Shown: one piece after another, positions 1 through 64,000 of the stretch | Numbering within the stretch: position 1 is the stretch's first letter | How the letters are laid out: each line of letters starts with the position of its first letter | Origin: Promethearchaeota archaeon | Lineage (GTDB): Archaea > Asgardarchaeota > Lokiarchaeia > Sigyniarchaeales > SOKP01 | Assembly: GCA_016839555.1 (NCBI GenBank) | Contig: JAEOUA010000008.1 | Coordinates: forward strand, 128,001 to 192,000 | Length of the DNA: 64,000 bases | Direction: 5' to 3' | Translations under genes and position numbers: made by a program | Notes under the pieces: model-generated | What the model was told of the DNA's origin: nothing | Database searches by the model: none | What the model saw: only the letters and a program-made list of their open reading frames with translations

Positions 1-176
1 TTTTTACTGAGTGGCTATTTTTATCCGCTAATTTACTATGGTTCTTTGAGAATGGAGTTTTAATACTCATCAAAAAATAATTATCTCAACAATTATTTTT
101 TTTTTTATTTATTGATTTAAAATTTACTATTCAAGCTCTATAAACAATTCAGATTAAACGCATGATTCTATTAAAA

Positions 177-1205
177 TCAGGGATATAAAATCTCGTTCGC
201 CGATGATAGTTCTTTATATACTTCTTTTGCTAAATCTCTTAATCCATTAATTCCAATAGGTTCTTTTTTTAATCTTCTAGATTCCCAAATCTTTAAATTT
301 ATAAATTCTTGAGTTATTTCTTTAAGATATTTTTGCTGTGTTGAATATATATTATCACAAAAATCACAATTCTCAGCTGCATCTTCAGGAATTAACAGAT
401 TTACGTGAACTCCATGGAGATCAATATATTTTCTTGTTAATTCTCTTGCTCGTTTAATCTCTTGAAAACTGGGTTTTTCAGCTATGGTAACTAATCGAAG
501 AGAACCAATATCATGAATTAATTGGGTAATTCTTTCTCCTCTCTGTTCCAGATCTTGAACCATTTTTAAGATTTCAACTCCTAATTCTCTTCTTTTTTTA
601 TCATCAGCAAAAGGAGAGATCAATTTCTTGAATATTTTAGAAAAATTTTGAATTGCTCCTCTTATTGAATTATAGAAATTTAAGGAATACTTTAAGACTA
701 CCTTAACTTGGTCTTCAGGAATTTCAAAAAGAGCGAGCATATTTCCAGTAGGGGGCATATCAACCACCACTATGTCAAAAAGTATCTCTTGGCTTAGGTC
801 TCCTGCATCTAAGATTTTTTGAAAAAACATTGCGTTTTTTAAAGCTAAAGGAATAGAGTCTGCCGTAAAGGTTGTATCAATAAATTCTTCAATTTGAGGG
901 ATAAACCCCACAATAGGCATTCTTTTCATTAAGATTTTCATCTTCTCAATAAGTATTTTTGTATATTCTTCCGCATAAATATTTGGATCGGGTTCTATCC
1001 CCCACAGATTTCCTGTATCGTTTAATTTAGTCAATTTATTTCCAATTTCTGTGGAAAATAAATCGGAAAGATTATGAGCCATATCAAAAGAAATTACTAG
1101 AATTTTTTTATTTGGGAGTAAATCAGATAAAAGTACTGCGGTAGCGGCACTAATCGAACTTTTTCCCACTCCTCCTTTTCCTCCCAGCACAATTATCCTA
1201 TCCAT
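177..1205 (-). CDS. ArsA/Get3 (TRC40)-family ATPase
   Basis: Deviant Walker A GKGGVGKSS, switch I DMAHNLSD, switch II DMPPTG, and a C-terminal CDFC (CxxC) as in Get3-type proteins. 342 aa, single ATPase domain. Confidence 0.9.
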   Translation of the reverse strand: MDRIIVLGGKGGVGKSSISAATAVLLSDLLPNKKILVISFDMAHNLSDLFSTEIGNKLTKLNDTGNLWGIEPDPNIYAEEYTKILIEKMKILMKRMPIVGFIPQIEEFIDTTFTADSIPLALKNAMFFQKILDAGDLSQEILFDIVVVDMPPTGNMLALFEIPEDQVKVVLKYSLNFYNSIRGAIQNFSKIFKKLISPFADDKKRRELGVEILKMVQDLEQRGERITQLIHDIGSLRLVTIAEKPSFQEIKRARELTRKYIDLHGVHVNLLIPEDAAENCDFCDNIYSTQQKYLKEITQEFINLKIWESRRLKKEPIGINGLRDLAKEVYKELSSANEILYP

Positions 1206-1622
1206 ATTTGATCAGAGTTAATTTTTAAGTACTAAGACTTCAAAAGATACTATTAAGAAAAAAGAAAGTAATTTAAAACTGATTATACCAATAATACTAT
1301 CAAAATTAATATTATTTTTCCTTAAATTCAAATTCTGTAGGATTTTTTTCAGTAAAATTTCTTTACAAGATAAGGGGAAATTGATGTTGATAATCTAAGA
1401 TTTTTAAAAAATTAGTTAAAAATTTATTTGTTAAATGCTTATATTATAATATATATCCATCTTGAGAATTTTGATGGAAATCATATAGTAATTAAAATTA
1501 AAATAGATATTTGGTTAACATAATTTATTATTTCATTTATCATTAAAATTTAACAATCAACATAATTAAGACATTTAGCAAATTTAAAGGAAAAAAAGAA
1601 TATATTAACATTTTTTAAGGAA

Positions 1623-2836
1623 GTGATTAAGATTAACGATTCAGACAAATTTACTACTAAATATTATATTCGAGCTTCATTTGTTATAAAGGGGGTCGTA
1701 GAAAAGAGCGATATTGTGGGTGCTATATTCGGACAAAGCTGAAAAGATCTCCTTTTCTCGTCTAAACAGAAGGTCTTCTTTTAGATCTTGACTTACGAGA
1801 ACTTCAAAAATCTGGAAGAATAGGAAGAATTGAAGTCAATAATGAGACAAAAGAAGGAAAATCGAAAGGCACCATAATAATTCCAAGCTCTTTAACCCGA
1901 AAAGAAACTGCTTTACTAGCGGCAACGATAGAAACGGTATCGAGAGTAGGTCCTTGCGAAGCAGAAATCACCTTGCAAGAAATAAAGGATGTAAGAGAAA
2001 AAAAAAGAAAGGAAATTATTGAAAGGGCAGCAGAATTATTAAAAGAATGGGACCAGAAATCATTGGATGCCAGTGAGATTGAGGAAAAGATTGATACAGA
2101 TATTAGATTGGGAGAAATCATAACTTGGGGACCTGAGAACTTACCAGCAGGTCCCGATATTGAGGAAGAGGAGGAATTGATTATAGTAGAAGGACGTGCA
2201 GATGTATTAAATCTCTTACGAATTGGGATTAAAAATACAATAGCAGTTCAAGGAACCAGCATTCCTAAATCTATTATTGAACTCGCAAAAAATAAAAGGG
2301 TAACTGTTTTTCTCGATGGAGATCGTGGTGGAGATTTAATCCTGAAGGAATTGAGTCAATTAATAGATATAGATCATATCGCAAGAGCACCAGAAGGGTA
2401 TGAAGTCGAAGAACTTACTAGAAAACAATTAATTAAATATCTTCAGAAAAAAAGGCCAGCCTCATCTTATAAAATAGAAGAAGAAGTAGAGAAAGAAGAT
2501 GAAAATAAATATTCTTCCAAAGAAAAAGTATTGATTAGCTTTTTAGACAAATTGAAAGTAAAAAACAAAGAAATTATCATTGAAAAAATTAAAAATATTG
2601 AGAGCGGAACTGCGGTGGGCTATGATAAAAAATTACATCCACTATTTACTATTCCAGTAAGTGAATTATATAATTCAATTAATAAACATAGCAATACGAA
2701 ATATTTAATTTTAGATGGAATATTAACAGAGAGGCTTTTAAATCAATTACGTACCATGGAAATTAAATTTATAGCATGCAAGAATAAAGAAGCAGACTTA
2801 AAAGTACCTAATAATATTTCTGTTTATTATTTTTAA
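1623..2836 (+). CDS. dnaG: Archaeal DnaG (TOPRIM primase-like, exosome-associated), split gene: join(1623..1736,1766..2836), 394 aa after removing a 29-nt intron
   Basis: Exon 1 (GTG at 1623) reads MIKINDSDKFTTKYYIRASFVIKGVVEKSDIVGAIFGQ. Exon 2 resumes in another frame at 1766 as TEGLLLDLDLRELQKSGRIGRIEV and continues into the 1973..2836 ORF, which has TOPRIM motifs IIVEGRADV and FLDGDRGG. The joined sequence restores the conserved VVEKxDxVGAIFGQTEGLL motif. Confidence 0.93.
1737..1765 (+). other. Putative 29-nt bulge-helix-bulge (BHB-like) mRNA intron in dnaG
   Basis: Insert agctgaaaagatctccttttctcgtctaa. Central 4-bp helix GGAC(1731-34)/GUCU(1760-63), each strand followed by AAA (1735-37, 1764-66). 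Cutting after the 2nd nt of each AAA removes exactly 1737-1765 and restores the frame. Internal hairpin GAAAAG/CUUUUC. Confidence 0.85.
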
Positions 2837-2852
2837 AATAATTTTCAATTTT

Positions 2853-3281
2853 TTATTTTTTTTTAGTTTGAATATCAAAAGAAAAATTTAAGGGAATTCC
2901 CTTACTTATGCTTTCTGTTATTACACAATGTTCTTTAAACTGATTAATACATTTATCCAATTTATTTTTATCATCATTATTAATAGAACATTTAATTTCC
3001 AGCTCGATTTTTAGTAAACGCAAATTCAATTTATTTCCACGATGACTTAACTTCCCATCTACAATAATTTGTAAATCCTTTATCGGGATCGAATTTTTTT
3101 TTAAACAATAGGCGAACGAGGAGCCTGTACAACCACCTACTCCCATTAAAAAATATTCTACTGCTGATGGTCCCGTATCTTGTCCATGGAATGATTCAGG
3201 TTCATCAATATGAATATCAGTAAAATGTCTGGCGGAGGCTAGAAAATGAAGCCCTTCTGATAAATTAAGAAATACTTTCAA
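2853..3281 (-). CDS. OsmC/Ohr family protein
   Basis: DEPxxFxGxDxGPSxxE motif, first Cys (GGC) and second Cys (HCVI). 142 aa. Confidence 0.85.
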   Translation of the reverse strand: MKVFLNLSEGLHFLASARHFTDIHIDEPESFHGQDTGPSAVEYFLMGVGGCTGSSFAYCLKKNSIPIKDLQIIVDGKLSHRGNKLNLRLLKIELEIKCSINNDDKNKLDKCINQFKEHCVITESISKGIPLNFSFDIQTKKK

Positions 3282-3440
3282 AAAAGATCACTTCATTAAA
3301 AAAATGCATTAATATAATTAAAATAAATTATAGTAATTCTCAAATAAAAAGATTTATTTAAAATCCATTAATTTTAACTAAGAGAATTCAGCGCTTTAAG
3401 AAGTAAAAATGCATAATATGATTAAAATAGAAAATATTCA

Positions 3441-3683
3441 TTAAGTGGTTCCTATCGGAACAACACTTAAGATTAGTTGGATAATATACGAGATTCCGCC
3501 TAATATTAAAAGTCCTATTATAACTATTTTAAAAACGGTAAGATAATCTTCTCGCCCAGGTTTATTAGCTGTTTTTATAACGCGCTTCATTCCTTGGATA
3601 AGATCTACTACTTTTTGATAAAAGGTTCTCTTTTTTTTCTTGTCTTTACGATAGCTCTCATATTTGGGATACCGTTTCGACAT
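3441..3683 (-). CDS. secE: Protein translocase subunit SecE / Sec61-gamma
   Basis: RVIKTANKPGREDY motif followed by a single C-terminal TM helix. Lies directly downstream of ftsY. Confidence 0.9.
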   Translation of the reverse strand: MSKRYPKYESYRKDKKKKRTFYQKVVDLIQGMKRVIKTANKPGREDYLTVFKIVIIGLLILGGISYIIQLILSVVPIGTT

Positions 3684-3744
3684 AATTTATTAAAAATTTA
3701 ATTTTTTAAAAATTTATCTATAAATTATTTTTAAATAGACCCTT

Positions 3745-4644
3745 TTAGTCAGTTAACACGCTGGAAATAAATAAATCGGGATCAAACTTCTCTAAATCCG
3801 TATATTTTTGTCCAATCCCCACAAAGATTATTGGCTTTCTTGTTTCATGAGAAATAGAGAGAGCAGCACCTCCTTTCGCATCAGCATCCAACTTGGTTAG
3901 AATGGAAGCATCAACTCCCACATATTTATTAAATTCCTTCGCCTGAAAAAGCGCATCATTCCCAGCTAAAGAATCTCCAATGAATAATTTTAAATCTGGA
4001 TTAGCTACTCGACATATTTTTTCTATTTCTCTCATTAAATTTTTATCAGATACTTGGCGACCTGCCGTATCCACTAATACTACATCTATATTCTTAGCTT
4101 TTGCATGGTCTATCGCATCAAAGGAAACGCTCGCGGGATCGGATTTATATTGGCCCTTAATGACATTAACTCCTACATTATCCATGTGAGATGAGAGTTG
4201 TTCAATCGCACCTGCTCGAAAAGTATCCGAAGCAGCGGCAACCACAGAATATCCATTTTTTTTCAAATATCGCGCTATTTTTGCCATAGTGGTTGTCTTA
4301 CCTGTTCCATTAACTCCCAAAAACACAATGACATAGGGGAGATCTCCAGAAGCTTTTTTATTTTCAATTTCTTGAAGAAGATCTAGTTCAAAATCGGGTG
4401 TAAGAATTTTAGTAATGACTTCTTCCAAAGTTTTTTCTAAGAGTGCTTTTGTTGAGGTTAGCCTTCCAATTTGTTCTCCTTTTAATTTATCAATAATATT
4501 TTGGCATATTTCCTCTGCAGTATTCATAGCAACGTCATTGCGGAGTAATATAAGCTTTAAATCCTCAATTGCATCTTCTAATTTCTTTTCGGATAAAGTT
4601 TTATTTACAAAGGTAGATAAAGCATTTTTCAATTTATCTAACAT
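3745..4644 (-). CDS. ftsY: SRP receptor FtsY (NG domain only)
   Basis: GVNGTGKTTT, DTFRAGAIEQL, DTAGR, TKLDADAKGG and GIGQ motifs. Confidence 0.97.
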   Translation of the reverse strand: MLDKLKNALSTFVNKTLSEKKLEDAIEDLKLILLRNDVAMNTAEEICQNIIDKLKGEQIGRLTSTKALLEKTLEEVITKILTPDFELDLLQEIENKKASGDLPYVIVFLGVNGTGKTTTMAKIARYLKKNGYSVVAAASDTFRAGAIEQLSSHMDNVGVNVIKGQYKSDPASVSFDAIDHAKAKNIDVVLVDTAGRQVSDKNLMREIEKICRVANPDLKLFIGDSLAGNDALFQAKEFNKYVGVDASILTKLDADAKGGAALSISHETRKPIIFVGIGQKYTDLEKFDPDLFISSVLTD

Positions 4645-4724
4645 AAATTCGAGGAAAAAATTATTGTTTTATTTATTTTAATTTATAGTAAAAAGTGAAT
4701 AAAATAAGAATAGATTAACAAAAT

Positions 4725-5147
4725 TTATGATGATTGTGGGATTGTGTCTTGTCGAAACATTTGTGAAATTGTTTGTAAACGTGTTTCCATTTTATATAAT
4801 TGTTCATTGAGGAATTTAATTTGTTCTTGATGTTGATTTATTAATTTATCAATAAATTCTATTGAACCTTCAATATTTTTTTCAATAACCACATCCGACA
4901 CAGATAGTAAAATATTTTTTGGTTGTTTTATATTAGCTTTAAGATTGATTATTCCACCCACGGGAATTAATATTTCGTCCCCCTCTTGCACATTTTCCAA
5001 ATTTTTTAGTGTTTCTTTTGTATTTGATAAATTGCTTAAAGAGGCATAGATTAAATCGAGATTTTGCTCGTACATATCCTTTCTTTCTCTAATCGCTTGG
5101 AATTCATAAGCAAGAGCTTGGGTTTGAGATTGTTGAGAATTTTCCAT
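4725..5147 (-). CDS. pfdA: Prefoldin alpha subunit
   Basis: Coiled coil / beta-hairpin (EILIPVGG) / coiled coil. Conserved position between rpl18a and ftsY. Confidence 0.92.
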   Translation of the reverse strand: MENSQQSQTQALAYEFQAIRERKDMYEQNLDLIYASLSNLSNTKETLKNLENVQEGDEILIPVGGIINLKANIKQPKNILLSVSDVVIEKNIEGSIEFIDKLINQHQEQIKFLNEQLYKMETRLQTISQMFRQDTIPQSS

Positions 5148-5183
5148 TTAATTTTTTCACCTGTGATTGAATATTTTAAATTT

Positions 5184-5420
5184 TTATTTTTTAGAGAGTT
5201 CTTTTATTAAATAATCTTCAGCTTCTTCGGGAGATATTTCCTTAATTTCATCAATAGTAATTTGTCGCCTAAAGAGACCAATAGAACTTATTTGAGATAA
5301 TACTTTTTCTAGGGCATCCTCTTTTTTAAGTGCGCGCTTTTCCTTTCTAAATAAATATCGTTTATTATTCTTAAAATAATGTCCGGTTATTCTAAAGATT
5401 TTTATTTCAGACTCTGACAT
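5184..5420 (-). CDS. rpl18a: 50S ribosomal protein L18Ae/LX (eL20)
   Basis: KIFRITG...FRKEKRALKKEDALEKVLS...RRQITIDEIKEI, plus operon context. Confidence 0.9.
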   Translation of the reverse strand: MSESEIKIFRITGHYFKNNKRYLFRKEKRALKKEDALEKVLSQISSIGLFRRQITIDEIKEISPEEAEDYLIKELSKK

Positions 5421-5608
5421 TAATTCTAACCTATTAAAGTGATTCTATCGTATTAATTATGTGGATAGAATAATAATCCATAAATTATTAAATTTTGTCT
5501 TTATAGAGTATAATTCTTGAATTTTTTGTAGAAAAGGGAATTTTTTTTTTCCTTTAATATTTCTTTGAGATGATTATTTGCTATAAAAGGTTATTTCATT
5601 TATTATCT

Positions 5609-6286
5609 TTATAAACGTAATACATTTATTAATCTTGCCAATTCTGGTCCAGTGCTTCTCATCCCAAAAATTCCATTCTCATCATTCACGACAGCTCCAG
5701 CGCTTAAATAGGGAGTTCCTCTATTTATTGTGCTGACATCAGTTTCAACCTTTAGAATTGAGGAGATATATTTTATATCTTCATTTTCAGTCAGAGGATG
5801 CACTAAACAACCCTTATTATTTGCTATTCCTATTGACCCAGGCAAATGAATCCCCGCAAAATCAAATACAACGGTTTCCACATTTAAAATATCCTCTATA
5901 TGTGATCTATAATCCCTTAATAATGAACTAATTATCGCTCCTTTATCATTACACAGAATCAAATTTCCGAAAGCATTATCAATAGATTTAAGCTTTTCAA
6001 TATGAAGTGCATTTTCTTCATTTAGAAAATAACTTTTTAATTTAGAAAGCTCATCTTCTCTCAAAATATTGGGTAAAATGAGGCCATATTTATTACTTGC
6101 AGAATAAATACCAATAAGTTTTGAGTTGTTTATAGTAAACGGATATAAATTAATTTTAAATATTTGTTTTATTTTTTGGAGATCTGATTTTATTAAAGTA
6201 GGAGGATACAATACAAACGCGTTATTAACCTCTAAATAGACACCAATTAAGCTTTTACCAAATAGTTCAGTTTTGATAATGGCCAT
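5609..6286 (-). CDS. eif6: Translation initiation factor aIF6
   Basis: IGVY, GNLILCND, GCLVHP, TINRG and TGPEL pentein repeats. Confidence 0.95.
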   Translation of the reverse strand: MAIIKTELFGKSLIGVYLEVNNAFVLYPPTLIKSDLQKIKQIFKINLYPFTINNSKLIGIYSASNKYGLILPNILREDELSKLKSYFLNEENALHIEKLKSIDNAFGNLILCNDKGAIISSLLRDYRSHIEDILNVETVVFDFAGIHLPGSIGIANNKGCLVHPLTENEDIKYISSILKVETDVSTINRGTPYLSAGAVVNDENGIFGMRSTGPELARLINVLRL

Positions 6287-6392
6287 TATTTAGAAGGGTT
6301 TATTTTTTTACACATTTAAAGAAGAAAATAGTATATCTATATTTTGTATTAATTTCTTAAATTCTTTCAAATTTATAATAAGGTGAATGTTG

Positions 6393-6869
6393 TTATGCTA
6401 AATTCAAATAAACTAAGCCATCAATATTCTTTCTCGCCAGTACTCTAATTTTTCTAGGTGGTTTTTTAATTCCGCGTTCCCATATTTTCTCATTTACTTC
6501 TTGGGAAATTACTAAGTATTCTGGCTTAAAATGCTGTTGTATATATTCGCGAAGGTACCTTACTGCCTTTTTAGCCCACTTTGTGCGTGGTCCTTTACGA
6601 GCATTTTTTAAAGGGACGACATAAATTCTTTCATCAATGATTTCTTCTTCTGGGATACCCACTTCTTCTGGGATTTCCTCTTCTTCAATTTCTTCCTCAA
6701 AAACTTCACCTATTTTTTCCTCAGTAGATATTTCTTCTAAATCAAATTCTTCAATTTCTTCAATCTTCTCTTCCATTTCTTCTTTCTCAATTTTCTCAAA
6801 ATCTTCACCTTTTTCAGCTAACTCTTCTTCTAACTCATCTAAGCTTATTTCTTTTCTTTTTTTTGCCAT
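6393..6869 (-). CDS. rpl31e: 50S ribosomal protein L31e with long acidic N-terminal extension
   Basis: ERIYVVPL...WAKKAV...VNEKIWERGIKKPPRKIRV. The first ~75 aa are Glu-rich. Confidence 0.95.
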   Translation of the reverse strand: MAKKRKEISLDELEEELAEKGEDFEKIEKEEMEEKIEEIEEFDLEEISTEEKIGEVFEEEIEEEEIPEEVGIPEEEIIDERIYVVPLKNARKGPRTKWAKKAVRYLREYIQQHFKPEYLVISQEVNEKIWERGIKKPPRKIRVLARKNIDGLVYLNLA

Positions 6870-6898
6870 TATTTTTTACCCTTTAAAGTAAATTTAAA

Positions 6899-7060
6899 TT
6901 AATCGCGCTTTAATTTATTATTTCTCCAAGATCTTCTGGAAGTTGGATTTGTACTTACTTTTCTCCTTGTTTTAATCATTACCCAGTTGGGAACTGATTT
7001 ATTTTGCTTTAAATTCTTTCCTCGTCGTAATTTTACGGAAAGGTTTTTATTTCTTGCCAT
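6899..7060 (-). CDS. rpl39e: 50S ribosomal protein L39e (53 aa, missing from the ORF track)
   Basis: Translated by hand: MARNKNLSVKLRRGKNLKQNKSVPNWVMIKTRRKVSTNPTSRRSWRNNKLKRD. Contains the KQNxxVPxWV..KT and RRxWR motifs. Confidence 0.95.
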   Translation of the reverse strand: MARNKNLSVKLRRGKNLKQNKSVPNWVMIKTRRKVSTNPTSRRSWRNNKLKRD

Positions 7061-7086
7061 TATAATCATTTAAAGTATAATTTTCA

Positions 7087-7434
7087 TTAAAATTTCTTTA
7101 TCTTAAAATCTTTTTTTTTATTTGATGTTGAAATCTTTTCTAAAATCTTTTTGAAATTTTGATCTGACATTGGATTTGTGATTCTACCGGATTGATATAA
7201 CTGAATTAATTGTAGTTCAATCTGTTCTGCAAATTCAGGTCGTACCATTCTGATATTTTCAAGTCTCTGGCGTCCTTTTTGAGAAAGAATTTGCCTCATT
7301 ATTTTATATTTCTGTGCCTCAAACGCTTCTTGTTGCTGTTCTGCGAGCTTTTTTTGTGCTACTTGTTGTTTTAATTGTTCAAGTCTTTTCCTCCTGATTT
7401 CTTCTAATCTTTCAGAATTTTCTTCATCACTCAA
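7087..7434 (-). CDS. PDCD5-like DNA-binding protein
   Basis: LEEIRRKRLEQL...ILSQKGRQRLENIRMVRPEFAEQIELQLIQL. Canonical position after rps19e. GGTGA SD precedes the TTG start. Confidence 0.92.
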   Translation of the reverse strand: MSDEENSERLEEIRRKRLEQLKQQVAQKKLAEQQQEAFEAQKYKIMRQILSQKGRQRLENIRMVRPEFAEQIELQLIQLYQSGRITNPMSDQNFKKILEKISTSNKKKDFKIKKF

Positions 7435-7462
7435 ACAAAATCACCAGATTTTTTTTTATTTT

Positions 7463-7891
7463 TTATTTACTTTTATTGCGCAAAATTTCATAAGCAGTTC
7501 TTTCGAGGAAGCTTATTCCCTCAGGAGTCATCTCTCTTCCTTCTTTTTCTTTTTGATAAATTAAATTTGCCTCCTCTAATTGTTGGAGAGCAACACGGAT
7601 TATTTTCCCAGACCCTTTTACACTTTTATTTTTACCACGTTTCTTCCTTTCTCTTCCACCATAATGTTTTCTTAATCGATTTACTCCTAAAGGTCCAAAT
7701 TTTGATAACTTTCTAAGTAATGAAGCGCATCTCACAAACCAGAAGTTTTCTGAATCTATTGGTGCTAATTCTTTAAAACGAGCAGTTTTCCAATATTGAC
7801 TCCCTTCTGGAGGCTTAATTGAAGGATATTCTTTCAATTTATCAGCAATGACTGAAATTAATTTACTAGGTTTAACGAGGTAAATGGACAT
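7463..7891 (-). CDS. rps19e: 30S ribosomal protein S19e
   Basis: WFVRCASLLRK, GVNRLRKHYGG, GSGKIIRVALQQLE. Confidence 0.97.
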   Translation of the reverse strand: MSIYLVKPSKLISVIADKLKEYPSIKPPEGSQYWKTARFKELAPIDSENFWFVRCASLLRKLSKFGPLGVNRLRKHYGGRERKKRGKNKSVKGSGKIIRVALQQLEEANLIYQKEKEGREMTPEGISFLERTAYEILRNKSK

Positions 7892-7992
7892 ATATCAGTT
7901 TCATTTCTTTTTATTTCATTAAATATTATTGATAGTAATAATTTTAAAATTAAAAATTTTGCTAATTTAAAGCTAATTTGAAGGGTTTACTA

Positions 7993-8277
7993 ATGAATGC
8001 TAATGATTACAAAAAAAGGTTTCAAGAGGTTTTATTAAATAAACCACATTGTATTTTAGGAAAGAAAGGTATTGATGATAATGAAGGGTTTATTAAACAT
8101 GTGCAAGATTTATTAAAGAAACATAAAATAATAAAAATAAAACTCCTCAAAACTGCGCTTCATGGAGAAATTGTAGAGGATATTGCTCAAAAAATAGCTG
8201 ATAATACCGATTCTTATCTTTTAGATCTTCGAGGGAAAATAATTATTATTTCTAAACATCCAGTAAATATTCATTAA
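7993..8277 (+). CDS. YhbY/CRM-domain RNA-binding protein
   Basis: KPHCILGKKGI...LKKHKIIKIKLL...DLRGKIII. ATG at 7993 preferred over TTG at 7978. Confidence 0.85.
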   Translation: MNANDYKKRFQEVLLNKPHCILGKKGIDDNEGFIKHVQDLLKKHKIIKIKLLKTALHGEIVEDIAQKIADNTDSYLLDLRGKIIIISKHPVNIH

Positions 8278-8322
8278 TAATTGAATTAATAAAAATATTA
8301 ATAAAAGATTAAACCGTTTAAA

Positions 8323-8649
8323 ATGCCAAATTTTAAAAAGATTGCAAAAAACATAGCAAAAAATCGTATATTATACTTATTTGAACTTGCAGATAAAATT
8401 TTTCCAGAAAATAAAAGCTTAGCGAATCGATATGTAGAACTAGCAATGAAATATGCTCAGAGAGTAAAAGTGCGAATCCCACAACAATGGAAAAAAAGGA
8501 TTTGTCATAATTGTAAAAAATTTCTTTATCCAAGAATCAATTGTCGTATAAGACTTCAATCAAGGAAAGGGAAGGGTTCTCATATTTCGGTTACTTGTTT
8601 GGACTGTAATCATACAACTCGTTATTTCATTAAAACCTTAGAGACTTAA
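8323..8649 (+). CDS. rnp4: RNase P protein component 4 (Rpp21)
   Basis: IAKNRILYLF...LANRYV...KKRICHNC...VTCLDC zinc ribbon. Confidence 0.93.
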   Translation: MPNFKKIAKNIAKNRILYLFELADKIFPENKSLANRYVELAMKYAQRVKVRIPQQWKKRICHNCKKFLYPRINCRIRLQSRKGKGSHISVTCLDCNHTTRYFIKTLET

Positions 8650-8760
8650 ACCTAAGCAAGATATATTGTTTTAAAAATAGGCATTTTTAGCAAATCAATA
8701 TCGAGTTTTAATCATTAACTAATACAAATAATAATAAATGTTTTAAAAGACTTTAATGTA

Positions 8761-9453
8761 TTGAAACATATGAGTCTAATTATATTTCTAGTAGAATGCG
8801 GAATAGAGTTAATTCCGAAAAGGTTACGTGAACATCCCGCTATAAAAAGAAATTTATCTATGAAAAATTATTATACGCAATTATTAGATAATGCTCTACA
8901 TTATAGCGCTATGAAGAAATTAAAAAACAGCGAAAAACGAGGGCGCCCTGATATATCTCATCTCTGTTTGCTTAATGCATTAGGCTCCCCTTTAAATAAA
9001 ATGGGTAAGCTACAACTTTTTCTGCATACAATTAATAATAAACTGTTTGAATTCAATCCCGAAATTCGTATCGCCAAGAATTTTAATAGATTTAAAGGTT
9101 TAATGGCCAAAATGTTAATTGATAACGGGATTAAGTTTGAGAATGAATTTTTAATTTCCCCTATAAAAATAAGCTTGAATGAAAAAATAAAAGAATTCAC
9201 AGAATCTAAAGATTCAGAACTTATAATTCTTTCAAGGAGAGGGAAATTAATTTCTTCATATAGGGAGTTATATAAAGGAGATTCTTCAAAAAATTATATT
9301 CTTATAATAGGCGGCTTTCAAAAATCTTCTTTTTCCGAGGAAATTCATAATTTAACTAAAAATATAATTTCAATTTCAAATGAGTCTCTAAATGCGTGGA
9401 TTGTAGTCAGTAGAGCGATTACGTTTTATGAAATCTCTCTTAATATATATTAA
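8761..9453 (+). CDS. nep1: 16S rRNA pseudouridine methyltransferase Nep1/Emg1
   Basis: LLDNALH, KRGRPDI, SPLNKMG, RIAKNFNRFKGLM and IGGF motifs. Confidence 0.93.
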   Translation: MKHMSLIIFLVECGIELIPKRLREHPAIKRNLSMKNYYTQLLDNALHYSAMKKLKNSEKRGRPDISHLCLLNALGSPLNKMGKLQLFLHTINNKLFEFNPEIRIAKNFNRFKGLMAKMLIDNGIKFENEFLISPIKISLNEKIKEFTESKDSELIILSRRGKLISSYRELYKGDSSKNYILIIGGFQKSSFSEEIHNLTKNIISISNESLNAWIVVSRAITFYEISLNIY

Positions 9454-9546
9454 GAGGTTTATATGAAGTATTTTTAATCATTGATTTGAATTTTCCTATT
9501 TTAAAAATTGAATTAAAAATTAAATAGGTTTACGGATAGGAATAAA

Positions 9547-9619
9547 TGCGCCCGCCGGGATTTGAACCCGGGTCCCCGGCTTGGAAGGCCGAAATTCTAA
9601 ACCTCTATACCACGAGCGC
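9547..9619 (-). tRNA. tRNA-Gly(TCC), intronless, CCA not encoded
   Basis: Reverse complement GCGCTCGTGGTATAGAGGTTTAGAATTTCGGCCTTCCAAGCCGGGGACCCGGGTTCAAATCCCGGCGGGCGCA folds as a cloverleaf. Anticodon loop CTTCCAA, T-arm GGTTCAAATCC. Confidence 0.96.
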
Positions 9620-9843
9620 AGAGAAGTAGAAGTTAAAGTATAAAATATATTAAACAATTAATATTTAATGGAAAAATTCTTATTTATATATTAATATAGA
9701 TCAACAAAGCTGTATTTTCCATTGTATATGAATATTTTTCGAAGCACACAATCATAAAAAAATTACTTGGATAATTAATCTTTAGAAATACCTATTATAA
9801 TTTCATTTAATGTTCATTATTTTATATTAATAGCATAAATCTT

Positions 9844-12800
9844 TCATAAAAATTCATTAATTGCATCATATCCATCAGGAAATAATTCATTTATAAGATA
9901 GGTTTGGACAAAAAAATTATACCATAAAGAATAACATTTTCCATTAATTGCTTCTTTTACTCTATTCTTTAATCTTAACCATTTTTTATAAAATTTTATA
10001 TATCTATAATGATTATACCAATCTTGTTCTTTAACATCGGGATTTTTCCAATCGACCCATCTATCAGCGAACTCATAGATTGTTTCTTTATCTATACCTG
10101 ATAATAATTCTTTGCCTTCAATAACAATGGGATCCCATAATCCTATATCATTACCATTAAAATATTCATTATTATATATTTCATGATAATATCTTACTAC
10201 TTTAAATAGCTCTTCAAACTTTTTATAATAACTTTCATTTTTATCATATTTTTGAATCGAAAGATCAAACAGGAACTGCATACGAGTTCTTAATATATCA
10301 TTTAACATTTTTGACCTTATACTGGTTCGGTGTAATCTTGAGCCTAACCATCTGTGTGTTTCTTGTATCATTGGAATTAATTCAAAAACAAAACCACTTT
10401 TTTGATTTGGATCTCGACGGAAAATATATAAATATTTATAATCCTTACTAGAATGATGACGTATCGTTCCTTTTATTGTTATTAAAAATTCACAAGTTGC
10501 TGGATCTAATCCTAAAGTAATTCGAATTAAATAAAATAACTGGAACGTGTACATATTTATATTAAGCCATATTTTATCATGACTACCAAGTAAACCATAA
10601 TAAGATTTGTATTTCTCATATATTTGAATTATCTCAATAATTCGTTGAGCTTCATCTAAAATATGAGTATCTTTATTATTTAAAAATTCATTTTTAACAA
10701 AATTCTCAATAATTTGCCATGTATCTTCAGCAGTAATTTTTTCATATAAAGGGACGATTTTATCTGTAAAGAAGTTTTTAGCTTCTGTATATCCTTTAGA
10801 ATAAAATAAATAATTCAATTTTTCTATATTTAATATCTCACCATGAGTTTTATACCACAAAATAATAATTGCATAAGTAATCTTTCTAATATATGTATCT
10901 TGTATGGCGTAAATAGAAAAGTCATAATGACTTTCTCTCCATTTTATGATATCCCTCAAAAGATCTCCTTTAAAGGTTTTTGACTTAAAAGTACTTTTTA
11001 CCCATAATTCAATTTGAAATGCAATATAATCATCCATTTTAGAGATTTTTTTATCTTTTCTAAAATGTGCTGAGAAATATGTTTTACCTAGACCTACTTT
11101 TTCCCCAATTTTATTATAAGTAAGAATAACTCCATATTCTTGAAAATAATATGATTGAAGTTTTTTAAATATTAAAAACTCATCAAGATTAGTTTTTTTT
11201 ATATCAAAAATAGGAATTTCTTGTTTTTTTCTATTATTTCTATATATTGCTAGAGCTCTTAGGATTTGATTTCTTTCTTTATTCGATATTGAATTTTGAT
11301 CATTAATACTAAAAAGAAGCTCATAATGCTTTAATAATTTTCTTTTAAATTGATTATTTTTACTACTTTTAATATTATCTCGTAATTTATCTTCTCCAAA
11401 CCATTTCATGAATTTATTATTTTGATTATTAAACTTTTTATTAATCATTATATTCCTTGCAATTTCATTAATAATTTTTCCAATTATTTTTTCTAAAGAT
11501 GTTATTAGAGAGATATCTTTATTTTTTATAAAATTAGTATATAAAATTAAAAATAAATCAGCTTCTAATAGCAATTCCGATTTTTCTTTAGCATAAGTTG
11601 GATATTCTAATGAGGGGCAAGGTAATTTATAATATTCCCTATACCATTCTTTAAAGTAATTTGTAAACTTTTGATTAATAATTACAGGTTTATTAGGATA
11701 TTTTATCTTGAATATTTCAATAGGGGTTGAAAATGAATTTGGAATCTTATCTGGAGTTCCATATGTTCCTAGATTAGGTAAATTACTATCTGCAACCTCA
11801 AGATTAAAACTATTTTTTTTCGAATATGGTTTTTTTATTATATTGTTTTTACTCTTTTCCTTAATTATAGTTTTTGTAAATAAAGAATTCAATTCATTGA
11901 AATTAATTTTTCTTAAATTTTTTCTTAATTTTTCCTTATCTTTCTCTGATATTCTTTTTTTCTTAGTGATATCTATAATTTTTGATTTTTCTTTCAAAGT
12001 TAACTCTGTAATTTTATATAAATTTGCTTTTATAAAATCCATGAAATTTTTTTTCAAAAAGTATAGATAATATATAATTAATTTATCTTTTTGTAAAACA
12101 TTGTTTTTTTTATCTATTTCATTTTTTACCCATTTTATATAATTTTTAGTAATATTTTCTCTCCATATCGCATTCTTTCCTGTTCTTTTCTCAAATTTTT
12201 TCATTAAATCCGTCTTATCTTGTTTTAAATCGTTTATTTCCAAAAAATGGTTAGAGATCAATCTTTTTTTCTTATTAACTAATTTAATTTTTTCATATTC
12301 CTTTCTTAATGATTCTAATTCCGCCTCTAATTGCGATAATCTTGCGATTTCTCTAACTCTTGTATAAGCTATTTCGCTTAATTTGAAAAATCTTTCCAAC
12401 ATTAACTGTTTTGTCGATCTATAGAACTCCCAGCCCCATCGAATATATTGAGTGGTGTGATATGCAAAAACTGCACCAAAAATCTTAATTAAAGTTTCAG
12501 TCGATAATAGACTTAAAATATTGATGATTTCTTTCTCTTCATCTTTAGAGATCTCTCCCTTAGAAAGGATGGACTGAATCTTAGCTTCATTCTCTTGATC
12601 CAGATCTTTAATATTTAAGAGCTTTTTTTTGAGCTTTTGAGCCCAATCTATAGAGGAAATTTGACTAGTGGGAATTGCCGAAGGATAATAAAGGAGTCTA
12701 AAATAGAGTAATTTAGTAAAAAGGTGTCGTAAAAATTTAGCTTTCTCTATTAAAGCCTGCTCTCGTAGATGAGGCTTATTATAAAGGTCCTTAAAGGATT

Positions 12801-15555
12801 TAAGATTAATAAATAATTGTTTTTCAACATGGGAGACTTCTTTAAAAAAACCTTGAATAATATTAAGCTTGATAAGATCCCTTGTGGTTGCTTCTCCTTT
12901 GATAAATTTATCAATTAAGCTCTTACGAATTCTATGCATTCTTCTTAAAAAACTATATTTGCTTAAAATTCTCAATAATTCATACCTTTCATCTTCTGAG
13001 ATGCTCGTATCTTTAAGATGTTCAATCCAATCCCTTAAAGTTCTTTCCCATTCTTCTTGAAAGTCCTTTTCATTTACTTCTCTAAGTTCTCGTGCTATTT
13101 CTGATAGAAGGTCTTGGAGCTCCTCCCCTTCTAATTGTTCCTCTCTCCTTTTATCTTTCTCCTTCTGTTGCTCATTTTCTTCGGCTTCATCGAGAGCTTC
13201 CTGATCTAAAGAATCACTCAAGGGCTCCTTTATTTCCTTATAAACATCTATATTTTCCTTTTCTTCTGCTAAATCCTCTAAATGATCATTTTTTTGTGTA
13301 TCTGAAAGCTCTTCTTTTTTTCGATTTTCTTTTATTTGTTTCTCTTTTGTTAGCTTCTTTTTTTGTTCAATAGTTTTGGAATAATCATCGGTTAAGATTT
13401 TTGATTCTAAATATGAGGTCTCTTCAGCTAGATATCCCATCTCTTCTTCTACTTCTCTTTCCTTTTCCTTTTCTCTTTCCTTTTCCTTCTGGTTAAGATC
13501 CTCTTCTAAAATTTCTAATTCTTTTTCTGAATCATCTTTTACTTCCGAAATCAGAGTTGCATCTGTTCTCTGTTCATTTTTCTCTTCAATTACCATTTTT
13601 TCTTTTATATCTTTTTCATTATCAATCTCTGGATGAGTTCGCTCAAGTTCTGCTTTCTCATCATTACTATAATCAAGATCGTACAGCAGTTCCTCGAAAT
13701 CCGTAGGCTTTTCGGTTGTTTCCTCAATTATGTCTGAACCAGATTCTATGTTTTTTTTAGTATCCTCTATTGTTTCATCAATAAAATCTTGCTGAGTGTG
13801 TTCCCCTTGTGTTTCTTTTGTCTTCTCAGCTTCTTTGATTTCTTCCTTTTCTTTATTGATAATTTCTTTATAGGGGATGGGTCCTTCTAATTCACAATAG
13901 ATCTCCCGCACGATATTATTATTCTCATCATAAGAGCTTGTTTCTCCCTTAGTTTCTTGTTCCTTTTCTAGTTCCTTTTCTTTAATTTCCTGTTCCTTAA
14001 GTGATTTCACTACTTCTTTATCTTCCTCGGTATTTTCTAGCACATGTGGGATCTCTAATTTCTTAGCATTTGCTTTCTCAACTTGTTTTTCTTTCTCAGA
14101 AGTAGTTCTTTCTTTTGGGTTCTCATCTAACTCTCTTCCTTTATCTTTAAGAATTTCTGCCACCTCGTTGTCTTCTGCTGTATTCTCTAAAATGGACTCT
14201 ATTTCTAATTTCTTTGCATTTCCCTTGAATTCTTTTTCTTCTTGTTCATCTTGTTTGGAGCTTTCTTTATTCTCCTCCCTTATTTCTCTTTCATTTTCCG
14301 TAATAGACTCCCTAACTTCTGTATCCTCTGTAGTATCACCTAATACGGGATCTATTTCTAATTTCTTTGCATTCCCTTTAAATTCTCTTTCTTCATTCTC
14401 CCACTCTTTTTCCTCAAGTTCAGGATTTTCCTCTGATTCGGGTTCTACATCACTCTCTGAGGCTATTTCTTCAGATTCCGTTGCTTCTGGATTGTTTTCC
14501 ATCTCCCCTTCATTTAATTCATTCTCATGGTGGTTATTGTTTAACAATTCCTCTGTTCTTTCCATTTCTTCTCTGGAATTTTTTTCCGACTCTCGATCAA
14601 TCTCCAAGGCTTGCTCGATAGCTGAATCTAATTCTTTAAGCTCTGCAAATTTTTTATCATCAACCTCAATAAATCTTTCAACATCTAAATCCTCGGTTTC
14701 TTCCTCTGATGATGAAGTTTCTTCATCTTTTCCATAAGATTGCTCTTTTTCTTTCTCTTGCTCTTTAGATTCTTTTTCTTTTGATATTAAAGAAGAGGAG
14801 AGAGAGCCGGCAGGATTTTCTAACTCACTATTGCCCTCCTCCTCATGACCTTTTTCATCTGTTCTCTCTGAAGATGATTCTTCTTCAACATTCTCTTTTT
14901 CATTTATGCTTTTCTCTGCGGTTCCCTCATTAGTTTCTGGCTCATTTACTTCCTCTGTTATAGAAGTGCCCTCAATTTCCCTTATAAAATCAAGATTAGG
15001 TTCGAATGGATTATTTTTCTCAAATTCTTCATGAATATTTTCAAATATATCTGGATTAGGTTCAAATGGATTATTTTTCTCAAATTCTTCATGAATGTTT
15101 TCAAATATATCTAGATCGGGCTCGAACGGATTATTTTTTTCAAACTCTTCATGAATATTTTCAAATATATCTGGATCGGGTTTAAATGGATTATTTTCTT
15201 CATAATTCTCCTCGATGTTTTCTAATAAGTCAAGATTAGGCTCAAACGGATTATTTTTTTCATAATTTTCCTCAAAGTTTTCTAAAAAATCATTACAAAA
15301 CTCTGATTGACTATTTTCTTCGAAATCTGAATCAAGATCTTTATCATTATCTTCAAGATCATTATTATTTTCATTAGAATTACTCTCATTAGCATTATCA
15401 TTATCAAATTCTAAACCTGAATCAGAATCAATCCCTTTGCCAGAATCTGATTCTTTGGTTTCTTTTTCTGTTTCTTTTCCATCTGAAGGACTTGCGGCAC
15501 CACTTCCCTTTTCGTCATCTGCTTCACCACCAGTTTCATAGCTGCCTTCTACCAA
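9844..15555 (-). CDS. Giant hypothetical protein (1903 aa): acidic repeat-rich disordered N-half, basic C-half with possible HTH and His-rich nuclease-like tip
   Basis: Long uninterrupted ORF. NNPF 20-aa repeats and NAKKLEI repeats. HTH-like LTYNKIGEKVGLGKTYFS. RHH...LIPMIQETH near the C-terminus. Confidence 0.75.
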   Translation of the reverse strand: MVEGSYETGGEADDEKGSGAASPSDGKETEKETKESDSGKGIDSDSGLEFDNDNANESNSNENNNDLEDNDKDLDSDFEENSQSEFCNDFLENFEENYEKNNPFEPNLDLLENIEENYEENNPFKPDPDIFENIHEEFEKNNPFEPDLDIFENIHEEFEKNNPFEPNPDIFENIHEEFEKNNPFEPNLDFIREIEGTSITEEVNEPETNEGTAEKSINEKENVEEESSSERTDEKGHEEEGNSELENPAGSLSSSLISKEKESKEQEKEKEQSYGKDEETSSSEEETEDLDVERFIEVDDKKFAELKELDSAIEQALEIDRESEKNSREEMERTEELLNNNHHENELNEGEMENNPEATESEEIASESDVEPESEENPELEEKEWENEEREFKGNAKKLEIDPVLGDTTEDTEVRESITENEREIREENKESSKQDEQEEKEFKGNAKKLEIESILENTAEDNEVAEILKDKGRELDENPKERTTSEKEKQVEKANAKKLEIPHVLENTEEDKEVVKSLKEQEIKEKELEKEQETKGETSSYDENNNIVREIYCELEGPIPYKEIINKEKEEIKEAEKTKETQGEHTQQDFIDETIEDTKKNIESGSDIIEETTEKPTDFEELLYDLDYSNDEKAELERTHPEIDNEKDIKEKMVIEEKNEQRTDATLISEVKDDSEKELEILEEDLNQKEKEREKEKEREVEEEMGYLAEETSYLESKILTDDYSKTIEQKKKLTKEKQIKENRKKEELSDTQKNDHLEDLAEEKENIDVYKEIKEPLSDSLDQEALDEAEENEQQKEKDKRREEQLEGEELQDLLSEIARELREVNEKDFQEEWERTLRDWIEHLKDTSISEDERYELLRILSKYSFLRRMHRIRKSLIDKFIKGEATTRDLIKLNIIQGFFKEVSHVEKQLFINLKSFKDLYNKPHLREQALIEKAKFLRHLFTKLLYFRLLYYPSAIPTSQISSIDWAQKLKKKLLNIKDLDQENEAKIQSILSKGEISKDEEKEIINILSLLSTETLIKIFGAVFAYHTTQYIRWGWEFYRSTKQLMLERFFKLSEIAYTRVREIARLSQLEAELESLRKEYEKIKLVNKKKRLISNHFLEINDLKQDKTDLMKKFEKRTGKNAIWRENITKNYIKWVKNEIDKKNNVLQKDKLIIYYLYFLKKNFMDFIKANLYKITELTLKEKSKIIDITKKKRISEKDKEKLRKNLRKINFNELNSLFTKTIIKEKSKNNIIKKPYSKKNSFNLEVADSNLPNLGTYGTPDKIPNSFSTPIEIFKIKYPNKPVIINQKFTNYFKEWYREYYKLPCPSLEYPTYAKEKSELLLEADLFLILYTNFIKNKDISLITSLEKIIGKIINEIARNIMINKKFNNQNNKFMKWFGEDKLRDNIKSSKNNQFKRKLLKHYELLFSINDQNSISNKERNQILRALAIYRNNRKKQEIPIFDIKKTNLDEFLIFKKLQSYYFQEYGVILTYNKIGEKVGLGKTYFSAHFRKDKKISKMDDYIAFQIELWVKSTFKSKTFKGDLLRDIIKWRESHYDFSIYAIQDTYIRKITYAIIILWYKTHGEILNIEKLNYLFYSKGYTEAKNFFTDKIVPLYEKITAEDTWQIIENFVKNEFLNNKDTHILDEAQRIIEIIQIYEKYKSYYGLLGSHDKIWLNINMYTFQLFYLIRITLGLDPATCEFLITIKGTIRHHSSKDYKYLYIFRRDPNQKSGFVFELIPMIQETHRWLGSRLHRTSIRSKMLNDILRTRMQFLFDLSIQKYDKNESYYKKFEELFKVVRYYHEIYNNEYFNGNDIGLWDPIVIEGKELLSGIDKETIYEFADRWVDWKNPDVKEQDWYNHYRYIKFYKKWLRLKNRVKEAINGKCYSLWYNFFVQTYLINELFPDGYDAINEFL
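14010..14390 (-). repeat. Three dispersed coding repeats (period about 150 nt), unit (K/A)GNAKKLEIxxxLxxTxEDxEV
   Basis: Cores related to atttctaatttctttgcatt at about 14051, 14201 and 14354. Confidence 0.8.
14985..15290 (-). repeat. Five tandem 60-bp (20-aa) coding repeats EKNNPFEPNxDxFENIHEEF
   Basis: Successive 60-nt lines 15001-15300 are near-identical. Confidence 0.92.
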
Positions 15556-15582
15556 AGTTAAACACTCTTCATTATTTCATTT

Positions 15583-16473
15583 TTAATTTTTATGCGTAGT
15601 TTGATTATTATTTTCACTTATTTTAGTCTTACCATCTAAATTTTGTTTTATATTTCCTTTTTCCTTGAGTTCGCTTGAGGATTTTTGCATCTCTTGAATA
15701 GTTGATTCTGGAAAATGTGGTTGCTTAGTCTCTTCTTTCTTAGCAATAAGTTTTTCTTTGGTTTGCTTATTATTTATTACTAATGCTAACCATTCATCAG
15801 GTTTCTCAAAAGGATCAACTTCCCATTCGAACTTATCTGGTAGCCAGCTTTTAAGAGTATTAAGAGAGTTATATTCTTCGAATTCTTTGTCAAATCTATC
15901 TATAAATTCACTATTAGGCTTAAAAGGATTATTATCTTTGAATTCTTCCTCAAAGTTTTCTAACATATTGAGATTAGGTTCAAACGGATTATTTTTTTCA
16001 TAAATTTCCTTAAAATTTTCTAAAAAGTCAAGATTAGGCTTAAAAGGATTATTATCCTTGAATTCTTCCTCAAAGTTTTCTAATAAGTCAAGATTAGGTT
16101 CAAATGGCTTATTTTTTTCATAATTGTTTTCAAAATCTTCTAAAAAGTCTAAATAAGGTTTTAAGGGACTTTTTTCCTCAATTTTCAAATGAAAATCACG
16201 TGAAACATTTTTTGACATATATTCCTCCTGCAAATCACTATTTTTTTTATCTCTAGAGATTGTAACGCTAATTTTATTAAACATAGCTGATTTTTCAGGC
16301 TGTCCTGAGAAATCTGGATCAGGGTTAAATATTTCTGATCCAATTTGCTCTACTTCATCTGCAGTACTATGTTGGGCAAGGAAGTTAGCAAAAGAGTAGT
16401 CGTAGCGCCTCCACATATCACCTCCTTCTTCAGCCTCTTTTATTTCTTTCAATTCTCTTTTGGATTTCTTCAC
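15583..16473 (-). CDS. Acidic hypothetical protein sharing the 20-aa NNPF repeat with the downstream giant protein
   Basis: 296 aa. Repeats EKNNPFEPNLDLLENFEEEF / KDNNPFKPNLDFLENF. Confidence 0.75.
   Translation of the reverse strand: MKKSKRELKEIKEAEEGGDMWRRYDYSFANFLAQHSTADEVEQIGSEIFNPDPDFSGQPEKSAMFNKISVTISRDKKNSDLQEEYMSKNVSRDFHLKIEEKSPLKPYLDFLEDFENNYEKNKPFEPNLDLLENFEEEFKDNNPFKPNLDFLENFKEIYEKNNPFEPNLNMLENFEEEFKDNNPFKPNSEFIDRFDKEFEEYNSLNTLKSWLPDKFEWEVDPFEKPDEWLALVINNKQTKEKLIAKKEETKQPHFPESTIQEMQKSSSELKEKGNIKQNLDGKTKISENNNQTTHKN
15880..16180 (-). repeat. About five tandem 60-bp coding repeats with alternating A/B units (120-bp higher-order period)
   Basis: attaggcttaaaaggattattatc units alternate with attaggttcaaa(c/t)gg units. 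Confidence 0.88.
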
Positions 16474-16487
16474 TTTAGTACCTCTTA

Positions 16488-18407
16488 TTATAATTTGCTA
16501 TCTATAGTTTTCATTACAAATCTCTCTCCACGTCCTCCATTCAAAACTAAAAGATTTCTATTTTGAAGGGATTTAAGAAACTCCTGCTCCTCCAAAATGT
16601 TTGTAAATCGCTCCACATCATCTTTTTGTTCCCGAAAAACAAAACTTAGGCTCACCAGCTTTGTTACGAAATTAAGTAAATCTGAGGGCGTCTGATCTAC
16701 TATTACAATTGAGGTTCCTTTTCCCCTAAATTCTTGTAGTAAATTTTTAAACACACTTCCTAATTGTCGACGTGAAATCATATCCTCTTCACTTATATTA
16801 CCCCTTGCATCTGCCACTAAATTATGAGCTTCATCTAGGCAAATCAAATATTTCAATGTATTTACTTCTTGCTCTGGAGTCAAAGCTTGTACCATCTGAA
16901 AGATTGCGTTCGCTAAGAGTCGTCGAGAATATAAATCAGCTGGATGGAGGTCGATGTATACATTTTTTCCCGCTCTCCATTCCTTAAACCATTGAGGAAT
17001 AAGATTATTTTCTTCCAGACGAGTGGTATCCATTAAGTAATCATCTACGAATAAACATTTCGTACGATTATTAAAAGCCTGTAAAACATCGGTTTGATAT
17101 TTTATATGGTATGGATTTTTTTCGAACCAATATACTACAGCATAAAATAATTCTGAGAGTGTGCTTGGTAAATGCCCTTTTATAAGAAAATATAAGCCCA
17201 TAATATTTACGAAGATTTTATTTAGTGGCTCCTCAAATCCTAATGAACCTGCCAGATAATCGGCCGTTTGCTGGAGACATTTGCTCCGATAAGCCCCATC
17301 TACATAATATGGGATTTTACAATCCGATGTCCCATAACGAACAATACGATCTACTGGAAATTTTCCCTCTTGGAATCCTTTTCCTACATTTATTATTAAA
17401 ATTCCGACCTCAGGGGCTTTTTTCGCAAATTGGCTACAAATTTGGCTGAGTAAGGTGGTTTTGCCAGTCTTCGGCATACCACAAATCAATACACTATGGT
17501 CAAAATCGTCTTTTGTCATACAAATTTTTTGAGAGGTTTCCACACCATTCTTCACATAATTCCCTAATATAAATTTTTTATCATCAAAATGGAGTGAATC
17601 ATAGATATTTTCCTTTTTAAAATAAGCAGCCTTTTGAAGAGGTAATTCAGGGAAAAAAATAAAATCAAAGCTGTGCGATTCTCCTCTACAAGTAAGAGTC
17701 TCGCCAATAAACACATTACTCGTCATAATTTTATTCCAGACACTCATTTCTTTTTTAATCCACTCTCCGTATTGAATATCTTTTCTAAAACCCATACTTA
17801 TGTACTGCAATCTCCCTAATAATTCATGAAGGCCGGTATCAAGGGATTTTTTTATAGGATTTATTTTTAAATAGATCTTTATATGATAGGGAGCAAGTGG
17901 TTCCCGTGCGGTTCTCCAAAAAATGTTGAATTGAACATTTAAGGATGTAAGGTATTTTGATAATGCAATCATGCGCTTAAAAATTATAAAGCGATTATTG
18001 GGATGAGCCTTAAATGCGGGAAATTTCAACTCATATAATTGAGCACCTTCCTCAAGTGGTGCATTAGTACTAGGGACCACAGACAAGGTTCCAGACAATC
18101 CGAGATAAGTATCCTCTAAAAAAGTAAGAAAAGTGTATCCTTTGATGGCTGCGTCCTTCTTGGATCGTTCTGTTATATAAAAAATGAGTCTAAATTCCCT
18201 TCCCATTTGTAGTTCCATACAATAAATCCTATTATGATCAGAAAAGGGATCTGCCAACCAAGATATTAAATAATCATATTTAGATTCATCTCCTAACGAT
18301 TTTAAATGATCTGAAGGACGGGAGGGTATCTGAGTTATTTCAATACGTGCTTGCCAATAACCCTCAAATCCTAATCGATTTTTAATGATCTCTGTATCTT
18401 TTATCAT
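16488..18407 (-). CDS. HerA/VirB4/VirD4-like (FtsK-HerA superfamily) ATPase
   Basis: Walker A GMPKTGKT, Walker B LICLDEAH, EFRGKG (Arg-finger region) and IVDQTP sensor. Confidence 0.85.
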   Translation of the reverse strand: MIKDTEIIKNRLGFEGYWQARIEITQIPSRPSDHLKSLGDESKYDYLISWLADPFSDHNRIYCMELQMGREFRLIFYITERSKKDAAIKGYTFLTFLEDTYLGLSGTLSVVPSTNAPLEEGAQLYELKFPAFKAHPNNRFIIFKRMIALSKYLTSLNVQFNIFWRTAREPLAPYHIKIYLKINPIKKSLDTGLHELLGRLQYISMGFRKDIQYGEWIKKEMSVWNKIMTSNVFIGETLTCRGESHSFDFIFFPELPLQKAAYFKKENIYDSLHFDDKKFILGNYVKNGVETSQKICMTKDDFDHSVLICGMPKTGKTTLLSQICSQFAKKAPEVGILIINVGKGFQEGKFPVDRIVRYGTSDCKIPYYVDGAYRSKCLQQTADYLAGSLGFEEPLNKIFVNIMGLYFLIKGHLPSTLSELFYAVVYWFEKNPYHIKYQTDVLQAFNNRTKCLFVDDYLMDTTRLEENNLIPQWFKEWRAGKNVYIDLHPADLYSRRLLANAIFQMVQALTPEQEVNTLKYLICLDEAHNLVADARGNISEEDMISRRQLGSVFKNLLQEFRGKGTSIVIVDQTPSDLLNFVTKLVSLSFVFREQKDDVERFTNILEEQEFLKSLQNRNLLVLNGGRGERFVMKTIDSKL

Positions 18408-18575
18408 ACTTTTTCTTTCACCTTTTTTATTTTTGTTTCAATTGTTAAATACTTTTGCTATTTACTTTTAAATAAAAAATTCAAATCATTTGTAAATCTA
18501 AAAAATATTTTTATAAGATCTATATAAACAAAAAAAGAAAGTGATTTTTTCTTTATCCCCCACTTTGAAAAACCT

Positions 18576-19394
18576 TTACCACTGTGCGGTGCCTTCATCT
18601 TTTTCCTTAGAATTATTGGATTTAAACCTCTTCTTATGCGGGTCTTCTGCCTTTTCTGTATCATAGGATTGGCGGCGCTCTTTAAAATGCTTATATAAGT
18701 GCCTTATGCCCTTGAATAAATATTTATAAACGTAATAAAACGCCCCTAAGAGTAAAAGAAACAGTGCTTCATGAGGAAATATCCATCCATAAATACAAAC
18801 TATTATGGTACCCGTAATAAAAGAGGGTATCAACAGGAAGATTTGATATAAGGTATAGGTAGGGTCTCTACTCACTGCTGCCCCAATGCAATATATGTCT
18901 TCTGCGGATGGCGCTATTCCCACTATTAATGAAATGATGACTAATAGAATAATGAGACAACCCCAGAAATCTAAATTCGCATTGAAAAGAATTTGGATTA
19001 AGGGCCATAGGATCCAGAAGAGAACGTACACAGGTGCGAGTGCCCCTAAAAGAGCTTGCAGAAAAGTAAAGGGACTCTCCTCATGAATATTTACACTTCC
19101 ATAATAGCTATATTTCTTCACCGTACCATGATTTTCTTTGTCCCATCCTAATAATTTAATCTCCCTCACAGGCGCTCCAGTTAGTTTACAAATAATTAAA
19201 TGCGCAAGTTCGTGAGAAGCGATCCCTAAAATAAAAAAAATACGCGCAAAATTTCTCACTCCATTGGACGCCTTATTTACTAATAAATATTTTACGATAA
19301 AGGAGATAAGGACAAAAATAATCATCGCAAAAAACCCATCAAATAGAATTGGAATAATTACTTCAAAAAGAGTGGTAAAAAATCCATTTTCCAT
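18576..19394 (-). CDS. Membrane-embedded zinc metalloprotease (M50/M50B-like)
   Basis: HELAH (HExxH) in a TM context, ALAP, and PSAED as a putative third-ligand motif. Several TM helices. Confidence 0.75.
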   Translation of the reverse strand: MENGFFTTLFEVIIPILFDGFFAMIIFVLISFIVKYLLVNKASNGVRNFARIFFILGIASHELAHLIICKLTGAPVREIKLLGWDKENHGTVKKYSYYGSVNIHEESPFTFLQALLGALAPVYVLFWILWPLIQILFNANLDFWGCLIILLVIISLIVGIAPSAEDIYCIGAAVSRDPTYTLYQIFLLIPSFITGTIIVCIYGWIFPHEALFLLLLGAFYYVYKYLFKGIRHLYKHFKERRQSYDTEKAEDPHKKRFKSNNSKEKDEGTAQW

Positions 19395-19562
19395 AGTTTT
19401 TAACCTATTTTAATTATTTTATAATCTAATCTTTGTTTGCTAGTATTCATAGAAAAATAGAAAATAGATCTATTTAAAAAAAAATTGTAGAAAGAAAAAA
19501 ATAAAAAAATCCTTAAATTAAAATCCCACGTCAAATAATGCATTATAATTCCTCTTATTCGT

Positions 19563-22500
19563 TTAATTCTCGTCTACTATCTTTTTAAAATCTCGAAATA
19601 TAGAATTAAAAAATATAAAAAGCGTTTCTGAATATGATCGTATTTCCTCTTTATACTGGTTTATATTTTCTTGTGAAATATCCGATAATTTTGCTCTTTC
19701 TAAGAGCGAATCTAAAGATGCTCTATTGATCGTTAGAGGAATAGAAGTTAATAGGAAGGTGACTGCCTTCTCTAGTATAAGATCCGGAATTTCATTCTTC
19801 TCTTCGGGATAAAGGTCGCAGTAGAACTCAACTAAGAAGGTAGGTAGTGCAGAGCGTTCTAATATTATTGCTTTTTCAAATTGCTGTTTATCAACTAATA
19901 CAGAAATATCTATAATTTTTATAAGAAAGTCACTCATATGGTCAAAGAATTTATTTATAATTTCTGATTGAGTATATGATGACGTCGATTCATTATTAAA
20001 ATATTTATTATTTCTCGGAGTAGTAGATACCTCAGTAGTCCCCTGATTGGTTTTTGTATCTTTTATTTTAGGAAAGTTCGAACTTAAATTATTTGGTGTG
20101 AGTATGCTTTCTAAGTCAAGTTCTTTTTCGGATTCTTGCTCAAGAAGCTCTACTGAAATTTGAGTCTCTTGATCTCTCTTTAATTCAAAGTAATCATTTA
20201 AAGATTCTTGGTATTGAGGCCCTACCGCATATGAGGTGCGAATGGATTGAGAGCCGCTTGCACGTCTAGGATGACTCTCAATTATATAGTTATATTTGAG
20301 AAAAATATTAAATAATTGATCCCTTATGAGTTTTACCTGACGTTTGTCTTTTCCGTATCGTTTCTGAACCTTTGGATAAAGAATTTTAAGAAGTTCTTCC
20401 TTAATCTTACTTTTATAAAGGTTGCCCACTTGATCAAGAGTCTGCAATACACTAAAGAACTTTATAATTTCATCCAAGAAAAGGATATAATGTTTAAAAT
20501 GTTGTTCAAAAAGGGTTTTTTGCGCGTTAGAAAGTATGTTTTTTTCATTATCTTCAAGATTATAACCTTGGTGAAACATATATTCATTAAGTTGCTGTTG
20601 AGATACTATATTTAGATTCAAGAATTCCATATTATCTATAATAATCGGAAATGGTTGAGGAAAATCATCTCTTTTAACAAGTAATTCATCCCTTTTCAGG
20701 TTCATGAGAAATGGTACTTGATAACTCTCTTTTCGCTTGGAACTATAATAGCCCTCCCCATGAAGTTCAGACAAATTCATTAAGTTCTTCAATACAGCAA
20801 TATCCCGTTTATCAGTAGTTTTAAAGGAGATAAAGTTTTCAAAATAATTAAACACATGAGGATGCATGTCTCGAATTTGATTAGCTGTCGTTATAATCCC
20901 CATTTGCAGTGCTTGAATAGGCTTTATAAGCTTCATAATCTTGCCGTAGCGATAATCCCCTTGTCTATCGAGAAAATTATTATCAAATATAATATCAGTA
21001 TTGGGAACAATAAATATCTTCTGATAAAAACTCCTTTCCTCATAAAATCTCCTGATATATAGCAAAATTTTCACAATGATTACAAAAGTTATAAATACTT
21101 TCGGCTCTAAATCTTGGAAGATGGAAAGATCAATAATTATAGTTTTTTCATTTTGTATGAATTCATAAGAGAAGATTTGAGACCCTCCTATTCCATCGGA
21201 TGGTTTATCCGTCCCACCTAACTCGTAGTTTTTCGTAGAGATAACACTGGGCCCCTCCCTAATTTGTTGGAGCACGGAGATAATAGGCCTCATACCAATA
21301 TTTTTCTCCCATACATTCTGATTTTTGATATCCAATAAAAATTCGGTATATGAAAATTTTTCTTCCTTTAATAATTCTTTAAGGGCGTCCATTGGTTCCC
21401 TTCGTTGTTTATAGACCATCGCTAAGATGTCCACGATATAGCTAATATAGCTATCACGTTCTGAATCATAGGGAATATCAGAATCAAATGGATCAATCTG
21501 AAAATTTTTTCCTAATGAAAAAACTAAAAATTCATTTTCATATTTACTTCCTTGAAAATAAGAAAGCAACACGGAAAAGGTACCATCATAATCGAATACA
21601 ATAGATTGCTCTCCTTGTTTCACTAACTCTGCGACAATTTTAAACAACAAATATTCTCGAGCTTTATAAGATCCATTTGTTATTAACAGATTTTTAATTT
21701 GTTCAAATGTGAACCCCGCGGGTACTTCCTCCATAAGAAATTCGGTATTAAGCGTATATCCTATAGTTATGAAGTTTTCAAGATTAAGGGGCGTATTAAA
21801 CTCAGATGCAATTCTTGTCTCGATTGCTTTCCTAAATTCAGGTGAAATTTCCATCAAATTCATCAAAACTTTTCCTTGCATAATTAAATAATTCAAATGA
21901 GTACCTCCCAGTCGAAAGAATTTTGATTTGAGGGTTGAGGCCCCAATCCCGGAAGAAAGGTAATTTTGTGAAAGTTGCTCTAACTCATAATTAGGAAAAT
22001 TTCCCTCAAAAATACTAGTAATTGTCTCTGTTCGATGTCGGAGTTTATTTCCTTGATTTATTATTACTTCTTGGGTTATATTCGTGGCATAGGTAATAGT
22101 ATGGATTGTATGAAGTATAATCAGACGCCAGAGTCCGTTTCTCATAAACATCCAACCTGCTTGTTCATATTTCTTTAATTTTTCATTCAAGAAATCTCGA
22201 TGACCTTCCTTTATCCATTTAAAGCATTTATCCACGAAATAGGCATAAGATATAGGAGCAGAGATTATTGTATATGTAAAAGGGATTTTTTTACCGACCA
22301 GTGCTCTGAAATATTTAGCGGGGGTAGCAATAAATTGATCTTTTTTCATAAATTGAGTTGCCGCATATTTCACATTAAGAAAGTTCATAGCCAGCAATAT
22401 TTTCTTGTTTATATGGGCGAATACTATTTCGCTATATTTACGAGACCTAAAAAAATCAATATTATGAAAGGGTGATACCGTGAAATGCTCTTCCTTAACT

Positions 22501-23576
22501 AGCGTGAACCGACTGATTGAAAATAATACCTCACGCCAAAAGATAAAAAATATAATGAAAACAAGAATAATATTTATAATTGGGATCCAGTAAAACTTTA
22601 AAGGAATTAGGACTAAAACCACATCAAAATAAAGAACGAAGCTAATTACCAATAATGTTTTAAACGGTTTTATAACTAAATCTTTATCTTTTAAATTGTC
22701 TTCCTCTTCAAAATCCATCCCACATACAAAATTCTTTATTCCTTGGACTAAATCATCGCCGACCAGTTTATCGATCTTCGTATGCGCAAAATCTTCAATC
22801 ACAATCTCTTCAAATTTAGCTTGATACCCCCTTAATTTATCTGTAATAAGGCTCACTAGCGATTTAGTTAGAATTCCTGTAGCATAATATGATATTGCAA
22901 AATATAGATTGATACTCATCGTGCTGGAGTTTCTTTGCAATAGTGGTGCTTGAATCACCTGATAAGTAAAAGGAACACAGGCAATATGAAGTGTTTTTAC
23001 GAAATGGTTGAGATTAGGGCTCACATTTTCCGGAAAGACGCTAATTTTGTAGAGGCTTAAGCCGGAATGCTGTAAATCCTGAGTGTTTGAGAAATAGAGA
23101 ATATCCCTTTTATAAAGATTACCTTTATCAAAAAATTGTTCATTAAAAGTAGTGGAGGCTGTAAATTGAGCCTCTTCTGTCGCCGAATCTGCGAACCAAA
23201 AGCGTAAATGAGCAAATGGATCAAACTTTCCCCGTGTTAGTCCACTGAATGAAGAGATTAAAAATGAATTGTCTCCAAAGACGAATATAAATAAGAGAAA
23301 GAAGATTGTCGGAAGTAAGATCGCTATACTGATAGAAGTAGTCCATAAAAATGTTAAATAACCCATCATAAAATGGACTCCCAGAGAGGCAATAATCTTT
23401 ATGATCCCCAAACTTGTATTTATATCCTTAAAAGAAGGGATTTTATCCCAAATATTTAAATAACTGCCAATCTGGGCTTGCTGTGGTTTATATTCTTTAT
23501 TGGTCGAATGTTTATTCTTCTCATATTGTTCTCGATATGCTTTTTGATTATCATTATCTTTTTTATATTTATTCAT
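19563..23576 (-). CDS. Large membrane-anchored VirB4/HerA-like protein with degenerate ATPase motifs
   Basis: Two TM hairpins, each followed by a related soluble domain. Then a HerA-like layout (ITIGY..., SIVFDYDG, FQIDPF, IIIDLS, ITTANQ), but the Walker A position reads TNGSYKARE and the Walker B position reads IFIVPNTD. Confidence 0.6.
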   Translation of the reverse strand: MNKYKKDNDNQKAYREQYEKNKHSTNKEYKPQQAQIGSYLNIWDKIPSFKDINTSLGIIKIIASLGVHFMMGYLTFLWTTSISIAILLPTIFFLLFIFVFGDNSFLISSFSGLTRGKFDPFAHLRFWFADSATEEAQFTASTTFNEQFFDKGNLYKRDILYFSNTQDLQHSGLSLYKISVFPENVSPNLNHFVKTLHIACVPFTYQVIQAPLLQRNSSTMSINLYFAISYYATGILTKSLVSLITDKLRGYQAKFEEIVIEDFAHTKIDKLVGDDLVQGIKNFVCGMDFEEEDNLKDKDLVIKPFKTLLVISFVLYFDVVLVLIPLKFYWIPIINIILVFIIFFIFWREVLFSISRFTLVKEEHFTVSPFHNIDFFRSRKYSEIVFAHINKKILLAMNFLNVKYAATQFMKKDQFIATPAKYFRALVGKKIPFTYTIISAPISYAYFVDKCFKWIKEGHRDFLNEKLKKYEQAGWMFMRNGLWRLIILHTIHTITYATNITQEVIINQGNKLRHRTETITSIFEGNFPNYELEQLSQNYLSSGIGASTLKSKFFRLGGTHLNYLIMQGKVLMNLMEISPEFRKAIETRIASEFNTPLNLENFITIGYTLNTEFLMEEVPAGFTFEQIKNLLITNGSYKAREYLLFKIVAELVKQGEQSIVFDYDGTFSVLLSYFQGSKYENEFLVFSLGKNFQIDPFDSDIPYDSERDSYISYIVDILAMVYKQRREPMDALKELLKEEKFSYTEFLLDIKNQNVWEKNIGMRPIISVLQQIREGPSVISTKNYELGGTDKPSDGIGGSQIFSYEFIQNEKTIIIDLSIFQDLEPKVFITFVIIVKILLYIRRFYEERSFYQKIFIVPNTDIIFDNNFLDRQGDYRYGKIMKLIKPIQALQMGIITTANQIRDMHPHVFNYFENFISFKTTDKRDIAVLKNLMNLSELHGEGYYSSKRKESYQVPFLMNLKRDELLVKRDDFPQPFPIIIDNMEFLNLNIVSQQQLNEYMFHQGYNLEDNEKNILSNAQKTLFEQHFKHYILFLDEIIKFFSVLQTLDQVGNLYKSKIKEELLKILYPKVQKRYGKDKRQVKLIRDQLFNIFLKYNYIIESHPRRASGSQSIRTSYAVGPQYQESLNDYFELKRDQETQISVELLEQESEKELDLESILTPNNLSSNFPKIKDTKTNQGTTEVSTTPRNNKYFNNESTSSYTQSEIINKFFDHMSDFLIKIIDISVLVDKQQFEKAIILERSALPTFLVEFYCDLYPEEKNEIPDLILEKAVTFLLTSIPLTINRASLDSLLERAKLSDISQENINQYKEEIRSYSETLFIFFNSIFRDFKKIVDEN

Positions 23577-23603
23577 TGTTTATCAATAAAAAATAGTTAT
23601 TGG

Positions 23604-23796
23604 TGGGGTATAATAGCAAAACTATTTAAATAAAAAATTCGAAATATAAGGAGAATTTAAAATTTTTTATAATGCCTTAAATAAAATCAATTAGAACAAC
23701 AATAATAGATGAAATTATCTTAATTTTTTTTAAATATAAGGGATATTAATTAACTCTAAAAACAAAGTTACTTAAAGGTAGGGTTGGGGTATAATA
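23604..23796. promoter_or_regulatory. 12-bp direct repeat TGGGGTATAATA (23604-15, 23785-96) in a divergent promoter region
   Basis: Exact repeat of a G-rich word in a very AT-rich intergenic region between divergent genes. Confidence 0.4.
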
Positions 23797-23982
23797 TTCT
23801 TTTTAAAAAGAATGTTTTTCAAGTTTATAAATATTGCTGATAATTTCTTTCGATTTTCAATAGAAACCACAAAATAATTTCGATATTTTGATGATTTTTT
23901 ATTTAAATAGATTTATCAAATTATTATTCTAATTGTAAAAGAAAAATTGATTAAAACTTAAAAAATAGAGAAAAAAAGAAAA

Positions 23983-24366
23983 ATGGCGGAAGTAATAGTT
24001 TATCCTCAGCAGAATCAAGGTCAAGCAAAAACATATATTAAATGGGTTTTTTATGGAATTATAATCTTTCTTGCGATAATTTTTCCTTTTTTTGGCTATG
24101 AAATACGCTCTCAACTCGGTACTATCTTTCGGGGCTTTTTTAACATTGTATTTAACGTTATCGGAACTCTCTGTATATTTGGGGGGATTATATATCTCCT
24201 TTTAGGAGTTTTTGGATTATTTTCGAGGCGATTTTCATTTAAGCAAATTATTCTTGGGGCTTTACTACTTTGGGTCGGTTGTTGGATGACAGGTATTGTA
24301 ATTGATTTTTTTGGCGTTAGTTTCGGAGGAAAAGGGTCTTCTATATCCTCGAAAGGATATCATTAA
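23983..24366 (+). CDS. Small 3-TM membrane protein, VirB2/CedA1 pilin-like topology
   Basis: Gly-rich hydrophobic hairpin with a basic loop (FSRRFSFKQ). Divergent from the VirB4-like gene. Confidence 0.55.
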   Translation: MAEVIVYPQQNQGQAKTYIKWVFYGIIIFLAIIFPFFGYEIRSQLGTIFRGFFNIVFNVIGTLCIFGGIIYLLLGVFGLFSRRFSFKQIILGALLLWVGCWMTGIVIDFFGVSFGGKGSSISSKGYH

Positions 24367-24644
24367 AAGCGGTATTTAAATGGCGTAATGCCAACATTAT
24401 TATAAAAAAGAGGTCAAAAATTTAATATGCAATATATATTCCTAGACCTAAAATTATTATTATATGTGTTGCATGAGGTGAGACAAAAGTTATTTATAAA
24501 AATAAAGAATATGATATTGAGGAATATACAATTAATTAAATATAATTCTTTTCTCATCGATATAATATAAGAAAAAAAAAAGAAGAAAAGGCTAAGGAAA
24601 AAGACGAGGAAATAAAAGAACAGGTAAAAATCAATAGAGAAGAA

Positions 24645-25358
24645 ATGAAGTCAAAGTTGTCCCATCTCTCGAATGAAGTAAATGCAATAATCGGAATTGG
24701 AAATAAAGAATATAGTCAAGGACATCTTGAGGGAGCAGTCAATTATTGGGAAAGGGCGCTAAGCTTATTAAGTAATGCTAAGGTAAGAATTAAGGGGTTA
24801 AATGTATATGCGGCGGAACATATAAATAAAGCCCAAAGAAGATTAAGAATTAATATAAGAAATGTAACTAAATCCATTAAAGAAGAGATTAGGGTTAAAA
24901 ATCTGCTGGATGCCCCCACCGAAATTTATTGCCAAGCATGTGGATGCCTTAATGACTCGGATAGAACGATATGTAAGCAATGCGGAACCCCTTTGAGAAC
25001 CATTGGCTTCTCTTCAACTGACCAGCAAGATGATCTATTAGAAAAATGCGAATCTCCTATTGAAAGACAATTTTTTACTTCCGCGAGGAAGCTAATACCC
25101 AATTTAGAACCCCAAGAATGGATTGGAAAATATCGCGTAGACTTTGCCCTCAAAGATAAAAAGGTAGTGGTGGAATTAGATGGGCATTCCTATCATAAAA
25201 CAAAAGAACAGCGGCAAAATGATGCAGAACGGCAACGACACCTTCAAAAAGAAGGCTATACAGTCATTCGATTTACTGGAAGCGAAATCAATAAGGATCT
25301 TAGTGGGTGCATCTCTGAAGTGTTAGATATCTTGGACAAAAAAAGTAATTCTAAATAG
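24645..25358 (+). CDS. Zinc-ribbon plus DUF559/Vsr-like endonuclease domain protein
   Basis: CQAC..CKQC, ESPIE, YRVDF, VVELDGHSYH, DAERQRHL..GYTVIRFTG. Confidence 0.85.
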   Translation: MKSKLSHLSNEVNAIIGIGNKEYSQGHLEGAVNYWERALSLLSNAKVRIKGLNVYAAEHINKAQRRLRINIRNVTKSIKEEIRVKNLLDAPTEIYCQACGCLNDSDRTICKQCGTPLRTIGFSSTDQQDDLLEKCESPIERQFFTSARKLIPNLEPQEWIGKYRVDFALKDKKVVVELDGHSYHKTKEQRQNDAERQRHLQKEGYTVIRFTGSEINKDLSGCISEVLDILDKKSNSK

Positions 25359-25680
25359 AAATAAGAATAAAAACCTTTATCTTTATTCTTATTTATTCTA
25401 ACTCATTTTTCAAGCACTTAACATTGTCTTTCGTTAATTTTTGAGAAGTCAAAGGATTATCAGATTCTCTAAAATTCGAAAACGGAATAAAGATTTCTCA
25501 AATATATTTAAACAAAATAACCAGAAAATCTTATTTTTTTATGCATTAATAGGTAAAATTTGAATAGAATTTTGCCATTTTTTTATTTATATACTTTTGA
25601 TAATAAAGGGGGTTTATATGTAAAATTTCTTTCAAAAATGGAAGAGTAAAATAAAAAAAACATAAAAAATACCCCCTGAT

Positions 25681-25998
25681 ATGAAAATTCGTGATTATGA
25701 TAAGGAGATAGAACGTGAAATACTAATTAAGAAACTATATGATATTTTATACGAGATAAGGGAGTATTTTGTTGTCTTTTGGGAAAATCTCAAACTTTCC
25801 TTCAAGTCTGAAAGACAATTGCTAGAGCATGAACCAAATTTGGATCCTCGTGTGAAAAAATTACAAGTTAAATATGTAGATAACCTTGATCCGCTCGAAA
25901 CAAAATTGACTACTAAGATTTTTGATTTCTTTGATTCCTTATGTGCCATATTTTTAGCATCTTCCCCCATATGGCTTACCATTCTATTCTCCGGTTAG
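25681..25998 (+). CDS. Hypothetical protein with C-terminal TM (possibly tail-anchored)
   Basis: 105-aa ORF with ATG start and a hydrophobic C-terminus. Confidence 0.5.
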   Translation: MKIRDYDKEIEREILIKKLYDILYEIREYFVVFWENLKLSFKSERQLLEHEPNLDPRVKKLQVKYVDNLDPLETKLTTKIFDFFDSLCAIFLASSPIWLTILFSG

Positions 25999-26060
25999 TT
26001 TAAATATTTAAAAAATTGCATTACTTATTTGACTTTAACGCTACGTCTTTTTAGTTTCTT

Positions 26061-26095
26061 AATCGCCGCAAGGAGAGCCGGAGGCGATTTTCTTT
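26061..26095 (+). terminator. GC-rich hairpin AATCGCC...GGCGATT followed by a T-rich tract
   Basis: Perfect 7-bp stem (26061-67/26083-89) located between convergent genes. Confidence 0.4.
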
Positions 26096-26255
26096 GATTA
26101 ATTTATATTTAAAAGTTTATATTGAAATATTATTAATAAAAATGACAGAAAAATTGGATTATTTAGCTTTAAAGAAATTAGTGAGAAATAAAAAATTTTT
26201 CATTATTACATTATAAGGAAATAGCAAGAAATAATAACCTTTTAAACGAATGGCT

Positions 26256-26609
26256 TTATAAGGATAAATAATTGTAAATACTATCTTTTATTTTTATAAT
26301 TGTATTATCATAATTTACTGATTTTCTTATTATTCTTTTTAAATTCTTATTAGAATTAATTCTTCTAATTCTAGTATAATTTTTTTTCTCATTAGATTTA
26401 ATATTAGACGCTTTTATGTAATTCAATTTTCCGATCCAAAACCCCAAAATTTTTTCTTTTGACACATCTATCTCACAATAACCTGTTCCAGCATTACAAT
26501 CAATTAAATATGTTTTTTGTTTCCTAACAATATTAAACCAAACATCATAATAATAACCTAATTCATCTAATTTTTCTTTTGTATGTTCTGGAAAGGAAAG
26601 ATTAGTCAT
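26256..26609 (-). pseudogene. Truncated three-Cys-motif partner (TcmP/GMT-like) protein fragment
   Basis: N-terminus HTKEKLxxLxYYxxxW...LIDCNAGTG resembles TcmP. It is followed by low-complexity AT-rich sequence, and the ORF is far too short. Confidence 0.55.
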
Positions 26610-26719
26610 ATCAAAATTATCATTGCTTAAGATGATATAATAATATAATAAAAAGTTTTTTTTATAATTATATTGATTTGAAGAATATGAAATAAAACAT
26701 GAAGTTTCAGAAATTTTAA

Positions 26720-29700
26720 CTATATTTTAAAATCTTGAAAATTAAAATTTTCATCAAGTAATTTATAGTTAACCCATATATTGTCTTTATCATTCCATTC
26801 TAAATTTTTTAATGGTGTATAATGATTTAAAAAGGAAAGATCTTTAAACACATCCTTTAAAAAGTTTTTACCCTCTACTAAATCATTTAAAATACAATAA
26901 CGCTTTATTCCTAGAAGATCAAAAATCCCATGAAATACTTCATCAAATTCACTAAATTCACAATCAGGCAAAGTTAATTTTATGAAAAGACCATTCTCAA
27001 AATGTTTTTGATCTTTCATCTCATTTATATAAATCTCACCTTCGATTTCATAAATAAAACAATAATTAAAAAATCCAAAAATTTTAATTAATACTGTAAT
27101 AACCTCAATTGAAATATTTGGAATAATAAAATAGAAATTTTCGCAAAGATCTAAATTTTTTAATTCTAAATAAGGAAATAATAAGTGCTTAGAATTTAGA
27201 TTTTGAAAAGAATCAATTTTATGATGCTTCTCTTGTGCTAAAAATGATTTTAAATCGTCGGGTTGGAAAGTATAGAGATTCATAAGATCTTTAAATTCTA
27301 GGGAATTAGGTTCAAAAAACATGTCGGAAATACTATCAAAATCAAATTCCTTCATGGAAGGCAAAACTAAATTGTACTGCTGTTTGAAAATTATTTTTCT
27401 TGCAAAGGAATTAAAATGATTCGCATTTAAATTCCATCCATTAGAAGTTAAATTATAATTAAAATGCAAAACGTGGTAAACTTTTTTAATGAAAAATAAG
27501 ATATATTCGAGGAATGCTTTTTTTGATTTTAATAACCAATTCAAATACGAATTATTAGGAGTATGATATGGAAATAAATAAGTTATCAAAAATGAATAAA
27601 AATTTTGATGGATCTCGATAGGATGTTTCAAAGAAAGAAAGTTTTTAGTTAACACACATTTTTTATTTATTTCCTCTAATTTTGAAGTAGTAAACCATAA
27701 AAAGTATTTAGAAAAGCCAAAACTCTGATGTTGTGGAATAAATTTAATGGATTGGACATATTGATTAAAAAAAGGGGCCTGTTTAAATCCTTTAAATAAA
27801 TCGGTATTAGATAAAATTGAACTTAAATTTTTATGGAAATCCTCTAATTCATGAAGGTGCGTAGGATTAAATCTTACTTGCCGTCTTGAATTGCGTTTTG
27901 AAACATCTCTTGCTAGCTTCAATAAATTATTTTCATTAGTAAATAAATAGATTCTGCTTTTTCTATCTTTCATATCTGAGGGATGTTTTGTCTTGTTTAA
28001 GAACCTATTAATAAGGAGAAGGAATTGACTAAACATATCCCTAGCATAAAAGAACTTGCCCTTCTGAAAATCGTAATAATCTTTAACACTAAAGACATTA
28101 AGTACTCCTGAAGAAAAAAATCTTAATACTTCAATTATATTTTTTTTAAATATATTATAAAAAATTGAAATTAAATTGTATTTTTCATTAATTGAAAGAT
28201 TTGGTAAATATAATCCCAAAAAAATATATTTTCTTTTAGATAATACATCTTCACCTCGTTCAAGAATTAATCGAGGAAAAAATGATTTCATTCGATCGAT
28301 TAATTCTATTACTTGTGAAGTATCTTTGAGAATAATATAGATGCAATAATGCGCAAAATGAGTAGTTCTTATTGTATTAATTAAATTTGGTTTGAGAATA
28401 GGTGGATCCATTTGTATATATTTATTAATAATTTCTTGTACTTTATTTATTGTAATTTCTCTTAACTTATACTGTCGTTTTATACTTGTTATTTTTTTTT
28501 TCTTACCAGAATAAATAGAAAAAGCAAGGTCCTTATCTAGGATGATTTTTTTAATATTTTTAACATTGAAGATTTTTAATATAAAGAAATTATTTAAGAT
28601 TGTAGAAAATAAAGAAACTTTTTTAACTTCCTCTTCAAATTTAATCTTATTGTTAAAGTAAAGTAAAATTAATTTTTGAACCAATCTTTTTTTAAAATCA
28701 GAGTGATTTACCTGTTTTGAAAATAAATTTACATGATTGCTCTTAATAAAAGCTTTGAAATCAATGATTGAAGTTATATTCTGATCTACAACAATTTTTT
28801 TTAATAACTTAATTATTTCAAGAATAGAAACAAAAAAATATTTAATGTAAAAAATACCAGCATTAAAAAATTTATCAATAATAGAAATGAAGTCTTTTTG
28901 CATAATTGGATGAGTAAATAATAACTCTAAATCCATCCTCAACTTTTTTATAAATTTTATCTGAAAAAGAAAATCATTTATATAATCCATCCTCAATTGA
29001 TTGATCTTTCGCCTACTGGGTTCAAAACCAAATCCTGTTAGAGAATAATATCTAATTCTATCTAAAATTAAAAAATCTAAATGACTTAATTTAACTGAAT
29101 CGATTAATTCTTCTCCATAGCTATATGAAAAGTCAATTTCAAATTTTTCCTCATATTTTTGATGATTTGGATTTATTAAATTCTTGATATTATGAAAATC
29201 TTGAAAATAATTTAAATTAAGATTGTTTTTTACTTTTTGTCTTTTGATACATATAGTTTGGACATTTCTTGATTTAAGACTCTTTAATAATGAGAATAGA
29301 GATTTGGTATAGACCTTCGGTAAGTATAAATATCCACTTGCAAAGATAGATAATCCATTGCTTGAGAATCTTATATGGGCTAAAAAAGGAAAATTCTTTA
29401 GGACTATTTTAATCCTTTTTTTTGATATTGAAGGATCAAACTGAAATAAAATCCAATAAATATTGATGCCTATATTCTTATAATATATTTGATAACTAGG
29501 AGATACAAAACTATATTTTTTTAACCATCTAAGGCTCTCGGTGAATTTGTTTGTGCTCAGATCAGTCTTAATAAATCCTATTTTTTTGAAATCCTTAAAA
29601 AGTTGCGTATATTGGGCTAAATTCTTAAAAGTCTTTTTTTTATAAAATATTTTAATTAAAATTCTTATTGTCTCTAATATATCTTCATCCCACATCTGCA

Positions 29701-30289
29701 GAAGGACTTCAATTTGATAACTGTTTGCCAAATAATCATAAAATATATCTGTTTTATTTTCTATGTTTGAAATATTTCTTCTAACATAAATGAAGAAAAA
29801 TCTAATTGTATTCTCATCCAGATCCTGAAAATTTGAAAAAAATTTTTCAATTCTATTAAAGAGGGGGTTATAATCCTCTATAATATGTGTTTCTTTTCTA
29901 ATTCTAATTTTCCAATTATTAATCCTTGGATGTTTTTTTAATTTAAGTTCAACAATATAATTAATAAAGATTTTTATTGGTTTATTATTTAAGAGTTGAA
30001 AAGGTAAAAAGCAATAGAAAGCTTCACGCAATAAGATAAATGGAAAAATACTTTCATATTTAGCACTCAATTTAAGGATAAGGGTATGATTTACAAGTTT
30101 TCGCTCAACTCCTATATTAAAGATATCTTTAGTATATAAATATTTATTAGTTTTTATAATCCGAATCTTATTTACAACGGGTTTCATCCTTATATCTTTA
30201 GAAATTAGAGATATTATATTTTTAAAAACATCTAATAATTCAACTTCCAATAATTTATTCAAATTGGATAGTAAGATTTCATATTCCAT
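26720..30289 (-). CDS. Large basic hypothetical protein (1189 aa), possibly with repeated Lrp/AsnC-like modules
   Basis: Long ORF. Recurring P-x-Y/F...G/L-hydrophobic strand patterns (SPSYQIYYKNIGINIYW; FIPQHQSFGFSKYFLW; FPYLELKNLDL). Confidence 0.6.
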   Translation of the reverse strand: MEYEILLSNLNKLLEVELLDVFKNIISLISKDIRMKPVVNKIRIIKTNKYLYTKDIFNIGVERKLVNHTLILKLSAKYESIFPFILLREAFYCFLPFQLLNNKPIKIFINYIVELKLKKHPRINNWKIRIRKETHIIEDYNPLFNRIEKFFSNFQDLDENTIRFFFIYVRRNISNIENKTDIFYDYLANSYQIEVLLQMWDEDILETIRILIKIFYKKKTFKNLAQYTQLFKDFKKIGFIKTDLSTNKFTESLRWLKKYSFVSPSYQIYYKNIGINIYWILFQFDPSISKKRIKIVLKNFPFLAHIRFSSNGLSIFASGYLYLPKVYTKSLFSLLKSLKSRNVQTICIKRQKVKNNLNLNYFQDFHNIKNLINPNHQKYEEKFEIDFSYSYGEELIDSVKLSHLDFLILDRIRYYSLTGFGFEPSRRKINQLRMDYINDFLFQIKFIKKLRMDLELLFTHPIMQKDFISIIDKFFNAGIFYIKYFFVSILEIIKLLKKIVVDQNITSIIDFKAFIKSNHVNLFSKQVNHSDFKKRLVQKLILLYFNNKIKFEEEVKKVSLFSTILNNFFILKIFNVKNIKKIILDKDLAFSIYSGKKKKITSIKRQYKLREITINKVQEIINKYIQMDPPILKPNLINTIRTTHFAHYCIYIILKDTSQVIELIDRMKSFFPRLILERGEDVLSKRKYIFLGLYLPNLSINEKYNLISIFYNIFKKNIIEVLRFFSSGVLNVFSVKDYYDFQKGKFFYARDMFSQFLLLINRFLNKTKHPSDMKDRKSRIYLFTNENNLLKLARDVSKRNSRRQVRFNPTHLHELEDFHKNLSSILSNTDLFKGFKQAPFFNQYVQSIKFIPQHQSFGFSKYFLWFTTSKLEEINKKCVLTKNFLSLKHPIEIHQNFYSFLITYLFPYHTPNNSYLNWLLKSKKAFLEYILFFIKKVYHVLHFNYNLTSNGWNLNANHFNSFARKIIFKQQYNLVLPSMKEFDFDSISDMFFEPNSLEFKDLMNLYTFQPDDLKSFLAQEKHHKIDSFQNLNSKHLLFPYLELKNLDLCENFYFIIPNISIEVITVLIKIFGFFNYCFIYEIEGEIYINEMKDQKHFENGLFIKLTLPDCEFSEFDEVFHGIFDLLGIKRYCILNDLVEGKNFLKDVFKDLSFLNHYTPLKNLEWNDKDNIWVNYKLLDENFNFQDFKI

Positions 30290-31463
30290 AAAATTACCTA
30301 AAATAGAAAGGTATGAATAATTGTAACTTCTGTATAGAATAATAAATTACACTATATTTATAATTTATTATTCAAAAATCAAGATTCATAAATAAAAGAA
30401 GATTTAATATAAAAAACGGGGAGATTTAGCAGAAGAAAAATTGGTATTAAGATTGAATTAGCATATAATCAAATTTTATTCCCAATTTATTTTTGAGCTA
30501 AATATACTTCAAACATTTCAGTTTTAAAAAATTTGAATACTTCCTTGAAAGCTATAATATATGATTTAAAATAATGTAAACTCTAGAAAGCAGAGAGATT
30601 AAAAAATCTTTTTCTTTATATACAAATATTTATAATATAGAATATGTCATCAGAAATAATTTGTGAAATTAAATTCATTAATTCTGATACAAGAAGAATA
30701 ATATCAATTATAGGAAAAATAAATAAGAAACAATTGAATAATCCGAGATACTCTTTTATTTCTGTAAAAAATAGAGTACAAAAAAACCAAAAATGGATAA
30801 TAATAGAATCTATTTTATGCAAATCTCAAATCTTTCAAATTACTACTATGGAACCAAGCAATCATATGTTATTTGATAAACAAAATTTTGAAATTCATAA
30901 GTCTATTTTACCAAATGTTTCATAGAAGATAAAATATTTCTAAAACCATTTATCAATCTCATAATTTAAATGATTTGAAGTTCTTTTCTTCTCTCCTTCC
31001 TTTAATATATCTAAATTACTATTTTAAAGTCATTTCGGAGCGTGAGGGAAATCAAATATAATAATCTTTTTGTCTTAAATGTGTTAAGCTTGTTTTGTAG
31101 AGCAATTAAAGTATAATAAATAGGGTGCTCCTCATTAGATAATTAATAAACATTGTTTATTACAATTAATAATCTCTTATACAAATTCACTTAAACTTAA
31201 AACAATTTAGTCTTATTATTATATATTACTTTCCCATCCTATTTACTAGATAACAGGATACTTTTTGATTATATTTCACCTTAGAAATAGCTTACTGCTA
31301 AATATTTCTTAAATATATATTTAGAGATTAATCACCCTTCACACTTCTCCTTAAAAGAACAAATCAATCATTACTCTAAAAAGGCAAACAGTGAAAAATT
31401 ATTGAAAAAAGTCTTAAAGAAAAATTGGGAATTAAAAATCTATTTTTAAAAGAAGTAAATAGA

Positions 31464-31727
31464 ATGAAAAAAATATTTATAGTTGAAGATGATTATCATT
31501 TACAAAATTTATATAAAATATTACTAAGTCAACATAATTATAACGTGATTGGTACTGCCAATAATGGAGATCAAGCTATTTTAACGTTTAAAACCTTTAT
31601 TGAAAAACCTAGTGTAATTATTATGGATTATCGAATACCTAAAAAAAATGGTATAAAAACAATGAAAGAGATTTTGGAAATTGATCACAAAGTTAAAGTA
31701 ATAATAATAACAGGAGATAAATTATAA
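31464..31727 (+). pseudogene. C-terminally truncated response-regulator receiver domain
   Basis: KIFIVEDD, IIMDYRIP and IITG are present, but the ORF stops before the conserved Lys-Pro of beta5. Confidence 0.65.
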
Positions 31728-31781
31728 TAGAAAAGATAAAAAAAAAGAAAAGGAAGATAAGAAAAATCCATTTCTTTCATT

Positions 31782-32357
31782 CTAAAATGAAAGAGAAAAT
31801 TCTTGTTTTAATCCTTTTAATAGATTTTCTTTTGCTTCACGTAAATTGATTAATTCATCAATTTTCTTTTTCTGATCTTTTATTTTCCTTTTTACTTTTA
31901 AAGCCTCTCTTTTATTTTTAGTATGTTTCATATATTGTTTTTTATAAAGGTTAAGAGTTTTTAATTCCCCTTCAAGGCAGAATTTTGTTATCCAAACCTG
32001 CTTTTCTAGGCGTTTTATCTTTTCTTTTATTTCTTTTAAGGCTTTAGTGTCTTCTGTTTCTGAATATAATTTATCTAATTCCTTTTCTTCTTTATTTAAG
32101 ATCTCACAAACTTGGTCAAATTTTTCTTTTTTATCAAAATATTCACTTTCGAACTTAGATAATGCGTTAGGATTTCTTTTATAAAAATCGTTTCTCTTAT
32201 TCTCTTGATAGTTATTTAATTCTTTATTCAATTCCTCCTTTTTTTTATAAAATTTTTTTCTAAATTCTTTGACTTTTTCCTCTTGATTTTTAATCTTTAT
32301 TATATCACTTTTAGATTTTTCCTTATCCCTTAATGAATTAAGTTTCGTTTTACTCAT
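31782..32357 (-). CDS. Lys/Glu-rich coiled-coil hypothetical protein
   Basis: 191-aa ORF with heptad-like charged composition. Confidence 0.6.
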   Translation of the reverse strand: MSKTKLNSLRDKEKSKSDIIKIKNQEEKVKEFRKKFYKKKEELNKELNNYQENKRNDFYKRNPNALSKFESEYFDKKEKFDQVCEILNKEEKELDKLYSETEDTKALKEIKEKIKRLEKQVWITKFCLEGELKTLNLYKKQYMKHTKNKREALKVKRKIKDQKKKIDELINLREAKENLLKGLKQEFSLSF

Positions 32358-32776
32358 TTTATTATATTTTTACTTTATTTTTAAATTATTATTTTTATTA
32401 AAAAAGGGAATTAATAAAGTCCTCTATTATATTAGCGGTTAGATTAAAAAATCGTTAAAAATATTCATTATTCTTTTTTTCCACTCTTTCAGAGTTTATA
32501 TAAAGAAATAAAAGACAAATAAAAGTGAAAACATTTAAAGTATTGACTGAGCTGTCTAAATGATTATATTTGAGGGAATATTAAAATTAAATGAAATCCA
32601 TTTTTTAAAAAAAGAAATAATAGTATATTTAAACTGATTTATCAAGCATTTATAGGATTGAACAATACATAATTATTGACATATTTAAAATCTAGGAGTT
32701 TATAAAGATTTTTCTATAATTACAAAAGATTATATATCTAAAGAGTTAGCCTTTGAGAAATAATAAAAGGAAAAAA

Positions 32777-33772
32777 ATGAAGCTCGAAGAAAAAGTTGGA
32801 TCTTATTTAGATGATATTAAAAAACTACCAGGAGTGGAGAATGTCGTTCTAACCCAGAGAGACGGAAATCCAATTCATTCTTCAGGAGTATGGCTTAGTA
32901 AGGATGAGATCTTTAATGTCTGTTCAGCAGCTAGCGCTATTTATAATGTTGGGATAAAATTACATCCAAAAAATCTAAAATATATTCTCATTGAGGGAAA
33001 GAAAGCAAAGATTCTTATTGTTCCTTTGAATAATCCAGTCCATGAATCGCTAAACAGATATCTTGAACAGTCAGAAGCTAATATCCATGAATTTTTTATA
33101 AGCATAACGGCCCAACCACAAGTAAATTTAGGGAGTATCTTTCTGCAAACAAATAACTGTTTAAGTTCAATTAAAACTACCTTGCTAAATTCAGGGCAAA
33201 CATTTAAACCTCCTCTAATCGAATATGACGAAATTAAATTGCAAGAAATTTTAAATCGATTTAAAATTAAAGACGACGAAGAAGAAAGTTATAATTTTTC
33301 TTCAATTCTTTTTAATATTTCAGAAGAATTATCGTGGGAATTAAATAAAATATTAAAAAACTTTTCAACTTTAGTTTTAGATCTTAACTATGCTTTTTTA
33401 TCTATAGAAGGAGGTTTTATATTATCAAAAATCTTAAAGAATTTAAAATTACCTGATAGAATTATTGACAACATTTCTGCAATGAGTTATTCGCTTTTTC
33501 ACGTAGCAAATAGATGTGCATGGTTATTAAAAAAAATGAATGCTGAAAATATATTATTAGAATGTAATAACACTTTTCACTTTATAAACAAAATCAATGA
33601 AGGTGTTTTTTCTTCTGAAATCAGAAAAGGGCGACAAAAATTGGGTTTAATACGACTTTATTTGCCGCAATTTTTAAAAAAAATCTCTACGGTATTATCA
33701 AGTGTAGAACATGATCAAAAACATGAATCATTTGACGTTAACAAATTTTTAGATAATATGACTATTAAATAA
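32777..33772 (+). CDS. Tandem roadblock/LC7 (MglB/LAMTOR-like) domain protein
   Basis: Two roadblock-type units (LPGVENVVLTQRDGNPI...; LNYAFLSIEGGFIL...ISAMSYSL...ILLEC). Lies upstream of an MglA-like GTPase. ATG at 32777. Confidence 0.8.
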   Translation: MKLEEKVGSYLDDIKKLPGVENVVLTQRDGNPIHSSGVWLSKDEIFNVCSAASAIYNVGIKLHPKNLKYILIEGKKAKILIVPLNNPVHESLNRYLEQSEANIHEFFISITAQPQVNLGSIFLQTNNCLSSIKTTLLNSGQTFKPPLIEYDEIKLQEILNRFKIKDDEEESYNFSSILFNISEELSWELNKILKNFSTLVLDLNYAFLSIEGGFILSKILKNLKLPDRIIDNISAMSYSLFHVANRCAWLLKKMNAENILLECNNTFHFINKINEGVFSSEIRKGRQKLGLIRLYLPQFLKKISTVLSSVEHDQKHESFDVNKFLDNMTIK

Positions 33773-33870
33773 AATAATAAAATAGAATATTTTTAAAAAA
33801 AAATCAAAATTTTTATTATAGAAAAAAACGAGTATTTCTTATTTTATCGAAATTAAAATTATTAAATACT

Positions 33871-34050
33871 ATGCTGATTGATTCAAAAATAGGTAGCAAA
33901 ACATTGTTAGAAACAATTAAATATAAAGATATCCCTATTGAAAAGATAATATCATTTATCAAAAAAGAGTGGGGGGGAGATTTTTCCAAGTTAATAGAAA
34001 ATGATAAGCTTACTTTAATTGGAAATAAAATACAATCTTTTTTGGGTTAA
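33871..34050 (+). CDS. Unannotated 59-aa protein between the roadblock gene and the GTPase
   Basis: ATG at 33871, MLIDSKIGSKTLLETIKYKDIPIEKIISFIKKEWGGDFSKLIENDKLTLIGNKIQSFLG*. The stop lies 4 nt before the GTPase ATG. Confidence 0.55.
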   Translation: MLIDSKIGSKTLLETIKYKDIPIEKIISFIKKEWGGDFSKLIENDKLTLIGNKIQSFLG

Positions 34051-34054
34051 AAAT

Positions 34055-34636
34055 ATGATCTTAAATTATGAGTCAAAAACAATTCAAGTTAAAATTGTAT
34101 ATTATGGCCCTGCTATGTCAGGAAAAACTACCTCACTTAAATTTTTATTTAATTACTTTAATAAAGAGGATCAAATAAATTCTATTGAAAATACAGTTGG
34201 AAGAACTTTGTTTTTTGATTTTGGAGTATTAGAATTTAAGGGGTCTCAGTGGGATCTTAAATTTCTTATTTATTCGGCAACTGGACAAGACTTTTATTCT
34301 AGCACAAGACCTACTACGCTAAGAGGAGTTGATGGGATTATATTTGTTGCTGATTCTAAAAGAGAATGCTTAGAGCATAATATTCGCTCTTGGAAAGAAT
34401 TAAAGTATTATTTCGGTGAAAATTTATATCAAATCCCAATTGTAATCGCCTTAAATAAATATGATTTGAATAATGGTAAAAAAATTGAAAAAAATGATTT
34501 AAAGCACAAAATTGATTTTAACAGATTTAGAATGATTAATATGACTAAAACAATTGCTATTACGGGAGAGGGTATTTTAGATTCGTTCAAAAAGTTAATT
34601 AAATCTATCTTTCCAAAAATAAGATTTACTATTTAA
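34055..34636 (+). CDS. MglA-family small GTPase
   Basis: KIVYYGPAMSGKTT, GRTLFFDF (intrinsic Arg as in MglA), ATGQ in place of DxxGQ, GVDGIIFVADS and NKYD. Confidence 0.88.
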   Translation: MILNYESKTIQVKIVYYGPAMSGKTTSLKFLFNYFNKEDQINSIENTVGRTLFFDFGVLEFKGSQWDLKFLIYSATGQDFYSSTRPTTLRGVDGIIFVADSKRECLEHNIRSWKELKYYFGENLYQIPIVIALNKYDLNNGKKIEKNDLKHKIDFNRFRMINMTKTIAITGEGILDSFKKLIKSIFPKIRFTI

Positions 34637-34862
34637 AGAGATCTTGAAATATTTTTAATAGTAAAAATCAACTATTTATTGAAAGTCTATTAAACCTTAT
34701 AACTATTTATGAAACTCATATGTTCATAAAAATATCTTCTGAGTTTTATTTCTTCCACCATTATCTACAAAACGTATTTCCATTGTCTAGTTAACATATA
34801 AAATAATAAAGATTTTTAGCAAGGATATAAAAAAAGATAAAAATTAGAAAAAAAATTAAAAG

Positions 34863-37800
34863 TTAGGAGCGCTTTTTCTTTAGATAGGTAGTATAGATGA
34901 TGATTCCAAGGGGAAGAGCGATTGAAATGATGAAAATCGGAAATAATATCGTAGAATATGTTGATAATAATGTGCCCTCTTTTCGATAATTAGAATCTGC
35001 AGATGGAATGAATGGAAAATTGGGATTTTGTAAGCTTTTATATGAAAAGCTATAAGTTCCGATATAATGGGCTGTTCCATTTAATCCATCATTTACGTAT
35101 AATTCAAAACTATACTCTCCAAAAAGATCATAGTGAATAGTTTCCATGAATTCAGTGTGATGTGCGAAATTTTGCATAGCAAGATATTTCCTTTGAATGA
35201 ATTTACCATCCCGATACACATCAACATAGGCACTTCCCTCATAGAGAGCCACATTCCCCGTAGCAGTAGAAAGATAGGCGTAAATGCTCACATCTCGGGT
35301 ATCCGTAGAATTACTTACGGAATAAGAAAAGTCAAAAGTATATTCTGTGCTAAATGAAATGGGATATTCTTTAATTTTTTGCGAGGTTTCATAGAGGCAT
35401 ACATTAGCATACACTATGGGATAATTCGCAGGATCTAAAGGGATGGTTGCGATATATTCGTATGTTCCCATTCCTGTCTCATCAAAGGTGTGAGTACCTA
35501 GTTGCTTGCTCTCAAGTCTTAAGGTAGCGTACGGACTTAAGCCTTCCAATACAATATTACAAATAGAAGCATTAATGTGGTTTTCTCCATTCAGTTGGAC
35601 TATCGTATCATAGTCGATGGTACAGCGATATTCATCGTTTACTGCCATATAACTCAGCCAATATAAGATTTCATAGCTTATAGTGATATGTTCAGGCGTG
35701 AGATAAAATTCGTGCTTATTTTCATCGTAAATCGTATGGACTAATAGGTGGGTTTGATCCAAATCAAATTGAAATCCAAGATTAAGCGCCTCATCTATTT
35801 TATAACTATAATATACACTTTCAATGTTGGAATAGTTAACTGTTTGAAGCACAAAATTTTTAATCTTCTCGGTATTTAAGGAATATTGGTCGATGATGGT
35901 CAAGAGATCGATAAGGTAATAGGTATTTTTGAGTAAAGTTTCCGGATTGTTAGTATATTCCGGATCATAATAAAGAATTTGTGGAGTCTCTTCAATATGC
36001 TTAAAAAGATAGGTATATACCGCATCTAAGTCTACATTAGTATTTGATATATTTCCGAGTTCTAAAGTCTCCATAAGATACGCTAAATTTTTTATTGCAA
36101 AATAAGTCTGCTCGAATGTAATCATTTTTTCTTGACGATCTAAGGGTTTTGCTCTCCAATATTCAAAGGGCACAAATGCTCCAAAATAGCCCGAAGATCC
36201 CTCTGTAATCTGACAATTTTCTATGCTTTCTATGAGTTCTGATACATTATGATCTGTAATAAAATCGTCTAATTTATAAATCTTTTCTAAAGAAGTTAGA
36301 GCTTTATAGGTGAATTTGTGATTATTATGATAATCCACATATTTACTGAAATTATGAATGCCTTCATTATAGAATTCAATAGGAAACAAGCGTAATAAAC
36401 CGTAATCACCATCAATATTGGTATATCCATAAAATCCCTTCCAATCTTTCACTTGCATTTCGAAATATGCCTCTCTAAAATAGAGATATAACTCTTGCAA
36501 TTCTAAGTCGGAAACGCAATCGAACAAAGAACAAGATTGAATAATAGAAAATATAAGATCTGCTCTCATATATTCTTTTGAAGTAAAGCTATAGCCCCGA
36601 TAACTCTCGAACATCTCCATTGCATCTACAATATTATCTTTATCTTCAGTGTTTAATTCACTTATTTTATTGGCTTCAGAAAGAGATCGAATAATTTGGA
36701 AGGTATCGATCAACTCGTAAAACCCATAAGATGTGGTGGAATCCCAAATATCCAGTTCATTGCGACTATTCAATAGAAAATTCATTATTTCTGTTTCATT
36801 GATTTCCGTGTATCCCATAAGCACAGAAAGATCTAAGCCCATAGCAGTAGCAGCAAATATAGAATAATTAAGATAAATATTATAGTCAGAGTAGTCAAAA
36901 TAATCACCGTTTTGATGATAACCACTACTTAAGAAATGGTAAAATAAATCAATGTTGATAGAGTTTTCCACACCAAATATCTCTAATGATTTGATTGCAT
37001 AATAGCTGGAAAGCATATTCGGACCATACGCAATAATTGATAAAAAGTCTTCATTCGCCTCATTATTAAATCCTCCATAGAAATCATAGCTTGGATCTAA
37101 TACTTGAAGATCTTGAATAAACTCGATAATTTGCGTCTTTTGGGTGCTATATCCCTGCCAATTCTCTAATAATGCATCCAGAGCTTTCACTGCATAATAG
37201 GTATTATCCAAGGTGCTGGTTTTAAAATATTCGTGAAGGTTAGTATCATACAATTGTCCGATAAAACCCCCTGTGTTGGAATCATAACAGCTCCAGATAA
37301 AATCTAAGATTTCTTGAGTATCTATTTGGTTTAATTGTCCCAAAATCTCCAAAGAGAGTATGGCATAACAATTGACTTCTAATAAGGTGCTGAGAGGGTA
37401 ATATTCTAACTCAAAATCCGTATCCAAATAGCGCTGTGCATACTCATCTACAAACATACCAACATCTGAATCATAATACTCCATAATAATCTCTGTAATT
37501 TCCGATTGATTAATACTATCTAATGCGTCTAGATTATTCAAAATAGAAAGGACAAAATAAATACCTTGTAAGGATGGCTCATAAGTAGATGGAAAATAGC
37601 CATTTTCGGTGTATTCATCGAGATAGCTATCAATAATTTCTTCTATTATGTCCGTTACTAATTTATTCATTTCTATTACGGTAACTTTAATTTGAATACT
37701 CTCCGTATTTCCGTAGGTATCATTCACGTTTATAGTAAAGGGATACACACCAATAGTAAGCACAGAAGTATTAGTGATGACTCCATTATTGTCAATAGTA

Positions 37801-39125
37801 AAAGAGGAAGTTCCTGTCAGCCAGTATCGATCAATATCAGACGGATCTGAGGCATTGATATTATAACAAAAAGGTTTTCCCAAAGGAACCCATTGATTTG
37901 CGGGAACTTGATCCCAAGTTGGGGCGGATGACTCTTGCCCCAAAAAAATTGATAAAGTGTCATCATTCTTATTTGCGACGACAATATCATTTACCCCATC
38001 ATTGTTTACATCTCCAATTCTTACTCCTCGTGGAGAATCACCTACGTTTTTTCTTATTTGAGAGCCCCAACCCATACTTGTAGGATTCCAATATATAACA
38101 GAAATTGTGTCTTCCGCCTCATTAGCAGTCACAATATCGTTGTATCCATCATTATTTATATCTTCCACATCTACTCCTCTTGGGTTTACTCCGACATCCA
38201 TATCGAGTAAGAGAGACCACTCATTTAAATCTTCATTCCAATAAAGAATCGATATAGTATTATCTCCATAATTGGCAACTATAATATCCTTTATTCCATC
38301 ATTATTAGCATCTGCAATGCAGGCTCCAATTGGAGTTAATCCTACAGATTTTACAACAGGGGAATCCCAATTACTTAATTCTTCATTCCAACAGAATATT
38401 GAAATAGAGGCATTGGCTTCGTTAGTAACTATAATTTCATTTCTACCATCATTATTCACATCTCCAATACATACCCCTCGAGGAGAATTCATCAAATCTT
38501 TTGAAATCAAAGGATCCCAATCTCCTACTCCTTCATTCCAACAGAATATTGAAATAGAGGCAGCATAATAGTTTGAGACAACAATATCATTAAATAAATC
38601 GTTGTTCACATCTCCGACATCTAACCCGTAAGAAAATCCTCCAGCATAGACGGTTAATGTTTCACTCCAATTACCCAATGACTCATTCCATAGTAATATG
38701 GATATATCATTAGTTACATGCGACATAGTAATATCATTAAATCCGTCGTTGTTTACGTCTTCAATGACAATGTCAGTGGGGCCATCTAGCCAGTTGCCCA
38801 ATGCTTGTATTTCCCAATCTATCACTGTCTGATTCCAGCTCAATAATGAGCTGTGAAAGTCTAAGTAATTTGCCACAGCAATATCTTTTATTTCATCGTT
38901 GTTAGCATCGCCAATATCTATGCTATAAGGATAACCCCCGACCTCGATAATGATCTCATAGCCTAACTCTCTTGATGTGTGAAACTTATTTTCGGCGTTT
39001 GAAGGAAATTGAATCATAGAGAATTCTATTGTATTATTAAAGTTAAATAGCGGTAAGAGAAAAAGCACTGCAATACACATCAAAATTGTAATACTTATTT
39101 GATAATTTTTGGTTTTATTCGACAT
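34863..39125 (-). CDS. Cell-surface protein: signal/TM, 7 FG-GAP-like repeats, Ig/cadherin-like domain, prenyltransferase-like alpha-barrel repeats, C-terminal TM
   Basis: Seven D(V/A/I)NND(G)xxD/E Ca-binding-type repeats. FIWSCY..TGGF and TYYAVKAL barrel repeats. C-terminal hydrophobic helix followed by KKKRS. Confidence 0.8.
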   Translation of the reverse strand: MSNKTKNYQISITILMCIAVLFLLPLFNFNNTIEFSMIQFPSNAENKFHTSRELGYEIIIEVGGYPYSIDIGDANNDEIKDIAVANYLDFHSSLLSWNQTVIDWEIQALGNWLDGPTDIVIEDVNNDGFNDITMSHVTNDISILLWNESLGNWSETLTVYAGGFSYGLDVGDVNNDLFNDIVVSNYYAASISIFCWNEGVGDWDPLISKDLMNSPRGVCIGDVNNDGRNEIIVTNEANASISIFCWNEELSNWDSPVVKSVGLTPIGACIADANNDGIKDIIVANYGDNTISILYWNEDLNEWSLLLDMDVGVNPRGVDVEDINNDGYNDIVTANEAEDTISVIYWNPTSMGWGSQIRKNVGDSPRGVRIGDVNNDGVNDIVVANKNDDTLSIFLGQESSAPTWDQVPANQWVPLGKPFCYNINASDPSDIDRYWLTGTSSFTIDNNGVITNTSVLTIGVYPFTINVNDTYGNTESIQIKVTVIEMNKLVTDIIEEIIDSYLDEYTENGYFPSTYEPSLQGIYFVLSILNNLDALDSINQSEITEIIMEYYDSDVGMFVDEYAQRYLDTDFELEYYPLSTLLEVNCYAILSLEILGQLNQIDTQEILDFIWSCYDSNTGGFIGQLYDTNLHEYFKTSTLDNTYYAVKALDALLENWQGYSTQKTQIIEFIQDLQVLDPSYDFYGGFNNEANEDFLSIIAYGPNMLSSYYAIKSLEIFGVENSINIDLFYHFLSSGYHQNGDYFDYSDYNIYLNYSIFAATAMGLDLSVLMGYTEINETEIMNFLLNSRNELDIWDSTTSYGFYELIDTFQIIRSLSEANKISELNTEDKDNIVDAMEMFESYRGYSFTSKEYMRADLIFSIIQSCSLFDCVSDLELQELYLYFREAYFEMQVKDWKGFYGYTNIDGDYGLLRLFPIEFYNEGIHNFSKYVDYHNNHKFTYKALTSLEKIYKLDDFITDHNVSELIESIENCQITEGSSGYFGAFVPFEYWRAKPLDRQEKMITFEQTYFAIKNLAYLMETLELGNISNTNVDLDAVYTYLFKHIEETPQILYYDPEYTNNPETLLKNTYYLIDLLTIIDQYSLNTEKIKNFVLQTVNYSNIESVYYSYKIDEALNLGFQFDLDQTHLLVHTIYDENKHEFYLTPEHITISYEILYWLSYMAVNDEYRCTIDYDTIVQLNGENHINASICNIVLEGLSPYATLRLESKQLGTHTFDETGMGTYEYIATIPLDPANYPIVYANVCLYETSQKIKEYPISFSTEYTFDFSYSVSNSTDTRDVSIYAYLSTATGNVALYEGSAYVDVYRDGKFIQRKYLAMQNFAHHTEFMETIHYDLFGEYSFELYVNDGLNGTAHYIGTYSFSYKSLQNPNFPFIPSADSNYRKEGTLLSTYSTILFPIFIISIALPLGIIIYTTYLKKKRS

Positions 39126-39313
39126 AAAATATACAAATTTTTATTAGATTATATTTAAGATTTAGGGAAAGTATTTAAATAAAAAATTGAGACCGAAAAA
39201 GATGTTCCCGAAAAATAGAGAAATATAAAAAAAAGAAAAAATATATCAAAAAAGTAAGAAAAAGAGAAAAAAACATAAATAATCAGATTATATGCATTCT
39301 AATTAAAGTCGAA

Positions 39314-40546
39314 TTATGAACGAGTTGTTGGTGGTCCTGTAGGATAATGATACACAATTTTTTGAAATCTAATTTGCTTTTGATATTTTGATTGCTTCTT
39401 TTTGATTTCCTTTTTCTGGTGATTACTTCTGATTTTCATTAAGATACAAATAGGATTATAATTAGCACTCTCAATGGCAAAAATAAATTGTTTTTCTCGT
39501 AGTGCTGCTTCAAATTTTACATCTACATCAATTTCGATAACTATGGAAACATCTTTCTGCTCTTTTTCTTCGTTAGCCTCTGATTTCGTACTCTCAATGC
39601 TTTCAAAGATTCCCAATTTGTAGACAATAGTTTTTACCAGATCGGCAGATTTGACAAGACTCTCAAATCCAGGAACATTAAATCGTTCGAATAGTTTTCG
39701 TTTTACTTGAGACTGAATGGTGCTCATTTGAATGTTTAATGCACTACATATAGAGCTTATAGTAATCTTATTACGATAATTACATAATACAGCAACAGAT
39801 GATATTAATCCAGCAATTACATTATCCGTGGTGCATTTTATCCCTTCCCATAAGTTTATCAACACCCTTTTTGCATCATAATAAAACTCCATTCCTAAGT
39901 TATATTGCTCGGACAGCCCCAACACTTTGTTCATGATAAATTGTTTACGATTCCGCTCATAATATTCTGGAATAAGCCGGGAAATCTTTAATTTACAATA
40001 ATTATAATCTTTTTTCTCCACTTTCGAAATTTCTAATAACTCAGGTTCATTAATTACAATTCCTTCTTTTTTAAAATGAAAGTACAAGAGAGTGGGAAGT
40101 AATTTTTCAGGATTACGATATTTTGTTCCCTTTTGCAGTTTTTTCCGTATTTCCTTAAACATCTTAAAGATAGGATCCTTAAAACTACGAGATAGTGATA
40201 ATCCTGTAAGTAATCGGGAGATCTCAATTTTTGCCGATTGATTTACATAATCTCCATTGGATTTTATATTTTGAATCTTTTGTAATCTTTCTAACTTAGT
40301 TGAATGTATATCTCTAATCCGTTCTTTTTGATGTCCTATATATGTATTTCCAAAAGAGACCTCGTGTTGAATTCGTTTCTGGATATAAGGTTTATCATAC
40401 TCCATTCGAGGGATTTTTAGGACAAGTCCGCAATGTGGGCACACATACCCTTGTTCTGTCTCTACTATCTCATTGGAATGACATGAATCACATGTAAGAT
40501 CCATTTCATTTAAAGATGTTTTTTTAGAATAACTTTTTATTACCAT
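39314..40546 (-). CDS. Divergent transcription factor B (TFB/TFIIB)-like protein
   Basis: N-terminal Zn ribbon CDSC...YVCPHCGLV, RLQKIQ B-linker-like segment and two cyclin-like repeats. Confidence 0.7.
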   Translation of the reverse strand: MVIKSYSKKTSLNEMDLTCDSCHSNEIVETEQGYVCPHCGLVLKIPRMEYDKPYIQKRIQHEVSFGNTYIGHQKERIRDIHSTKLERLQKIQNIKSNGDYVNQSAKIEISRLLTGLSLSRSFKDPIFKMFKEIRKKLQKGTKYRNPEKLLPTLLYFHFKKEGIVINEPELLEISKVEKKDYNYCKLKISRLIPEYYERNRKQFIMNKVLGLSEQYNLGMEFYYDAKRVLINLWEGIKCTTDNVIAGLISSVAVLCNYRNKITISSICSALNIQMSTIQSQVKRKLFERFNVPGFESLVKSADLVKTIVYKLGIFESIESTKSEANEEKEQKDVSIVIEIDVDVKFEAALREKQFIFAIESANYNPICILMKIRSNHQKKEIKKKQSKYQKQIRFQKIVYHYPTGPPTTRS

Positions 40547-41235
40547 TGTTTTTCAATCCTATATTTCATTTTTCTTAAGTAAGTATAGGAAGGAGTTTTA
40601 TTTTTAAATGTTACCAAAACTGAAAAATGTTCAGAAATATGATAAGAAATGACGAAATGTGATCATTTCTTTAATATTATTTGGATAATTATAAACATTG
40701 TTTAATAAAAAAATTAATATCTAAATCTTGCATGAAATTTTAAAAAATTATAATATCTTAAAATTAAAAAAATAGGCATTGTTCCTACATATATTATAGA
40801 GCACTCTAAGGTGTACCACTTTTGAATTTAACTATATATTTCTGCAAATCTAGAAAATGTTAGCCAATTTTATTTGGCAAACTTACTAAAATCTAAGAAA
40901 TTTCTATTTAAAGGAAAAATAATTTTTCCTTAAAATCTTTAATAAATATTAAATTCCTTTTTAATTCAAAAACAAGTTTTAAATTTTATATATATTCTTA
41001 TGACTTTTTTTAAAAAAATGGTAAACTGCTATACCTTTTTTTTAAATAATTATACTAAATAACAAATTTATTATGACATTATTTAATTATATTGGCGATA
41101 TCAAAGAAGGAGTCAGCTAACTCTTTGGAACGTATATATTCAATGATTTTCTGATACAACATAAAACTCTTTTTTTGGCACCCTATATGAAATCTTATAT
41201 AATTTAAGCTTATAATCTTATTGGTTAGATTTTAT

Positions 41236-41940
41236 ATGAATTTTATAAACATTTTGAATAAAGCAGAAGAATATTATAAACAAAATCAGTTAGAAGAGGC
41301 CTTGCGACTTTTTCTTAAATTATATTATTTTTATGAATCCCATGTCTTACCTCAAAAAAGTCTTAAAGACTTTTATATAACTATAAGAAGGATAGCAAAG
41401 ATTTACAATATAATAAATGAACCTGCTAACGCAATATTCTATTGTAAAAAATTATTAATTATATGTGATAAACTTAAACCTTTTCCTTTTGAAGATAAAA
41501 TTAATATATTAAATGATTTAGGGGAATTACATGAAAAAATTAATGATTATAATTCAGCTATAAAATATTACAATCAATTAATAGTTATTCATAAAGAGAA
41601 TAGAATAACGGAAGGATTAGCTAATGATTATCATGCTATAGCAGATATATATTTCAAACAGAAATCTTACGAAAAAGCAAAACAAGTATATTTAGTTGCC
41701 CTGAAATTTTATGAATTAAGTGATAATAAAGAATTAACAGGTATTATATATTACCGTCTTGGCATAATTTCTTATTTGCAAAACGATTACAGAAAAGCTA
41801 TGGCTAATCTAAATAGTTCTCTTTTAGTATTTGAAAAACTAAATCTAAATGATGATTTATTAAATATTAAAGAGGAAAAATATTACAAGAATGCGAAAAA
41901 ATTATGGAAAAAAATAAAAAGAGAAGGGAAATTCAAATAG
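41236..41940 (+). CDS. Tetratricopeptide repeat protein
   Basis: Repeated LG..H/Y....Y..A..YY pattern. Confidence 0.85.
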   Translation: MNFINILNKAEEYYKQNQLEEALRLFLKLYYFYESHVLPQKSLKDFYITIRRIAKIYNIINEPANAIFYCKKLLIICDKLKPFPFEDKINILNDLGELHEKINDYNSAIKYYNQLIVIHKENRITEGLANDYHAIADIYFKQKSYEKAKQVYLVALKFYELSDNKELTGIIYYRLGIISYLQNDYRKAMANLNSSLLVFEKLNLNDDLLNIKEEKYYKNAKKLWKKIKREGKFK

Positions 41941-42332
41941 AAACCCACTTTTTAAAAAAGAGTAGAGTTAGGCGATTTGCTTGGGATCACTATTTGATTG
42001 TGTGTGATTTTAAAAAATTTATTTAACAATATATAAAGTGACCCTTAGATTGTTTTCTGATTTTATTGTATTACTCAATTTTTTTATTAATACTCCATTT
42101 TCTTTTGAATCAGAATATTTTTTTTCTATATTAATATTGGGCAATTTCGTGAAACGCCCATTTCACGTTCTTTCATATATACCATGATATATTCCTAAGT
42201 TATAAAGTTAAAAATTCATAATACGAAATTAGAGGTTTGCTTCATTTTAAGAGCTAGAGTATAATGCAAATCTCAATGCTAATTAAAGCTCTGAGAAAGA
42301 GGGAGATAACGGTTCGCAAAAAGCTTGTAATT

Positions 42333-43892
42333 CTATATAGGGGGCATACTCAGCGCCTTAAAAATTCGTGTTTTTATTTTTACATTTTTTTCTAGCAATT
42401 TTTCAATGACTTTTTTGGAATTATAATGGTATTTTGCCTCTATAATTAATGATGCAAGATGGGGTATTCTTAATAGTGACTGGGGGAGAGTCTTGAAATC
42501 ATTTCCTCTTAGAGCTAATACTTCTAGTGAATGAAGATTGGCTATTGATTCTGGGAGAGTCGTTAGGTTGTTATCCTCTAATCCTAGTTTCTTAAGTGAT
42601 ATAAGATTCGTTATAACATTTGGGAAAACTGTAATATTATTATACCCTAAGTCAAGTATTTTTAAAGATAAAAGATCCCCCATGGACTTAGGTATAGTAG
42701 AGAGAAGATTTCCACTTAGGTCAAGTATTTTGAGTGACGGGAGACCTCCTATCGCTGCGGGCAGCTTTTTAAGTCGATTACCCACAAGAATAAGCGTCTT
42801 AAGTGATTTTAAGTTATTGATGGTCTGTGGAAGCGTCGATAGGTAATTTTCAAAGAGATCTAAATAAGAAAGATTATATAATTCTGTAATTACCTTGGGA
42901 AGTTTCGAAAGACAATTATAAGCTAGGTTGAGTTTTTTAAGGTTTTTAAGAGCCTTTATAGTGCGGGGGATGCCTCCAAATCTTAGCCGGTTAATACCCA
43001 AATACAATTTTTTGAGTTGTTTTAGCGTCCCAATGTGATCGGGTAGGTTGCTAAAATGATTATCTGCGAGATCCAGTGATTCAAGGCATTTAAGATTTTC
43101 AATTGATATTGGTAGGGTTGATAGATAGTTGGAACCTAAACCAAGTACTTTAAGACCTCTATAATTCCTTATCGCTTCAGGGAGGGTAAAAAACTTGTTC
43201 CCATTTAACCATAATTCTTTCATATTTATTAGATTAATAAAACATTTGGGAAGAGAAGAAAGTTTATTACCGCTAAGGTTTAAATATTCAAGATTGCTTA
43301 GTTCGCATAGGGGCTCGAGTTCGGAGGGGCTTTCTATATTCAAGTGTCTTAAATCTAAATAATTGTTAATGAAGACTATTTTTTTAGATTTAAATGTTAT
43401 ATATGGGAGATCTATAGCTTCCAGTTCCTCTCGACTTAAATATTTTAAATAATTTTCATCCACTAAATATCGGGTAACCGAAGGAACATTCGATTGGAGC
43501 CTTTTGGCGATCTCTTCCTTGAAAACCTTATTTGCAATCGGATCTCCTACATCTCTCAATTTTTTTAATAATTGGAAGGCAAGGTTCATATCTAGTATCT
43601 CAGTATCGTAGTTATTTTCGGCCCATCCTTGAAGGTTGGAGCAATGCCCCCAGAATTCGGTCTCCTTATCTAATAATGTTTTATCCATTTCGTTTTCCTT
43701 ATTATAAAGCGCTATGAATTCATCAATGCTCTCAATATTATCATATTTCTCTATTTCTTGCCTGTCGATATTGAAAAGTAGATATTTGCAAGTAATGAAT
43801 TCTTCGTTACAGACATATATTTTCGTTTTGCCTTTCTTTAATTTTAATTTAAGATACTCGTTGATCTTAAATTCTTTCTCTTTTTTATCCAT
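42333..43892 (-). CDS. Leucine-rich repeat protein with a conserved-looking N-terminal domain
   Basis: About 13 LxxLxLxxNxLxxLP 23-aa repeats. N-domain EFWGHCSNLQGW...GDP..KVFKEEI. Confidence 0.9.
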   Translation of the reverse strand: MDKKEKEFKINEYLKLKLKKGKTKIYVCNEEFITCKYLLFNIDRQEIEKYDNIESIDEFIALYNKENEMDKTLLDKETEFWGHCSNLQGWAENNYDTEILDMNLAFQLLKKLRDVGDPIANKVFKEEIAKRLQSNVPSVTRYLVDENYLKYLSREELEAIDLPYITFKSKKIVFINNYLDLRHLNIESPSELEPLCELSNLEYLNLSGNKLSSLPKCFINLINMKELWLNGNKFFTLPEAIRNYRGLKVLGLGSNYLSTLPISIENLKCLESLDLADNHFSNLPDHIGTLKQLKKLYLGINRLRFGGIPRTIKALKNLKKLNLAYNCLSKLPKVITELYNLSYLDLFENYLSTLPQTINNLKSLKTLILVGNRLKKLPAAIGGLPSLKILDLSGNLLSTIPKSMGDLLSLKILDLGYNNITVFPNVITNLISLKKLGLEDNNLTTLPESIANLHSLEVLALRGNDFKTLPQSLLRIPHLASLIIEAKYHYNSKKVIEKLLEKNVKIKTRIFKALSMPPI

Positions 43893-43904
43893 GTCAAAAA
43901 CACT

Positions 43905-44417
43905 TTATAATGTATTAATATTCTCTATTATAATCTCTTTCCTTACCTTCATCAATAATTTACCAAGAAGATTTCTCCCAGTCCCTTTCTTTCCAATGCC
44001 CCATATTGAATCTGTTGAAGAGTCTTCAACAAGTACTGCATTTTTTGTATTTATAAGTCTCTTCCTTAAATCCGGATCTTTGAATTTAACTTTTAAAATT
44101 TCATACATTCTTTGTTTTTTGATTTCGGACCAATTCGAGACAACATCCCAATGAGGTAATGAATGAGAGACTATTGCCACTAAATACGGCTGGGGAGCTT
44201 TCATTACCCATTCCCTTATTTCGCTATCCTCATATTTACCGAACTGATACGCATGTTCGACGGTCGGAAACTCTCGACCTTCAAACAGAATTGGACTTTT
44301 ATAGAGATTAGATAAGAATCCGTATTCATTAGATGATCTATAAAATTTGATTACACCCTCTTTAATTAGAGTAAGCTGTTTTTTCTCTCTAATTTGGGAT
44401 TTTTTATTACAATTCAT
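43905..44417 (-). CDS. NADAR (YbiA-like) family protein
   Basis: FLSNLY, TVEHAYQ, KF...L..T...LVEDS..DSIWG...G.NLLGKLLMKVR. Confidence 0.92.
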   Translation of the reverse strand: MNCNKKSQIREKKQLTLIKEGVIKFYRSSNEYGFLSNLYKSPILFEGREFPTVEHAYQFGKYEDSEIREWVMKAPQPYLVAIVSHSLPHWDVVSNWSEIKKQRMYEILKVKFKDPDLRKRLINTKNAVLVEDSSTDSIWGIGKKGTGRNLLGKLLMKVRKEIIIENINTL

Positions 44418-44454
44418 ATTTATTTTTGGATAATATTAACTCTTATTATATATA

Positions 44455-44760
44455 CTATAGTTTTAATTTACGTAATTGCTGACTCATCTCTTTTCTCCTA
44501 AGAATTTTTGAGAAAAGCGACTCGTGATTGTCTAACTGATGGAAAAAGGTTTCTAAATCATCAAAATTGTTAAAAAAAACCCGGATTTTATTATTGACGG
44601 TTAATTCGACCCCTTTTTTCTCTTGAATATTACATATTTTGGCATAGATCGCCCCGATTTTTATATCATGCTTTAACAATATTTTTTGATTACCTTTTAT
44701 TGACCAGAAGCCTCTTTTTAATAAATACCCTCTAAACATACCACCTCTATATGATGACAT
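44455..44760 (-). CDS. Hypothetical protein
   Basis: Tightly packed in the cdc6 operon (1-nt gap). Confidence 0.6.
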   Translation of the reverse strand: MSSYRGGMFRGYLLKRGFWSIKGNQKILLKHDIKIGAIYAKICNIQEKKGVELTVNNKIRVFFNNFDDLETFFHQLDNHESLFSKILRRKEMSQQLRKLKL

Positions 44761-44761
44761 T

Positions 44762-45124
44762 TTATTTTTCTACCTCAATTCCTAATATTTTATCTATGAT
44801 AAAATCTAATAAATATATATATGAATCGCTTAAGGGATTTATTTTATTCAAAAACATTCTAATATCATTTATAGTTAAAATTTTAATTATTTCTATAATT
44901 ATTTCTTTTAGATTCTTATTTTTTTCCCCATTAATTTCAATATATCTTTTAACTTTTTTAAAAAGAGGTTGCAAATCTTTATCGTTAAATATAGGTTCTA
45001 AATGCTTCTCTAATACTTCATATTCTCCTTCATTAATATTTAATAAGTTCCATTTTTTCCATAACTCTGGTAAAAGAGCATAAAGGCTTTTAAAATCTAT
45101 CTCCCTTCTCATTTTGTTCTCCAT
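44762..45124 (-). CDS. Hypothetical protein
   Basis: Tightly packed in the cdc6 operon. Confidence 0.6.
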   Translation of the reverse strand: MENKMRREIDFKSLYALLPELWKKWNLLNINEGEYEVLEKHLEPIFNDKDLQPLFKKVKRYIEINGEKNKNLKEIIIEIIKILTINDIRMFLNKINPLSDSYIYLLDFIIDKILGIEVEK

Positions 45125-45986
45125 ATTTTTTATTTTTAAAATTAAGATTTTCGTTTGGAAATTGTTTTATTGGATTATGAGATAAAAAAAAATCGAATTT
45201 AGTTAGGGGGAATTCCACACTTAAGTAGTTGGCTAATTTTTTGAAAAAAAGGTCATAAATTTTCCAAATTGGGACTTTAACTACTGAAATTTCTTGTTCA
45301 AGGGCATAAATTATATCATAAAAAGAAAAATCTGAAACTATGATACAATCGCAGCCCTTCTCTTTACATTTTAATATTATATTGGGATTTAATTGTCTAT
45401 AACCAAGAATTAAGGCTATTGATTTTAGAATTTGATTTAATTTACCTGCATACTCAATTACAGGCATTTTAACTTGTTTCCTGATTTTTATAAGTATGTC
45501 TTTAAGTCTTAAGTTTGGGATGTTAGCTGTGTTTGGAAGGGATTTTTGGACACATATAAGCCCTATTGGGTATTCGGTTTTTTTTTTAAAAGTAAATATC
45601 GCATCTTGATTTTCAAGGGATAATATTTTTGTTAGAATACCATAGGGCCCAAAATTTTGTTGAAAATTTGTTAGAGGATTTAAATGATAGATTATCACAG
45701 GATATTTTGTCAATAGACTAAATTTCTGTATTATATATTTATTTGTAATCTTTTTATTTTGATTTAATAATAAGTTAGTAGTAATTATTAAATCATATTT
45801 TTCACAAACGGCCTTTCTTATTGAATCTATTGATAAATCAATAGATAAAAGCACCCTTTTTGCTTTCCTATTTTCATTAGCTGCCCCAAAAATAAATTCA
45901 CTTTTTTTATCCATTGAGTTTTCATTCGGAAATTGTTCTTTAAAGTATTTTTCAATAGATTCTAATTTCAAATTATTCTCCCTCAA
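45090..45986 (-). CDS. NIF3/YbgI-like protein, metal ligands apparently degenerate
   Basis: KRVLLSIDLS...A....DLIIT and GCDCIIVSDF resemble NIF3, but the HHP and H/E ligand motifs are absent. Confidence 0.6.
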   Translation of the reverse strand: MRENNLKLESIEKYFKEQFPNENSMDKKSEFIFGAANENRKAKRVLLSIDLSIDSIRKAVCEKYDLIITTNLLLNQNKKITNKYIIQKFSLLTKYPVIIYHLNPLTNFQQNFGPYGILTKILSLENQDAIFTFKKKTEYPIGLICVQKSLPNTANIPNLRLKDILIKIRKQVKMPVIEYAGKLNQILKSIALILGYRQLNPNIILKCKEKGCDCIIVSDFSFYDIIYALEQEISVVKVPIWKIYDLFFKKLANYLSVEFPLTKFDFFLSHNPIKQFPNENLNFKNKKYGEQNEKGDRF

Positions 45987-46251
45987 TTAATTTAATAAAG
46001 TTTATGATTCCTCTTACTATAGGATTTTCCTTCTGAAATCGGTAAATTCTAATTCTGCCAATTTTTTTTTCCTGTACTAAATTCATTTCGGTGAGGGTTC
46101 CAAGTTGTTTGGAAACAGATTTATGTGTTGATTTGGTTTTTTTAATTATTTGAGTAATATTCAACTCTTTTTCAGAAGCTAAAACCTTTATAATTTTCAC
46201 CCTGGAACGAGTGCCAAACAACTTTAAAAAAGTTAAATTACTTGGACCCAT
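45973..46251 (-). CDS. ArsR-like winged-helix DNA-binding protein
   Basis: LFGTRSRVKII..L...ELNITQI...SVSKQL..L...LV.EKKIGRIRIY. Overlaps the cdc6 stop codon. Confidence 0.8.
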   Translation of the reverse strand: MGPSNLTFLKLFGTRSRVKIIKVLASEKELNITQIIKKTKSTHKSVSKQLGTLTEMNLVQEKKIGRIRIYRFQKENPIVRGIINFIKLIEGE

Positions 46252-47461
46252 AAAGAATCGCCTCTTGATTGTTGATACTATTGATTAAATGAGGTTGCAA
46301 TTGTTCCAGTGAAATATTTTTAAGTGATAGCCGCGCCTTTCGCCCTTTAATGTTCTCGCTAACAACCCTTACTTTTAATATGGACTCCTCCTCAAATATA
46401 TGCAGATAATTCCATATTGTTGAATATGAAAGTGGATTAAAATTCCTTTTTACACATTGAGATTCGTATTCATTCATTATTTTCTTAACCGAAGCATACT
46501 CTATTTTGTTTTTTTCTAATAATATTGTAAAGCTATATAAAAATAACAACTGATGAATGTTCATCTTCTTAAGAAATTCAAATGAAATATATTGGTAAGG
46601 AAAAAGCGAAATATTTGCCCTTTGTAAATGTATCATTTTTATTGTGCTTGCTTTGCCTTGTTCTGCAAATTTACCTGCTTTATACAATAAATGCATAGCA
46701 GCTCTGACATCGAGATTACCATCTAATAACTCAATGGCATATGATATCATTGCATTAGAAATAATATCAGTGTTAAATGCTCTATTCGCTTTATCTTTCA
46801 ATATATCAAACAATTCATTTGCAGAATAAGTGTTAAAAACTATGAGATTTTTTTGAAAATAATTCACAATATTCGGCATAATCCTTAATAATCCTTTTTC
46901 TGATTTTACTATGCCAACTATAGATAATTTTTCTTGTTTAAATCCAAAATTTTCTGTTATACGTGTTAAATAGTATAAAAATTCTTTCTCTTTTTTAATA
47001 ATATTGTTAGCTTCATCAAGAATAATGATCACTGAAGCTTTATTTTTATGTATTTCTTTAGAGATGAATTCTATTATTTCTTCTCTCCTGAGCCCCCTTT
47101 CTGGAAAGGCTTTATTAAATAATCTAGCAATTTTTATTAGAATTTGATAAGTTGATGTCATACGACAATTGAAATAAAGATATTTTATATCAATATTATG
47201 CTGTTTTGCTATCTTTGTAAAATCTTTGAAAAAATGTTTGATCACTGTAGTTTTACCTACGCCTGAAGCACCTTGAACCAAAACATTTATCGAAGAGTTT
47301 GGATGAATAAGCAAATTCGAGTATAATAGAAATAGTTTTCTTAGTTCATTATCTCTGCCAACAACTTCTTCTGAGGGATAAAAATACCTTAAATAGTGCT
47401 CATTTTTAAATAGAGAATGCGAATGCATTAATTCATCAAATTCCTTTTCAAGATCAAACAT
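46238..47461 (-). CDS. cdc6: Orc1/Cdc6 family replication initiator
   Basis: GRDNEL, Walker A GASGVGKT, YFNC, FPERG, Walker B IILDEA, FNTYSANELFDIL and a C-terminal wHTH. Confidence 0.9.
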   Translation of the reverse strand: MFDLEKEFDELMHSHSLFKNEHYLRYFYPSEEVVGRDNELRKLFLLYSNLLIHPNSSINVLVQGASGVGKTTVIKHFFKDFTKIAKQHNIDIKYLYFNCRMTSTYQILIKIARLFNKAFPERGLRREEIIEFISKEIHKNKASVIIILDEANNIIKKEKEFLYYLTRITENFGFKQEKLSIVGIVKSEKGLLRIMPNIVNYFQKNLIVFNTYSANELFDILKDKANRAFNTDIISNAMISYAIELLDGNLDVRAAMHLLYKAGKFAEQGKASTIKMIHLQRANISLFPYQYISFEFLKKMNIHQLLFLYSFTILLEKNKIEYASVKKIMNEYESQCVKRNFNPLSYSTIWNYLHIFEEESILKVRVVSENIKGRKARLSLKNISLEQLQPHLINSINNQEAILYGSK

Positions 47462-47494
47462 TTTTCTTTGGATCTGATTCTTTATTATCTACTA

Positions 47495-47660
47495 TTAAAA
47501 AATTAAGGGAAAGGAATAAGTTTCCTTCCCCTAACCCAAATCGCCTTTTATTACTTTTAAAGGAGGGGTGAGATCTAAAAAATTCCACCCCACCCTCTCA
47601 CACAATCCTTTCCTTGCAAATTCCCTTAAACCCATAAATATAAATCTTTTATATAATTTT
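47495..47660 (-). promoter_or_regulatory. GC-rich structured leader (two hairpins plus U6 tract, 34-codon uORF) upstream of cdc6, possibly origin-associated
   Basis: Stems 47506-16/47522-32 and 47562-70/47586-94 pair better on the minus strand (G-U pairs). U6 at 47497-502. TATA-like tatataaa near 47649-56. Confidence 0.5.
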
Positions 47661-48164
47661 ATGAGAATATATTTAATAAAATAATATAATTTCATTATTT
47701 ATAAATATTTTGCATAAGATTTTATAAATTCTCACGGAACCGAATTTTTCCGACATAAATTTCTCTTCATTATAACTCTATTATATTACTAAAGACTTAT
47801 TTGATCGGCTTTCTCAATTTAAAGATGAAAGTGACATTTTATTTATTGATATATCAAAAGATGTAATAATAAAAGGATTGAAGAAATGAAAACTCCTATT
47901 TCTTTCTTATATATTAATTTGTGGACTTTAACTTAGTTTAAAGATTCTCTCTTTAATTGTTTCTATTTTTAAGATTTCAATATGTTACCACGAAAAATTT
48001 CTCTTTTTTTCTTATGATCTTTTATATAAATTTATATAATGTTAGATAATTAGAAGATAGATTTTGATCTTTTATGAGAATATTGCATAGAATGGGATAT
48101 ATCCCCATAAATACAAATATAATTATAAAAATTAATTAAATTTCGATTATATATTATTATAATT

Positions 48165-48350
48165 ATGAATGCCGATGAAGAAAAAAAGAAGAAAATAGTT
48201 CTTAGGGTAGAGCTGGATCCAAAAGATGACCAACCGATTTATGATTATTACATCAAAATAAAAGAAGACAACGGATTAAAGAGTCACGCAGAAGTAATGA
48301 GATTTATCATTACAAAATATTATACAAATACTTATGAACCAGAATCATAA
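48165..48350 (+). CDS. Small ribbon-helix-helix-like DNA-binding protein
   Basis: IVLRVEL strand followed by helices ...GLKSHAEVMRFII. Divergent from cdc6. Confidence 0.6.
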   Translation: MNADEEKKKKIVLRVELDPKDDQPIYDYYIKIKEDNGLKSHAEVMRFIITKYYTNTYEPES

Positions 48351-48361
48351 GTGTATCCTTT

Positions 48362-49036
48362 CTAATAAGCAATATTAATGTGGTTAATTTTTTCATCAAT
48401 TTCTTTAGAATTTTTCTTTATGAAATGGTAAATTAATTTAGATTTTTTACTACTTTTAGGAAGATGAATTGATATTTTTTCAAGCAATTCCTCCTTTGTA
48501 AAGTTTTTCCATATTTCAATATATCTGCTTCGGCGAACTCTTAAAACATTTAAAAAGGTTAAGCATTCTAAAATCGTTGCTGCAATAACTAGCATATGAA
48601 ACTTATTTTTAAATACTAAGCGATCATTTTGATCAATATAAACAATTATGTCGTCTTCATTTTTCATCTTTCTATAATATTTTTCAATTTTATTCCAATA
48701 CCAGCAATATTTCTCACTTTTATCAAAAATTAAAATATCTCCAAATTTTGATAGATAAATTGTCTCAGGAAGATTTTCTATAATTTTGATTTTGGTTTTA
48801 ACTTTCGAATCTAGCCAAGAGCCAGTGATAAATTCAGGAGTAGTATAAAAAGCAAAATTATTTCTTAAACTCAATCCTAATTTAATATATTCTTGTAAAT
48901 AAACTTTATCTGATAAGTCGTCTTTCATGATTCCAATCTTTTTTGCTTTATTGAGGAAGAATAACTTCTTCTTTTCTATTTTATCCTTATCAGATTCCAC
49001 TGTTGCAATCTTTTTTTCTAATTTTTTATCAATCAT
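48362..49036 (-). CDS. Hypothetical protein (start moved to ATG 49036, MIDKKLEKK)
   Basis: The longer call overlaps the divergent gene at 49160. The ATG at codon 89 is more plausible. Confidence 0.55.
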   Translation of the reverse strand: MIDKKLEKKIATVESDKDKIEKKKLFFLNKAKKIGIMKDDLSDKVYLQEYIKLGLSLRNNFAFYTTPEFITGSWLDSKVKTKIKIIENLPETIYLSKFGDILIFDKSEKYCWYWNKIEKYYRKMKNEDDIIVYIDQNDRLVFKNKFHMLVIAATILECLTFLNVLRVRRSRYIEIWKNFTKEELLEKISIHLPKSSKKSKLIYHFIKKNSKEIDEKINHINIAY

Positions 49037-49159
49037 ACTTATTAGTTTTGTAAAAAAATTATAAAAAGGCCCAATAAAATTTTCAAATCTTAATAGAATT
49101 TTATAGAGATTGATTAATAATAGATGAATAAGTGTGGAGTTTTTTAAAGAATTTTTATA

Positions 49160-49690
49160 ATGCGTATGATGTTTGAAATTAATATTGAAAGTATAAATGA
49201 TTTTTACGATAGATTTAAGACTATTTTTTTTGAATTTTATAAACAAGGTTTTATCGCTAGTAATTATAATAGAATTAACTTTTATCAAAGCAAAGAGCAA
49301 TTAAAAAAATTTATTCAACAAGATTTTAAATATTTCTTTGATAATAATGCCAATAATTTCTTATTACAACTACAAGATGGAAAAAGGGAATCTCCAAATG
49401 AACTAAAGACTTCAGATATTATAATAGAAAATAAATCAGGTCCTATTATTTTTCCACAACCAGATATAATTTTAGTCACCTGTCCTTTATGTGATAAAAA
49501 AATTTTATCTAAGGAAATTAATTTTGAAAAAATAGATTTATCTCACATTTTAGTTTATCCCTTTCCATATTTGTATGTTCATCATTCTGATGGGGATGCT
49601 TTTCCTCACGCTCTATTGATATATTTCGATGCTCACTTTAAAGTAAGAGGTAAAAAAGTTATAAAATTTTCAAATTTGAATAGTAAATAA
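49160..49690 (+). CDS. Hypothetical protein with a C-terminal putative Zn-binding domain (CPLC...YVH...HALLIYFD)
   Basis: CxxC plus two His motifs. Confidence 0.6.
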   Translation: MRMMFEINIESINDFYDRFKTIFFEFYKQGFIASNYNRINFYQSKEQLKKFIQQDFKYFFDNNANNFLLQLQDGKRESPNELKTSDIIIENKSGPIIFPQPDIILVTCPLCDKKILSKEINFEKIDLSHILVYPFPYLYVHHSDGDAFPHALLIYFDAHFKVRGKKVIKFSNLNSK

Positions 49691-49734
49691 AGTTTTTATA
49701 TTCTAATTATTTAAAATAAAATGGTGAGATAGTA

Positions 49735-50103
49735 ATCATCAAAAACGTCTATTTAGTTGAAGATAATCATAAAAACTTAAAATTATTCAAAACCATTATA
49801 TCACGTCTTAATAATGTAAAACTTTACACTGAAACCCGCGGAGATTTAGGGTTACTTCTAATTGAATCAGGTGATCCTGATCTTGTTATTTTGGACATCA
49901 AATTACAGGCTATTAATGGAATTCAGATGGTAAAAAAATTAAGAAAAATCGAAAAATTTAAAAAAATTCCAATCATAGCTGTAACTGCTTATGCAATGAA
50001 GGGAGATAAGGAGCGCATTATAGAAGCAGGTTTTACGGATTACATCTCAAAACCAATAAATATTCAAGATTTCATTAAAAAAATACAATTATATTTAAAC
50101 TAA
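49735..50103 (+). CDS. Single-domain response regulator (CheY/DivK-like), probable non-canonical ATC start
   Basis: The frame is open from the stop at 49717 and reads IIKNVYLVEDNHKNLKLF...PDLVILDIKL...IIAVTAYAMKGD...YISKP. No ATG/GTG/TTG occurs before the ED motif. GGTGA SD at 49723-27. Confidence 0.8.
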   Translation: MIKNVYLVEDNHKNLKLFKTIISRLNNVKLYTETRGDLGLLLIESGDPDLVILDIKLQAINGIQMVKKLRKIEKFKKIPIIAVTAYAMKGDKERIIEAGFTDYISKPINIQDFIKKIQLYLN

Positions 50104-50162
50104 GGTTTTTCCATTAAAATTTAAGTAAAGTATAATAAACTACTAATATAAGATTCTGTTAC

Positions 50163-50684
50163 TTAATTAAGTGGATTAAATTTTTGCATTTTTAGGGGAT
50201 ATCGAATTCCTAATATTTGGATTGCAATACTATTAATACTTAAAAACCTCTGAAATTGCTCTTCTGATATTTTGAACTTATTTTTTATGATTTCTGCATT
50301 AACGCGATAATCTAAATTTAAAGAATTAGAGATTATAAAAAATGCTAAAAATTCTACTTCATTTAAAGTATTGATTTCCGCTAAAAATAAATCTAAATCA
50401 GTCTTACTTTTTTTATTTACATTTTGAATATTTAGGATTTTAAAATAGTATAAGAATTCAACAAATCCATCACTTATACGGAAGATCTTAGAGGTAATTA
50501 TTTCATCATTACCTTCAATATCGAAAGTTTTCCATATAAATACAACAAAATCATTAAATTCTCGTTTACTTGTAAACACAGCTTTCTTATCAAGCCAAAA
50601 ACCTCCATATAGATTAGTAGCGTTGTTTAGGAATTTTATATATTTTTGATTTTTGCATAAAAAGCTTAGATCTAATTCATACAC
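50163..50684 (-). CDS. Hypothetical protein
   Basis: GTG start with a GGTGA SD 6 nt upstream. Confidence 0.6.
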   Translation of the reverse strand: MYELDLSFLCKNQKYIKFLNNATNLYGGFWLDKKAVFTSKREFNDFVVFIWKTFDIEGNDEIITSKIFRISDGFVEFLYYFKILNIQNVNKKSKTDLDLFLAEINTLNEVEFLAFFIISNSLNLDYRVNAEIIKNKFKISEEQFQRFLSINSIAIQILGIRYPLKMQKFNPLN

Positions 50685-50812
50685 AATTATTCACCTAACG
50701 TATGAAATAAATTTTATACTCTACTATAAAAACACATGTAAAATGATGTTAAATAAAAGATGTGTTTAAATATTTATCTCTACAATTTATTAGGAAAAAG
50801 CATGTATAAATT

Positions 50813-51358
50813 GTGGTACTTTTCTTAATGATGCTTCTTAATCATATATCTTTCTGTTTTATTTCTACTATATTATTTATATGCGTAATTTATGATATAA
50901 AGATGCAAATCATACCCAATCAAATTGTTTTAATTCTATTTATTTATGGAGTTTTAATTTCTATTATTGAGGGTTTCTTTTATATTGATATTTTATTATT
51001 TTTTATTTTTAGTAAAATTTTTCTATTTTTCGGGCTATTTCTTTTATCACTCCTATTATTTAAAAAAAAATTAATTGGAGGGGGAGATGGAAAAATACTT
51101 ATTAGTTTTTTTTTGGCTCTACCTTTTAAATATCTTCCACTATTTATTGTTTTATTCTTCCCATTTTATATTTTTTTTATTGTTTTTACATTAAACATGT
51201 ATTATCTATTAAATAGATTTCGACTTTTTATAGATTTCGACTTATTAAGCCAATCTTTTCTCTTTCAAGATTCACCCTCCATTAAGCAAGATTCAATTGC
51301 TCTATTGATCCCTCATTATTTATCTTATCTTTCAATCATTTTCCTTATTTACTTATGA
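50813..51358 (+). CDS. A24 family prepilin peptidase (PibD/FlaK/TadV-like)
   Basis: Catalytic Asp motifs YDIK...IPN and IGGGDGK. Polytopic membrane protein. Confidence 0.88.
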   Translation: MVLFLMMLLNHISFCFISTILFICVIYDIKMQIIPNQIVLILFIYGVLISIIEGFFYIDILLFFIFSKIFLFFGLFLLSLLLFKKKLIGGGDGKILISFFLALPFKYLPLFIVLFFPFYIFFIVFTLNMYYLLNRFRLFIDFDLLSQSFLFQDSPSIKQDSIALLIPHYLSYLSIIFLIYL

Positions 51359-51397
51359 AATTATCCTCTATCTTTAAATAATTATTTTAATAATAAA

Positions 51398-52171
51398 ATG
51401 AGTATGATTTTGATTACTTTTTTAGATTCCTCTGAAGAAACTTTTAGAGAGATAATTTATTACTTGGACAAAGTTCAAGGGGAAGTGGTGAATGCTATTT
51501 CTATATTTAATAATTTTCTCACGCTCATTCTAAGTTTAAGTAATATTATCTTAAGTCTTATATTCTTTTCTTTTGCATATCGATTAGAGATCGGGGGGCG
51601 TACTTTTCAAATCAAACAAGAGGGATTAATTATTAAACACAAAAGAATTGGTTTTATAACTAAATTTGGATGCTATTTTTTAAGTCTCTTATCTGTTCTT
51701 TCATTGTTAAATTTATTACAATTTATGTTATTAAAACTTTTTAGTTTCATTCCTATTTCTCCAATGATGAGTCTTTTAGAAAGTATTTTAAGCTCTCTTT
51801 CTAAAATTTCAACTAGTTATGAAGATTTTAAGGCCTTATTTAATTTATTATCGAATCCTGAGAATTTAATTTTTGAGAATATTGGTAATTTATCTCCTAT
51901 TTGCCGTTTTGCTTTAGTGGGATTTAGCTGTGCCGCATTTCTTTCTTTTATTATTGTTTTAATATTCTTTTACTATATAGCTTTTAAAAAATTTATACCA
52001 AAAAAAAAGAATAAGAAATTAGCGTCCTACGGGATTCTATTTCTTATACTTCTACTCCTATTTGGATTTCCCTTGATGCTTCGTATGAGTTTGATATATT
52101 CGAACGCTTCAAGTTTTCAATCTTTGCCTTTTATTAATTCTTCCCCATATTATGGTCCTGGTTTTCAATAA
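51398..52171 (+). CDS. Polytopic membrane protein
   Basis: About 4 hydrophobic segments. Lies in the pilus-like locus. Confidence 0.6.
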   Translation: MSMILITFLDSSEETFREIIYYLDKVQGEVVNAISIFNNFLTLILSLSNIILSLIFFSFAYRLEIGGRTFQIKQEGLIIKHKRIGFITKFGCYFLSLLSVLSLLNLLQFMLLKLFSFIPISPMMSLLESILSSLSKISTSYEDFKALFNLLSNPENLIFENIGNLSPICRFALVGFSCAAFLSFIIVLIFFYYIAFKKFIPKKKNKKLASYGILFLILLLLFGFPLMLRMSLIYSNASSFQSLPFINSSPYYGPGFQ

Positions 52172-52240
52172 ATTGTTCATCCATTATGGAGTGAGAATTT
52201 TTTCAGTAGAGATGTTAAATTTAAATTTAGAGATATTTTT

Positions 52241-52642
52241 CTAATGTTGTTTTCTAATAATGTCGTCGATAACTTTTTGTAATTTATCAACCTTCTTATC
52301 TTGTTCATCCTCTTCTGCATTTTCTGTTTTTTCCTTTTTGTTGTGCTCATTAGCTTCAAATTCTTTTCCGACTATCGGGATTTTAATATCAGGAATAATA
52401 AACATTATCGCTAACAATATAATTGATAAAGCTAATGTCGAAAAATAAAATAATTCATATATTACATTTTGAATGTTTATATTATGGCTGATATATAGAT
52501 ACAAAGAAGGTGTTATGAAAATAAGTAAAAAATATTTAAAATAGGGGATTTTAATATCATTTTTCCATATTATAAAATAGATTGGGATAATAAAATGTAA
52601 TAAAGATAATACTAATTTTAATTCAGGAATATTTTCGAACAT
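52241..52642 (-). CDS. Small membrane protein with a charged C-tail
   Basis: 3 TM segments followed by an acidic/basic tail. Confidence 0.55.
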   Translation of the reverse strand: MFENIPELKLVLSLLHFIIPIYFIIWKNDIKIPYFKYFLLIFITPSLYLYISHNINIQNVIYELFYFSTLALSIILLAIMFIIPDIKIPIVGKEFEANEHNKKEKTENAEEDEQDKKVDKLQKVIDDIIRKQH

Positions 52643-52780
52643 TTCTATTTTTTTTTAAAAAAAACTTAATAAAGATACCTTTTTTGTTTTCTTTTATCGT
52701 TTTTTTAATAAAAATTAGTAGACTTTATTAAACTATTTTAGGAATAACAAAAAATAATATAAATTTTATGAGGTAGGCAT

Positions 52781-53026
52781 ATGCAAAAGAAAGAAAAAAG
52801 AAGAAAATTATTAAAACGCTTTTTAAAAAATGAAAGAGGTTTAAACAACATCATAATCCCTATCATCGTCATTCTAGTCGGGATCATTGTTATCCTTTTT
52901 TTAATACTATGGATTTTTGATTTATGGGATCAAGTTGTAGCACGTTTTCAAGGTTATTTCGGCTTAAATTTAGTTTTTAATAGCGTTAAGATAATTGAAT
53001 CCTTTACAGTAATATTAATGTGGTGA
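52781..53026 (+). CDS. Short Flp-like type IV pilin with class III signal peptide
   Basis: Basic leader ending KNERG, then hydrophobic LNNIIIPIIVILVGIIVILF. GAGGT SD. Adjacent to a TadB/C-like gene. Confidence 0.75.
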   Translation: MQKKEKRRKLLKRFLKNERGLNNIIIPIIVILVGIIVILFLILWIFDLWDQVVARFQGYFGLNLVFNSVKIIESFTVILMW

Positions 53027-53038
53027 ACCATTTAGAAG

Positions 53039-54625
53039 ATGAGGGGAAAGGGAAGTTTAAATAGATACATTAAGTTCATTAAGAAAATTGGAAAATACAA
53101 TATTCCATTAATGAGGTTTTTGTTGGATCTTGAAGAAGATTATCGATATCTGTATGAAAAATTATATAGTGTTACCGAGGAGCAGGTTGGAAAGGCAACT
53201 TTTATTGTTTTTTGTTTCATTTTTTTATTTTCTTTTATACCTTTTTTTTTAATAACGTTTATCTTAATTGGTATGATTTCATCTTCATTTTTCATTATCC
53301 TTTTATTACTCTTGACATTAAGTATGATACTTTCTACTGTTGTTGCATATTTTTTCAATACAATTTTGTTTAGAAGAATCAGAAGTGATGAAAAATCAAT
53401 AAATGCCTTAATATATTTATTAAGGATAAATTTCTCATTGTTTAAGTTAGTCGGCGATAAATCAGATTTGGGAATAATATTTACAAAACTTATAATTCAA
53501 TTTAAGCTTCCAATCTCTCATAGATTTAAGGAAATATTCTCAAAAATGTTAATCGGTCATAGTTTAGAGAATCAATTGAAATTATTGATTACACCAAGTT
53601 TGGATTTTAATTACTATATTAAGGATTTATTGTTAAGCAATTTCTCAATTGATGAACGCTACTTCGACGAATCCAAAGAAGAGAAGCATTTTAAGAAGGT
53701 GATTCGAAATCTCAAGGTTAAACTAGGGATAATGTTTTTTATTGGATTTTTTTTTCCAATAATTTTATGTGTTATTATTTTATTTGAACTAATTCCGTTG
53801 GTATATTCGATTTTTCTTTTACCTTTTATTATCTTATGTTTATTTTTTCTTTATCAAAAACTAATTAAGAATAATTCCTCTCTAATTGGTGTTGTAGATG
53901 GATTCAATTTGTATGAAAAGCAAAAATTTATAGAATTTTTAAAATTTTTAGAAACTTTAGCAGCTTTTTTATTAAAAAAGAGCCCCGAACTTTCCTTTGC
54001 TGAGGCTTGCTTCGCAATAAAACCGCGATTTAAAGTATTAAAGAAAATATTATCATACCAGACGGCAAGACTTTTGAGTTTACAAGTAACGTTAAAAAAT
54101 ATGATTAAGAGCCTTAAAACAGAACTTGAAGATAATCGTTACTCCATTTTAATGAATATTATTTATAAGATGATGATTAAGAGTTCTAAGGGAACCAGCG
54201 ATAAAATTAGGGATATATTAATAATCCTAAGAAGACATAAAAATCTTGAAGAAAGATTTTCAGAAATTATTAAATCGAATAAGATAATCGCTTTATTGCT
54301 TGTTTTTCTCTTTCCAATAATATTAGGTGCAATTGGGGGTTTCCTTCCTCTCTTTATGGCTGCTATAGAGATTTTGAGAGAATCTGATATTTTAGCATTG
54401 AATTCTTATACTAAAATAAGTTTTTTTGAATTAATTAAAATAAATGATGTTATTATGACATTTGTAATATTATTAGCCTGTACTCTGATAACCTCATATT
54501 TTTTTATGAAAATTGTTCGATATAAAAGGTTTAAGATAATTTTATTTTTAACATGTTTTATTTTCATAGTTTCCTTTTTGGTTATTTTATTCTTTACTTT
54601 TAATCTAGAAGAAATCTACGTTTAA
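53039..54625 (+). CDS. TadB/TadC/ArlJ-like (T2SS-F) membrane platform protein
   Basis: Two cytoplasmic helical domains separated by TM pairs (FKEIFSKMLIGHSLE; SPELSF...). Co-oriented with the pilin. Confidence 0.65.
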   Translation: MRGKGSLNRYIKFIKKIGKYNIPLMRFLLDLEEDYRYLYEKLYSVTEEQVGKATFIVFCFIFLFSFIPFFLITFILIGMISSSFFIILLLLLTLSMILSTVVAYFFNTILFRRIRSDEKSINALIYLLRINFSLFKLVGDKSDLGIIFTKLIIQFKLPISHRFKEIFSKMLIGHSLENQLKLLITPSLDFNYYIKDLLLSNFSIDERYFDESKEEKHFKKVIRNLKVKLGIMFFIGFFFPIILCVIILFELIPLVYSIFLLPFIILCLFFLYQKLIKNNSSLIGVVDGFNLYEKQKFIEFLKFLETLAAFLLKKSPELSFAEACFAIKPRFKVLKKILSYQTARLLSLQVTLKNMIKSLKTELEDNRYSILMNIIYKMMIKSSKGTSDKIRDILIILRRHKNLEERFSEIIKSNKIIALLLVFLFPIILGAIGGFLPLFMAAIEILRESDILALNSYTKISFFELIKINDVIMTFVILLACTLITSYFFMKIVRYKRFKIILFLTCFIFIVSFLVILFFTFNLEEIYV

Positions 54626-55732
54626 TTGAAAAAACTCTTTTATACTTAGGATTTTTACTTGCTCTAATTGCTCTATATTGTCGTATTGAGTCTTTAATCT
54701 CCTCAGATGTTGTTGATTGAGAAATATAATATAGATTTTAAAAATGTTTTGCATCTCTAATATTTTTATTATTCTCTCTTCATTAAATTCATCGAGTAAT
54801 ACAATCATGATACCTTTTTCTATTATTAACGCGCTTTCATTTAGTACCTCATATTTAACATTTCTTGTCTCTAATCGTGATTTAATCTTTTTTAGTATCT
54901 CATCTAATTTAGGTTTATCTCGAAGACTAAAAACCTCAAGTGAGCTATTTTCTTTATTTAATTCGCCTCTATATTCCTCTAATAATGGTAAGCGCCATAA
55001 AACTCTTCCAATATCTCTCTCTTCGGGCTTTTTAAAGTGGAGTGCTTCGATTTTAAAGAAATCATTGACATAATTTTTGAGATTGTGGTTTTCACTTCGA
55101 ATCATGAAAGATTCGACTATATAAGGATAAAAAAAAAGAGATCCAATAAATTTAAAGGGTATTATTAATCTAATTGTTGATTTTTGACTTTTCAATAATT
55201 TTATTAAGTCTGAAAAAAAGTATGCGTTTTCATTCACTTTAGTTAATGTAAAATCGATATTGTAAAATCTAAAAAAAAACGATTTATCTTCTTCTTTTAT
55301 CTCAATTAAATCTTTAAATTTCTTTATCTCTGCTTTTGGTTTGATTTTATCCATATTGAGAATTTCTAAAAAATATAATTTAATCAAATTAGGGGGTATT
55401 GAATTTGAGGTAATTCCAGGTATGGCGTTAATTTTTGAATGTATTTGTCTATATTTCATTATGATTTCATTTTTATTTTTTTCTTTAAATCGGATAATTA
55501 TCAAGGGCGCATCTTGATCTGAAATATTGTATTCTAGCGAATAGGAGTCAAGGATACCTTGCATTAAAAATTCATTAAGAATCTCTATTATTTCTATGTA
55601 TCTTTCCGATTGAAGAAAATTTAAGGCAAAATATACTTTATCCTTAACACTCATAAAATACATTAAATCTTCCTCTATGTAATGAGAAGAAAATTTAAAT
55701 TTATTTTTCTTTTTTTTATGCAAATTCACCAC
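54605..55732 (-). CDS. Hypothetical soluble protein
   Basis: 375-aa ORF divergent from the HerA-like gene. Confidence 0.6.
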   Translation of the reverse strand: MVNLHKKKKNKFKFSSHYIEEDLMYFMSVKDKVYFALNFLQSERYIEIIEILNEFLMQGILDSYSLEYNISDQDAPLIIIRFKEKNKNEIIMKYRQIHSKINAIPGITSNSIPPNLIKLYFLEILNMDKIKPKAEIKKFKDLIEIKEEDKSFFFRFYNIDFTLTKVNENAYFFSDLIKLLKSQKSTIRLIIPFKFIGSLFFYPYIVESFMIRSENHNLKNYVNDFFKIEALHFKKPEERDIGRVLWRLPLLEEYRGELNKENSSLEVFSLRDKPKLDEILKKIKSRLETRNVKYEVLNESALIIEKGIMIVLLDEFNEERIIKILEMQNIFKIYIIFLNQQHLRRLKTQYDNIEQLEQVKILSIKEFFQLNVDFF

Positions 55733-55838
55733 CTTCTTTTAATATAAATGAAAATATTTAAGATCATTCGAAATTACCCTTATTCTTTGTTATAAAAAAC
55801 TATTTGTTTTTATAAATAGATTTAAAATAAGTACGAGA

Positions 55839-58532
55839 ATGTTATTTACCTCAATTAGATACTATTATTTGATAATATTAATAGGTATTCTCTTTTGTTC
55901 AGGTATTATATTTTACAAGAAAAAAAAGTATGAAAAAATATTTCGGTTTGGGAAATATTTAATTTTACTTACTCTATTTATATCTATTTTCATTTATTTA
56001 GAAGATTTAATTTCAGGCAACTTGACAGAGGGGCTGCAGATTATAATGAATTTAGAAATGATCTTAATCCTAATCTTGTACTCTTTAGAATTCTATATAA
56101 TTCATAAGCGTTCAGTAGGGGGTACTTATTATATTTATATAGCGATAATAATCATTTTATTTCACGTTGTGCTCTCCGGAATCCTATTGCCGTTTCCTGA
56201 ATCTACGTTCATGATTATTTTTTTATCTTTAATCATAAGTGTTTCATTAGCCAACCTATCGAAAGAGCAGAAACGGATCTTTCAAATTACATTAATTGGA
56301 TGGTATATATATTTAAACTATAAGTTTATAGGAATTAGTTATTATGAAATCATCTCATTAATAATTATCTTTGTTATATTGCTTGGATATAGACCTATAA
56401 TTAATTATATAATTCATTTTTATCATACTCTCATTATTTTATTGATTGGACCTTTTATCAAATTAAAATCCCTAAACAATAAAACATCTAAGAAAAGTAA
56501 ATTATATAAACACAAGGGAAATCATTATTTAACTACTGTTGAAATTACACAAATAGGCAAAGTAACAAATGAAGATCAAAAAAAGAAACAGAAAATAGCA
56601 ACATGGTTAAAAGATTATTTTCGAGTATTGAAAGCGAATCGTGTGCAAATTAATTTAAAAAAAGGACGGTTCGAATTCAAATTTATCATTTTAACCGAGA
56701 CGGAAAAGGAAGGAATAATGAAGGGGAATAAAATCCTAACCGACTTAGAATCAGAGTATCCGGGATTAGACGGAAAAGTGTCCATAAGGCCTTTTAGAAA
56801 AAGTGAACTATATATGAAAGAGCGATGGTATAGACTAAGGATTCCCAAACCGCCATATGAAACACGATTTGAATTAATTAATCACTTGATCACAATATTT
56901 GAAAAAAAGAATATAGACCTTAAAATATCTTTAATTTGGAAAAAAGCACCTGAGAGAAAGGTGCCAGAGATGAAGGCAAGAGTTCTTGCAATGAAATACA
57001 AGGATAAAAATGAGAAAGAGAATTTCATTCGCATGTGGAGAAGAGAATTGTTTTATATGGGGATTTATATAAATTATAATATTAATGGAAATAATGCATA
57101 TGATGAGTTTGAAATTGAGGGGATTTTAAAAAGTTTAGAAATATCAATCAGAAATACTAAAAAAGTTGGTAAAATTAAAAAAGTGAGCTGTGGAACTAGG
57201 GCTGATTTCTATCGTGGGATTATTCCCCACGGAAATTATCTTACTCCACTAACATTTGATTTTACATTCACAGAGAAAATGCCTATACACACACCTCGTG
57301 GATTGAAGAATCAAACTATCAATTTTAGAAATCATACTGAAAATAGTTCCCGAATTCCTATTGGATATTGGATTAATAAGTATGGCAAGGTTACGGAAAA
57401 GTTAATATATCTAAATGTCGATGATCTTGATCAGGGCTTATTAATTGTAGGTAAGACTGGTTCGGGAAAAACTTATGTAATGGGTAATATTAATAAGCAT
57501 ATTAGGGAAAAGAGACCTGAAGTAGGGATTTTAGTTATAAACTATAAGAGAGAGATTGAAGAAAATATATATTCCGCCGAAAGACAATACACTTATGGTA
57601 AGAATTTGAAAGTTCCATACATGTACCCTGTTGACGCAAGCCTACTTGAAAAACATATCTCTGAAACATCTAAAGGCATTATGGGGGCACTTGGCTTCCA
57701 GCAGGAAGCATTCTATGCATGTTCGCAAGAATTAATGGATTATATTATAAAAAACAAATGTCCACCAAGCTCAATAAGGGAGCTTTTAAAATTGACAAGA
57801 GCTTATTTCTTTAAAGAGAAGAGCTCCTACGATATTAAATATCAAAATAGAATTACATCAGCTATTTACACTCGTTTGAATTTTAATCTGAATAAAACAG
57901 TGGAGGATATTCTTAATCCATTCAATGAAGCTTTATGGTATGAGGAATGGATTAGTGGAAAAACAGTTCAAATTAACTTAGTGAATTGTAATGATTGGAT
58001 TCAGAGACTTCTCACTATTCTCATTTTGCTGACAATAAAAACGCTTACACCTAATAAAGTTGAAGATTCGAACTTAAAATTAATTGAAATCGATGAGGCT
58101 CATCGAATAATAGGGAAAAATCCCGATGAGAGAGATCCAGAAAATGATGAATTCATCGCCTCCAAGAGAGTGGGAGAGCTTTTTCACGATTTAGCAGAAG
58201 AGTATCGGGATAGATTCATTAGTTTTATCACTGCTGATCAACAAGCGCACAAGCTTCGTGATACAGCAATTTCCTCTCCAAGTTCCAAGATAATATTAGC
58301 GCAAGATTTACTTAGTATTAAAAGATTAGCGTCAGATCCATCTCAAATTGAATATATGAAGCGTATGGAAAATAGGATAGCGATTTTTGATTCAAATTCA
58401 ACAGGGGACCTAATCTCTTTTAAAACAATAGATTTTACTCCTACTAATTCTACATCTCTCTGTTTAAAGTGTGGAGAAATTAATGAGGAGAGTGCTAAAT
58501 TTTGCTCCCAATGCGGTTCAAAGATTAATTAA
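55839..58532 (+). CDS. Membrane-anchored HerA/VirD4-like ATPase with C-terminal zinc ribbon
   Basis: About 7 N-terminal TM helices, Walker A GKTGSGKT, Walker B LIEIDEAH, EYRDR, TADQ and CLKC..CSQC. Paralog of 16488..18407. Confidence 0.85.
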   Translation: MLFTSIRYYYLIILIGILFCSGIIFYKKKKYEKIFRFGKYLILLTLFISIFIYLEDLISGNLTEGLQIIMNLEMILILILYSLEFYIIHKRSVGGTYYIYIAIIIILFHVVLSGILLPFPESTFMIIFLSLIISVSLANLSKEQKRIFQITLIGWYIYLNYKFIGISYYEIISLIIIFVILLGYRPIINYIIHFYHTLIILLIGPFIKLKSLNNKTSKKSKLYKHKGNHYLTTVEITQIGKVTNEDQKKKQKIATWLKDYFRVLKANRVQINLKKGRFEFKFIILTETEKEGIMKGNKILTDLESEYPGLDGKVSIRPFRKSELYMKERWYRLRIPKPPYETRFELINHLITIFEKKNIDLKISLIWKKAPERKVPEMKARVLAMKYKDKNEKENFIRMWRRELFYMGIYINYNINGNNAYDEFEIEGILKSLEISIRNTKKVGKIKKVSCGTRADFYRGIIPHGNYLTPLTFDFTFTEKMPIHTPRGLKNQTINFRNHTENSSRIPIGYWINKYGKVTEKLIYLNVDDLDQGLLIVGKTGSGKTYVMGNINKHIREKRPEVGILVINYKREIEENIYSAERQYTYGKNLKVPYMYPVDASLLEKHISETSKGIMGALGFQQEAFYACSQELMDYIIKNKCPPSSIRELLKLTRAYFFKEKSSYDIKYQNRITSAIYTRLNFNLNKTVEDILNPFNEALWYEEWISGKTVQINLVNCNDWIQRLLTILILLTIKTLTPNKVEDSNLKLIEIDEAHRIIGKNPDERDPENDEFIASKRVGELFHDLAEEYRDRFISFITADQQAHKLRDTAISSPSSKIILAQDLLSIKRLASDPSQIEYMKRMENRIAIFDSNSTGDLISFKTIDFTPTNSTSLCLKCGEINEESAKFCSQCGSKIN

Positions 58533-58684
58533 AGAGCCTCTTTTCTGGTAATGCGATTAAGGATAACTTTACTAATTTATAATACTATTTATACTAAAGT
58601 TAGCAAGTAGTCTAACGATTTTTTATATAAATCATTATTATATGGTATTTTATAAACTTTTTTTTAAATTAATATAGAGTAAAA

Positions 58685-59689
58685 ATGGTAAAATCATTAA
58701 ATAATAAGAGTAGGAATAGAATAAATAAGAATAATACTAAGAATTTTTCTAAAGAAAAGAGTAAAAAAGATACAAAATCTCTAGTCAAGAAATATAGCAG
58801 AAAAAATGGTATTGTTAAAAGAGAAAAGAAACTATTAAAAAAATTAAACAGGAATTTGGCGATAAAACAAGATTCTTATGAGAAATTTGCGAAAACAGGT
58901 CATTATTTGAATAATAAAAATAAGGAAAATCAAGATTTAAAAGATATTATTAAAACACAAGACCATGTAAAACAAATTGAAGAAAATTTAAGAAAGCGTA
59001 ATGTTGAATTAAAAGACATTGAAAGTGTGATAAAGCGGAACGATAAACAATATAATCAAAGGGAAAAAAGGATTGAAAAGATTAATACAAAAATAAAAGG
59101 ACAAAAAGAATTATTAAATAAAGAGAATAATATACCTAAAGAAAAACTTTCTATTAAGGAAAACATTAAGAGAACTGAGAAGGAGATAAATAAATTAAGA
59201 TGGGATCTTTCGAGAAAGAAATTTGAATTAAATTCAATAAAGCAAGACGGTGCTAAAGAGATGATAGAAAAAAAGGAGGGTGAAATCTCAGAATTAAAAA
59301 AGAAATTACGGGCAAAAGAATCCAATTTAGCAAAAATAAAGGAGCAAATAAAGGAAAAGAAAGAAAAAAAAAATAAGGAAGGAGATACTAAGCAAGAAAA
59401 AGAAAAAAAGGGGATAGATGAGGAGATTAAAAAAAAATTAGAGGGGATAGATGAGGAGGTAAAAAAAAAATTAGAGGATTCTATTAGAAGGCTAGAAAAT
59501 AGTATAGGTCGTTTAAATGAGGATACTAAGGATAAAATCGCTGAACTTTTCGACAAACTTAAAAATTTGGAACTCAAAGAGTCTGATGATGAAAATGAAT
59601 TTTTGCGTCAGGTTATTCAATGGTTAATAAATAAAGAAGATTCTAATAAAATTACTGTTACTGCCGAAAAAAAGAATTCCTATTTATAA
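58685..59689 (+). CDS. Long Lys/Glu-rich coiled-coil protein
   Basis: 334 aa, highly charged, with an internal 33-bp duplication. Confidence 0.65.
   Translation: MVKSLNNKSRNRINKNNTKNFSKEKSKKDTKSLVKKYSRKNGIVKREKKLLKKLNRNLAIKQDSYEKFAKTGHYLNNKNKENQDLKDIIKTQDHVKQIEENLRKRNVELKDIESVIKRNDKQYNQREKRIEKINTKIKGQKELLNKENNIPKEKLSIKENIKRTEKEINKLRWDLSRKKFELNSIKQDGAKEMIEKKEGEISELKKKLRAKESNLAKIKEQIKEKKEKKNKEGDTKQEKEKKGIDEEIKKKLEGIDEEVKKKLEDSIRRLENSIGRLNEDTKDKIAELFDKLKNLELKESDDENEFLRQVIQWLINKEDSNKITVTAEKKNSYL
59411..59476 (+). repeat. 33-bp tandem coding duplication (GIDEEIKKKLE/GIDEEVKKKLE)
   Basis: gggatagatgaggag at 59411 and 59444. Confidence 0.85.
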
Positions 59690-59774
59690 TTTAAGATATT
59701 ACGGGCTATGAAGAATTGAAGTAAAACTAATTAAAATAGGTAGTTTTTATAACTATTTTCGAAATTACATTTAT

Positions 59775-60185
59775 ATGAAGGTAATTGAAAAGATTTTATT
59801 AATTATAGCAGGTATATTAATTTTTATTCCGTTTTTTGCATTCATTATGCCTGAAATTAATAGAGCATTTAGTTATTCCAAAGAAGTAAATAATTTAGAT
59901 AATTCTTTATTTATAGTTCAAGATATTAATAATGGAATAAATTTTGTGAATCAAAACAGAAATCACACATATTCACATCAAATTACAATGCTTGGTAATT
60001 TAAAAATAGATATTCAAGAAAATCGAATTAATTATATATTTTTAATTGAAAAATTAATAATAATACCGAAAGATTATCCCATTAATTTAAGACCTGCAGA
60101 ATATCTCTTGGTTTCGTACTGTTCGTATCAATTAAATATTTATTTTGATAATAACTCAAATGAGATTGTTGTTGATATTTTTTAA
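59775..60185 (+). CDS. Single-TM protein, possible minor pilin-like
   Basis: N-terminal hydrophobic helix after Glu5, then a beta-rich domain. Directly upstream of the assembly ATPase. Confidence 0.5.
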   Translation: MKVIEKILLIIAGILIFIPFFAFIMPEINRAFSYSKEVNNLDNSLFIVQDINNGINFVNQNRNHTYSHQITMLGNLKIDIQENRINYIFLIEKLIIIPKDYPINLRPAEYLLVSYCSYQLNIYFDNNSNEIVVDIF

Positions 60186-60235
60186 ATTTATAATAATAAT
60201 TAAAAGTTAATAAAAAGAGTGCGAAATTTTTTAAA

Positions 60236-62407
60236 ATGACTTCAAATATCCAAAATATTAAAAATTTAGATGGGTCAAAAGAGAAAGTTCTAAGAATTGA
60301 ATGTAGAAATTGTTATCTATATAAAAAGGGATTTATTGATAGTAAAAAGTGTTATTATTGTCTATTTAATCACATAAAAAACAATGTAAAAAATAGGTTT
60401 TCAGATATATATATAGAATCGTTAAATGATTCGATACCAAAGTCCGCAACCCTTATATTTAAGGATTATTTCAAACAAACCAAAAGAATAGGAAAAATTA
60501 GAAATCGAATAATAGAATTAAGAGAAAAGGAATGCATTTATAGTGATTTTTCATGCAAATTACCAGATTCAAAAAAGTTATTTCTCTCAAATGAAGGTGA
60601 ATTACTTGATCCTATCGAGACTTATATTAATTTAAGTTCTATTTTAAATAACTTAGAAAGTTTTAATATACAAGATTCTAATTGTATTAATTGTAAAGAA
60701 GAAATCAGATCATATCTCATAGATATTTTAGATATATTCGAATCTACTCTTATTGTAAATTCTTATAACTCGTTTCAAGGTAAAAAACCTCTCTATTTTT
60801 ATGAATACATAATAACTAAGTCTCATTCACCTGAAAAGGTGAGAAAGTCCAGCAATGTTTCTTATTTTCATGATTTCTCAAAAGACTCAGAAAGAGAATT
60901 AATTGATACATATACAACTCAGAATGAAATTTATAGAGTAAATATATTTACGCTAAAAGAAATGAAAGAGAAATATTATGAATATTATTTAAACTATGAG
61001 AAAACTGAGAAATCTTATTATACAAAAATTGTTACGGATATTCTAAATAAAATCGAACTCTTATATTTTGACGAAATTGTTGATCTTGAAACCCTAATAA
61101 AACTATATAAAAAAGAAGTGATAAGAATTCTTGAAAATAATTATACAATTGATTCGGATATGAAAGAAAAGCTTTCCCTCTATATAACAATCCAATATAT
61201 TAACCTAGGTAAGATTTTTCCTCTACTAATTGATGATTTTATAGAGGAGATCTTTTTAGACGGTCCGGATGGGGCAATATATTTAAATCATCAACGATTT
61301 GGTAGATGTCGAAGCTCTATATTATTTAATAGAGATGATATAGAACGAATTATTACCTTGCTTAGATTATATAGCGGGCAAAAGCTTGATTACTCGACTC
61401 CTACATTGAAATGTGTTATTAAAAATAAATATTTTTATTCAAGGTTTTCAATTGATATAAAACCAATAAATGTAGCAGATTATTCATTGGACATAAGAAA
61501 GTTAGATAAGAATATATTGAATGTGCAAGATTTATTAAAATTTAATACTTTAAGTCCGGATATCGCATCATTTTTATATTTCTGCATTTTGCTTAGAGTA
61601 AACATCACAGTTACAGGGGAAACAGATACAGGAAAAACTACATTAATAAACGCCCTCGATTTTATAAGCCCATTAGAGTTTCGAAAGATTTATGTAGAAA
61701 ACATTGTTGAATCCCTCGATCAATTTACATTTGGAAAACATCAATTAAAATTTCATGCTGATGCCTTAGAAGATAATGAAAACGGATATACAAAAAGTAA
61801 ACATATAAAAACTCTTTTACATCGCACGCCAGATATTATCTTTCTTGGGGAAATTCTTACAGAAGAACAATCGAAAGCCCTATTTCATTGCTTAGAGGCA
61901 GGCCTAAAGGGATTTCAAACGATTCATTCTAACAGTATTTCGTCGCTTTTAAGACGATTTCTTGATACTTTCCACATAACTAAATCCCAACTTGATGATT
62001 TAGGTTTAGTGATATTAATGAGTCGTGATCAAGAAAGAAATCGAAGAATAGTATCAATTGTAGAAATAGATACGCTTAACCACTCTTTTAGTAATTTTAT
62101 TCAAGAAATCTTTAAATATAATCCCACGGAAGATAAGTGGGAATTAAAAAGAAACCTGTACGAATTAAAAACTGTTAAAAATCTGTGCAAATATGAATCT
62201 ATATCTGAAAAAAAATTCATTGAATATTTTACCCTTTATTCTGATATATTTGAATTTTTAGCTAATAGCAGAAAAATATCAAATCAAAAATTAATTCAAT
62301 TTTTTACTAAATTATCTTACTATTCCTCCAATCCTATGAGAGCAAGCAATTTTTGGGAAGATTGGAAGAAAAATAATAAATTCTTTGTAGAATCTAATAA
62401 TACTTAA
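60236..62407 (+). CDS. Type II/IV secretion ATPase (CpaF/TadA/VirB11/ArlI family) with a Cys-rich N-terminal extension
   Basis: PLLIDDFIEEIFLDG, Walker A GETDTGKTT, LHRTPDIIFLGEI and the FQTIH His box. N-terminal CRNC, CYYC and CINC. Confidence 0.9.
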   Translation: MTSNIQNIKNLDGSKEKVLRIECRNCYLYKKGFIDSKKCYYCLFNHIKNNVKNRFSDIYIESLNDSIPKSATLIFKDYFKQTKRIGKIRNRIIELREKECIYSDFSCKLPDSKKLFLSNEGELLDPIETYINLSSILNNLESFNIQDSNCINCKEEIRSYLIDILDIFESTLIVNSYNSFQGKKPLYFYEYIITKSHSPEKVRKSSNVSYFHDFSKDSERELIDTYTTQNEIYRVNIFTLKEMKEKYYEYYLNYEKTEKSYYTKIVTDILNKIELLYFDEIVDLETLIKLYKKEVIRILENNYTIDSDMKEKLSLYITIQYINLGKIFPLLIDDFIEEIFLDGPDGAIYLNHQRFGRCRSSILFNRDDIERIITLLRLYSGQKLDYSTPTLKCVIKNKYFYSRFSIDIKPINVADYSLDIRKLDKNILNVQDLLKFNTLSPDIASFLYFCILLRVNITVTGETDTGKTTLINALDFISPLEFRKIYVENIVESLDQFTFGKHQLKFHADALEDNENGYTKSKHIKTLLHRTPDIIFLGEILTEEQSKALFHCLEAGLKGFQTIHSNSISSLLRRFLDTFHITKSQLDDLGLVILMSRDQERNRRIVSIVEIDTLNHSFSNFIQEIFKYNPTEDKWELKRNLYELKTVKNLCKYESISEKKFIEYFTLYSDIFEFLANSRKISNQKLIQFFTKLSYYSSNPMRASNFWEDWKKNNKFFVESNNT

Positions 62408-62432
62408 AAAAAATTGAGAGAGTGATTCTAAT

Positions 62433-62732
62433 TTGGATATTTTTAGTCTGATATTATTTCCGATATTTTTCTTTTTCTTCCTTAAAATCATAATATTTTT
62501 ATTTAATTTGCTTGTGTCTGAGCCATTCCCTCAAATGATAGCTTTCTTGCTATATATTATTCTTTTGTTTCCCTTTTACTATATTTTTATTCAATTTAGA
62601 ATTGTGATTGGCGATGATATCAATTATAATTTTATTTTTAAATTACTTTATACTCTAGCTATGATAGTTGATATATTCATTGTTATTGTTAATATTGTTT
62701 TAATTCTTTATGGGTTAGTTATGAATCCATGA
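62433..62732 (+). CDS. Small 3-TM membrane protein
   Basis: Hydrophobic 99-aa ORF directly after the ATPase. Confidence 0.55.
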   Translation: MDIFSLILFPIFFFFFLKIIIFLFNLLVSEPFPQMIAFLLYIILLFPFYYIFIQFRIVIGDDINYNFIFKLLYTLAMIVDIFIVIVNIVLILYGLVMNP

Positions 62733-63339
62733 ATTAACAGGAATTAGAAAATAAAAAATATTATTAATCTTATGATAATTAAAAATTATTTGCCTAATTC
62801 AAATGAACTAATAAAACTTGAATTTATCGCCAATCTTCATGTTTAATTGTTTGAATTTTTAAATTACGTTAAATGTTTCATTTTATTTTTATCCCTAAAG
62901 GTATAGCAATACATAGATTTAAATAAAAAGCTTTATAATGAATAATTGACAGAACAATAAAATTTGTAAGGTTGTGTCAGGAAATGGATAACCTTGCTGA
63001 GATTCCCAGATTTTTGTCTTTTGGTGATCTACTTAATATTCTCATATATAAAGTAGCAATCTTATTATCTTAACCTTTTATATTATAATCTTAAGCGAGG
63101 ATATCTATTTCTTGCTCCTTTTTCTTAAAGAGGCTCAAATAAGATTAGAGGAATCAAGAAGGGGTTCTCAATATTAATTGTCACTTTTTTCAAATAAATG
63201 ATTTTAATTCTCTAATTCCAAATATAAAAGCGAATTTTAATCTTTAAAAAGATGTTAACTTCTTTTTTGATGAAATTTATTTTTTTACTTGAATCTGATA
63301 GATTTTTTTAAAAAAAAAAGTTAAAAATGAAAAAAGGAG

Positions 63340-63573
63340 TTATTTATTAATTTCCCAGTATATTTTAGGCCTTCCTTTTTTACCATTATTCCTGGAAAAT
63401 TTTTTGACTATATTTTCTTTTTGTAATTTTATTAAATTATCGTAAACAGTAGTTCTTGGTATATTCAACTTGCTAACAAGTTCTCTTCTGGTTAATGGTC
63501 CATTATTTTTAAGTGTTTTAATCAAAAAGTTTTGTATGGGAGATATGAGTTTTCTTTCTATCATTAATTCCAT
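63340..63573 (-). CDS. TrmB-like winged-helix transcriptional regulator
   Basis: GPLTRRELVSKLNIPRTTVYDNLIKL...GRPKIYW. Confidence 0.85.
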   Translation of the reverse strand: MELMIERKLISPIQNFLIKTLKNNGPLTRRELVSKLNIPRTTVYDNLIKLQKENIVKKFSRNNGKKGRPKIYWEINK

Positions 63574-64000
63574 AATAATGCCTCTTTTTCTAATTTTTTA
63601 TTTTGATTTTATAAAATTTATTTAGAAAGGAACAAGACTTGTTTTTTTAAAACTAGGAAGACCATTAGTTTTCTAATATTTTATTTTTCCTCTAATATCA
63701 AATTTTAGATTTAGCTTATTTTTGACTAAAGAAAAAACATATGTTTTAAATTATTACTTTTAAAATCTATAGTATTAGGTATGCGATTTGTTGTTAAAAA
63801 ACTAGATTTAGTTTTATATTATATTTTGAGTTTGTTAAGCTCATTTTATATTAATTTCACGATTATAAATCTAACTTATAATAATCTTGTTTTAGATGTT
63901 TTAAATTCTGTTTTAATGTTTTCTCTATTAATTTTACTCAGCATCCGCTTGGCAAGAAAGAAAAAACTCAAGAAAATAATTTATTGGACAATAATTCTAA

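What the first reader, a model, noticed from the sequence alone, without database searches (positions are those of the whole stretch)
1623..2836. Candidate tRNA-type (bulge-helix-bulge) intron inside the dnaG mRNA of an Asgard archaeon
Seen in sequence: the conserved DnaG motif GAIFGQ-TEGLL is split by a 29-nt insert (1737-1765) that shifts the frame and puts AGC-TGA right after the Gln codon. Unspliced mRNA would give only a 39-aa peptide. The junctions fold together: exon GGAC (1731-34) pairs with intron GUCU (1760-63) as a 4-bp helix, and each strand is followed by AAA. The intron interior forms a GAAAAG/CUUUUC hairpin. The exon-exon outer stem is imperfect (UUC/GAA offset by 2 nt), so this is a relaxed BHB/BHL-type motif. 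Established: the archaeal splicing endonuclease EndA cuts after the 2nd nt of each 3-nt bulge and RtcB ligates. Applying that rule removes exactly the 29 nt that protein homology independently requires, giving a 394-aa DnaG. The best-known archaeal mRNA intron is in crenarchaeal cbf5, and I know of none in dnaG. Inference: protein-catalysed, non-spliceosomal mRNA splicing operates in this Asgard lineage and may gate expression of the exosome-associated DnaG. This parallels the RtcB-ligated, frame-shifting 26-nt XBP1 intron of animals. Gene callers would simply report an N-truncated DnaG, so such introns could be widespread and overlooked.
Basis: partly seen in the sequence, partly recalled or inferred. 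Interest (0 to 1): 0.96.

Follow-up and report, generated by a model that had tools for sequence, protein, structure and literature searches.

The report
tRNA-type mini-intron splitting Asgard dnaG
The only dnaG gene of this Loki-type (Promethearchaeota) Asgard archaeon is interrupted by a 29-base insert shaped like an archaeal tRNA intron; relatives carry matching inserts at the same spot, so the message almost certainly has to be cut and rejoined by the tRNA-splicing enzymes, which the papers I could search report for only one archaeal protein gene (cbf5).

Summary
Observation confirmed. Window 1737-1765 (29 nt) splits dnaG between ...GAIFGQ and TEGLL...; the DnaG profile runs 1-26 in exon 1 and 27-281 in exon 2. 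Removing the insert gives 394 aa, the commonest length among listed intron-less homologues.

It is not an artefact or a pseudogene. dnaG is single-copy here. 51 of 107 related loci (36 distinct sequences) carry a 29-43 nt insert at the same site. Exon 1 is under the same purifying selection with or without the insert (dN/dS 0.049 vs 0.052).

The 4-bp central helix (exon GGNC with the intron's 3' end) pairs in all 36 sequences. The Gly wobble base covaries with its partner, and RNAalifold finds this helix unaided. The 3' side is relaxed: five unpaired bases before a weak outer helix.

The genome encodes a crenarchaeal-type EndA alpha subunit, a second EndA paralogue and RtcB. The AMP phosphorylase and porB genes carry 31-nt introns of the same build.

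No RNA data were available, so splicing is inferred. This scan has noted dnaG introns in at least 31 other genomes, and one note reports spliced RNA for the same-site 32-nt homologue; I could not verify it.

Verdict: a new member of the cbf5-type pre-mRNA BHB introns. A regulatory role is untested.

The parts
1623..1736 (+). dnaG exon 1 (38 codons, probable GTG start, ends ...GAIFGQ)
   Evidence: NF003108 profile 1-26. dN/dS is 0.049 in intron-bearing relatives. With exon 2 it gives 394 aa, the commonest length among listed intron-less homologues.
1737..1765 (+). 29-nt BHB-type intron; in-frame TGA at 1740-1742
   Evidence: Same-site inserts of 29-43 nt occur in 51 of 107 related loci. There is no other copy in the genome.
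1766..2836 (+). dnaG exon 2 (356 codons plus stop; Toprim domain)
   Evidence: NF003108 profile 27-281, 387 bits. No in-frame ATG/GTG/TTG occurs before codon 70 of the exon (TTG 1973).
1731..1734 (+). Central helix H, 5' strand (exon, GGAC: the Gly codon plus the C of CAA)
   Evidence: Pairs with 1760-1763. It is 100% paired in 36 distinct sequences. The wobble position shows CG 21, AU 6, UG 5, GC 2 and GU 2. RNAalifold predicts exactly this helix.
1735..1737 (+). 5' bulge AAA; inferred cut between 1736 and 1737
   Evidence: Read from the sequence. The bulge is AA/AG plus N in all relatives. The cut position follows from the established EndA rule and was not tested.
1738..1759 (+). Intron interior: inner helix h' (G1738-C1759) and hairpin 1741-1746/1752-1757 with loop AUCUC
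   Evidence: The interior folds at -4.2 kcal/mol. In relatives h' is GAU/AUC, or GAC/GUC in L025, and is 92% paired.
1760..1763 (+). Central helix H, 3' strand (intron, GUCU)
1764..1766 (+). 3' bulge AAA; inferred cut between 1765 and 1766; two more bases (1767-1768) stay unpaired
   Evidence: Read from the sequence. The 3' side is relaxed: AAACA is unpaired before the outer helix.
1725..1730 (+). Weak outer helix h, 5' strand (AUAUUC), pairing with 1769-1774 (GAAGGU) and offset 2 nt from the canonical register
   Evidence: It is 87% paired in relatives, but all positions are constrained by coding. There is one compensatory change, G-C in L008.

Best explanation
Window 1737-1765 is an archaeal bulge-helix-bulge (tRNA-type) intron inside the dnaG coding sequence.

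In the pre-mRNA the exon bases GGAC (1731-1734) pair with the intron's GUCU (1760-1763). The two AAA stretches that follow these strands are left unpaired, and the intron interior closes into a hairpin.

The host's splicing endonuclease is an alpha/beta-type EndA that carries the crenarchaeal-type specificity loop. I infer that it cuts after the second base of each bulge, at 1736/1737 and 1765/1766. RtcB would then join the 2',3'-cyclic phosphate and 5'-OH ends.

This removes 29 nt together with the in-frame TGA and yields a 394-aa DnaG.

Shown here: the insert, its exact position, its conservation and covariation, selection on both exons, and the presence of the enzymes. Inferred: the cleavage and ligation themselves, and the exact cut sites.

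The intron was present in the ancestor of this family and was lost cleanly several times.
For: 1. Exact break. The DnaG profile covers positions 1-26 in exon 1 and 27-281 in exon 2. The spliced length of 394 aa is the commonest length among listed intron-less homologues.

2. Single dnaG copy in a 92%-complete genome.

3. Same-site inserts in 51 of 107 related Promethearchaeota loci, 36 of them distinct, with lengths 29, 30, 31, 32, 34, 35, 37, 38, 39, 40 and 43 nt. All five same-genus genomes with a hit carry one.

4. Central helix paired in 144 of 144 cells. The 4-fold-degenerate Gly wobble base covaries with its intron partner: A-U, G-C, C-G, U.G and G.U. Controls with the partner slid by 1-3 columns give 23-53% pairing against 91%. 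RNAalifold returns exactly this helix.

5. The inner helix and hairpin also change in a compensatory way: GAU/AUC becomes GAC/GUC, and GAAAAG/CUUUUC becomes CGAAC/GUUCG around the same AUCUC loop.

6. Exon 1 dN/dS is 0.049 with the intron and 0.052 without it. The first 68 codons of exon 2 give 0.043 and 0.028.

7. Every insert carries an in-frame stop within three codons, and the lengths cover all three residues mod 3. No read-through or fixed frameshift can therefore explain them.

8. Host enzymes. One EndA paralogue aligns without gaps to the A. pernix catalytic alpha subunit (3p1z_B, E 5e-40), and the Y/H/K triad and the loop lysine can be read in that alignment. There is a second, divergent paralogue, and RtcB is present. 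Published work assigns Asgard an (alpha-beta)2 EndA with the L1 loop that permits relaxed motifs (PMC5829648).

9. The same genome has 17 intron-bearing tRNAs among 28 detected, with introns mostly 15-43 nt.

10. Two further coding genes are split by 31-nt inserts of the same build. AMP phosphorylase matches TIGR03327 at 1-165 and 167-500. porB matches NF008818 at 115-138 and 140-297.

11. Same-site inserts with a matching helix also occur in two other families of the phylum: f6 with GGCC/GGUU, and f10 with GGUC/GACC.
Against: No RNA-level evidence was available.

The strict hBHBh' motif is not met. After the 3' bulge two further bases are unpaired, and the outer helix is only 3 bp plus a few weak pairs made of codons that cannot vary freely.

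On the window's own sequence the BHB fold (-4.1 to -5.9 kcal/mol) is less stable than a competing local fold (-8.2). The region's MFE is no better than that of shuffled sequence.

In the window's own intron the second pair of the inner helix is a C-U mismatch.

The clean losses of the intron could arise by slippage between the flanking AAA repeats, so they do not by themselves show that a spliced RNA exists.
Confidence: 0.88

Rival explanations
1. Translational bypassing or hopping, as in phage T4 gene 60 or the mitochondrial byp elements. The ribosome would take off at the Gln codon, skip the 29 nt and resume at ACA, so that no RNA splicing is needed.
For: A stop codon lies close behind the take-off site and a hairpin sits in the gap. 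Both exons are clearly translated as one protein.
Against: Bypassing needs matching take-off and landing codons. Here the take-off codon is CAA or CAG, while the codon before ACN is UAA, UAG or UUA.

The stop is the second or third codon after the site, not adjacent to it.

The covariation is between the exon GGNC and the 3' end of the gap, with 3-nt bulges on both sides. That is the geometry of an EndA substrate, and no bypass model requires it.

The same build occurs in other genes of this genome with unrelated flanking codons.
Confidence: 0.03
2. The gene is broken or made in two pieces. The insert would be a neutral or degenerative insertion, or a tiny mobile element with a 3-nt target duplication. 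The cell would then use an N-truncated DnaG, or exon 1 as a separate peptide.
For: Gene callers report N-truncated proteins. AAA direct repeats flank the insert.
Against: There is only one dnaG copy.

Exon 1 and the first 68 codons of exon 2 are under strong purifying selection in intron-bearing lineages, equal to that in intron-less ones.

In the window, exon 2 has no in-frame start codon before codon 70, so the highly conserved TEGLL...GRIGRI region could not be translated.

The insert has persisted at one site across a whole family and in three other families, with structure-preserving changes.

The genome holds no second copy of the insert.
Confidence: 0.03
3. The insert is removed from the RNA, but by something other than EndA plus RtcB. 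Candidates would be another endonuclease that recognises the hairpin, or a different ligase.
For: The 3' side departs from the strict BHB motif. No enzyme assay exists for this lineage.
Against: The conserved and covarying elements are exactly those that define an EndA substrate: the 4-bp helix, the 3-nt bulges and the inner helix.

The host EndA alpha subunit keeps the loop that published work links to relaxed substrates (PMC5829648).

The genome's many tRNA introns show that the pathway is in heavy use.
Confidence: 0.05
4. Assembly or sequencing artefact in this MAG.
For: The only read-level cover I could lay came from the probable source sample.
Against: 36 distinct same-site inserts come from independently assembled genomes of many studies. 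A Logan short-read contig reproduces 1400-1834 without any difference.
Confidence: 0.005

Closest known systems
cbf5 pre-mRNA BHB intron of Crenarchaeota (Desulfurococcales and Sulfolobales; Watanabe 2002, Yoshinari 2006, Yokobori 2009 = PMC2738675)
   Same: Both are short protein-spliced introns inside a conserved coding sequence. Both occur in hosts with hetero-oligomeric EndA. Both were present in the ancestor of a clade and were lost in some lineages (for cbf5; here). Both cause gene callers to mis-predict the gene.
   Different: The gene differs (dnaG, not cbf5), and so does the phylum (Promethearchaeota/Asgard, not Crenarchaeota). The cbf5 intron has been shown to be spliced experimentally, whereas this one is inferred. 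Here the 3' side is relaxed. The host genome also carries further coding-gene introns of the same build.
Archaeal tRNA and rRNA BHB introns, including relaxed HBh' forms at non-canonical positions
   Same: The motif is the same: a 4-bp helix, 3-nt bulges and an inner helix. The size range matches, since the host's tRNA introns are mostly 15-43 nt. The presumed enzymes, EndA and RtcB, are also the same.
   Different: [quoted passage not shown] The helix is kept through synonymous changes only.
HAC1/XBP1 unconventional mRNA splicing (IRE1 cleavage, with RtcB ligation in animals)
   Same: In both, a small frame-shifting intron is removed from an mRNA by a protein endonuclease, and the exons are joined by an RtcB-type ligase without a spliceosome.
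   Different: The endonuclease (IRE1) and the recognition motif (paired stem-loops) differ. XBP1 splicing is a regulated stress switch, and nothing here shows regulation. This is an analogy only.

Membership tests
Archaeal BHB intron (EndA substrate) | 4-bp central helix between the two cleavage sites | tested here: met
   GGAC 1731-1734 pairs with GUCU 1760-1763. The helix is 100% paired in 36 distinct sequences with compensatory changes, and RNAalifold predicts it.
Archaeal BHB intron (EndA substrate) | Two 3-nt bulges on opposite strands, each directly 3' of its strand of the central helix | tested here: inconclusive
   The 5' bulge (AAA 1735-1737) is bounded by H and h' and is canonical. 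The 3' bulge AAA is followed by two more unpaired bases before a weak outer helix. The motif is therefore the relaxed HBh' form and not the strict hBHBh' form.
Archaeal BHB intron (EndA substrate) | Inner helix h' closing the intron | tested here: met
   h' is GAU/AUC in most relatives and GAC/GUC in L025, 92% paired. In the window it is G1738-C1759 plus a 6-bp hairpin, with one C-U mismatch.
Archaeal BHB intron (EndA substrate) | Host encodes a splicing endonuclease able to cut relaxed motifs, plus an RtcB ligase | tested here: met
   There are two EndA paralogues. One aligns to the A. pernix alpha subunit with the Y/H/K triad and the loop lysine readable in the alignment. RtcB scores 564 bits. 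The link between the loop and broad specificity comes from the literature (PMC5829648) and was not assayed.
Archaeal BHB intron (EndA substrate) | Excision at the bulges observed in RNA (spliced exons; linear or circular intron) | not testable with these tools
   No RNA run holds the locus. No spliced form was found in protein or JGI contig collections.
[quoted passage not shown] | Removal restores one continuous, conserved reading frame | tested here: met
   Profile positions 26 and 27 abut across the insert. The product is 394 aa, like intron-less homologues.
[quoted passage not shown] | Both exons remain under purifying selection in intron-bearing lineages | tested here: met
   dN/dS is 0.049 for exon 1 and 0.043 for the start of exon 2.
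Translational bypass element (gene 60 / byp type) | Matching take-off and landing codons | tested here: not met
   The take-off codon is CAA or CAG, and the codon before the resume site is UAA, UAG or UUA.

The most novel reading that the evidence does not exclude
The dnaG intron may be one visible member of a large and old population of EndA-spliced mini-introns in protein-coding genes of Promethearchaeota, with perhaps dozens per genome, often near the 5' end of core genes.

On this reading, the closest prokaryotic relatives of eukaryotes routinely depend on protein-catalysed mRNA splicing. Splicing efficiency could then set the level of proteins such as the exosome-associated DnaG.

I verified three such introns in this genome (dnaG, AMP phosphorylase, porB). 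The scan's unchecked notes list many more. My own structure-based census could not count them.
Probability: 0.4. Interest if true: 0.9.

Novelty: new member of a known kind. Interest (0 to 1): 0.68.

Why it matters
Archaeal protein genes are assumed to be uninterrupted, and in the papers I could search only cbf5 of Crenarchaeota is a documented exception.

A conserved, structure-covarying intron in dnaG, a single-copy gene found in nearly every genome searched here, matters for three reasons.

- Protein-catalysed mRNA splicing would be in regular use in the Asgard lineage closest to eukaryotes.
- Standard gene callers truncate or mis-name such genes. One truncated orthologue is labelled ribonuclease M5.
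- The intron offers a tractable test case (one gene, 29 nt, known enzymes) for how tRNA-type introns enter, persist in and leave coding sequences.

With the other split genes in this genome, it also raises the question of how many Asgard 'pseudogenes' and short ORFs are really spliced genes.

Tried and rejected
1. RNA evidence. The look-up of sequencing runs listed no RNA holder. Read laying on four DNA runs showed only that a contig of the probable source sample reproduces the insert; the other runs did not cover 1655-1756.

2. Spliced forms in the 5.8-billion protein collection. I searched with the window's exon 2 and with the exon 2 of the L006 and L022 lineages. Every close hit was an N-truncated call, and none had a contiguous junction.

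3. Exact spliced-junction patterns of the L022 lineage and of the window, searched in JGI metagenome contigs: 0 matches each.

4. Structure-based genome census of coding-gene introns. The filters were a 4-bp helix, a flush hairpin, an ORF-joining test and a codon-usage score. The number of candidates with a paired central helix never exceeded the chance expectation, for example 128 observed against 117 expected and 79 against 70. The scan did recover dnaG and AMP phosphorylase but missed porB. It is too noisy and too insensitive to count introns, and I draw no number from it.

5. Hairpins with an AUCUC loop, which the dnaG and top6B inserts share, are not enriched in the genome (0.93 times expectation). 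This gives no sign of a sequence family.

6. top6B: exon 1 hit no family, so profile contiguity could not be shown.

7. A competing hairpin (1760-1786) appears in the window's MFE and would bury the 3' site. Its pairing would be broken by mismatches in the long-type introns, so I do not read it as a switch.

8. Clean intron loss as proof of a spliced RNA: rejected, because slippage between the flanking AAA repeats would give the same deletion.

Full report
**The observation**

The frame from GTG 1623 reads 38 codons ending ...GAIFGQ (CAA 1734-1736) and then runs into AGC TGA. From 1766 another frame reads TEGLLLDLDLR... for 356 codons to TAA 2834-2836.

NCBIfam's DnaG model NF003108 matches exon 1 residues 13-38 to profile positions 1-26. 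It matches exon 2 residues 1-252 to positions 27-281, at 387 bits. The two halves abut exactly.

Exon 2 carries the Toprim domain. The joined product is 394 aa, which is the commonest length among the intron-less homologues listed.

The flanking A runs allow four cut registers that give the same product. Homology therefore fixes the length of the insert, and its position only to within a few bases.

On this one sequence the fold is unremarkable. The 71-nt region has an MFE z-score of 0.18. The proposed BHB fold scores -4.1 to -5.9 kcal/mol against -8.2 for a competing local fold.

**Not an artefact, not a pseudogene**

The genome (12 contigs, 92% complete) has a single dnaG.

A search of 40 relatives and of the species-level genome collection gave 107 usable dnaG loci, all from Promethearchaeota/Lokiarchaeia-type MAGs.

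- 51 loci (36 distinct sequences) carry an insert at precisely the same place, between ...FGQ and TEGL....
- The insert lengths are 29, 30, 31, 32, 34, 35, 37, 38, 39, 40 and 43 nt.
- 56 loci have none.
- All five same-genus genomes with a hit carry an insert.

Each insert has an in-frame stop within three codons, and the lengths cover all residues mod 3.

Nei-Gojobori estimates give dN/dS of 0.049 for the last 28 codons of exon 1 in intron-bearing genes, against 0.052 in intron-less ones. For the first 68 codons of exon 2 the values are 0.043 and 0.028.

In the window, exon 2 has no in-frame start codon before its codon 70. Both exons are therefore translated, and translated as one protein.

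**The structure**

I aligned the 36 distinct sequences (A1) and counted the proposed pairs.

- The central helix, exon GGNC with four bases near the intron's 3' end, is paired in every sequence.
- Its third pair involves the 4-fold-degenerate wobble base of the Gly codon. It occurs as C-G (21), A-U (6), U.G (5), G-C (2) and G.U (2), and is never unpaired.
- Sliding the 3' partners by 1-3 columns drops pairing from 91% to 23-53%.
- RNAalifold, given only the alignment, returns exactly this 4-bp helix and nothing else.

Directly after each strand come AA (or AG, UA) plus one base. This is the arrangement in which EndA is known to cut after the second bulge base.

The inner helix is GAU/AUC in most sequences and GAC/GUC in L025. 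The interior hairpin also changes in a compensatory way: GAAAAG/CUUUUC becomes CGAAC/GUUCG around the same AUCUC loop.

The outer helix is weak. UUY/GAR is offset by two bases, which leaves AAACN unpaired at the 3' site, and its columns are codons that can hardly vary. L008 provides one compensatory G-C.

The motif is therefore the relaxed HBh' form, not the strict hBHBh' form.

**The enzymes**

The genome encodes two EndA-family proteins and one RtcB.

The C3 protein aligns without gaps to the catalytic alpha subunit of Aeropyrum pernix EndA (3p1z_B, E 5e-40). By my reading of that alignment it keeps the Tyr/His/Lys triad and the lysine of the crenarchaeal-specific loop. That this lysine (Lys44) matters for non-canonical substrates is my recollection of Hirata et al. 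2011.

The C4 protein is divergent, and by my reading of its sequence it lacks the histidine, as a structural beta subunit would.

This agrees with published work, which finds that Asgard archaea have (alpha-beta)2 EndA with the L1 loop that goes with broad substrate range (PMC5829648). A 2026 preprint similarly finds two EndA paralogues in most Asgard genomes.

ARAGORN finds introns, mostly 15-43 nt long, in 17 of the 28 tRNAs it detects here.

**History**

On a DnaG tree (92 rows, quick IQ-TREE) the earliest-branching lineages of the family carry the intron: L022/L023 with 32 nt, and L016/L020 with 37 nt.

All family introns share sequence at their ends (AGAUAA... and ...AUCGGCUAA, or variants of these). 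Intron-less genes are nested among intron-bearing ones, and at least 8 changes of state are needed.

The simplest reading is one gain before the family radiated, followed by several exact losses. These losses could come from spliced-RNA-mediated recombination or simply from slippage between the flanking AAA repeats. They do not prove splicing.

Outside the family, same-site inserts occur in three other families.

- L025 (family f3): 29 nt, helix GGGC/GCCU.
- Family f6: 32 nt, helix GGCC/GGUU.
- Family f10: 31 nt with GGUC/GACC, and 34 nt with GGCC/GGCA (one mismatch).

The f6 and f10 interiors look unrelated to the f1 type (L025 shares the AUCUC loop with the window). The representatives of 22 other families of the phylum have none. 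Whether this reflects great age or repeated gain at a favoured GGNCAA/A site is open.

**Context in this genome**

The scan's earlier notes list many candidate coding-gene introns in this genome. I tested some of them myself.

- AMP phosphorylase is split by 31 nt (C12:205678-205708), with a textbook helix UAGU/GCUA, bulges ACA and AAA, and a 9-bp inner stem. TIGR03327 covers 1-165 in exon 1 and 167-500 in exon 2.
- porB is split by 31 nt (C6:79408-79438). NF008818 covers 115-138 and 140-297.
- The RNase HII insert (28 nt) reads correctly by eye. Its exon 1 is too short for a profile test.
- top6B could not be confirmed.

My own structure-plus-ORF census of the genome showed no excess over chance and cannot be used to count introns. 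The dnaG insert has no second copy in the genome.

**Rivals**

- Translational bypassing fails on its defining feature. The take-off codon (CAA/CAG) never matches the codon before the resume site (UAA/UAG/UUA), and bypassing gives no reason for the exon-intron helix.
- Frameshifting and read-through are excluded by the stops and by the spread of lengths.
- A broken gene is excluded by selection and by the single copy.
- An artefact is excluded by 36 independent sequences.
- A different nuclease or ligase cannot be excluded without an assay. However, the conserved elements are exactly those of an EndA substrate.

**What is missing**

There is no RNA evidence. No RNA run holds the locus. No spliced form appears in the protein collection or in JGI contigs.

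A note of this scan (e1-5453221) reports an environmental RNA data set with exactly 32 bases removed from dnaG of another genome. By sequence look-up, that is the L022/L023-type intron, at the same site and in the same family. I could not re-run that check.

**Known or new**

In the searchable literature the only archaeal coding sequence described as spliced this way is cbf5 of Crenarchaeota, including its lineage-specific loss (PMC2738675). Searches for dnaG, Asgard and BHB introns in coding genes found nothing else.

This scan has noted dnaG introns in at least 31 other genomes.

I class this as a new member of a known kind. The mechanism is the familiar EndA/RtcB pathway, and the gene and phylum are new. 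The suggestion that splicing regulates DnaG is untested.

Noticed in passing
L115:779-809 (G000 C12:205678-205708): AMP phosphorylase is split inside the DKHSTGGVPGNK motif by a 31-nt insert with a textbook BHB: helix UAGU/GCUA, bulges ACA and AAA, and a 9-bp inner stem. TIGR03327 covers 1-165 before the insert and 167-500 after it.
   Followed up: yes
L114:609-639 (G000 C6:79408-79438): porB is split by a 31-nt insert with helix UCCA/UGGA and a 7-bp exon-exon outer helix. NF008818 covers 115-138 before and 140-297 after.

The exon-2 frame then runs without a stop into a second PorB-like N-terminal region (profile 5-120). Profile positions 1-114 of the first copy are not in the exon-1 frame. 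There may therefore be more breaks or a tandem copy.
   Followed up: partly
L116:255-282 (G000 C12, about 69954-69981): RNase HII reads MRNFLICGLDEAGR, then a 28-nt insert (helix AGGG/CCCU, bulges AGA and AAA), then GPVLGPM. This restores the DEAGRGP motif. It was read by eye only, because exon 1 is too short for a profile test.
   Followed up: partly
L117, minus strand, about 956-990 (G000 C5): top6B candidate 32-nt insert whose hairpin has the same AUCUC loop as the dnaG intron. Exon 1 hit no family, so contiguity was not shown. AUCUC-loop hairpins are not enriched genome-wide.
   Followed up: partly
whole genome G000: ARAGORN finds only 28 tRNA genes, 17 of them with introns. Many tRNAs are probably missed because of multiple or non-canonical introns.
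   Followed up: no
L120, L121 (family f6); L129, L130 (family f10): Same-site dnaG inserts in two other families of the phylum, with interiors that look unrelated but a matching central helix: GGCC/GGUU in f6, and GGUC/GACC and GGCC/GGCA in f10. In f10 the residue after Gln is Leu, not Thr.
   Followed up: partly
window 1760-1786: In the window's MFE fold the 3' strand of the central helix and the 3' bulge pair with UUUAGAU of exon 2. This would hide the 3' splice site. The pairing would be broken by mismatches in the long-type introns of relatives.
   Followed up: partly
protein P0008 (JGI record, 86% identical to the window's exon 2): An N-truncated dnaG call from an intron-bearing relative is named '5S rRNA maturation endonuclease (ribonuclease M5)' by its source. 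This is an annotation error caused by the intron.
   Followed up: no
long-type introns, e.g. L015:2551-2626:-: The interior hairpin ends in UCGGCUUA, and the intron itself ends in UCGGCUAA. The 3' strand of the central helix is thus duplicated inside the intron, so the exon GGCC could pair with either copy. The meaning is unknown; it could be an alternative 3' site or a trace of the intron's origin.
   Followed up: no
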